A stretch of 32,000 bases of DNA from Candidatus Saccharimonadota bacterium (GTDB lineage Bacteria; Patescibacteriota; Saccharimonadia; Saccharimonadales; UBA4665). Position 1 is the stretch's first letter, and each line of letters starts with the position of its first letter. Made by a program: the position numbers and the translations under genes. A model generated the notes under the pieces. It saw only the letters and a list, made by a program, of their open reading frames with translations, was not told the DNA's origin and searched no databases. Positions 1 through 32,000 of the stretch are shown here, one piece after another. The DNA is taken from contig CP064992.1 of assembly GCA_016699935.1 (NCBI GenBank), positions 330,001-362,000 on the forward strand. Reading direction: 5' to 3'.

Positions 1-1616
1 GCGTGGAAAACCTGGTCACGAAGCTTGCTACCCATACCTTGCTGCGTAATCATATCGCGGGCAAGTTCTGCTGCTTTTTGCAGGTCATTCCCTGCGCCGG
101 TCGTCACACGTTCTTTGCCGTACACAACCTCTTCGGCTATACGCCCACCAAGCATCCGTGCTAGCACATCTTTGTATTCCAATATGCTGTGGTAGCTCTT
201 GTCTTCGGGAGGGATGAACCATGTCACGCCGCCAGTACCACCACGCGGGATAATGGTTACCTTGTGTACAACATCGCTGTCTGGCAGCACGTGACCAACT
301 ATGGCATGTCCTGCTTCGTGGTACGCAGTTAACTCTTTTTCTTTCTCATTCATGACCTTGCTCTTGCGCTCCGGACCAATCGCTACACGCTCAAACGCTT
401 CGGTAACATCCTCTTGGGTAATCTGACTGTGGTTATTACGTGCAGCAACTATCGCGGCTTCATTGGCAATGTTTGCAAGATCAGCACCAGAAGAACCGGC
501 AGTTTTCGCTGACAACGCATCGAGGTCAACGTCTTTCGCGAGTGGCTTGTCTGTGAAATGTATCTGTAAGACAGCGAGACGATCAGCTCGCTCTGGCAGA
601 CCAATTCCTACTCGACGGTCAAAGCGGCCAGGACGCAGGAGTGCGGGGTCAAGTACGTCAGCGCGGTTGGTAGCAGCAAGGACAATAACATTTTGGCCCT
701 GCTCAAACCCATCCATCTCGACAAGAATTTGGTTTAGCGTCTGCTCGCGCTCGTCATGCCCCCCGCCCATGCCGCTGCCACGCCGGCGACCGACGGCGTC
801 AATTTCATCGACAAATATGATGCATGGTGCATTTTTCTTAGCCTTAGCAAAAAGGTCGCGCACTCGACTCGCACCGACACCCACAAACATTTCAACAAAC
901 TCAGAACCAGATATGCTAAAGAATGGTACGCCGGCTTCGCCAGCGACAGCACGCGCTAGCATAGTCTTGCCATTGCCGGGAGGGCCAACGAGCAATACAC
1001 CCTTCGGTATTTTGGCACCAAGAGTTGAAAACTTTTTGGGGAACTTCAGGAATTCGACGACTTCCTCGAGGTCTTGCTTGGCCTCGCCCTGCCCAGCGAT
1101 GTCTTTAAATGTAACCTTATCTTTTTCATTGCCGTAGAGTCTGGCACGAGATTTGCCAAAACTCAACGCTTGGTTGCCCTGACCTTGTGCGCTGCGCATC
1201 ATCCAAATAAGCAAAGCGCCTATGAGTAGCACCGGCACAATTGTCGTCAGCCCAAAACCGACAATGTTTGCGGTTGTCGAACTAGACGGTTTTGCCGTAA
1301 TCTTTACCTTATCGCTCTTGATGCCCACGTCAACCGTGGTGGCACCTTCTTCTAGGCGGGATTTTAGCGTTGGTTTTTCTTTGCCCTTTTCGGTAATAAC
1401 GAGCTGTGAGCCATTGGCTTCTATTTGATCGTACTTGCCGGCATTTGCGTCTTTGACGGCCTGAGTGAACGGAATTTCTTTAAGAACTGCTGGTTGGTTC
1501 ATTGCCGAAATCGCAATGAGCATAAATAGTGTAATAAGGGCTATAAAGCCTATGTTCTTCCCGGTACGCTTGCCTGCAGGCCGCTTACCGTTTGTGCGGG
1601 GTGATTTTGTCTCCAT
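1..1616 (-). CDS. ftsH: ATP-dependent zinc metalloprotease FtsH (N-terminal ~538 codons; C-terminus lies beyond the window start)
   Basis: Not in the ORF track because it runs off the window edge. Minus-strand translation from ATG 1616..1614 gives [21 protein letters not shown] plus a TM helix. It continues into an AAA+ module with Walker [17 protein letters not shown] (~960-1005) and Walker [12 protein letters not shown], then the zinc-protease motif HEAGHA (~303-330). Plus-strand ORFs 463..1137 and 756..959 are shadow frames. TATACT (1625-1630, minus) lies 8 nt upstream of the ATG. Confidence 0.95.
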
Positions 1617-1702
1617 GTCGAAATAGTATACAACAGATACACCGCTTTTTCGACCGTTTCACCCAGGATGAGATATTTAACAGAGGTGGTCTCCACCTTG
1701 GT

Positions 1703-3689
1703 TCAGTTTTCGTCGCGCATGTCACGAATGGGGTTGCGCCGAATATTGGTCATCAGCGGTAAAACTGTGCTAAGTATGGCGGCCGCGGCAATCAAACAAA
1801 TGATTATTGCGGCGTACTGAAAATCAAAACCGTAAAAACTAAACTGTTTGTGAATGTCACTGGCGTTGTAGGCTAGAACCGCTGAAACCGATGCATCGGG
1901 TGAGAGTTTATTGCTAAACAGCAGAGCAGCAGTCGAGCCAATGATAAACGAGATTAAAACTATAAAAACACCAATAAATAAGCTGTACGTTAGGTATATT
2001 TGTGCGATGGCGAAACGTGTCGCACCGAGCGCCCGGAAAACAGCAGTCTCGCGTCGACTGTCGGCAATTATTTTGCCTACTATTCCCATGAGTACCAGGC
2101 TAGCTATCACAAGTACTACTGGCGCAACGTATCGCATAACCTTCCAAACCCCCCGGCGCATATCTTCGATGGCGCTGGCGTTGTTTCCGAAGGGTGATAT
2201 ATCAAAATATTTACCCATTTTGTAGCAATCAACGACACGGGGGTCGCTCTGCCCTGGCTTGGGTATGCCTGGTGATGAGCTAAACGTAACCTTACTATCA
2301 CAGCTGTTTTCTTTGGCGAATTGTTTGGCCGCAGTTAAGCTGGCAAATTCTGCATAGTATGTTTTCTCAGCATTTGTTTTTTGGCAATATTGGGCTGGAT
2401 TTTGTCGGCAATAGAACCTTCGACTATCGCTTCTGTCGGCGAAAACCATCCTCCCCTAGCCCTGTCTTTAGGACGCTTTCTATAATGCTGCGAGCACTGA
2501 AGCCTTGCTGGAACGATAAATCCTGGACAAATCCGACAACCCTTACTTTTAGTATTCCCTGTGCTGGTTCCTGGTAGTTTTCGTACTGCTTTTTGAACGC
2601 AAGTTCATAGGCTGCTTGTTTCTTCTCTTCATACGAGCGAGTGTCTTTTTTGACGGTTACTTCACCACACGGATCAATCGGTATGGCATATTGTAAACTG
2701 GGGGCTGTGTAGTTTGCTTTACCCTTGTTGGCAGCAATCTCTTTGGCCTGATTTTTTACTTGTTCGAGCAAACCAGAGCTAGTGCCATTGCGATAGCATA
2801 GCATTGTTGTTTTGCCGGCTATGTCTCTACGAAGTGTTACTAGTCTGTCGAGTCGTTGCTGGGTTGTCGCTGTGGCTGGTAAACTTGGCAGACCCAACAT
2901 TTGCTCGGCAGCGCTTACTGGGGCTAGCACTGGCACCTCTCCATCTTTGCCTAAAGCCAAGTTCTGACCGGGTAAAACAAATGGTGTCATCAAACTACTA
3001 TCGAAATAAGTCCAGCCCGAAGTTGTCAGAGTGGCGACACCTCTTGGCCCATTGAAATTATTTCCACCAGATTGATCTATGGCTTGCTCTTTGCCGTCAA
3101 TGATTGGAACAACAGATGTCATCCCAGCATCCTGTGACATGCCGAAATTAGCCGTGTTGACACCACCGGAGCTTCTGTATAGCTGTTTTGCGCCTGCTTT
3201 ACTTGCCAGCTTCGAAAAATCGTCAAAACTAATGTGTTCAAGGCTTTGGACATACGAGTCTAGAGCCGCTTTTGTTTCTGGGTAGCTATTATTTAGGAAG
3301 TAGTCTGTGCCGCCACTCTCATTTTTATATTCGCTAACAGGCAAATTCATGTCGTTTGCTGGATCATAGTTTTGATTTAGTCTTTTGGCGGCCGCCTTTT
3401 TTTCTGCCTTTAGTGTTACAGTTCGTGCTTTGAGGTTTTCGAATATTTCTGGAGTTCCGGTATTCATGATCATACCGTCAACTATGGGTCGCCCTTGGAC
3501 GATAAAACGACTGCCAAGTCCTTCGCTGCCAAAAGATTGTGCACTCCGTGCTGCACCAGTTAGCATAGAAAGTATTAGAACTATACCGGCAAAAAGAAGT
3601 GAGGCTATAAACAAGATTATTCCAGTCCGAATCCGGTGAGTACGCAGTTTGGCTGCCGCCAACTGGACGCTATCGCGAAGCGTCATCAT
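1703..3689 (-). CDS. MacB/FtsX-type ABC transporter permease, split into two ORFs by one frameshift
   Basis: ORF 2424..3689 (421 aa) has an N-terminal TM helix and a large extracytoplasmic domain. ORF 1703..2449 (248 aa) has the C-terminal FtsX-type TM bundle (...FRALGATRFAIAQIYL...). They are consecutive parts of one permease in different frames. The two frames are simultaneously open only at 2427-2455 (contains GGTTTTC on the minus strand). The start ATGA-overlaps the stop of the upstream ATPase (3686-3689). Confidence 0.8.
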
Positions 3690-4507
3690 GATGCAATTGC
3701 CCCGTCAGACATGTGAATTGATCGATCCGCCATACCGGCTAGTGCCAAGTCATGAGTTACCACCACTACAGTGGTCCCTCGTTCATCGCGAATTTGTTTA
3801 AAAAGATCAAAGATGGCAGTGGCATTGGCATGGTCAAGATTACCTGTCGGCTCGTCGGCCAGTAAAATTTCTGGGTCATTTTGCAGCGCCCGAGCAATAG
3901 CCGCCCTTTGCATTTGCCCGCCCGAGAGCTCCCTGGGGTAGTGCCTAAGTCTATCTCCCAAACCAACCGTTTCAGCCAGCTCAGCACTCTTATTTTTGCG
4001 TAGCGCTCTTTTGGTGCGAGCAAACATAGCCGGTACTTCCAGATTGGTTTGCAGGCGCAAAAAGGGCTGCAGATAGAAAAACTGAAACACAAAACCAATG
4101 GTGCGATTACGAAACCGCGAAAGTTTGCCATCGTGCAGCTTGTGCAGATCTTGATCATGCACCACGATGCTGCCCTTACTGGGCTTATCGAGACCACCCA
4201 TCAGTTGCAAAAGCGTACTTTTACCGCTGCCGCTGGTACCCGTTATGGCAACAAATTCGCCCTTGTGAATCTGTAGGCTGACGCCTTTCAAAGCCTCAAC
4301 ATGTGTTTTAGCCATTTTGTAGGATTTACAGACATCTTCGACGCGCACTACTACCTCATCACTTTTTGGCTTGTATGTACTGGCCTCGCGTGACGACTTG
4401 GCTGCCAGCTTTAACTCCTGCAGAGCAACCCTTAGGTCATCGCCACAGGCTTTGAGCAATTGAATCGCAAATGCTTGCTTGGAATCAGTGTCATTCCCAC
4501 CGTTCAT
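3686..4507 (-). CDS. ABC transporter ATP-binding protein (MacB/LolD-like partner of the FtsX permease)
   Basis: 273-aa intact ORF with Walker A GTSGSGKST, signature LSGGQMQRAAIARAL, Walker B ILLADEPTGNLD and H-loop VVTHD, plus a ~45-aa N-terminal extension. TAAACT (4516-4521, minus) lies 8 nt upstream of the ATG. Confidence 0.9.
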   Translation of the reverse strand: MNGGNDTDSKQAFAIQLLKACGDDLRVALQELKLAAKSSREASTYKPKSDEVVVRVEDVCKSYKMAKTHVEALKGVSLQIHKGEFVAITGTSGSGKSTLLQLMGGLDKPSKGSIVVHDQDLHKLHDGKLSRFRNRTIGFVFQFFYLQPFLRLQTNLEVPAMFARTKRALRKNKSAELAETVGLGDRLRHYPRELSGGQMQRAAIARALQNDPEILLADEPTGNLDHANATAIFDLFKQIRDERGTTVVVVTHDLALAGMADRSIHMSDGAIAS

Positions 4508-4607
4508 AAGCTTTTAGTTTACTCTGCTTATGTTCCGTTTGCAAAGAAAATTACACCAGTATTCAAACCTATCACCTCTCCTAGCCCACCACATATTCCA
4601 CATCAAT

Positions 4608-4651
4608 CTTTTCTACATTTTTGTCCCAGCTGGGACAGAAATGTAGAAAAG
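4608..4651. repeat. Palindrome family copy 1 (core TACATTTTTGTCCCAGCTGGGACAGAAATGTA)
   Basis: 4612-4647 pairs 17/18 with itself around the centre 4629|4630. Flanking CTTT/AAAG extends it to 4608-4651. It lies 21 nt downstream of the reconstructed tilS stop and 100 nt upstream of the ABC ATPase start. A second copy is at 22796-22833. Confidence 0.85.
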
Positions 4652-4672
4652 GATCTTTCGTATGATCATATT

Positions 4673-5610
4673 TTAGCTCTCTATCAATAGTGCCGTACTG
4701 CGAGCAATCCGAAACGAATAACCTTTCGCGATATCTACCTGTGAATTGTTACGGCCAGTACGCATAGCCACGTCTAAACGAAATATGAGTTTTGATGTCA
4801 CTCCTACTGAGGTATGCCGGCGAATCCACTCGGCCAGGACTTCGCGGGCTACATCTTTGGTAGCTCGCGGTACCGTTCGCGGTCGATATTTACTGTGGTT
4901 GTATGCTGTACCAAATATTCGTCGACGAGACTATGAATGGCATCGTTCAGCTCGGCTGCTTTCGCACTGTGTTCGAGCAACTTTGCTCGGGCTTTTTCGT
5001 CGAGTTTCGTAACGATATGTTTGCGAATGTAGTTGCGCAAGTACGTTTCGTCGGCATTGGTACTGTCTTCGCGCCAAACCAGATTGTGCGAATGGGCATA
5101 AGCTCTTATCTGTTTTTGGTCATCCCAAGTAAAGGACGCCGTACGAACTGATTTGAACGCAGTGAACTAAGCCCCTACTTTTTTGTACCGCGCAGCCAGT
5201 TAATGATGATCGTTTCAAGCACATCATCTTCGTGGTGTGCCGTGATGATAGCATCGGCGCCAACTGCCTCTTTCACCCTTGAGAGAAACGCGTAGCGCGC
5301 TTCCCGCGCTACTGCTTCACTCGCACCAGCGCCAAGCTCCGCCCGGTCATACACAAACGGCAACCCGTATTGCTTGGCAAGTTTTTGCACCAGCTTCCTA
5401 TCCTCCACTGAATCAGGCCGAATGCCGTGGTCAAAGTGAGCCACCGTGAAAAAGTATGAGGAACGGGGAATAGGGAATAATGACCTTTTGTCCTCATTCT
5501 TCGTTCTCCGTTCTTCGTTCACTTTTGCATCAAAAGATGCAAAAGAACGACTGAGTCCACACCCCGCTCACCGCCACCACGTACCGCCCACCTGGTAAAT
5601 CTATTTCCAT
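4673..5610 (-). pseudogene. tilS: tRNA(Ile)-lysidine synthase TilS, disrupted at >=5 positions (or heavily mis-called assembly)
   Basis: The frame-restored minus-strand reading starts MEIDLPGGRYVVAVSGGVDSVVLLHLL (PP-loop SGGxDS). It continues ...TVAHFDHGIRPDS...ITAHHEDDVLETIIINWLRG...RPLLGMTKKQIRAYAHSHNLVWREDSTNADETYLRNYIR... and ends with a C-terminal domain at TAA 4673-4675. ORF-track pieces are 5175..5522 and 4849..5040. Lesions: C4 5562-5565, T4 5523-5526, in-frame TAG 5175-5177, T5 5113-5117, and a shift near 4850-4860. Confidence 0.8.
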
Positions 5611-5659
5611 ATACTATAATTATACTCGTCAAACATAATTCTTTGGAAACGATGTAAAA

Positions 5660-6172
5660 ATGAAGCAACTATATTTCATACGCCACGGGCAGAGTGAGCT
5701 CAACAAACGGAAAATTTTGGCCGGTCATACCGACACGCCACTTACAGCCAAGGGACGCGAGCAAGCCAAGGCAGCCGGGAAGGGTGCTCATGGCTTAGCC
5801 ATTGATTGCATTGTGTCGTCACCACTGAGCAGGGCGCATGAGACGGCTCAAATTCTGGCACGCGAAATTGGTTTTCCACCAGATACAATTATTCTGAACC
5901 GGCTGGTCATAGAACGTACCTACGGAGAGCTGGAAGGGACACCGTGGGATACTGAATCGCACATAGACGACGTCGATGGAGTTGAAACATTAGCAGAAGT
6001 ACTAGCACGCGCCCATGAAACCCTGGCATACGTTCGTTCGCTCCCGTATGAAAATATCCTCATAGCCAGCCATGGCACATTCGGGCTCGCTCTCTTGGCT
6101 GCTATCCGTAATGAAGCGACATTTCAAGACGTTGACGGCATACCGAACGCAGAAGTAATTCGAATCATCTAG
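5660..6172 (+). CDS. Histidine phosphatase family protein (phosphoglycerate-mutase-like)
   Basis: 170-aa intact ORF. The N-terminal catalytic RHG motif (LYFIRHGQSELN) and the later ...SPLSRAHETA... and ...ASHG... blocks are typical of the family. Confidence 0.85.
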   Translation: MKQLYFIRHGQSELNKRKILAGHTDTPLTAKGREQAKAAGKGAHGLAIDCIVSSPLSRAHETAQILAREIGFPPDTIILNRLVIERTYGELEGTPWDTESHIDDVDGVETLAEVLARAHETLAYVRSLPYENILIASHGTFGLALLAAIRNEATFQDVDGIPNAEVIRII

Positions 6173-6221
6173 CCACTCATATTTGGCGGTGCTATACTAG
6201 TAAGTACAAGCGAAACCAAAC

Positions 6222-6986
6222 ATGGAAAAAGATATCATCATTTTACTCGTGGGCATAGTTGTTGGCGCCATGAATGCAATTGCTGGCGGCGGCATGCTCA
6301 TTGGCTTCCCGGTGCTCCTCAGTCTGGGCGTACCGCCACTGGTTGCAAACATCACAGCCAACATCATTACACCCCCTGGACAAATTGCCGCTGTCTACGC
6401 GTATCGGAGCTACCTGCGCCGCGTACCGAAACGATATATCCTCATTTTGCCGTTTGTGGCAGTTGGCGCACTAGCTGGCGCACTCACACTCCGCGCCATG
6501 CCTGGCAGTAATTTTGCCGATATGGTTCCGCTCCTCATTCTTTTCGGGGTAGCTCTCTTTGCATTTCAACCGTCATTGCACCTTCACTTACATAGTCACC
6601 TACATGGTCGCAAGAAAACTTTGCTCCCAATTTTGCTTATAGGACTAGCCCTCATGCCGATCACGTTTTACGGTGGGTTTTTCGGCGCTGGCTACGGGTT
6701 TATTATGCTCGCGTTTCTCGGCCTCGGGAAAGTCCACGAGGTTCACATGCTCGCTGCTATGAAAAATGTCTCGGCCATACTAGTTTCTCTCATTTCTATC
6801 GCCGTTTTGTATTCGACCGGGCTCGTTGACTGGCATATTGGCTTAGTCATGGCCGTAGGCACAACTATCGGCGGCTACTTGGGTGCGCATGCCGCAAAAA
6901 GGGTGTCGTCGTACTGGCTTCGCATAGCAGTCATTATCATCGGCCTTGCCGCCGCCACTCACCTCGCTTTGAAGAACTACTCCTGA
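6222..6986 (+). CDS. TauE/SafE (DUF81) family anion-export membrane protein
   Basis: 254-aa intact ORF that is polytopic and Gly-rich. The N-terminal helix VGAMNAIAGGGMLIGFPVLL is characteristic of TauE/SafE permeases. Confidence 0.8.
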   Translation: MEKDIIILLVGIVVGAMNAIAGGGMLIGFPVLLSLGVPPLVANITANIITPPGQIAAVYAYRSYLRRVPKRYILILPFVAVGALAGALTLRAMPGSNFADMVPLLILFGVALFAFQPSLHLHLHSHLHGRKKTLLPILLIGLALMPITFYGGFFGAGYGFIMLAFLGLGKVHEVHMLAAMKNVSAILVSLISIAVLYSTGLVDWHIGLVMAVGTTIGGYLGAHAAKRVSSYWLRIAVIIIGLAAATHLALKNYS

Positions 6987-7072
6987 CATTTCACCTGGGA
7001 TTACTACTTTATGTCTATCGATTCCACCCCATTGCATACAAACATATTTGAGATGAAGGCTTTGAATAATAA

Positions 7073-7092
7073 ATAGCCTACGAAGAGGCTAT
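7073..7092 (-). terminator. Rho-independent terminator downstream of tRNA-Met
   Basis: 7-bp stem ATAGCCT/AGGCTAT with a 6-nt loop. On the minus strand it is followed by TTATTATT. Confidence 0.5.
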
Positions 7093-7103
7093 AAATTCAA
7101 ACT

Positions 7104-7180
7104 TGGTAGCACCAGGTGGGCTCGAACCACCGACCTCAGGCTTATGAGTCCTGCGCTCTAACCAGCTGAGCTATGGTGCC
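7104..7180 (-). tRNA. tRNA-Met (anticodon CAU), elongator type
   Basis: Minus-strand cloverleaf: GGCACCA-TA-GCTC-AGCTGGTTA-GAGC-G-CAGGA-CTCATAA-GCCTG-AGGTC-GGTGG-TTCGAGC-CCACC-TGGTGCT-A-CCA. It has a G1-U72 pair, one A-G mismatch at 31-39, and an encoded CCA. The anticodon is at 7144-7146. Confidence 0.9.
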
Positions 7181-7274
7181 ATATGTAAGTTGTAAACATC
7201 ACGCTGTTAGTTTTTCGATGTATTCAGCATGGAACAGAGACGATTGTAACAGATTGAGTTACAAATTTCCAGAG

Positions 7275-7480
7275 CTATCGCAGCAAACAGCCGCCGGTGG
7301 CGACTATGCGGGAGCCTGTGAGATAGCTGCCGGGGTCGCTGGTAAAAAAGAACGCAACGCGACCCATTTCGTTCGGGGTCACCAAACTGTTTCGTGGGTA
7401 TCTTGAACCTATGCTGCGTTAGCCACTCATGGTTCAGTCCGGTGAAATTCTCGGAGATACACGTGCAACGGGTCGGTTTG
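7275..7480 (-). pseudogene. C-terminal remnant (~65 codons) of a short-chain dehydrogenase/reductase (SDR)
   Basis: The minus-strand reading is ...CISENFTGLNHEWLTQHRFKIPTKQFGDP, then a frameshift in a C4 run, then NEMGRVAFFFTSDPGSYLTGSRIVATGGCLLR*. This matches the SDR C-terminal pattern (G.P.E....v.F..Sd...Y.TG....v.GG). No Rossmann N-terminus is present. The fragment begins directly after the GT4 stop codon, in the same frame. Confidence 0.45.
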
Positions 7481-7482
7481 GA

Positions 7483-8476
7483 CTAGATGTGTAATACCGC
7501 AATAAGCGTGTTCACCGATGTTTCGAGCGAAAAACTAGACCGAGCTATGGCACGTTCTTTTTTAGTTGCAGCACCGAGCGCCACAGCCTGGTCGATTCCG
7601 TTGAGTAGAGCCTTTGGATCACGCGGCTCAACCAGTGTCAGTAAGCCGCAATTCGTCTCAGGAAGGCCGCCAAGGTTACTCGCTACGACCCGACAGCCGG
7701 CATGCTGCGCTTCTATAGATAGCATTCCAAATGGTTCAGCATAGACTGACGGTACTACTAAGATGTCACTGCGACTAAGGAGCCCAGCCATACTTAGCAC
7801 CGTTTTTTGCGGCGGCAACAGTTGGGCGTAGCGATACCCACTCAGCATATGTGCTATCGTCCGGCCTGTCTCCACATGCTGCCCCGCGAGTACGATGCTT
7901 ACTTTGTGGCCATTTTGCTGCATAACCTTGTCGTGCATCATTTCAAGTAGCGTGTATATGCCCTTTTCTGGATGAAGACGACCTGCATACAATATGCGCG
8001 TTTGCTTTGTCTGCTTAGCCCGCTCGACACTGCCAAACACGGGGTCAGCGAAGGGTAGTACGATGTTTATTCGGCTATATGGTATGTCAAGATACAGAGC
8101 CCATTGCTGTGCGCTGTAGATGCTTGTTGCAATGACTATTTTACCCGAGACGTGCTCTTTGTATCTGAGCTTTTCACTTGATTTAGGTATAACGCAGTGC
8201 AAAATAATGGCTGCTTTATGTTTATTTGTATGTGGATAGGCCCGATTCACGAAAACTATTTGTCCTCTTAGGTGCGATAAATCATCGGGAGATTTTAATG
8301 CTAAAAAGGTATATCCTGAAGTCTTTTCGACCGTCACGTGTTCCGTGACCGATTGTGACGACTTGGGCAGCGATACCACGGCGAAGAAGCTCGCGGATAT
8401 GCCCAGCGGTATACGTTTCTGAACCACCTGTCCCTGCAAGCATTGGCTCGCCAAGTGGCCATACAAATGAAATCAT
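7483..8476 (-). CDS. GT4-family (GT-B) glycosyltransferase, one frameshift
   Basis: ORF 8282..8476 supplies the N-terminus (MISFVWPLGEPMLAGTGGSETYTAGHIRELLRRGI). ORF 7483..8466 supplies the rest (ILYAGRLHPEKG...PSVYAEPFGMLSIEAQHAGCRVVASNLGGLPE). The frame switch localises to T4 8324-8327. An AGGAG Shine-Dalgarno lies upstream of ATG 8476. Confidence 0.85.
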
Positions 8477-8614
8477 CCTCGACTCCTATCTTATAAACGC
8501 TACATAACCTCAATTCGACATACGCATACTACAAAGGCTCTACTCGCCGTCAGCAGCGATGCGAGAGCAGCGCCTTTAGGGGTGGGGAACTTTTTGGCTG
8601 GACTTACTCCAGCC

Positions 8615-8641
8615 AAAAAGTGGGGAGGGCGAGCCCTCCAC
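8615..8641 (-). terminator. Rho-independent terminator after the 8726..9420 gene
   Basis: On the minus strand there is a GC-rich stem GTGGAGGG-CTCG-CCCTC(C)CCAC (8620-8641, one bulge) followed by TTTTT (8615-8619). An adjacent 13-bp hairpin lies at 8589-8621. Confidence 0.55.
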
Positions 8642-8725
8642 TTCTGAGGTCGACAGTTATGTCGAGTTCAGGCTAAATAGAGTTAAGGAAACGACTGGTG
8701 CTACGAGGGTTTATCTTAAGATAAT

Positions 8726-9420
8726 CTAGTAACTTAAGTATACCATCTTCGGTGGTGAATTGCTACCGCGCGGTGGGTTTTTTGGCGGTTTTTGCGACTT
8801 TTTCACTGAAGCACGGACGGCTTTGCCCTCTAGAGCTTGTACTGGTGCGGGGCAATCGCACTGTCCCGTAACACCGTAGCGCTTCGTCATCAGGCACTTT
8901 TGGCAGCGGCAAAAACGGACGGCGATCACCACAAACAGACTCGCCAAGTAACCCAATATTGTGAGGAGCAGGAGTCGCCGAGCATGCTTTTCGGTCATCT
9001 TAAGTGACTGGCCACCGACAACATAGTAGTCCTTGGCCGCCACTGTCACACTCGCAATCCGGATGTCTGAACGCGGCGCCCACGTTACCGCGTGTGGCTC
9101 GCCAGGTTTGGCATGGTTTACGACACCTGTCGGCATAAGTGCAAGTTTCTTATCTAGATAGCCTGAACCAGCCACAGCCTTACCCTTTTGTCGTAGACAA
9201 TCACAAACGGAACTGGATTATTGGCAAGGTCAGTCGCACCCATTTGTATACTTGTCAGACCAAGCCCAGCATCGAGCTGTTTAGCGGCCTGCGTAGCAAG
9301 GAGCTGCGGCATGTCATTCGCCATGAGCCGCCCCTGCTGCTGTACGAGTCCGTACATGCTTGCGAAAACTATGGTAATGAGAACAATGCGTGAAATAAGT
9401 GGATGTCTATACATAGGCAT
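8726..9420 (-). CDS. Hypothetical membrane-anchored protein, one frameshift
   Basis: ORF 9154..9420 has an N-terminal TM (RIVLITIVFASMYGLV). ORF 8726..9175 has a second TM near the C-terminus and a Cys-rich tail (CRCQKC...CDCP). They join as ...VIVYDKKGKAVAGSGYLDKK... if T4 9186-9189 is T5. The likely start is ATG 9414, since TACAAT 9422-9427 lies 7 nt upstream. Confidence 0.6.
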
Positions 9421-9440
9421 TATTGTACAGCAGCAAAGCG

Positions 9441-11136
9441 CTAGTTCGTATCGGAATTGTTCGTTTTGGGCACAGCGTTTTCGCCAAGTATGAGGATGAA
9501 GTCTGCTGCTGGGTAACTCCTCGACAGCTTAACATCCGTCACGACGCTGGCACCATACGTTTTCTTCAGGTATGCAAGGGTGTTTGGCTTTTTACCAAGC
9601 GAATTATCTATGATGGTCGAGGTCGTTTGATTCGCCGGTGCGTCAGCCATTGCCAGTACCTCTGAGCCTTGTGCAAACAGCTTGTTCTTTGCCTGTTTCG
9701 CCAACCCAACCGCATCAGTGCCATTGAGCACTACAATCCCTGCGTTCTCTTTTAGGAGCGGACCAGCCGTGAAGATTTTCTTAATCTGCGCGGCAATTTC
9801 AGTAAAATCGTCTATGCCCGCAGCGGGGATTAATATAGACTGACCATCTGAAGAGTTCGAGTTTGCAAGCATAGTGCTGTTTTCACCTTTAAGAGTGTTT
9901 ATGTTGTACGAATCAATCTTTGCGTTATCGATCTTTTTCATATAGAAGTACAGTGATTGCATTTCACTCAACTGTAAATCGGTTCGGACATTACTACCAA
10001 CCGCGTCAACAAGATTGCTGATTTTGAGCGGGTTCGCCACAACCGATGGGCTCGATGCCTTGTCTTTTATGGCTAGAAGCATCTTGCGTTGATGCTCCGT
10101 ACGGGTAAAGTCGGCCTGGTCAAACCCGTAAGAGCCATACCCTTCGCCGCGAGCCCGCGCAAGATTAAGTGCCTGTTTGCCGTCCAACTTTACAGATCCG
10201 TTCGGGTATTTTGCGAGAGCACAGCATCGGCGAGTCGTCCAGTCTAGGCTAGAATCATATATACCATTCGGATTAGTGCTCTGAATGGTGATGGTTATGC
10301 CCCCCACCGCATCGACAAGATCTTTAAACGCAGTGTAGTTTACGAGAGCGTTGTAGTGGATACTGAGGCCAGTCACATCTTCAACAACAGTTTCAAGCCC
10401 TTCCATCCCGCTTTCCGGAAATACCGAGTTTATTTTACCGTGACCGCCTTCTGGCTTGGCGACCCATAAGTCGCGTGGGACGCTGAGCATGAGAGCAGTA
10501 TTGTTTTTGGTGTTTAAACTAAGCACCATAATTGAGTCAGTCAGTTCACCGCCGTTATGGCCAAGATCATCAGCCGAATTGCCCGCAACCAGTATATTCA
10601 CGCGGCCATTGTCGTTCTGTAACTCGCTGGGACGAAACACGCCCAGCAAACTAAAAGGATTCTTATTGCCCGTCAGTTTGGCGATATCTTTGTAGAACCT
10701 CGCGCCAAATGCAAGCACACCAATCAGTAGTACAATGCCCAAGAATTTAAAGAATCGCTTTAGCTTGCCGCCCTTTTTCTTGTGCCGTTTAGCGGCCTGC
10801 TTGTCGGCTTTTTTAGCTTGTTTAGCGGCTTTTCGTCTCTGTCGACGACTAAGACCTGGCTCGTCAAGAGGTACATAGTGCGACCTGCTCCCATCAAGGT
10901 GGTAATCGGCACGCTCTGGTTGTACCTGCGCCTGCGTCAAAACAGGGAGGGAGGTTTCTTTTGGCATATCTGGCAATCCTACCGTTCTACCCTGAATCGG
11001 CGCTGAATCTACCCCCTGTTTTATGCTGAGGTGGTTGGCGAAATCCAGGCTGACGCGGCTTTTGACCAGAACCGGTCAAGAAGCCATCTATACTCGTCGC
11101 CCGACGAGGTTGAAAACTGTCGTATTTTTCTGACAT
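9441..11136 (-). CDS. LytR-CpsA-Psr (LCP) family cell-envelope phosphotransferase, one frameshift near the N-terminus
   Basis: The 511-aa ORF 9441..10976 has a basic region, a TM helix, the LCP core (VNILVAGNSADDLGHNGGELTDSIMVLSL...MLSVPRDLWV) and a C-terminal LytR_C-like domain. An upstream piece MSEKYDSFQPRRATSIDGFLTGSGQKPRQPGFRQPPQHKTGG (ATG 11136) joins the ORF frame across C5 11012-11016. Confidence 0.85.
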
Positions 11137-11340
11137 TGCTTACGGCTAGTATATCATTTTGCTCCGCTCGCTCAAATTTCAATTTTATACTTTTTGATAT
11201 ATTCTGTTATTTGACGCGAAGGGATGGGCTGGCATATGAGATTCATACCTTGGTAGTGCGTAGTAAAATCTGCAGCGATGTTATCTCCACGAGACCACCA
11301 GGAGACGCTACCATCCCCTTCCCTGTTTTAGCGTAACGTA

Positions 11341-11378
11341 GCAAAAAGCTTTCAGCGCTATGGCTGAAAGCTTTTTGC
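11341..11378. terminator. Bidirectional Rho-independent terminator
   Basis: Perfect 16-bp inverted repeat GCAAAAAGCTTTCAGC / GCTGAAAGCTTTTTGC with a 6-nt loop. A-run and T-run arms give a U-tract in both orientations. Confidence 0.7.
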
Positions 11379-11392
11379 GGCGCGCTGACGAA

Positions 11393-11563
11393 TTACAGTA
11401 GCTGTAATTCTTCGTCAACAGCCAGTATGGCGGCGTCGCTGCATGGTACCAGCTCGTACGCCAGTCCGTCTTGTATGGCGAACAACATGTGCCGCACCCT
11501 TTCTTTGTAGAGCAGAGAATTTTTTGTTGCTTCCCTGCTCGATTTTTGTATTTGTTGTAGCAT
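11393..11563 (-). CDS. Small hypothetical protein (56 aa), weak call
   Basis: ATG 11563 opens MLQQIQKSSREATKNSLLYKERVRHMLFAIQDGLAYELVPCSDAAILAVDEELQLL, ending at TAA 11393-11395. It is below the ORF-track size cut-off. The only support is the strong terminator 15 nt downstream. No family was recognised. Confidence 0.3.
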   Translation of the reverse strand: MLQQIQKSSREATKNSLLYKERVRHMLFAIQDGLAYELVPCSDAAILAVDEELQLL

Positions 11564-11907
11564 AAACCTACCCTGCTATTCGCTCTGTTTTGGAGTTTGT
11601 AAGGCCATTTTAGGGTGGCCTGAACAATACTCCGTGCGACTGTTTAGGCGCATGAGCAAGCATGGGTATCTTTCTTTCGGCTACTTAAGCGTTCCAGATT
11701 TGGCACGGCTAAATAGTGCTCGTTTGCCTTTTTGCGGGCTTGCGAGTTCGGAGAAAGATGGTTGGTTTGTACTGTTTGTTTTTTGAGTGCGTATTTCGTA
11801 ATGTGCACTCTCCAAACTAGTAGTCATTATAGCAAAATACTTACGTTTTGTCAATATTTATTATGCAGATTATTTACTTAATGGCTTTATTATGCTATAA
11901 TTAACTT

Positions 11908-12911
11908 ATGCCCGAATCTATTACGTTGCCTCCGCTCGTAATCATCCCATCCGTTGCAAGTATCGAGAGCGTGGCACAGGAATATCTGAACAATCCTAAT
12001 CCTGATGCACTGGTTGTCCGCGAAGCACCCATAACGCAACGATTCGTAGATATGAATATGCTTTTTACTGACGCTGATGGCACATTCGTCCCTGAAGGAG
12101 CCACCAAATTTTCAAAAAGAAATGTTAATGCGATTGGCCATTTAGCTTCTGTCGGCGTGAGAGCTGTAATCGTCACTGGGAAGCCATTCACAGAAGTAGA
12201 GGCTCTTGCTACGAGCCTTCCGAAAGGTGTGGTCGCCGATATCATATACGAAAAAGGTGCCTATCTGCTCGAAAGGAACCGTGACGGAACCATTGCACGA
12301 AAAACTTGCTGGCGACAGACGAAGACACTCTGGCAGTTCAGTTGCTTAAAGAGGCTTTTCTAGCCAAAAGCAGCCATAGAAAGAAAGGTTGCCGGTTCTG
12401 AGGGTATATTTTGGGCTGGGGCGGACAAGGTACACACCAGAGCATGATGAGTATCGATGTCCTCAGTGCTTCGGCGCCGCAAAACTATCTAGCACTTATG
12501 GGTGCCAAACGTGATGCGCTCAAAATTAAGGATCCCGAAATTCTACAAGCCTTAGAGCAGGAACTGACCGCCTTCGTTAACGAGCACGTACCAGGCTGGA
12601 GCATAGTCAACCTCGGTAATGCAAACTTCGAAATTACACCTAAGGCAATCGAAAAAGACGCCGCCATACGGGCCACGAGTTGGTATCGTGACGTCTCTGG
12701 AGTGCTAGTGCTAGGCGATAGCGCCAACGACAAAGCCATGTTTACTATGAAAAATGACGCGGAAGTTTCCGTTACCGCTGGGTTGGTTCTGCACCGCGAG
12801 GCTTCTCTGTCACTAGTTGATGGGGTTGACTGCGTGTCTTTTGGCATGGCAAATGCTTACCCTCACCTCCGCCTGCTGTATGCTCAGAGAAAACACCTAC
12901 TTCGTAACTGA
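11908..12911 (+). pseudogene. HAD-IIB (Cof-type) phosphatase, >=2 frameshifts
   Basis: ORF 11908..12363 carries motif I FTDADGTF and VIVTGKPF. ORF 12411..12911 carries motif IV GDSANDKAMF. The linking cap region reads sensibly only by switching frames at A5 12300-12304, near 12353-12370 and near 12430-12445. TATAAT 11896-11901 lies 6 nt upstream of the ATG. Confidence 0.8.
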
Positions 12912-13031
12912 CCCACGCTCACTTTTATCACATTGTCATTCCGACCGAAGTGGAGGAATCTCGTCAGATACTAACACGGACGGGATCTTTCGGCTTTGCT
13001 CAAGATGACATCAAAAAGTGAGCGTGGGTCA
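12909..13031. repeat. Nested-hairpin intergenic repeat element, copy A
   Basis: Perfect 18-bp terminal inverted repeats TGACCCACGCTCACTTTT (12909-12926) and AAAAGTGAGCGTGGGTCA (13014-13031). They enclose the imperfect inner palindrome TTGTCATTCCGACCGAAGTGGAGGAATCTC...GGGATCTTTCGGCTTTGCTCAAGATGACA. It is homologous to 19093-19244. Confidence 0.75.
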
Positions 13032-13056
13032 GACTTTTCCCGCTAAGTGCGTAGGC

Positions 13057-13062
13057 TATACT
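13057..13062 (+). promoter_or_regulatory. -10 box (TATACT) 6 nt upstream of the EamA start codon (leaderless-type promoter; representative of >=15 in the window)
   Basis: TATACT 13057-13062, then spacer TAACTA, then ATG 13069. There is no Shine-Dalgarno. Confidence 0.5.
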
Positions 13063-13068
13063 TAACTA

Positions 13069-13932
13069 ATGGATATTTGGCTGGCTTGGGTGGCCGCAAT
13101 CGTGACTGGCGTGGAGGCTATTGTCATTAAAATGGCGAGTAAATCACTCGTGCGAAGCCCGTGGCTATTTAATATTCTTTGGCTCGGCTTTGCCCTGCCA
13201 GCCATTATTGTCCTTGCCGTATTGCGTGGGGGCGGAATGCCGGAGGCATGGTTTCCGATAATACTGACCGCGCTCAGTTCATTTGGGTTTTATGTGTTTT
13301 ACACACTGTCAATTTATAAGCTGGACGTCACAACCATTTCACCGCTATTCAGTATCCGAACAGTTACGGCGGTAATCTTGGGTTTAGTGCTGCTCGGTGA
13401 ATCTATCTCTGCGCTGGGTATAGCTCTCATGATTGCTATAGTGGCAGCCAGTCCACTTACTTCCTTTGACGAAAAACTCAAATTCAGGGCTTTTATAAGG
13501 CGGCACACCCTGCTGGCCGTTGCCGCCATGATATCGCTCGCGTTTATGGGTTACTACACAAATCGTTCGGTCGCTGCTAACGGATATTCGACGACCATTC
13601 TATGGCAAGATCTTTTGACGTTCGTTTTACTGCTACCGACTATACGTCTAGTCCGTTTTGAGCACGAAACTTTCAGCCGAAAGAGTGTTTTTGTGTTTGT
13701 TGCATTAGGATTATGCTCATTCCTGTACACGGCTACCACGACTTACGCCTATGCGCACGCGCTTAGCCTCAGTTCTATCATAGTCTCGCTGCCATTCTCT
13801 ATGATACTAGCCTGGCTGCTTTCCTTTCGTTTCCCCGAACTGCTCGAAAAACACCCGCCCCGAGTCTACGCTATACGTTTCACCGGCGCGGCTGTGATGG
13901 TCAGCAGCGCCATCTGGCTAAGCCTTTTGTAG
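13069..13932 (+). CDS. EamA/DMT-superfamily transporter
   Basis: 287-aa intact ORF with about ten hydrophobic helices arranged as two similar halves, typical of EamA-domain permeases. Confidence 0.8.
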   Translation: MDIWLAWVAAIVTGVEAIVIKMASKSLVRSPWLFNILWLGFALPAIIVLAVLRGGGMPEAWFPIILTALSSFGFYVFYTLSIYKLDVTTISPLFSIRTVTAVILGLVLLGESISALGIALMIAIVAASPLTSFDEKLKFRAFIRRHTLLAVAAMISLAFMGYYTNRSVAANGYSTTILWQDLLTFVLLLPTIRLVRFEHETFSRKSVFVFVALGLCSFLYTATTTYAYAHALSLSSIIVSLPFSMILAWLLSFRFPELLEKHPPRVYAIRFTGAAVMVSSAIWLSLL

Positions 13933-14098
13933 CCGTAAAATACATAAATGAAGTAAAACTCCAATCTCTTAAACCCACATCCCAAGTGAAACCACTCTTT
14001 CCAGAAAACGGTCCTCTTAAAGTGGTGAGGACTTTCAATCAATAGATAATGAACATGCTGTTTTATTCGCTCTATCAGGGTAGTGTAAACTAAAGCTT

Positions 14099-14884
14099 AT
14101 GCTCCAAAGTTTACGTTTACCCACTGGCTCTGGCTTGGCGTTAGCTGGTTTGTTAACTACGCCGGAAAATAAACCAACGTATCCGCTGGTGATTTTGCTG
14201 CATGGTTTTACGGGGTGGAAGGAAGAGAAGCACATCGAAACGTTGGCCGAGGAGCTGGCTCGGGCGGGCATTGCCGTGCTGCGGATTGACGCCCCTGGCT
14301 CGGGCGAGTCGGAGGGTACATTTGAGAACGATTACACTATGACAAACTATATTTCGGCGGTGGAAGATGTGCTGGCTTGGGCGCAAATTTCACCCGGGAT
14401 TGACCCGGAGCGCATAGCTATATGGGGTCACAGCATGGGCGGTTTTGTGGCACTGGCTTCGGCCGTCCGCTGCCCGGCCATCAAAGCGGTGTGCTGCTGC
14501 CAGCCGTCTTCTGGACCCAAGACCATGCAACCAGGCGAGAGAGAGGCTTGGGAAAGCACTGGCTGGCAGTCTTTCAGTAACGAGCATTTTCAAAACATTC
14601 GCTTACCCTACAGCTTTTATCTAGAACGAGAAACGTACCATGCGCGCGATGAAGCACCAAAGTTGCACATACCTTCACTTTTCATAGCCGGCACAAACGA
14701 CAGGTCGGTCTCTCTGGAAGATATACGAAAAATGGCATCGCTGGCACCCGAACCGACTGAGTACCGCGAGTTTGCAACAACTCATGGCTACCACAAATAC
14801 CCTGAAGCCCTTAACGATATAACTGCCGCGACAGTCGAGTTTTTCTTGAAATATTTGAAAGCAACCTCAACAACCAAAACGTAG
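14099..14884 (+). CDS. Alpha/beta-fold hydrolase (serine hydrolase)
   Basis: 261-aa intact ORF with an oxyanion-region HGFTGWKEE and the nucleophile elbow GHSMGG. Downstream D and H candidates are NDRS and TTHGYH. TAAACT 14086-14091 lies 7 nt upstream of the ATG. Confidence 0.85.
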   Translation: MLQSLRLPTGSGLALAGLLTTPENKPTYPLVILLHGFTGWKEEKHIETLAEELARAGIAVLRIDAPGSGESEGTFENDYTMTNYISAVEDVLAWAQISPGIDPERIAIWGHSMGGFVALASAVRCPAIKAVCCCQPSSGPKTMQPGEREAWESTGWQSFSNEHFQNIRLPYSFYLERETYHARDEAPKLHIPSLFIAGTNDRSVSLEDIRKMASLAPEPTEYREFATTHGYHKYPEALNDITAATVEFFLKYLKATSTTKT

Positions 14885-14892
14885 CAAGACGG

Positions 14893-16047
14893 TTGCGGCC
14901 ACTTTATTTTGCGGGTTTTTTGCAAAGTTTTGTACTGTGGTATGCCGTAGAAAACTATTTATGAGGAGTATCGGGTTTGATGATGCAGACATTGGTCTCA
15001 TGGTGGCTGTGTATTCCGCAGCGATGCTGCTCATAGACATACCTTCAGGTTTGTTGGCAGACCGGTGGAGTCGAAAAGGCGTACTCGCGCTTGCCAGCGT
15101 AGCCCTGGCAGGAGCAGCCCTAGTGGGCGGCATGAGTAATAGCATAGAGATGTATCTTTTTGTGCAGTTTTATGGGGGCATTTTACGCTTGCTATTCTGG
15201 TATGTACGAATCCATAGTGTATGACACGCTGGCAGAAGAAAAACAACCTGCTGCACTGTACCGGAAAGTGTACGGTAGGATCCAAATAGCCGACAGTGCC
15301 GGCTTGGTCGCGGGCGGCCTAATAAGCGTAGCTGTATCGACACAACTAGGATTGCGCGAAACGTATTTTCTATCCATACCTTTTGCGCTCCTTTCTATCG
15401 CTGCGTTACTTCGCTTTTCGAGAGCCTAGCCTACATAAGAACGGTGAGCGGCACAGCGTACTTATCCAAATTCGCCGTACCTTTCACGCAATTATCCGTA
15501 ATAACCGTGCGTTGCCAGTGGTTATCTCACTTGTGCTAAAGTCTACCGTGCTGTTTATGATGTTTGAGTTTGCGCAGTTATGGCTGATTGCGCTTGAGGC
15601 ACCAACTGGGTTTTTCGGGTTTGCAGGTGCACTTCTTTACGCGGCAATTGGGTTTGGCGGCTGGGGTGCCCAGCATTTGCACATGGCTTCGTCAAAGCGA
15701 GTCACCGCCACGCTTTTTCTATGCTAATTAGCACGGGCGGGCTCATCGTAGCACAAAACATTGTAGCGGTTGCGCTGCTGCAGTTTGTCTTTGTCGGTTC
15801 GGCAGTCGCGCTCGCCGTGGCGCTCTCAAACATGCTCCATGATCTTCTGCCATCAAACATCCGTGCCAGTGCTGCATCTGCTACTAGCACACTCGGTCGC
15901 CTGCTTATCATCCCTTTCGCCCTGCTTTTTGGCTATGTAAGCGAACAGACCTCAGTCTTTTCCGCCACGTACATTCTCTTGGCTCTCATACTCGGCTTGA
16001 GCTTCTTTGTATGGTTGAGTTTGAAAATATCTAAGCGCACTGAATAA
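14893..16047 (+). pseudogene. MFS transporter broken into >=5 frame segments
   Basis: ORF-track pieces are 14937..15224, 15160..15429, 15383..15727 and 15721..16047, plus an N-terminal piece from TTG 14893. They concatenate to ...RPLYFAGFLQSFVLWYAVEKLFMRSIGFDDADIGLMVAVYSAAMLLIDIPSGLLADRWSRKG... followed by 10-12 TM helices. Frame switches localise to A4 14951-14954, G5 15174-15178, T4 15415-15418 and T5 15714-15718. Confidence 0.8.
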
Positions 16048-16051
16048 TTAT

Positions 16052-16124
16052 CGGGACCAGGATAGCGCTCCGCTTTTCCGCTGCGGCATGCTCGGAATAA
16101 ATTCCTGCGCGTGTCCTCGCTCCA
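16052..16124. repeat. 73-bp direct repeat DR1 (left boundary of the Fic cassette)
   Basis: CGGGACCAGGATAGCGCTCCGCTTTTCCGCTGCGGCATGCTCGGAATAAATTCCTGCGCGTGTCCTCGCTCCA. It is 71/73 identical to 17696-17768 in the same orientation. Confidence 0.9.
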
Positions 16125-16405
16125 TTCACACTGGAACCTTATCTGTAACGAGCTGTTTCGCTGGAAGCAGTTACTAGGTCATTAACTCAGTTACAGTACT
16201 CTGGCAGTCGGGGCTAGGACTGTCCGAGCGTAGCGACTAGGCTTTCTATTCCAGCAACCCACTTCCTCCACCTTAAATACTTATTGTGCTTACATCCTAA
16301 AACAACATATCTTACATGTTTATTTTCTTTATGTATCATACAACAGATTGATATAGACTATTATGCTTACATAATTTATAATGTGGATAACAAAAAGGAT
16401 TAAGT

Positions 16406-17603
16406 ATGACTCACATCAAAGACGCTCATGCAAAGCTATTTACACTTCCTATTCCCTCCTCAATTCAGAGATAGCGGGTCTTGTAGTTCAGCTTGAAACG
16501 CTTAGAGGCAGGAAGCTAAGCGGCACCACTCCTCCATGGATATTCTTCGGGGTCAAAAACCTTTCCAGACGGTGGAGAGTGTGATTTCGACGCATATCGA
16601 GGGCAATAACACTAGTATAGCCGCTTATGTTGAGGCGGCTCGTAATGCAAAGAAGAATATTGACCTCGACCAGAAGATTAAAATGATTCTTAACCTAGAG
16701 AAGGCTCTTAAGGATATCGAGAAGGAAGTCACATCGGATACGGACTTCGATAAAGCTTTCGTTCTTGACCTTCATAAAAAGGTAGTAGATGGTCTAGACA
16801 CATCTCAGGATGGTGAGGGCGACACTCGTCCTGGTGCATACCGAAATGCATTCCGCGCTATACAGAACTCTAAACACGTCCTTCCGCAGCACACAGATGT
16901 CCATGACCACATGGAGCAGCTTATAAAACTAATAAACACTCCAGTGCCTCACGCCATGGAGCTAATCAAAATTGCTATTGTGCACCATAGGCTTGTATGG
17001 ATACACCCTTTTGGTAACGGCAATGGGCGGGTGGTTCGTTTACTAACTTACGCGATGCTGGCAAGGGCGGGTTATATCGACAAGGATGGTGCTCGGCTTC
17101 TAGACCCAACCGCGGTGTTCGGCTCTAACAAACTTACTTACTACGACAAGCTCTCTGGTGCCGACGATCTCAGTGAAGAGGGGGCTAGTGGCTGGTGCGA
17201 GTATATGCTGTCTGGGCTCACCCACGAGATTCATAAAATCGACCGACTACTCGACGGAGACTTTACGAAGCGAGAGATTATTGTTCCGGCAATAACGTAT
17301 GCACATGAGAAGCAGAAGATTACAAAGCTTGAAAGAGATATGCTGATGGTTTGTGTTGAGAAAGACCTGGTTGCTGCAAGTGACTTTCGCGATTTGTTCC
17401 CTGCCAACACCTCTCACGTCCGTATTTCTCAGGTGATTAATAAGCTTAGGGAACAGAACCTTATTGAACCGCAGTTACCAGGAACAAGGAAGTACATGCT
17501 GTGCATGAACAACAACTTGCTTACTACCGGCATACTAAGAAAGCTCGATGAGCATGGCTTCTTGCCACCAATTCAGCCTGGCGTGACGAACCAAACAGTT
17601 TAA
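16406..17603 (+). CDS. Fic family protein (AMPylase-type, class II with N-terminal inhibitory helix, C-terminal winged-helix-like region); two frameshifts in the first ~45 codons
   Basis: The main ORF 16536..17603 (355 aa) has the Fic active-site motif HPFGNGNGRVVR (17004-17039) and the inhibitory S-x-x-x-E-G motif STHIEG (16587-16604). The N-terminus (MTHIKDAHAKLFTLPIPSS... from ATG 16406, then ...EIAGLVVQLETLRGRKLSGTTPP) lies in two other frames. An AAGGA Shine-Dalgarno lies 6 nt upstream of ATG 16406. Confidence 0.88.
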
Positions 17604-17695
17604 TGTCAAACGGTTATATAGTAAACATGACAAAATATTTACAGATGTATTTCAAACAAAAAAGACCCCATTAACTGAAAACTCTTTCTTGGTTG

Positions 17696-17768
17696 CGGGA
17701 CCAGGACAGCGCTCCGCTTTTCCGTTGCGGCATGCTCGGAATAAATTCCTGCGCGTGTCCTCGCTCCA
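17696..17768. repeat. 73-bp direct repeat DR2 (right boundary of the Fic cassette), overlapping a 20-nt copy of the tRNA-fMet 3' end
   Basis: It is 71/73 identical to DR1. 17688-17707 (CTTGGTTGCGGGACCAGGAC) is an exact copy of 17864-17883, which is the last 17 nt of tRNA-fMet plus 3 flanking nt. Confidence 0.9.
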
Positions 17769-17828
17769 CCGAACCAGTGACCACGCACGCGTTCGCGTGC
17801 TAGTCCCAGGTTCGAGGCTTGGCCAAAA

Positions 17829-17868
17829 CCAAGTAAAATACCCTACGAAAGTAGGGTATTTTACTTGG
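17829..17868 (-). terminator. Rho-independent terminator of tRNA-fMet
   Basis: Perfect 18-bp stem CCAAGTAAAATACCCTAC/GTAGGGTATTTTACTTGG with a 4-nt loop. On the minus strand it begins at the tRNA CCA and is followed by TTTTGG. Confidence 0.7.
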
Positions 17869-17938
17869 TTGCGGGACCAGGACTCGAACCTGGGACCTCA
17901 TGGTTATGAGCCATGAGCTGCCGCTGCTCCATCCCGCG
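17866..17938 (-). tRNA. tRNA-Met (CAU), initiator (fMet) type
   Basis: The minus strand reads CGCGGGA-TG-GAGC-AGCGGCA-GCTC-ATGG-CTCATAA-CCAT-GAGGTC-CCAGG-TTCGAGT-CCTGG-TCCCGCA-A-CCA. It has the C1xA72 mismatch and the CGCGGG...CCCGCAACCA ends typical of bacterial initiators. At 73 nt, the anticodon arm looks 1-2 nt short, possibly another indel. Confidence 0.8.
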
Positions 17939-17994
17939 GCGACTAAACGGTTCTAAACGTTGATACCAAGTTTAACAGAGGTGCCATGAGAAAG

Positions 17995-18978
17995 TCAAAT
18001 CAGCGCAGCACACGTACCTGGTGAAAATTTCTTGCCCGGTAAACCCGTTATATTGACTGGCTCCCAAGAAAAATTCGCGACTTCGAGTTGCTTTGGCGTC
18101 AACACTTGAGGGCGATACGTTTCACCCATAGGCATCAATGCACCGGCACCAACCCAATATTTTGCGACCGTGGCTTTCGTGGAACCAACCGCCAGTGGCC
18201 GGCCACGTTCAAATGGTTGCGTAAAAGCAATGATTTTATTTGTTTCTGGCGCGTAATAACCTGTTTCGTTACGAGCAAGATAATAGGCCCTGTGCACTAA
18301 TTCGACTTTTTCGCGCCAGAGCGGATCAGCCAACTGCTGTGGTGTTGTACGAGTATTAAGTTCAACAGATGCTTTTGGCTTTCACTTAGTTGGGGTAAAC
18401 CATCTGGGGCGATTTCTCTAGCTTCGATATATTCCGCTCAAGTGAATTCTCGTAGTCCGTACGTGATGCAAACAGACTACCTACACCTGTATGGGTCATG
18501 CGTAAATTGTTGGGCTGAAGAGGTCGTAGGCACGATAGCACCGTATCGCGACTATCGCGATATTTCTTCACGTCTTCTTCAGACACATTGTTGAGTCTGG
18601 GCACAATGTAGTCGTCAAGCAGAAAGTCGAACCACACTCCTGGTTGATATACCTTACAGATCGGTTTTATCCACTGTGTGAAGTACAGGTATGCAAATAC
18701 TTCGCCCAATCTGCCTCTGGTGATTCTTCGAGCCGCCAGAGCTTGTAGCATCCGCCAAAAAACACGATTTTTATCGGCTCATTCGCTGCGACACTAGCGG
18801 CTATGGATTTTTGTATGTGAGCTACATATTCGTCGTTAAGAGTATACTTACGAAACTTTTTGGTCGTGAGCAGTCTATACAAAACATGTGTTAATTCTGC
18901 ACGACTGGCAGGTTTTTCCACCTCTGATGGCAAAGTTATACGTGTAAATAATGATTCTATGTATTCTTGTGCGGTCAT
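17995..18978 (-). pseudogene. Hypothetical protein (~325 aa) broken into >=4 frame segments
   Basis: ORFs 18667..18978, 18386..18751 and 17995..18333 read through as one protein. The reading is MTAQEYIESLF...IKIVFFGGCYKLWRLEESPEADWAE / VFAYLYFTQWIKPICKVYQPGVWFDFLLDDYIVPRLN...LERNISKLEK / EIAPDGLPQLSESQKHLLNL / NTRTTPQQLADPLWREKVELVHRAYYLARNETGYY.... No family was recognised. Confidence 0.55.
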
Positions 18979-19092
18979 ATGTATGGAGATGCGGGGTAGT
19001 CATGACGCTACCGTTATTGCCCTGCAGGCAATCACCTATTCTCGGTCACCGCATCACGTATACTGTATCATATCTGTCAGTACTGATTGGCT

Positions 19093-19244
19093 ACACCCTA
19101 ACTCACATCCACTTTTTTCTCGTTGTCATCCCGACCCCGCATCAAGTGCGGGGCAGGCTTCGTGGAGGGATCTTTTCGGTGTCAATATCATGGAGATCTT
19201 TCGACTGCGCTCAAGATGACAGCTTACGAAGCAAGTGTGGGTCA
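19093..19244. repeat. Nested-hairpin intergenic repeat element, copy B (degenerate ends, extra internal hairpin)
   Basis: It shares three blocks with copy A: TTGTCATCCCGACC, GTGGAGGGATCTTTTCGG and GGAGATCTTTCGACTGCGCTCAAGATGACA. The outer ends are similar (..ACTCACATCCACTTTTTT / AAGTGTGGGTCA). It has an extra 6-bp hairpin CCCCGC-ATCAAGT-GCGGGG at 19135-19153. Confidence 0.65.
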
Positions 19245-19265
19245 AGGCAACACCAGCTTGCAAAC

Positions 19266-19730
19266 TTAAGTGCGGTGAAAGAAGAAATCAATCCACGCTT
19301 CGAAATTTTCTTGGTAAAACGGTTTCTTTTTTGCAGGCAGTGTTTTGCCTTCGTCTTTTGGAGCTGCCGCCGTGTTAGCAAGGGCAGCTTCTTTTGACAC
19401 GAGCAGTACTGTCTCGCCAGGGGCCGCGAGGCCAAAGTTCTGTCGAGCTGCCAGTTCACGGTACTGGCTGGTGGTGTAGTAGTTGTTCTCTAGTTTTTGT
19501 GTCTCGTTTTGCAACTTTTTCACCTCATTTTGCTGCTGCAAGCGTGCGACTTGTTGCTGCAACCCGTAGTTGGTCTGGATGGCTTTGGTTCCGCTCCAGC
19601 TTATGAGGAGCACAAGCACCACAAATGCCAGCGAGCCAACATTGCGTACATCGCGCAAACTGAGTATGTAGCCCTTGATGGGCTCTTCATAGCGGTACCA
19701 TGCGTCAACGATGTTTGTCTTAAGCTTCAC
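19266..19730 (-). CDS. Septum formation initiator family protein (FtsB/DivIC-like)
   Basis: 154-aa intact ORF with a single TM (GSLAFVVLVLLISW), a coiled coil LQQQVARLQQQNEVKKLQNETQKLE, and the family-typical YRELAARQNFGLAAPGE. TATACT (19737-19742, minus) lies 6 nt upstream of the GTG start. Confidence 0.75.
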   Translation of the reverse strand: MKLKTNIVDAWYRYEEPIKGYILSLRDVRNVGSLAFVVLVLLISWSGTKAIQTNYGLQQQVARLQQQNEVKKLQNETQKLENNYYTTSQYRELAARQNFGLAAPGETVLLVSKEAALANTAAAPKDEGKTLPAKKKPFYQENFEAWIDFFFHRT

Positions 19731-19759
19731 CCCTCTAGTATACCACCCCTGTCATCTGC

Positions 19760-19765
19760 TATAAT
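19760..19765 (+). promoter_or_regulatory. -10 box (TATAAT) of the tRNA(CAU) locus promoter
   Basis: TATAAT lies 24 nt upstream of the first tRNA nucleotide (19790). It is divergent from the ftsB-like promoter. Confidence 0.5.
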
Positions 19766-19789
19766 CTATCTGGTTTCGCCCTTTGTGAA

Positions 19790-19826
19790 GGGGGTATAGC
19801 TCAGTGGTTAGAGCAGTCGGCTCATA
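19790..19826 (+). other. 5' half of an interrupted tRNA(CAU) gene (acceptor strand, D arm, 5' anticodon stem, anticodon loop to CATA)
   Basis: GGGGGTA-TA-GCTC-AGTGGTTA-GAGC-A-GTCGG-CTCATA. It is 35/37 identical to the start of the intact tRNA at 19936. Its acceptor strand is complementary to 20050-20056, not to the inner tRNA. Confidence 0.75.
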
Positions 19827-19935
19827 TTCGAGGATGCGTGCAGGTGCTAGCACGGAGCACACCGCAGGATTATCCCAAAGGAGCCGCCAAGCGACGACGG
19901 ATAGCTGATGGGTCATTTACAAGCAGGTGTTGTAC

Positions 19936-20011
19936 GGGGGCGTAGCTCAGTGGTTAGAGCAGTCGGCTCATAACTGATTGGTCGTAGGTTCAAGTCCTAC
20001 CGCCCCCACCA
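19936..20011 (+). tRNA. tRNA with CAU anticodon, Ile2 (lysidine-type) or elongator Met
   Basis: GGGGGCG-TA-GCTC-AGTGGTTA-GAGC-A-GTCGG-CTCATAA-CTGAT-TGGTC-GTAGG-TTCAAGT-CCTAC-CGCCCCC-A-CCA. It is a regular 76-nt cloverleaf. The TTGGTC variable region and GGTTCAAGTCC T arm resemble E. coli tRNA-Ile2 (from memory). The class needs a covariance or identity model. Confidence 0.9.
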
Positions 20012-20032
20012 TACCTGATCCTGCCCCACCTG

Positions 20033-20060
20033 CTTGGTTCAAATCCAAGTACCCCCACCA
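20033..20060 (+). other. 3' part of the interrupted tRNA(CAU) gene (T arm, 3' acceptor strand, CCA)
   Basis: CTTGG-TTCAAAT-CCAAG-TACCCCC-A-CCA. TACCCCC pairs 7/7 with GGGGGTA at 19790-19796. Confidence 0.75.
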
Positions 20061-20081
20061 CGAAAGGCGAATCCGCAATCC

Positions 20082-20822
20082 CTAATTGGCGTCGCGGCGT
20101 TTGAAGAGAAGCCATGCGGTCATTCCGGCCACAATTATCCAGCCGAGTACAATCGCCATTGATTTTTCAGGGCTAAATACACCGTCTGTTTTTGCCTGCA
20201 TCATGACACCCTCGAGCGCCATAAATGGCAAATAACCTGCGTTCAACTTTAGGAGCAAGCCCAGCAGCTGTTCAGCTATTGCAGCTCCAAACAAATACAC
20301 TACTATGGAACCGACTTGGTTTCGAATCAAAAGACCGAGTATCAGCGCGTACATGCCGGCGCCCCAAGCATACATGCCACCTCTTGTTAGAATTTCGCCC
20401 CATGGTATGCTTTGCGCACCAAGGCTATCGCCACTTGCCGCCACCCCTATCACACCACTTGCAACACCAACCGCAACGAACAACACGGAACCTCCCAACA
20501 TAATGAGCGAGGCACACACTACTTTAGCAAGTATGACACTAGCCCTCCGCCGGGCGAATGTCAGCGTGTAGTAAATTGTATTGTGGCGATATTCTTGGGT
20601 AATTTGTAGTAAAACTATTATGCCAAGTAAGAAGCTTGTACCCTGCAGGGTCGAAGTGATGAGCCCGGCTGTAAAGGAATTACCTGTGTCACCAGAATGT
20701 TTATAGCCACTGACCCAACCATTCATGAGTAGGACGAGCAACATACCGAGACCAAATATAATATATGTTGAGCGCAGGCTCAAAACTTTACGGATTTCAG
20801 AGCGTAGTGCAGCCAGCATCAT
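20082..20822 (-). CDS. ABC-2-type transporter permease
   Basis: 246-aa intact ORF with six hydrophobic helices. It lies immediately downstream of, and abuts, an ABC ATPase gene (stop TAA 20823-20825, start ATG 20822). Confidence 0.8.
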   Translation of the reverse strand: MMLAALRSEIRKVLSLRSTYIIFGLGMLLVLLMNGWVSGYKHSGDTGNSFTAGLITSTLQGTSFLLGIIVLLQITQEYRHNTIYYTLTFARRRASVILAKVVCASLIMLGGSVLFVAVGVASGVIGVAASGDSLGAQSIPWGEILTRGGMYAWGAGMYALILGLLIRNQVGSIVVYLFGAAIAEQLLGLLLKLNAGYLPFMALEGVMMQAKTDGVFSPEKSMAIVLGWIIVAGMTAWLLFKRRDAN

Positions 20823-21743
20823 TTACCTCCCTTTCGCAGAAAACTCTTCGGTGCCAGCAGTCAGCTCCAAAAATGCTTCCTCGAGTGAGGCATCTTGGCG
20901 GGCGAGCTCCAGCACCGGCAAGCCAGCCTTGAATAGTAGCTGGCCAACTTCATCAGTAGTCTTCCCGCTCACCTTGAAACCTTCGTCATACGAGACAAAT
21001 TTCACCCGGGATACCTGAAATGCCTTCTTCAGCTTCACCTCATTTGTACTTCTGACAAATACTCCAGCATGAGCACTTCCAGCCACAAGATCTTTAATGG
21101 ACCCCTCGGCCAAAAACTTGCCTTTGCCTATCACCACGACATCGTCAGCCATTTGTGCCATCTCGCTTAGCAAATGGCTGGAAACAAAAACAGCGTTGCC
21201 TTTGTCGGCATAGTCTTTGATAAACTGGCGCAACCAGGCGATACCTTCTGGGTCAAGACCGTTTGCTGGCTCGTCAAGAATGAGGTACTTTGGCTCGCCA
21301 AGTATAGCCGCAGCAATCCCTAACCGCTGGCTCATTCCCAGACTGAATTTACCTGGGCCCTTTTTCGCTACATCTTTTAGCCCGACCATATCAAGCACCT
21401 CCTCAACGCGCGCTTGTGGTATACCACCAGCATCGGCGAGAACACGTAAATGATTCCGAGCTGATCGCGTTGGATGAAACGCCTTAGCCTCAAGGAGAAT
21501 CCCAACCACAGCCGACGGTTGAACGTGCTCCCAGAGCGGTTTTTCGTCAAACAACGTTGTGCCAGCGCCCCTGTCGAGCCCCAACATGAGTCTCATAGTG
21601 GTTGATTTGCCGGAGCCGTTCGGCCCCAAAAAACCCGTTACCTTACCCGGTTCAACCCGAAAGCTTAGGCTATCGACTGCCAGTTTCTTTTTATACCGTT
21701 TTGTCAGGTTTTGTGCGTCTATCATAGCCCCATTATACCCCAT
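20823..21743 (-). CDS. ABC transporter ATP-binding protein (ABC-2/DrrA-like)
   Basis: Walker A GPNGSGKST, signature FSLGMSQRLGIAAA and Walker B LILDEPANGLD. The ORF track extends to 21764 with an alternative start. ATG 21743 (MGYNGAMIDAQNL...) is preceded by GAAGG. Confidence 0.9.
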   Translation of the reverse strand: MGYNGAMIDAQNLTKRYKKKLAVDSLSFRVEPGKVTGFLGPNGSGKSTTMRLMLGLDRGAGTTLFDEKPLWEHVQPSAVVGILLEAKAFHPTRSARNHLRVLADAGGIPQARVEEVLDMVGLKDVAKKGPGKFSLGMSQRLGIAAAILGEPKYLILDEPANGLDPEGIAWLRQFIKDYADKGNAVFVSSHLLSEMAQMADDVVVIGKGKFLAEGSIKDLVAGSAHAGVFVRSTNEVKLKKAFQVSRVKFVSYDEGFKVSGKTTDEVGQLLFKAGLPVLELARQDASLEEAFLELTAGTEEFSAKGR

Positions 21744-21860
21744 AACACCTTCTTTCAACCTCACTGCACCTACTTACTGGTCATGACTTAGTTGACTGCG
21801 CAATGATAATGAACCGTCTTTGGTGCTGTGTTTTTAGGATAAGCGCGATATACTACTAAC

Positions 21861-22741
21861 ATGCAACGCAATCTGTGGGTTCATGCCGAAGCACCAAGTG
21901 AAAACGAGATAAAAGTGCTGTGCAAGCAGTACCAATTGTCTGAGCGCTTCGTGCGCGATGCGCTCGACCGCGATGAAATCCCCAGGCTCGAGACCACTGG
22001 CAAACACAGCCACACCTACGTCATTACGCGCTTTGCCTACCAAACGGATGATGGCAATATAGAGACAGCACCAATACTCTTTGCGCTCGATAGCGAGCGT
22101 CTCATCACTGTCAGCCTCGAAAAACTCCCAAGCATCCAAGACATTCTGCCAGAAGACGCCAATGACGGGGATGGTGGCGATCCGGTACACCTTATGCTCC
22201 TCATTCTGCTCAAAATAGATGCCGACTACGACCGTTTCATCCACGACTCGTCTGGGCAAATCCGCCGCCTGCTTGATCGGCTCGGCACCCGTGAGGTCGG
22301 TACGCGCTCATTCATCCGCTTTGTGCACATAGAAGACGATATGAATGACTTTCTCAGCTCGCTCGTGCCAACCAACGCCACTCTTCGCCACCTGCTCTAC
22401 GAAAGTTCTATCGCTGGTTTTGCCGCTCACCGCGAGCTGGTTGAAACCGTTATACTGAACAACGAGCAGTCCATACAGACGTGCGAAACCAACCTTAAGT
22501 CGCTGAATTCTATCCGTCGCACCTACACCTCATAGGTTCACACAACCTCGATCGTACCATCAAAATCCTCACTATGGTGAGCGTGTTCATTTCTATCCCA
22601 ACCATGTTTTTCAGCATGTACGGGATGAATATCGGCCTGCCCGAGCAGCATAATACACAGGCGTTTGCTGGCCTTATCGTGGTATGTCTTTTCACCGTAG
22701 TCACTGCCTACTTTATCGGCCGCAAAAAACGCATATTCTAA
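21861..22741 (+). CDS. corA: CorA-family divalent-cation (Mg2+/Co2+) transporter, one frameshift before the TM domain
   Basis: ORF 21861..22535 is the cytoplasmic domain. After a 1-nt shift near 22531-22536 the reading continues ...GSHNLDRTIKILTMVSVFISIPTMFFSMYGMNIGLPEQ...FIGRKKRIF*, with the YGMN motif at 22619-22630 and stop TAA 22739-22741. TATACT 21849-21854 lies 6 nt upstream of the ATG. Confidence 0.85.
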
Positions 22742-22795
22742 GCATAATCTCCTTAATCAAGACACCCGTCTCAGTATTCTTATGTGCCATTTGAT

Positions 22796-22833
22796 GTTTA
22801 CATATTTGTCCCAGCTGGGACAAATATGTAAAC
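22796..22833. repeat. Palindrome family copy 2 (GTTTACATATTTGTCCCAGCTGGGACAAATATGTAAAC)
   Basis: Perfect 38-nt palindrome (19-bp arms) centred at 22814|22815. It lies 54 nt downstream of the corA stop and shares the core TACATnTTTGTCCCAGCTGGGACAnAnATGTA with 4612-4647. Confidence 0.9.
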
Positions 22834-23004
22834 TCGACTTCTGCAAAATCGCGCTATCTTCAGGCTCGTCCAGGAGTGACTTAAGAAGCTCCTTTGCTCT
22901 GGAGGAAGTGGAGACTAAAGCTCCACTGACGACAGAAAAGGGGGCTTAAGGGCACACCTTACGAGGCTGGGATGGTGGAAGTTCCCGCGTAAGTCGAGTA
23001 AACA
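22834..23004. ncRNA. Candidate structured RNA (unassigned family) in a convergent intergenic region
   Basis: A closing helix joins 22830-22842 and 22992-23004 (11/13). A second helix joins 22861-22869 and 22961-22969 (8/9). Internal hairpins are AGGAG 22872-22876 with CTCCT 22889-22893, and GTGGAG 22908-22913 with CTCCAC 22921-22926. There is no ORF. The strand is undetermined. Confidence 0.3.
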
Positions 23005-23018
23005 CTTTGCTACGCTGA

Positions 23019-23854
23019 CTATCGCGTGACAAAGGTCCAATCGTCGTGAGCGTGGCCGATTCGGCGATAGCTTTTGTACGAGTCAAGTGTTGTAGCTATG
23101 AGCGGAGTCTGCGATGGGTCAATATTCTTTAGCGCATAGGTTTCGTCTTTAGCGATGAGTTCTACCGCGAAGTTGATTGGTTCGGGGTGTTTCTGGTAGT
23201 CGCGCCACGCCAATTGAGTAGTAGCGCCGCCTGGTTTTTCGCACAGCATTTCACCTGTCTCTTTTTCGTCAAGTCCCAGCGATTTTGCGAGCCGCATGGC
23301 TTCACCAAACCCAGCCAGGTGCACTGCTTGTAGGCAGTTGAGCACCAGTTTCATGCGCATGCCATGCCCGGCAGGTCCGAAATATTTCACCTGGGATGCT
23401 ATTTTCTCCAGATGGGGCTTCACTTCATTTAGTTTTTCTGCATCACCGCCTGCCAGCAGAACCATCGTTCCGCTTTCGGCACCCGCACGGCTACCGGTCA
23501 TAGGCATGTCAAAAAGGTGAGGCCTTTTTCGGCGCAAACCTTCGCAAGTTCATCTACAAACTCTACCGAAAGCGTCGCACAGGTTATGAGCGCCTGGCTT
23601 GTAGTAGCATGGGCAACTATGCCGCCCTCGCCCAACCAGACTTCTCGAGCGGACTCGTCGTTTGCCGTTACTTCGAAAATGAGTTCGGCACCCTGCACTG
23701 CATCTGCTACGCTGTCAGCCCGCCGTGCCCGCGCGATACCAGGTCATCACTTTTTCCCGGCGAGCGATTCCACACCGCGACCGTGTAGCCAGCCTTCAAG
23801 AAATTATCGGCAATCCCATGCCCCATTATCCCCAAGCCCAACACCGCTACTCAT
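23019..23854 (-). pseudogene. NAD(P)-dependent beta-hydroxyacid dehydrogenase (3-hydroxyisobutyrate/6-phosphogluconate dehydrogenase-like), >=3 frameshifts
   Basis: The frame-restored reading starts [34 protein letters not shown] (Rossmann GxGxxG). It continues ...AELIFEVTANDESAREVW...TFFDMPMTGSRAGAESGTMVLLAGGD...YFGPAGHGMRMKLVLN.... ORF-track pieces are 23019..23537 and 23498..23698. Shifts are at C4 23830-23833, near 23700-23740 and at A5 23511-23515. The start ATG overlaps the upstream stop (ATGA 23851-23854). Confidence 0.8.
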
Positions 23855-24559
23855 GGTTTTGACTTCTTTGTTTTTGTTAGTACCTCATCAAGTTCACGAA
23901 TAGCATTCGGCAACTCTGTATAACTTTGTATGAATACATCCACTTGGTATTCTGCAAAATCTTCCCGTGAGCGAATACCTTCTTCGAGATTTGCTATGAA
24001 ATGTAAACCTGCCCCTTTGCAGCCTCGGCATCACCTGGCTGATCACCCACATATACACATTCGGATGGTGTCAGCCCGTGAAGTTTTTCTATATGAGCGA
24101 AGGCGCGCGCGGATCGGGTTTGTGGTATTCCATATTATCCTTGTAGTAAACTGCGTCAACATACTCATAAAGTGCGTGGCTAGGAACAAGGTAGTGTGTC
24201 ATTTCGGCTGCAATCCGGGAAGTAAGCAGCATATTGACCAGACCCATCTCGTGCAGTTCGCGTAGCACGCTCATGTTTTCGGGCGTGATTGAATCAAGTC
24301 GGCCCGTAGTGACATATGTATCATACAGAGGTGAAAATAACCGCCAAAATGTGACCGCATCAATCTTGCCGGCCGAACGAATAGATAAGGCGTCGTCAAG
24401 TTTCATGCCCCAGGTCTGTTTGTGTAGGGCCCTATCAATTGGGGCTACGCCGAGCTGAGCGTACACCTCGTTTTCAAGATGCCAACAGGCTTCTTCGGTA
24501 AGCGTTAGATTGCCATCTATATCGTTTATGACTGCTTTAATCTGTTTCACGGTTGTCAT
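23851..24559 (-). pseudogene. HAD-superfamily hydrolase (subfamily IA-like phosphatase), 2 frameshifts
   Basis: ORF 24089..24559 carries motif I INDIDGNL and ...LLTSR...YHKPDP. The frame-restored continuation is RAFAHIEKLHGLTPSECVYVGDQPGDAEAAKGAGLHFIANLEEG...TKTKKSKP*. Shifts are near 24095-24105 and at C4 24012-24015. Confidence 0.75.
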
Positions 24560-25583
24560 TATACTTTGTATGCGCTTCTTTGAGTATCGTTAGTAGTGTG
24601 TTGGTCGAGTTCGCGGCCATAAGTTTTTCTCGTAGTTCTTTGGCGCCGTCGAAGCCTTGGATGTAGATTTTGCAGAATTTATTGAGGGTATGTATGGGTC
24701 GCTCACCGTGTTGCCACGTTGCTGCAAAAAGCTCCACGTGCCGCCGAAATAACGCAATACGCTCTTTGGGAGGACAGTCCTCCCAAAGTAGATTTTGTGG
24801 TGTGGTAGCAAAGATGTAGGGGTTGTGGAAAATGCCGCGGCCGATCATGATGCCATCTAGTTTATACTGTTCAGCCAGCCGTTCGCCCTGCTCGCGGCTC
24901 ATTACGTCGCCATTGCCGACTATGAGGGTTTTTACGCCCAACTCATCGCGCATTTCTCGCACTTTACCTATAATTTCCCAGTCGGCCGGGACCTTACTCA
25001 TTTGTTTGCGGGTACGACCATGCACCGTCAGCATATCGAGGTTTTGACGAAGCAGAAACTCAAACCAAGTCATATCGACCGCGATAAACCCTGTCCGGGT
25101 TTTTACGCTCAGCGGCATTTGCGTCAGGGTCCGTCCTTGACGCAGTCCAGCGCGGGCAGCTTCTATGATGCTCTTGGCTAGGTCGCGGTTTTCAGGACGT
25201 ATGAGGGCGGCACAGGCACCGTTTTTAACCTCACTTTTGGCGGGGCAGCCCATGTTTAGATCAACCCCATAGAAATTGACGCCGTCTGGTAGGCCAAGCT
25301 CGCCTGCCAGCGAACCATCGGCGATCTGCTGGCACACAGCGAGGAAGTTTTCGGGCTTTAGCCCCCACAGCTCGGCGACCACCTTCCCTTCTGGGGCAAC
25401 GAAGCGAAGCTTTTTGAGCAAATTGGGGCGTCCTGGGCTCATCAGCCCATCGACATTCACAAACTCGGTGAAAAATAAATCTGGAGGAGCACAAGACGCC
25501 ACCATCTGTCGAAACACCGTATCCGTCACATCATCCATCGGCGCCAACACAAACATAGGCTTCATATCAGTTCCGTATTGCAT
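24537..25583 (-). CDS. dus: tRNA-dihydrouridine synthase (Dus family)
   Basis: 348-aa intact ORF with LAPMDDVTDTVFRQM, VDLNMGCPAKSEV (catalytic Cys) and LTVHGRTRKQM, the pattern of an FMN TIM barrel. TACAAT (25590-25595, minus) lies 6 nt upstream of the ATG. The 3' end overlaps the HAD gene by 23 nt. Confidence 0.9.
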   Translation of the reverse strand: MQYGTDMKPMFVLAPMDDVTDTVFRQMVASCAPPDLFFTEFVNVDGLMSPGRPNLLKKLRFVAPEGKVVAELWGLKPENFLAVCQQIADGSLAGELGLPDGVNFYGVDLNMGCPAKSEVKNGACAALIRPENRDLAKSIIEAARAGLRQGRTLTQMPLSVKTRTGFIAVDMTWFEFLLRQNLDMLTVHGRTRKQMSKVPADWEIIGKVREMRDELGVKTLIVGNGDVMSREQGERLAEQYKLDGIMIGRGIFHNPYIFATTPQNLLWEDCPPKERIALFRRHVELFAATWQHGERPIHTLNKFCKIYIQGFDGAKELREKLMAANSTNTLLTILKEAHTKYNDNRETD

Positions 25584-25597
25584 ACTTCTATTGTACG

Positions 25598-27049
25598 TTA
25601 TGGAGCGGGCGATTTAACCCCGAACAAGGTAGCCTCAACGAACGGTTTATATCTGCCGCTAATATCTTCGAGTGCTGCGCGCCAAAATGATTGCCTTCGC
25701 TCCTGCGATTCCGTAACAACAGGAAGAAGCTTTTGCAAATCCTCGAGTCCAATTGCAACAAATGTTTGATGAATAAACAACTCGACATCTTTCGGCATAT
25801 TCGGATTAGTGAATGGAGTAACTAGTGTCTTGTTACGCATGGTTTTGCCAGCTTCGGTAAATTGACCGATTTTCTGCTTCACTTGAGCTTCTACCATTGT
25901 ACGGGCCTGACTTAGTTCGTCTGCAGTTATTACCCTGCCTGCAATCCGCAGCCCTGGACCAGCCAGCTCGGTGAGTTTTGTAGTTCTGTTTTCGGTAGTA
26001 CCCATAGGCTTGAAGAACAAATCTTCGGCAAATGTTTCGCCATCCCGAAGCTGATGTGCCACGATATGACGGAGGACAACCCCATTGCTGGGTGATAACT
26101 ACCACCTATGAATGCTCGGCGTTCTTCATCAGTAGAAAGATCAGAAATCTGCTCTATAAAATCATTCACCACTACAATAGATGCTTTTGCATCCTCAAAG
26201 TAATCCACCATTTCGTAGCAGCGGCTCGCCACTGCTCGATCGGCATACCAACCTTGCACTTTCGCGCTATAACCCTTGGCTCGGACGCTCTTTTTTACTT
26301 GCGCTGGCCGTCTCAACTAGGTGATTATGTGCAGCTCCACGGGCTACAGGTCCATCGCTGCGTATATTATGATCGATCAGTGGAAGTACGACATTAATTT
26401 CTGAGCGAGATGCTGGTACGAATCGGGCAGCATCTGCATCATCTATGACAAGTTTTAGACGAGCTCTCAACGTGTTGAATCTCGGAAGTTCATCCTTAGG
26501 TTCTTCCACTGGCCTAGGAATATTACGAGCAGCGTCGAGAGCTTTATTGAGGTCAAACCCATCTGCCACAAATTGTATGACATCACTCACGCGTACCGCA
26601 TCAAGTGTAGGATTTGCTCGTATGCGCTCTAATCGTATGCATTCGAGTGCAGCCGCGTATCGCTTAGCATCTGCATAGTTTCCTTCCTTAACAATAAGAG
26701 GTTTTTCTCTTCCAAGATTTTCGTTCGGGGGCAAAACGTCTCCAAGCATCAGTGTCATATACGTGCCATCTCTCTGCAATGGCGAATGCTTGCCTATTTG
26801 AGCTCGTCTACGTTTGGCAGTATGCTGTTCTTTCAATGCTGTAGTGGTCAGATGCGCCTCGGGTGTAATGGCTTCGTCCGTGGACGGCGGCGCTTGGTCT
26901 GGGAAAAAACCGTCTGGCTCAACACCGATAATACGACCAATCAGACCAAAGCTTTGCGGATCAGTCCCGCCGTTACCTAGCATTTCGGCAGCAATAAATG
27001 CTCCCTGATTCGGGTCGGTTTCTTGGTGTTTTTTTGGGCGGGGCGGCAT
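25598..27049 (-). pseudogene. Large hypothetical protein (~480 aa) in three frame segments
   Basis: ORFs 26267..27049, 25930..26316 and 25598..26062 read through: ...IDHNIRSDGPVARGAAHNHLVETASASKK / SVRAKGYSAKVQGWYADRAV...AMGLSSVIS / VAHQLRDGETFAEDLFFKPMG.... No family was recognised. TAGAGT (27056-27061, minus) lies 6 nt upstream of the ATG. Confidence 0.55.
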
Positions 27050-27096
27050 AGTAATACTCTAGCATATTTCTAGGTTTTTGCAACCCATTACCCCTG

Positions 27097-28209
27097 TTAT
27101 TCCCAGCGGAAGAAGCGGAAGGCTAGGATGTAGACTACTACGCACCAGCCTAGGATGATGCCGAATTGTGGCAGCAGGTCAAGTACGCCGCGGTTTTCGG
27201 TGATTATTAGACGGGCGGCATCTATCACCGGCGTCAAAGGCAAGTAGTTGGTAATGCCCTGCAACCATTCCGGCATGAGAAAGCGTGGAAAAAGCTGCCA
27301 GAAAGGAACATCATGGGAAAAGTGATTATCTGCGCCAGCGGCGCAGCCTGACGCTCGTTTTTGCCCATCCACCCACCGAAAGACCTATACCAAACAACAT
27401 AATTGCCCCCAGCGACACCAAAGACCAAGCACCAAGTAATTTCCCCTCATATTGAGCCCAAAAACGGTCAAACCCACGACAAACATTGTCGCTATAGACA
27501 TCAGTCCGACAAAGGTGTTAGAAATAACATTGCCCAAGAAATACTGCCAAACTTTCAGAGTTGTAGTGTGGTAGCGCCGCAAAACACCCCGCTCTTTCAG
27601 CTTCGGGAAGACACTGGTCGGACCGAATATACCAGCCCCGAGCAGCGAAAAGCCGAGGAGTCCAGCGAAAACATAGTCAAATTGAGTCAGACCCTGCTTG
27701 GCAGTAGATTTCGCCGTGACGGTAAAGGGTTTTTCGACAGGCACAAATTTGGCATTGATACCTTCAAATATGCTGTTCAAGATAGACGCCAGCGTCTGGC
27801 CACCCTGTTCATTGCTCTTGTTGTACAACACTTGCGCTTGACCGGTCGGGTAGCCTTTTGCACCCACTTGGCCAAAATCGGCGGGCAAAATGATGGTCGC
27901 ATCTAACTCACCACGGCTCATTTTTTCCTGGGCTTCGTCGAGCGTTTTCACCCGGGAATCTATTTTTAACACCTTATCTTTTTGCCCCATTTGCTCAAAC
28001 TGCTTGGCAAATTGTGAGTCTGAGCGGTTTAGAAATGCCACGTTGAAACTGACGCTACTATTATTTCGCCCAAAAATACCGCCAAAAACAAAAAGAAAAA
28101 GCAGTGGAAATACAAAGGTGAAAAATATCGCCAGTTTGTCGCGAAACAGCCGGCGAATATCAATCTTAGCAAAAGTGAAAACTGGCAGTAGTGCCTTCTT
28201 CATATGCAC
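27097..28209 (-). pseudogene. ABC-2-type transporter permease, >=2 frameshifts in the C-terminal TM region
   Basis: ORF 27385..28209 covers the N-terminal TM, a large extracytoplasmic loop and several TMs. ORFs 27234..27428 and 27097..27372 continue it (...NERQAAPLAQIITFPMMFLSGSFFP / RFLMPEWLQGITNYLPLTPVIDAARLI...). It lies downstream of its ATPase. Confidence 0.75.
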
Positions 28210-28273
28210 TCCCCATAAGTTGCCAGCGGCAACCCACTCTTATCTCTTATCTCCGTACTCTTATCTCTCATCC

Positions 28274-29038
28274 TTAGTCCCTTAGCGCCTTTCCAGTAAG
28301 ATCAATAAAGACATCCTCTAAGTTTGCTTGTTCGACGTGCTGAGATTTGGTAAAGCCTTTGGAAAGAAGTGCTTTTACCAGGTTTTTCGGTGTGTCGAGT
28401 GCGATAATCTTGCCTTCATCCATCACAGCTACTCGGTCGCAGAGCAGCTCGGCCTCATCCATGTAGTGCGTTGTCATGATGACGGTAACGCCGCGGTCGC
28501 GCACCTCCTGGATGAGGTCCCAGAGATTGCGTCTTGCCTGCGGATCAAGCCCTGTTGTCGGCTCATCTAGGAAAAACACCTTTGGGCCGTGCACCAGCGC
28601 TGCGGCTATGGAAAAGCGCTGACGCTGGCCACCCGAGAGGTTTTCGACATAGCTTTTAGCCTTGTCTTCTAGCTGCAAATCACGCAGGAATTTCATGGCA
28701 TCGACTTTTTCACCGTAGGCTGCAGAAAAGAACTCTAAAAGCTCGACTAGTTTCGTTTTTTCCTCAAAAGATGGCGTCTGTGGCTGCACGCCAATCAGCC
28801 CTTTCACTTTATTTGAGTTTGTGGATACATCTAGACCATCGAGCATCGCCGAGCCGCCGTCGATTGGCCGAAGCGTCTCCAGCATTTCTAGTGTAGTAGT
28901 TTTACCAGCACCGTTTGGCCCTAGTATGCCAAATATTTCCCCTTCTTTGACATCAAAGCTTATGCCATCTACAACCGCCTTGCCGTCATATTTTTTTATT
29001 AGGCTTTTAACTACAACGATTGGTTTAGCTTGTTTCAT
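28274..29038 (-). CDS. ABC transporter ATP-binding protein (ABC-2/DrrA-like)
   Basis: 254-aa intact ORF with Walker A GPNGAGKTT, signature LSGGQRQRFSIAAAL, Walker B FFLDEPTTGLD and H-loop MTTHYMDE. TAGACT (29046-29051, minus) lies 7 nt upstream of the ATG. Confidence 0.9.
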   Translation of the reverse strand: MKQAKPIVVVKSLIKKYDGKAVVDGISFDVKEGEIFGILGPNGAGKTTTLEMLETLRPIDGGSAMLDGLDVSTNSNKVKGLIGVQPQTPSFEEKTKLVELLEFFSAAYGEKVDAMKFLRDLQLEDKAKSYVENLSGGQRQRFSIAAALVHGPKVFFLDEPTTGLDPQARRNLWDLIQEVRDRGVTVIMTTHYMDEAELLCDRVAVMDEGKIIALDTPKNLVKALLSKGFTKSQHVEQANLEDVFIDLTGKALRD

Positions 29039-29100
29039 CCTTTTTAGTCTACCATGTACAACTTCTTGGAGGCAGAAAAAACGTCGGTTATACTACGCTT

Positions 29101-29654
29101 GTGCGATTCATTTTGTTGATTGTTACCTTGCTTTTAGCCTGCGGGCTCTATGGGGTGCTGCATTGGTGGCCATACAGCCGGAATGCGTCTTTTAGCCAAC
29201 ATGTTGCCAGGCATAGAGCTGCAACCATCTACTACTTCTGGCTGTTTCTTCTAACACTCCGCCTCTAGTATGGTACTTTGCATCTTGGCTGCTACCAACG
29301 TACAATCTGCCGGGCAGTGTTTTGGCGCTAGTAACCTGTTCTTGTGCCTTGCAGCTAGCGTGTACGCTCATACCAGAGACACACGGCTGGCGCGTTCCAC
29401 TTCACCGTACGCTTGCCAGCCTATCTGGCCTGATGCTTTTACCTATAGAATGGCTCATTTTTACTTCATTGCCCTCTATCACCTCTGTCAGGTTTAGTTT
29501 CATCGCCGGGATTGTTACACAGCTAGCCTTGCTTGCGACACTCGTGCTCAAGCGCCGTAGCTCCATGCCCTGGACATTTCAGGTCGCCTATTACGCTGGC
29601 TTCTTTTTGCCGCTCATGGTTCTGACCTTCTTTCACACCCAGCTGGTAAACTAA
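29101..29654 (+). CDS. Hypothetical integral membrane protein, one frameshift
   Basis: GTG 29101 opens (V)RFILLIVTLLLACGLYGVLHWW...IYYFWLFLL. This joins the frame of ORF 29322..29654 (...PPLVWYFASWLLPTYNLPGSVLALVTCSCALQLACTLIPE...) near 29250-29262. There are 5-6 hydrophobic helices. TATACT 29089-29094 lies 6 nt upstream of the GTG. Confidence 0.5.
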
Positions 29655-29699
29655 AGGGTTAATGCAGCCTAAAACTTCCTTCGCGTTACGAGCTATACA

Positions 29700-29729
29700 A
29701 AAACGTCCGGATTTTACACCGGACGTTTT
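29700..29729. terminator. Bidirectional Rho-independent terminator between convergent genes
   Basis: Perfect 11-bp stem AAAACGTCCGG/CCGGACGTTTT with an 8-nt loop. The A/T arms give U-tracts in both directions. Confidence 0.7.
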
Positions 29730-29747
29730 ATGGTTGCGCTCTAGTAA

Positions 29748-29945
29748 TTAGCTGCGCTTGACGGTCAGGAAACCGTTGCGTGGGTTTTCGTTGACCTGAA
29801 AACCAGCTGGTAGATCGCTAGCCTCTGGGCGGTCGTCTTTACTAAAGTAGTAAATCGTCTGCTCTTTGCCGCCGCGAAGCGTAACTTTCTTTGAGTTTAG
29901 GTGATATGTAACACCCTTTGAATTCTTGTGCGTGTATCCTGCCAT
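29748..29945 (-). CDS. Small conserved-looking hypothetical protein (65 aa)
   Basis: Intact ORF MAGYTHKNSKGVTYHLNSKKVTLRGGKEQTIYYFSKDDRPE.... A GGGAGA Shine-Dalgarno lies ~6 nt upstream and a terminator lies 18 nt downstream. Confidence 0.6.
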   Translation of the reverse strand: MAGYTHKNSKGVTYHLNSKKVTLRGGKEQTIYYFSKDDRPEASDLPAGFQVNENPRNGFLTVKRS

Positions 29946-30118
29946 AGGAATCTCCCTCTCTTAACTTTACGTTAGTACCCCTACGATACATCGGTGGTAA
30001 TCTGTTTGTCAACACCTTTAGTACCAATCACAACACCTAGCCGTTTTAGAGTTGCGTCATTAAGTTGTCTGTATTACACTTATGGTTGTAATTATTTTAA
30101 TGTCTTAAAGGTGGAAAT

Positions 30119-30763
30119 ATGGATTTTCGACAACTAAATTCAAACCCGGCAAACAAGCAAGAGCCAGTACCTGTCGCACAACCGCAGCATCCAGTCGCTA
30201 AAAGAGGTGTTGGGACGGCAGTACCAAAATGGCTCAACCTCATGAGCGTCGCCGTGCTATTTGGTGTAGCCGTTTTATTGCTTTTGCTCAGCGTCCTATT
30301 TGCCCGCGGAAATACTAATGATAACGAGTTTAAGTACGTGAGTAGTACGCAGTACCAAGCTGTATTCCTGAACAACGGGCAGGTGTACTTCGGCAATGTT
30401 AAGGCGCTAAATGGCAAATATATCGATTTGGTAAACGTACATTACCTAACGCAAAACGCGACCACCAATGCGAGTGGCCAACAGCAAGCGAGTGGCGACT
30501 ATACACTCGTCAAACTGGGCTGTCAGCAAATTCACTCACCAACTGACCGTATGCTGATAAATCGTGACCAGGTCACTTTCTGGGAGAATATCAAGGGTGA
30601 TGGTAAGGTTGCTAAGAGTATCGAAGAATTCAAGAAACAGAATCCAAAAGGCCCGAATTGTGACGAGCAAACTAGCCAGACTCCAGCCGAAAACGCACCA
30701 AGTCAAGCAAGTAAAAACAGCACAACCACACAAAATTCACAGACTACCACAAACCCACGCTAG
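30119..30763 (+). CDS. Hypothetical membrane-anchored extracytoplasmic protein with Q/T/S-rich tail
   Basis: 214-aa intact ORF. An AAGGTGG Shine-Dalgarno lies 5 nt upstream. It has a single TM (LMSVAVLFGVAVLLLLLSVLF), a globular domain and a low-complexity C-terminus. Confidence 0.7.
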   Translation: MDFRQLNSNPANKQEPVPVAQPQHPVAKRGVGTAVPKWLNLMSVAVLFGVAVLLLLLSVLFARGNTNDNEFKYVSSTQYQAVFLNNGQVYFGNVKALNGKYIDLVNVHYLTQNATTNASGQQQASGDYTLVKLGCQQIHSPTDRMLINRDQVTFWENIKGDGKVAKSIEEFKKQNPKGPNCDEQTSQTPAENAPSQASKNSTTTQNSQTTTNPR

Positions 30764-30780
30764 TCTCAGTATTACATAAA

Positions 30781-30803
30781 AAGCCTCCATCTGGGGGCTT
30801 TTT
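30781..30803 (+). terminator. Rho-independent terminator
   Basis: GCCTCC-ATCT-GGGGGC stem-loop flanked by an A-run and followed by TTTTT (30799-30803). It lies 18 nt after the stop at 30763. Confidence 0.6.
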
Positions 30804-30958
30804 ATTATTACCTAGCACCCATAAAAACCATGAGTGTATAGAGTGCGGCTACTATGACCTACACCGTGGGTATCACCCAATACGATGCGTTCACTCTGTC
30901 ACGACTTTCGCTGGGGAGGATATCGTGCTAGATCGTCATACTGTCGCCTACAACTTGG

Positions 30959-31561
30959 CTATTTCAAGTATCTCTTCATGGCCCAGTTGTACAGCGTCAT
31001 GAGAATAAAGCCAATTGCATTCAGGACTGCTGCAACCAGACTCCAGCCCGCCAAATCGGGTGACCATTTTGCCGATACGAAATCAAACTTGTAGAGCGCA
31101 TCTGGTATATCGCCAAGTCGGACACCTCGCGCCTCTGCATAATTTTCTATACAGTTAATGGTATCTTGGGCGTTCGATGTCTGGCCTTCAGCACGACACG
31201 TCTGCAACGCCTCGTTATAGAGCGCGCTATTGTTCCTGCCAAGCGTCTCTTGCCGCTCGGTCTGGAGCCGTTCGTAGGTGTATTTCAGCTGTATGGGCGG
31301 GTGAGCCCCATTTGCGCCCGTCTCGAGGCTTGTATTCATATGGCCATGCACATGCTCGCGCAGGGCACGCAGGGCGCCTTCGACATCTCCGTTGTTTTTA
31401 TCCGCTTCAAAAACAGCGGTACGCAAACGCCCCATTTCGAGGTTATTGTGCTGCAAGGCCTTGATGCTGATGTAGCCAAACACAAGAGTTAGCAACAAAA
31501 AATACCACGGATGAATCTTCCGGACGTATCGCCAAACATGGTGCAGCTTTCGTTTATCCAT
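30959..31561 (-). CDS. Hypothetical membrane protein (two TM helices)
   Basis: 200-aa intact ORF with TM helices near both termini (WYFLLLTLVFGYISI; WSLVAAVLNAIGFILMTLY). TATAAT (31572-31577, minus) lies 10 nt upstream of the ATG. Confidence 0.65.
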   Translation of the reverse strand: MDKRKLHHVWRYVRKIHPWYFLLLTLVFGYISIKALQHNNLEMGRLRTAVFEADKNNGDVEGALRALREHVHGHMNTSLETGANGAHPPIQLKYTYERLQTERQETLGRNNSALYNEALQTCRAEGQTSNAQDTINCIENYAEARGVRLGDIPDALYKFDFVSAKWSPDLAGWSLVAAVLNAIGFILMTLYNWAMKRYLK

Positions 31562-31597
31562 CTTGCTAATGATTATACCAGTACTGAGGAAGTTCGT

Positions 31598-31625
31598 TTG
31601 CTACTTGCTACTTGCTACTTGCTAC
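31598..31625. repeat. Tandem heptamer (TTGCTAC)x4
   Basis: Four exact head-to-tail copies, followed by a partial fifth (TTG) that runs into the -10 box GATAAT. Confidence 0.95.
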
Positions 31626-31633
31626 TTGATAAT
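31605..31633 (+). promoter_or_regulatory. murC-like gene promoter: -35 TTGCTA, 17-nt spacer, -10 GATAAT, start codon 6 nt downstream
   Basis: TTGCTA at 31605-31610 (second heptamer), a spacer at 31611-31627, GATAAT at 31628-31633 and ATG at 31640. Confidence 0.5.
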
Positions 31634-31639
31634 GTAGCC

Positions 31640-32000
31640 ATGCATATATTCTTCTCAGGAATCGGCGGCACAGGTATCGGTCCTCTCGCGCTTGTTGCAA
31701 AACAGGCTGGCTACGAAGTTTCGGGGTCAGATAAGCAAGACTCTTTATATGTCGACTACCTACGTAAACAAGGCATTGCTACCATCACTATCGGCCAAAC
31801 TACAGAGAACATGGCTACCGCGCACTCCAAAAATCCAATCGACTGGTACGTCTATTCGTCAGCAGTGGCCATCGAACAGCCAGATGCGCCAGAGTTCCAG
31901 TTTTGCCGAGATAATGGCATTCGCATGACAAAGCGTGATGAGCTACTAAATGAGATTTTGTTGCAAAAAAGCCTTAAACTCATCGCTATCGCTGGTACTC
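31640..32000 (+). CDS. murC: Mur ligase, UDP-N-acetylmuramate--L-alanine ligase-like (N-terminal 120 codons; continues beyond window end)
   Basis: Not in the ORF track because it is truncated. It reads MHIFFSGIGGTGIGPLALVAKQAGYEVSGSD...DWYVYSSAVAIEQPDAPEF...IRMTKRDELLNEILLQKSLKLIAIAGT. This is a MurC/Mpl-type Rossmann N-domain running into the GTHGKT P-loop. MurC and Mpl cannot be separated from this fragment. Confidence 0.75.
   Translation, partial: MHIFFSGIGGTGIGPLALVAKQAGYEVSGSDKQDSLYVDYLRKQGIATITIGQTTENMATAHSKNPIDWYVYSSAVAIEQPDAPEFQFCRDNGIRMTKRDELLNEILLQKSLKLIAIAGT

Follow-up and report, generated by a model that had tools for sequence, protein, structure and literature searches.

A complete tRNA(CAU) allele nested within an interrupted tRNA(CAU) gene of Saccharimonadales

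Group I introns are found in the anticodon loop of bacterial tRNA genes, as in cyanobacterial tRNA-Leu and tRNA-fMet and in the tRNA-Ile(CAU) of Azoarcus, and two-piece tmRNA arises from permuted genes. Williams, in 2002, is said to have distinguished sublocation classes of integration within tRNA genes. Genomic islands at tRNA and tmRNA genes are covered by the Islander database (PMC4383910). Classic islands rebuild their target from the 3' segment carried by attP, leaving an intact tRNA and, displaced from it, a 3' fragment with that same sequence; CIMEs are derivatives of such islands that have no integrase. Archaea and red algae have tRNA genes that are split, permuted or interrupted by several introns (PMC3218864, PMC3978253). 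In the tRNA-dependent lysogeny of actinobacteriophages integration destroys a host tRNA and a same-isotype tRNA borne by the element complements it (Guerrero-Bustamante & Hatfull 2024, PMC10865867). As the insert both destroys the host tRNA and carries the replacement, the host depends on the insert. The integrating element is in that case a whole temperate phage with a tyrosine integrase and an attP/attB core of 8-10 bp (PMC10865867).

Here we describe a locus of a Saccharimonadales (TM7) genome in which a complete tRNA(CAU) lies between the two pieces of another. The same arrangement or its mirror image was found in at least two other lineages, and it is therefore real and recurrent, probably as a means by which an essential tRNA gene is replaced. 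The whole stretch of DNA that was analysed, 32,000 nucleotides long, is called the window; coordinates refer to its forward (+) strand unless stated otherwise.

Two alleles of tRNA(CAU) at one locus

The outer gene (O allele) is broken just 3' of the anticodon. Its 5' half, GGGGGTATAGCTCAGTGGTTAGAGCAGTCGGCTCATA (19790-19826), covers tRNA positions 1-37, namely the acceptor 5' strand, the D arm, the 5' strand of the anticodon stem and the loop to A37, and its 3' piece, CTTGGTTCAAATCCAAGTACCCCCACCA (20033-20060), covers positions 49-76 with the T arm, the acceptor 3' strand and ACCA. A preliminary description of this locus had assigned both pieces to one distinct tRNA gene, given that their acceptor strands are complementary (GGGGGTA/TACCCCC) and do not match those of the inner tRNA (GGGGGCG/CGCCCCC). 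All of its coordinates and strings are present in the sequence, the observation being correct to the base, and the alignment with relatives that it called for did recover an uninterrupted outer allele, at the same site and in the same orientation, in lineages L006 and L002. The two pieces are positions 1-37 and 49-76 of that uninterrupted tRNA, the 5' half being identical to it in both lineages (37/37) and the 3' piece in L006 (28/28). Moreover the uninterrupted allele has a homologous promoter, leader and trailer, the trailer after the outer 3' piece being homologous to those behind the uninterrupted gene. Because the pieces equal parts of a complete tRNA at the same locus in L006 and L002, the pattern goes beyond chance, and the outer pieces represent the tRNA(CAU) gene that is resident in this lineage. 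Its identity is probably tRNA-Ile2. In the window position 38 and the variable region (positions 38-48) of this gene are altered.

The TATAAT box reported upstream of the outer 5' half (19760-19765) is preceded by TGC and thus forms a putative extended -10 promoter element, TGCTATAAT (19757-19765). The same box is found upstream of the uninterrupted outer allele (ctgctataat in L006, ctggtatact in L002), and no promoter-like site was seen directly upstream of the inner tRNA.

The inner tRNA(CAU), or I allele (19936-20011), is intact as had been claimed, being called tRNA(cat) by ARAGORN and scoring 73.5 bits with Rfam RF00005 (gathering score 29). It is identical over 76/76 nucleotides to the lone tRNA at this locus in L001, L005, L007, L009, L013-15, L017 and L019. 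It shares with the outer allele the anticodon and all of positions 8-48, and its segment 19936-19972 matches the outer 5' half at 35/37 positions (repeat family D2), the value given previously. Since its best Escherichia coli matches are annotated as tRNA-Ile, the inner tRNA is probably tRNA-Ile2(CAU), and we infer that it is the working gene. The two remaining CAU tRNAs in the 32-kb window are tRNA-fMet and a different elongator-type tRNA.

The DNA between the outer pieces had been put at about 183 nt. The insert is there, its size being 206 nt (19827-20032); 183 or 187 nt is valid only if 20014-20032 is counted as outer tRNA, and read in that way position 38 is altered and the variable region has 13 nt instead of 5 nt. 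The insert begins with a 109-nt non-coding module, X (19827-19935), followed by the inner tRNA and by a 21-nt spacer, Y, TACCTGATCCTGCCCCACCTG (20012-20032), which leads to the outer 3' piece. Y carries a copy of the 3' strand of the anticodon stem, CTGAT (20015-20019), then 13 nt where the variable loop TGGTC is expected, and the spacers at the same place in L033 (20 nt) and L031 (14 nt) are not alignable with it. The 10-bp helix described as bracketing the inner tRNA is exact, CAAGCAGGTG (19920-19929) being the reverse complement of CACCTGCTTG (20027-20036), whose arm overlaps the 5' strand of the outer T stem. The inner tRNA lies between inverted repeats in each of the three lineages, so that its leader and trailer can also pair in L033 and L031, with unrelated sequences; the duplex energies in the three lineages are -19.8, -9.3 and -17.3 kcal/mol.

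These data bear on the suggestion that the approximately 187 nt of 19827-20013 are intron-like, the inner tRNA being cut out and the halves ligated so that one transcript would yield two tRNAs. The break is at the classic anticodon-loop intron position, the outer acceptor stem is intact and in-silico removal of 19827-20013 leaves an 84-nt sequence that ARAGORN calls tRNA(cat). This deletion is the only form in which ARAGORN calls the outer gene, as its intron mode did not call it as a tRNA and gave only spurious antisense calls at relaxed thresholds; Rfam RF00005 gives a sub-threshold match of 21.9 bits spanning the 5' half and the start of X. The joined product, however, would have C38 and 13 unpaired nucleotides in its variable region, and L033 and L031 are without parts of the outer T arm, so that no tRNA could be rebuilt there and the mechanism would not be general. 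With the outer 3' piece cut to 17-27 nt in relatives, splicing back to a tRNA is unlikely. No group I intron, group II intron or ribozyme family was matched: the group I core RF00028 had no match at E <= 10 in 19600-20200, the group II models had none at the same threshold, and Rfam over the nested locus at the gathering score and at E <= 10 returned no intron, ribozyme or sRNA family, its matches being at chance level. No tRNA splicing endonuclease and ligase pathway for such a removal is known from bacteria. A processed intron, one of four options in the preliminary description, is not supported and we regard it as very improbable.

Nested and mirror loci in related lineages

The nested layout is also present in an independent JGI assembly, L033, in the order O 5' half, X, I tRNA, 20 nt and O 3' fragment. 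L031 (ENA), L020 and L032 have the mirror layout, with an I 5' half, a homologous module X', an O tRNA, 14 nt and an I 3' fragment. The mirror loci have the orientation and flanks typical of I-type cassettes, and therefore the broken gene is the native one each time.

The left junction, after CTCATA(A/T), is identical in the three lineages, whereas the right junction differs in each, the outer 3' piece beginning at tRNA position 49, 53 or 60. This piece is shortened to 27 nt in L033 and to 17 nt in L031, both without the 5' strand of the T stem, and the outer acceptor run of L031 has lost one G. The differing extent of these remnants and the lost G are what would be expected of relics. Conservation is nevertheless 100% in the outer 5' half and over the final 17-28 nt of the outer 3' piece, beside spacers that cannot be aligned, and the outer acceptor complementarity is kept, as TA/TA in the window and L033 and as CG/CG in L031. 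CATA does occur at 19823-19826 and at 20010-20013, as had been noted, but the 4-bp duplication deduced from it is not general, since the right junction varies by lineage. The left and right junctions have no att core in common, CATA being all that they share in the window and nothing comparable being present in L033 or L031. A MITE or IS-like transposable unit would have terminal inverted repeats and a target-site duplication, of which no clear example was found in the window.

The preliminary description had also considered local misassembly. A consensus artefact of long-read metagenome assembly would agree with the signs of indel errors in the window, where tRNA-fMet is without 2 nt present in all relatives and several open reading frames look frameshifted, and the short-read contigs of relatives often break inside this tRNA. 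However, the same architecture with diverged sequence is found in L033 (JGI), L031 (MEGAHIT) and L020 (SPAdes), which come from other samples and other assemblers, and the differences between the two tRNA copies are compensatory, of a kind that no artefact would produce. These three independent assemblies contradict the suggestion, the nested layout of L033 and the mirror layout of L031 exclude misassembly as a general explanation, and we find it hardly credible. An interpretation of L020 as an inverted duplication flanked by two permease genes was rejected; the permeases share only 52% identity and the true continuation is seen in L031, so that the L020 contig is a chimera joined inside the tRNA.

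Many other relatives have only the I allele at this site, in the opposite orientation. Both O and I cassettes are found among related lineages, where entire cassettes have been inverted or replaced between conserved flanks. An invertible segment was considered; of the flanking inverted repeats sought, only a weak 9-bp repeat was found, in I-type cassettes. A metagenome scan yielded one further locus only, of the simple type, exact searches with proteins of the window led to no recorded contig, and X was seen upstream of the tRNA of a simple cassette in no relative.

The nested structure could have come about without any dedicated element. Saccharibacteria are thought to be naturally competent, and after uptake of DNA from a relative with the other allele the conserved tRNA sequence could serve as homologous anchor for illegitimate recombination, X being the donor spacer. 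The coexistence and replacement of the cassettes, the irregular right junctions and a 9-nt direct repeat around the inner tRNA of L031 (AGTGCATTT, seen only in that lineage) are consistent with this explanation, as is the failure to find a recombinase gene among the 20 largest open reading frames of the window. It does not account easily for the same left junction and a homologous X in three lineages whose neutral sites are saturated, for the relation of X to elements at another tRNA gene (see below) or for the lack of X in simple cassettes, and we give it only a small chance of being right.

The module X and its relatives beside tRNA-fMet

Homologues of X occur at the same junction in L031, L020 and L033. 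Its first ~90 columns are 63-77% identical across lineages, against 24-40% at four-fold sites of the neighbouring gene; with the lineage-specific tail (19913-19935) included, L031 and L020, both of clade beta, are 94% identical against 72% at four-fold sites. Judged from these comparisons X is under constraint, more than would be expected for a dead relic. The spacer had been described as hairpin-rich, which does not hold for it as a whole (fold z = +0.67 versus shuffled sequences), but it does contain one conserved hairpin. This is the P3 module (19828-19861), which is matched by a covariance model of the tRNA-fMet-associated elements with 15.9 bits (E 0.004); the same model gives 30.4 bits at 1062-1096 of L020 and 29.9 bits at 1021-1055 of L031. 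The P3 stem is GTGC/GCAC in the window and CGGC/GCCG in L033, and compensatory changes are found across the copies in X and in the tRNA-fMet-associated elements. In addition, 19866-19875 can pair with 19898-19906, block B (19889-19917) resembles tRNA positions 22-51 (21/29 aligned, equalled in 14 of 1000 shuffles), and with TCGAG at the start of X four of the five pairs of the anticodon stem are restored in every lineage.

The tRNA-fMet gene of the window (17866-17938) and its terminator hairpin are followed by a structured element of the same family as X (F element, ~141 nt, 17690-17830 on the minus strand), which ends in a copy of the last 16 nt of that tRNA. The local alignment of X with the F element is significant (score 18 against 9.5 +/- 1.65 in 500 shuffles), and the covariance model R1 scores the F element at 142 bits. 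The F elements are ~140 nt long, follow tRNA-fMet genes, often in tandem, and have 20-23 nt direct repeats of the tRNA 3' end (repeat family D3). Mini-elements flanked by duplicated tRNA-fMet 3' ends and often arranged in tandem are a signature of serial site-specific integration. In L031 the retained 3' piece, which comprises the 3' strands of the T stem and the acceptor stem together with ACCA, is delimited in the same way as the 3' end of the F elements.

Rfam searches of the tRNA-fMet region at the gathering score and at E <= 10 gave chance-level matches and no intron, ribozyme or sRNA family. By blastn X had no match in phages and only chance matches of 24-26 nt in plasmids, and four scans of viral contigs with X motifs and tRNA halves returned nothing or unrelated phage tRNAs only. 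A coding function of X was rejected, as its 24-codon ATG frame is lost in L031, most of the changes are non-synonymous and GAGG lies immediately next to the ATG. Readings of P3 as a K-turn or as group II domain V were also discarded, the register fitting neither, as was a pairing of the outer 5' acceptor strand with UUAUCCC in X (a sub-threshold Rfam match), which shows no covariation with the CG version of L031. The conservation of X and its relation to the tRNA-fMet elements, the mirror version and a published analogue are three points that the preliminary description did not contain.

The constraint on X, the conserved outer ends, the kept acceptor complementarity and the bracketing helices can be explained either by recent independent insertions or by selection on a composite RNA. 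In the latter case the nested unit would be functional and not a scar: the outer 5' half and 3' end would form an acceptor-like closing helix, X would give structured domains and the inner tRNA would be a side domain on the leader-trailer helix. After its release by RNase P and 3' processing the outer RNA would persist as two base-paired pieces resembling a tRNA, in the manner of two-piece tmRNA or of an sRNA in a tRNA scaffold, and the F elements after tRNA-fMet would be its one-piece versions. The conservation of X far above neutral, the compensatory changes in P3, the anticodon-stem pairs restored by TCGAG, the perfect outer 5' half and last 17 nt of the 3' piece beside unalignable spacers, and the acceptor pairs kept as TA/TA or CG/CG all argue for such an RNA. 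So do the F-like boundaries of the L031 3' piece and the bracketing helices of different sequence in all three lineages, and in the predicted fold of the full 271-nt RNA (z = -2.3) the outer acceptor stem is closed. On the other hand the outer T arm is present in the window only, so there is no common tRNA-like fold; one G of the outer acceptor strand is missing in L031; shuffled sequences fold as well as X on its own; and no two-sided covariation was found in the alignment of the 5' half and X, which has only four sequences. Moreover the composite is dispensable, given how common a simple uninterrupted cassette is among related lineages, and on balance we consider a functional composite rather unlikely. 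It is quite unlikely, too, that X and the F elements are a new class of structured RNA in tRNA pieces and the nested unit a working composite, with the halves as a processing or stability scaffold or as a two-piece tRNA-like RNA. If the composite reading were true, bacteria would have a split or nested organisation of tRNA genes so far known only from archaea and algae.

Origin of the nested locus and comparison with known systems

In our judgement the chances are about even that the resident gene was disrupted by a small integrase-less cassette, which now supplies the working copy; this would be the logic of tRNA-dependent lysogeny in miniature. The insert of ~190-206 bp in the broken O gene consists of X and a complete I-allele tRNA(CAU). 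Two options of the preliminary description, a tRNA-carrying element and a relic of recombination in the anticodon loop, together come near to the comparative data once the CATA duplication is set aside, given the uninterrupted O alleles of relatives, the 76/76 identity of the inner tRNA and the left junction common to three lineages. The resident promoter would transcribe the whole nested unit, and ordinary RNase P and 3'-end processing would release the inner tRNA as the only working copy. The outer pieces would be unable to give a tRNA, and the insert would thereby rescue the essential gene that it destroys. The arrangement may persist because the sole functional copy sits inside it. The 5' halves are nearly identical, and recombination between them would give a tRNA with the 5' acceptor strand of O and the 3' strand of I (U6-G67, A7xC66), impairing an essential molecule. 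This would also explain why, in each of the three lineages, the broken gene and the intact tRNA represent different alleles. Neither an integrase nor a transposase or any other gene for mobility was found in or near the insert, and the 20 largest open reading frames of the window gave no recombinase domain; the cassette may be what is left of an integrative element after reduction, or it may be non-autonomous and have been moved in trans or by transformation. If it is mobile, its circular junction would read ...CCACCATA continuing directly into TTCGAGG...

An insertion of this kind would make an essential tRNA gene of ultra-small CPR bacteria replaceable from within, as the insert destroys one copy, supplies the other allele and cannot be lost. 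It would be a natural example of an addictive, toxin-antidote-like insertion and a route for swapping tRNA alleles and their orientation between lineages. The undescribed family of conserved elements with a covarying hairpin at tRNA genes may represent a new mini mobile element or a new RNA. In practice, nested loci cause breaks in short-read assemblies, and the outer gene escapes tRNA finders.

The locus resembles group I introns in that the anticodon loop of a tRNA(CAU) is interrupted by ~200 nt. Unlike these introns it matches no group I model, most of the insert is tRNA and the exons are not conserved as a joinable pair, their joining leaving the 13-nt variable region in the window and a truncated 3' piece in L033 and L031. 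With split and permuted tRNA genes and two-piece tmRNA it shares separated halves and complementary flanks that bring the pieces together. Those systems have bulge-helix-bulge motifs and a splicing endonuclease and ligase, or a two-piece RNA of shown function, and none of them is known to have a complete tRNA between the halves, as the nested locus does. In classic islands and CIMEs the anticodon loop and the T loop are the usual crossover sites and displaced tRNA fragments mark the island ends. Displaced 5' and 3' fragments are present here too, but they belong to the other allele and have no core in common. The arrays of 3'-end copies left by tandem accretion of islands are paralleled by the F elements after tRNA-fMet. 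The nested locus differs from islands in that the 5' half is displaced too, a complete foreign allele provides the intact tRNA and the 'island' consists of non-coding DNA.

As in tRNA-dependent lysogeny (PMC10865867), foreign DNA lies in a presumably essential host tRNA gene that is not rebuilt, the gene being interrupted and altered at positions 38-48 in the window and uninterrupted in relatives. The nested locus is unlike the phage case in its size of ~200 bp, the 206-bp non-coding insert of the window having no integrase, phage genes or att core common to its junctions. It differs further in that the replacement tRNA is placed within the broken gene itself and would be transcribed from the promoter of that gene, and in that the host is a CPR bacterium. 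The principle of tRNA-dependent integration would thus extend to a cassette of ~200 bp without an encoded protein.

Layout of the interrupted tRNA(CAU) gene

The preliminary description had a tRNA(CAU) gene split in its anticodon loop by DNA carrying a second, intact tRNA(CAU), and every element of it was re-read in the window sequence and found to be exact. Positions 1-37 of the outer tRNA (19790-19826, +) end within the anticodon loop (CTCATA) and are followed by a 109-nt spacer, X (19827-19935, +), by a complete inner tRNA(CAU) of 76 nt (19936-20011, +; called by ARAGORN, Rfam tRNA score 73.5 bits), by a 21-nt spacer, Y, and by the outer 3' piece (20033-20060, +), which consists of the T arm, the acceptor 3' strand and ACCA. 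The outer pieces are complementary to each other (GGGGGTA/TACCCCC) and do not pair with the inner gene (GGGGGCG/CGCCCCC), and a repeat finder gave 95% identity between the outer and inner 37-nt 5' halves. The sequence TGCTATAAT, 24 nt 5' of the outer 5' end, is a perfect extended -10 box, and no comparable box was found upstream of the inner gene. The flanks of the locus are constant, with a permease gene on one side (in the window an ABC-2 permease, 20082-20822, -, adjoining the locus) and a DivIC-like gene (19266-19730) on the other.

Elsewhere in the window, three consecutive ORFs of 112, 121 and 103 aa without Pfam match (17995-18978, -) correspond to one gene of 260-325 aa in relatives, and the CorA gene (21861-22535, +) matches only 223 of the 292 positions of its profile; both are cases of frameshift, due to sequencing error or gene decay. 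Moreover, the tRNA-fMet gene (17866-17938, -), about 1.9 kb from the nested locus, is without two bases (GCTC--ATGG) present in every relative (GCTCGCATGG); as a result its Rfam score is only 46.9 bits, and ARAGORN places the anticodon at a shifted position. An assembly indel is the probable cause; otherwise this essential tRNA is damaged. Since indel errors or gene decay are probable in the window, details of the locus at the level of single bases should be read with caution.

Simple and nested states of the locus in relatives

Homologues of the permease were found only in Candidatus Saccharibacteria/Saccharimonadales. A 100% match has the locus tag IPL68_02260, and in the nearest other relatives the protein is only ~70% identical, so that comparison at the strain level is impossible. 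Among the relatives' contigs and genomes (L001-L034), the 1.21-Mb genome L006 and L002 carry an uninterrupted tRNA of the outer type (O) at the same site and in the same orientation as in the window. Its positions 1-37 and 49-76 are the outer pieces of the window, and its promoter, leader and trailer are homologous to those of the window. Nine others (L001, L005, L007, L009, L013-15, L017 and L019) have a single tRNA of the inner type (I) at the locus, identical to the inner gene at 76/76 positions, in the opposite orientation and with its own promoter. The differences between O and I are confined to one T-loop base and to compensatory changes in the T stem and the acceptor stem (pairs 6:67 and 7:66); the two are alleles of a single tRNA species. 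The inner gene is probably the lysidine tRNA-Ile2, since its best E. coli matches are annotated as tRNA-Ile.

The entire cassette of promoter, leader, tRNA and trailer (~170-190 bp) occurs in opposite orientations among lineages with the conserved flanks unchanged (window 19740-20080 compared with L001 4740-4900, L005, L009, L002 and L006). One orientation is that of most O cassettes and the other that of most I cassettes, the exceptions being L003 and L034. L006 also has a tRNA of undetermined type (7483-7557, +), to which ARAGORN assigns a four-base anticodon (agtc).

Nested units were also found in relatives. The JGI metagenome contig L033 presents, in the same orientation as the window, an O 5' half, its own version of X (X''), an I tRNA (76/76), 20 nt and the O fragment GTTCAAGTCCAAGTACCCCCACCACCA. 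L031 (ENA, MEGAHIT) is the mirror image, with an I 5' half, a version X', a complete O tRNA, 14 nt and the I fragment CCCTACCGCCCCCACCA, placed in the orientation and flanks of typical I-type cassettes. The left part of the L031 unit is common to L032 and to L020, a chimeric contig joined to another species inside the O tRNA, whose two permeases are 52% identical. In addition, L003 and L034 each have an intact I-like tRNA with an I-like 3' fragment after it, and both contigs stop within the tRNA. By its flanks and orientation it is the broken gene, in every lineage, that corresponds to the native simple cassettes, and the intact gene is always the other allele. The nested state, seen in both allele polarities, arose or was retained in at least three lineages. 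Because it recurs in contigs of other lineages the architecture is real, and local misassembly, one of the origins first proposed, is not tenable as a general explanation.

An intron that is processed out with joining of the outer halves had also been proposed. ARAGORN does call the product joined in silico a tRNA, but this product has C38 and a 13-nt variable region, no intron family was matched, and in relatives the outer "exons" cannot be joined, which makes splicing unlikely.

A 9-nt direct repeat, AGTGCATTT, flanks the inner tRNA of L031 on both sides (1117-1125 and 1215-1223). This quasi-palindromic repeat contributes to the leader-trailer helix and could also be a target-site duplication. 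Contig ends inside this tRNA(CAU) gene are common in short-read assemblies from different samples (L003 at 4929, L034 at 1976, L008, L010-L012, L016 and L032), probably owing to the duplicated 5' half or to an identical tRNA in co-occurring species.

The spacer X and the F elements at tRNA-fMet

In the window, tRNA-fMet and its terminator hairpin are followed by a 141-nt element, F (17690-17830, -), whose end repeats the final 16 nt of the tRNA; a second stretch of this family lies at 16046-16186 (-). Homologues follow tRNA-fMet in L001 (6627-6774, 6810-6895), L002 (5621-5758), the distant lineage L004/L018 (L004 6449-6600), L005/L017 (L005 6669-6813) and L031 (3028-3157, 3195-3327), often as two or three tandem copies, each closed by a copy of the tRNA 3' end and another terminator hairpin. 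The family is structured, ~130-150 nt in size and not previously described, and an Rfam search with F gave no family match. Besides the hairpin module of X and a variable hairpin, F has a long hairpin in which one arm is an inverted copy of the tRNA-fMet T-arm region and the other a direct copy. Of the 22 consensus pairs of F, 6 show two-sided compensatory change among about nine copies, and one of the hairpins has compensatory changes. From their arrangement, F-type units between repeated tRNA 3' ends look like the product of serial site-specific integration, and the family may consist of miniature integrative elements or else be a new small RNA.

Direct repeats of 73 nt (97% identical; 16052-16124 and 17696-17768), which are the 3' part of F, enclose a 1.6-kb islet encoding a Fic/DOC-family protein (16536-17603, +); it looks like an island integrated into F that brought a copy of the F 3' end. 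In L007 a 530-aa large serine recombinase (4991-6583, -; Resolvase, Recombinase and Zn_ribbon_recom domains) abuts tRNA-fMet, and the sequence just 3' of this tRNA (AGAAAGACTTTTCAGG...TTTTTTGTTTGG) is found again in the window after F.

The similarity of X to F is significant (local score 18 against 9.5 +/- 1.65 in 500 shuffles). A covariance model built from F only matches X at its start, with 15.9 bits (E 0.004) in the window, 30.4 bits in L020 and 29.9 bits in L031, the last two scores being inflated by an L031 F copy in the model with a hairpin nearly identical to that of X'. The first bases of X, (A/T)TCGAG, re-form four of the five pairs of the anticodon stem with GTCGG and so account for a sub-threshold Rfam tRNA match on 19790-19878. 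The hairpin module follows (GCG..CAG-stem-loop-stem-(C/G)GAGCA), its stem being GTGC/GCAC in the window and in clade beta, which includes L031 and L020; in L033 the stem reads CGGC/GCCG and the loop is GAAA. Further on, the block GCGACGACGGATA(G/A)CT is invariant. Two readings suit it equally: decayed tRNA sequence from positions 22-48, with 21/29 identities, a value that 14 of 1000 shuffles attained, or one strand (3') of a helix whose other strand is GATTATCC.

Among the window, L033 and L031 the four-fold degenerate sites of the permease are saturated (24-40% identity), whereas X keeps 63-77% identity over its first ~90 columns. Within clade beta the corresponding values are 72% for four-fold sites and 94% for X' (7 differences in 114 nt), with a 29-nt tail identical at 29/29 positions. 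By these comparisons, which rest on only four X sequences, X is a conserved element. The fold of X alone is not unusually stable (z = +0.67).

A rather improbable alternative is that the whole is a functional composite, a structured RNA closed and stabilised by the tRNA halves. It is favoured by the constraint on X and its tail, by the perfect conservation of the outer 5' half and of the terminal 17-28 nt of the 3' piece beside unalignable spacers, by outer acceptor strands that are complementary in both O and I versions, by the pairing of leader and trailer of the inner tRNA in three of three lineages with unrelated sequences, and by the 3' piece kept in L031, which shares boundaries with the F 3' end. 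These points, which are awkward for a simple relic, fit recent repeated insertions of diverged cassettes equally well. Against the composite RNA, two lineages have an incomplete outer T arm, the outer acceptor run of L031 has lost a G, and many relatives manage without the whole structure.

Proposed insertion and retention of the nested unit

A resident tRNA gene is interrupted, and the interrupting DNA brings both an entire tRNA of its species and a conserved module from a family associated with tRNA genes. Insertion is the preferred reading of this arrangement. Uptake of DNA followed by recombination, without any dedicated element, may account for individual events but leaves the shared left junction and the kinship of X and F unexplained. 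Under insertion, the resident promoter would transcribe the nested unit, RNase P and 3' processing would free the inner tRNA, and the function of the outer gene would be lost; the insert would thus rescue what it destroys. An insert of the same allele could be deleted cleanly by recombination between identical repeats. If the alleles differ, recombination would yield a tRNA with mismatches in its acceptor stem, and selection would remove it. Nests would then last only where the alleles are mixed, which may explain the allele mismatch in all nests.

In tRNA-dependent lysogeny, which has been shown experimentally, phages use a common core of only 8-10 bp to integrate into a tRNA gene that is essential, and do not rebuild the target tRNA but provide their own (PMC10865867). 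The insert of the window would likewise destroy the resident tRNA and supply a replacement. Unlike those phages (PMC10865867), it has no integrase or phage gene remaining at the unit, which is therefore either a remnant reduced to its one indispensable part or a cassette of non-autonomous type.
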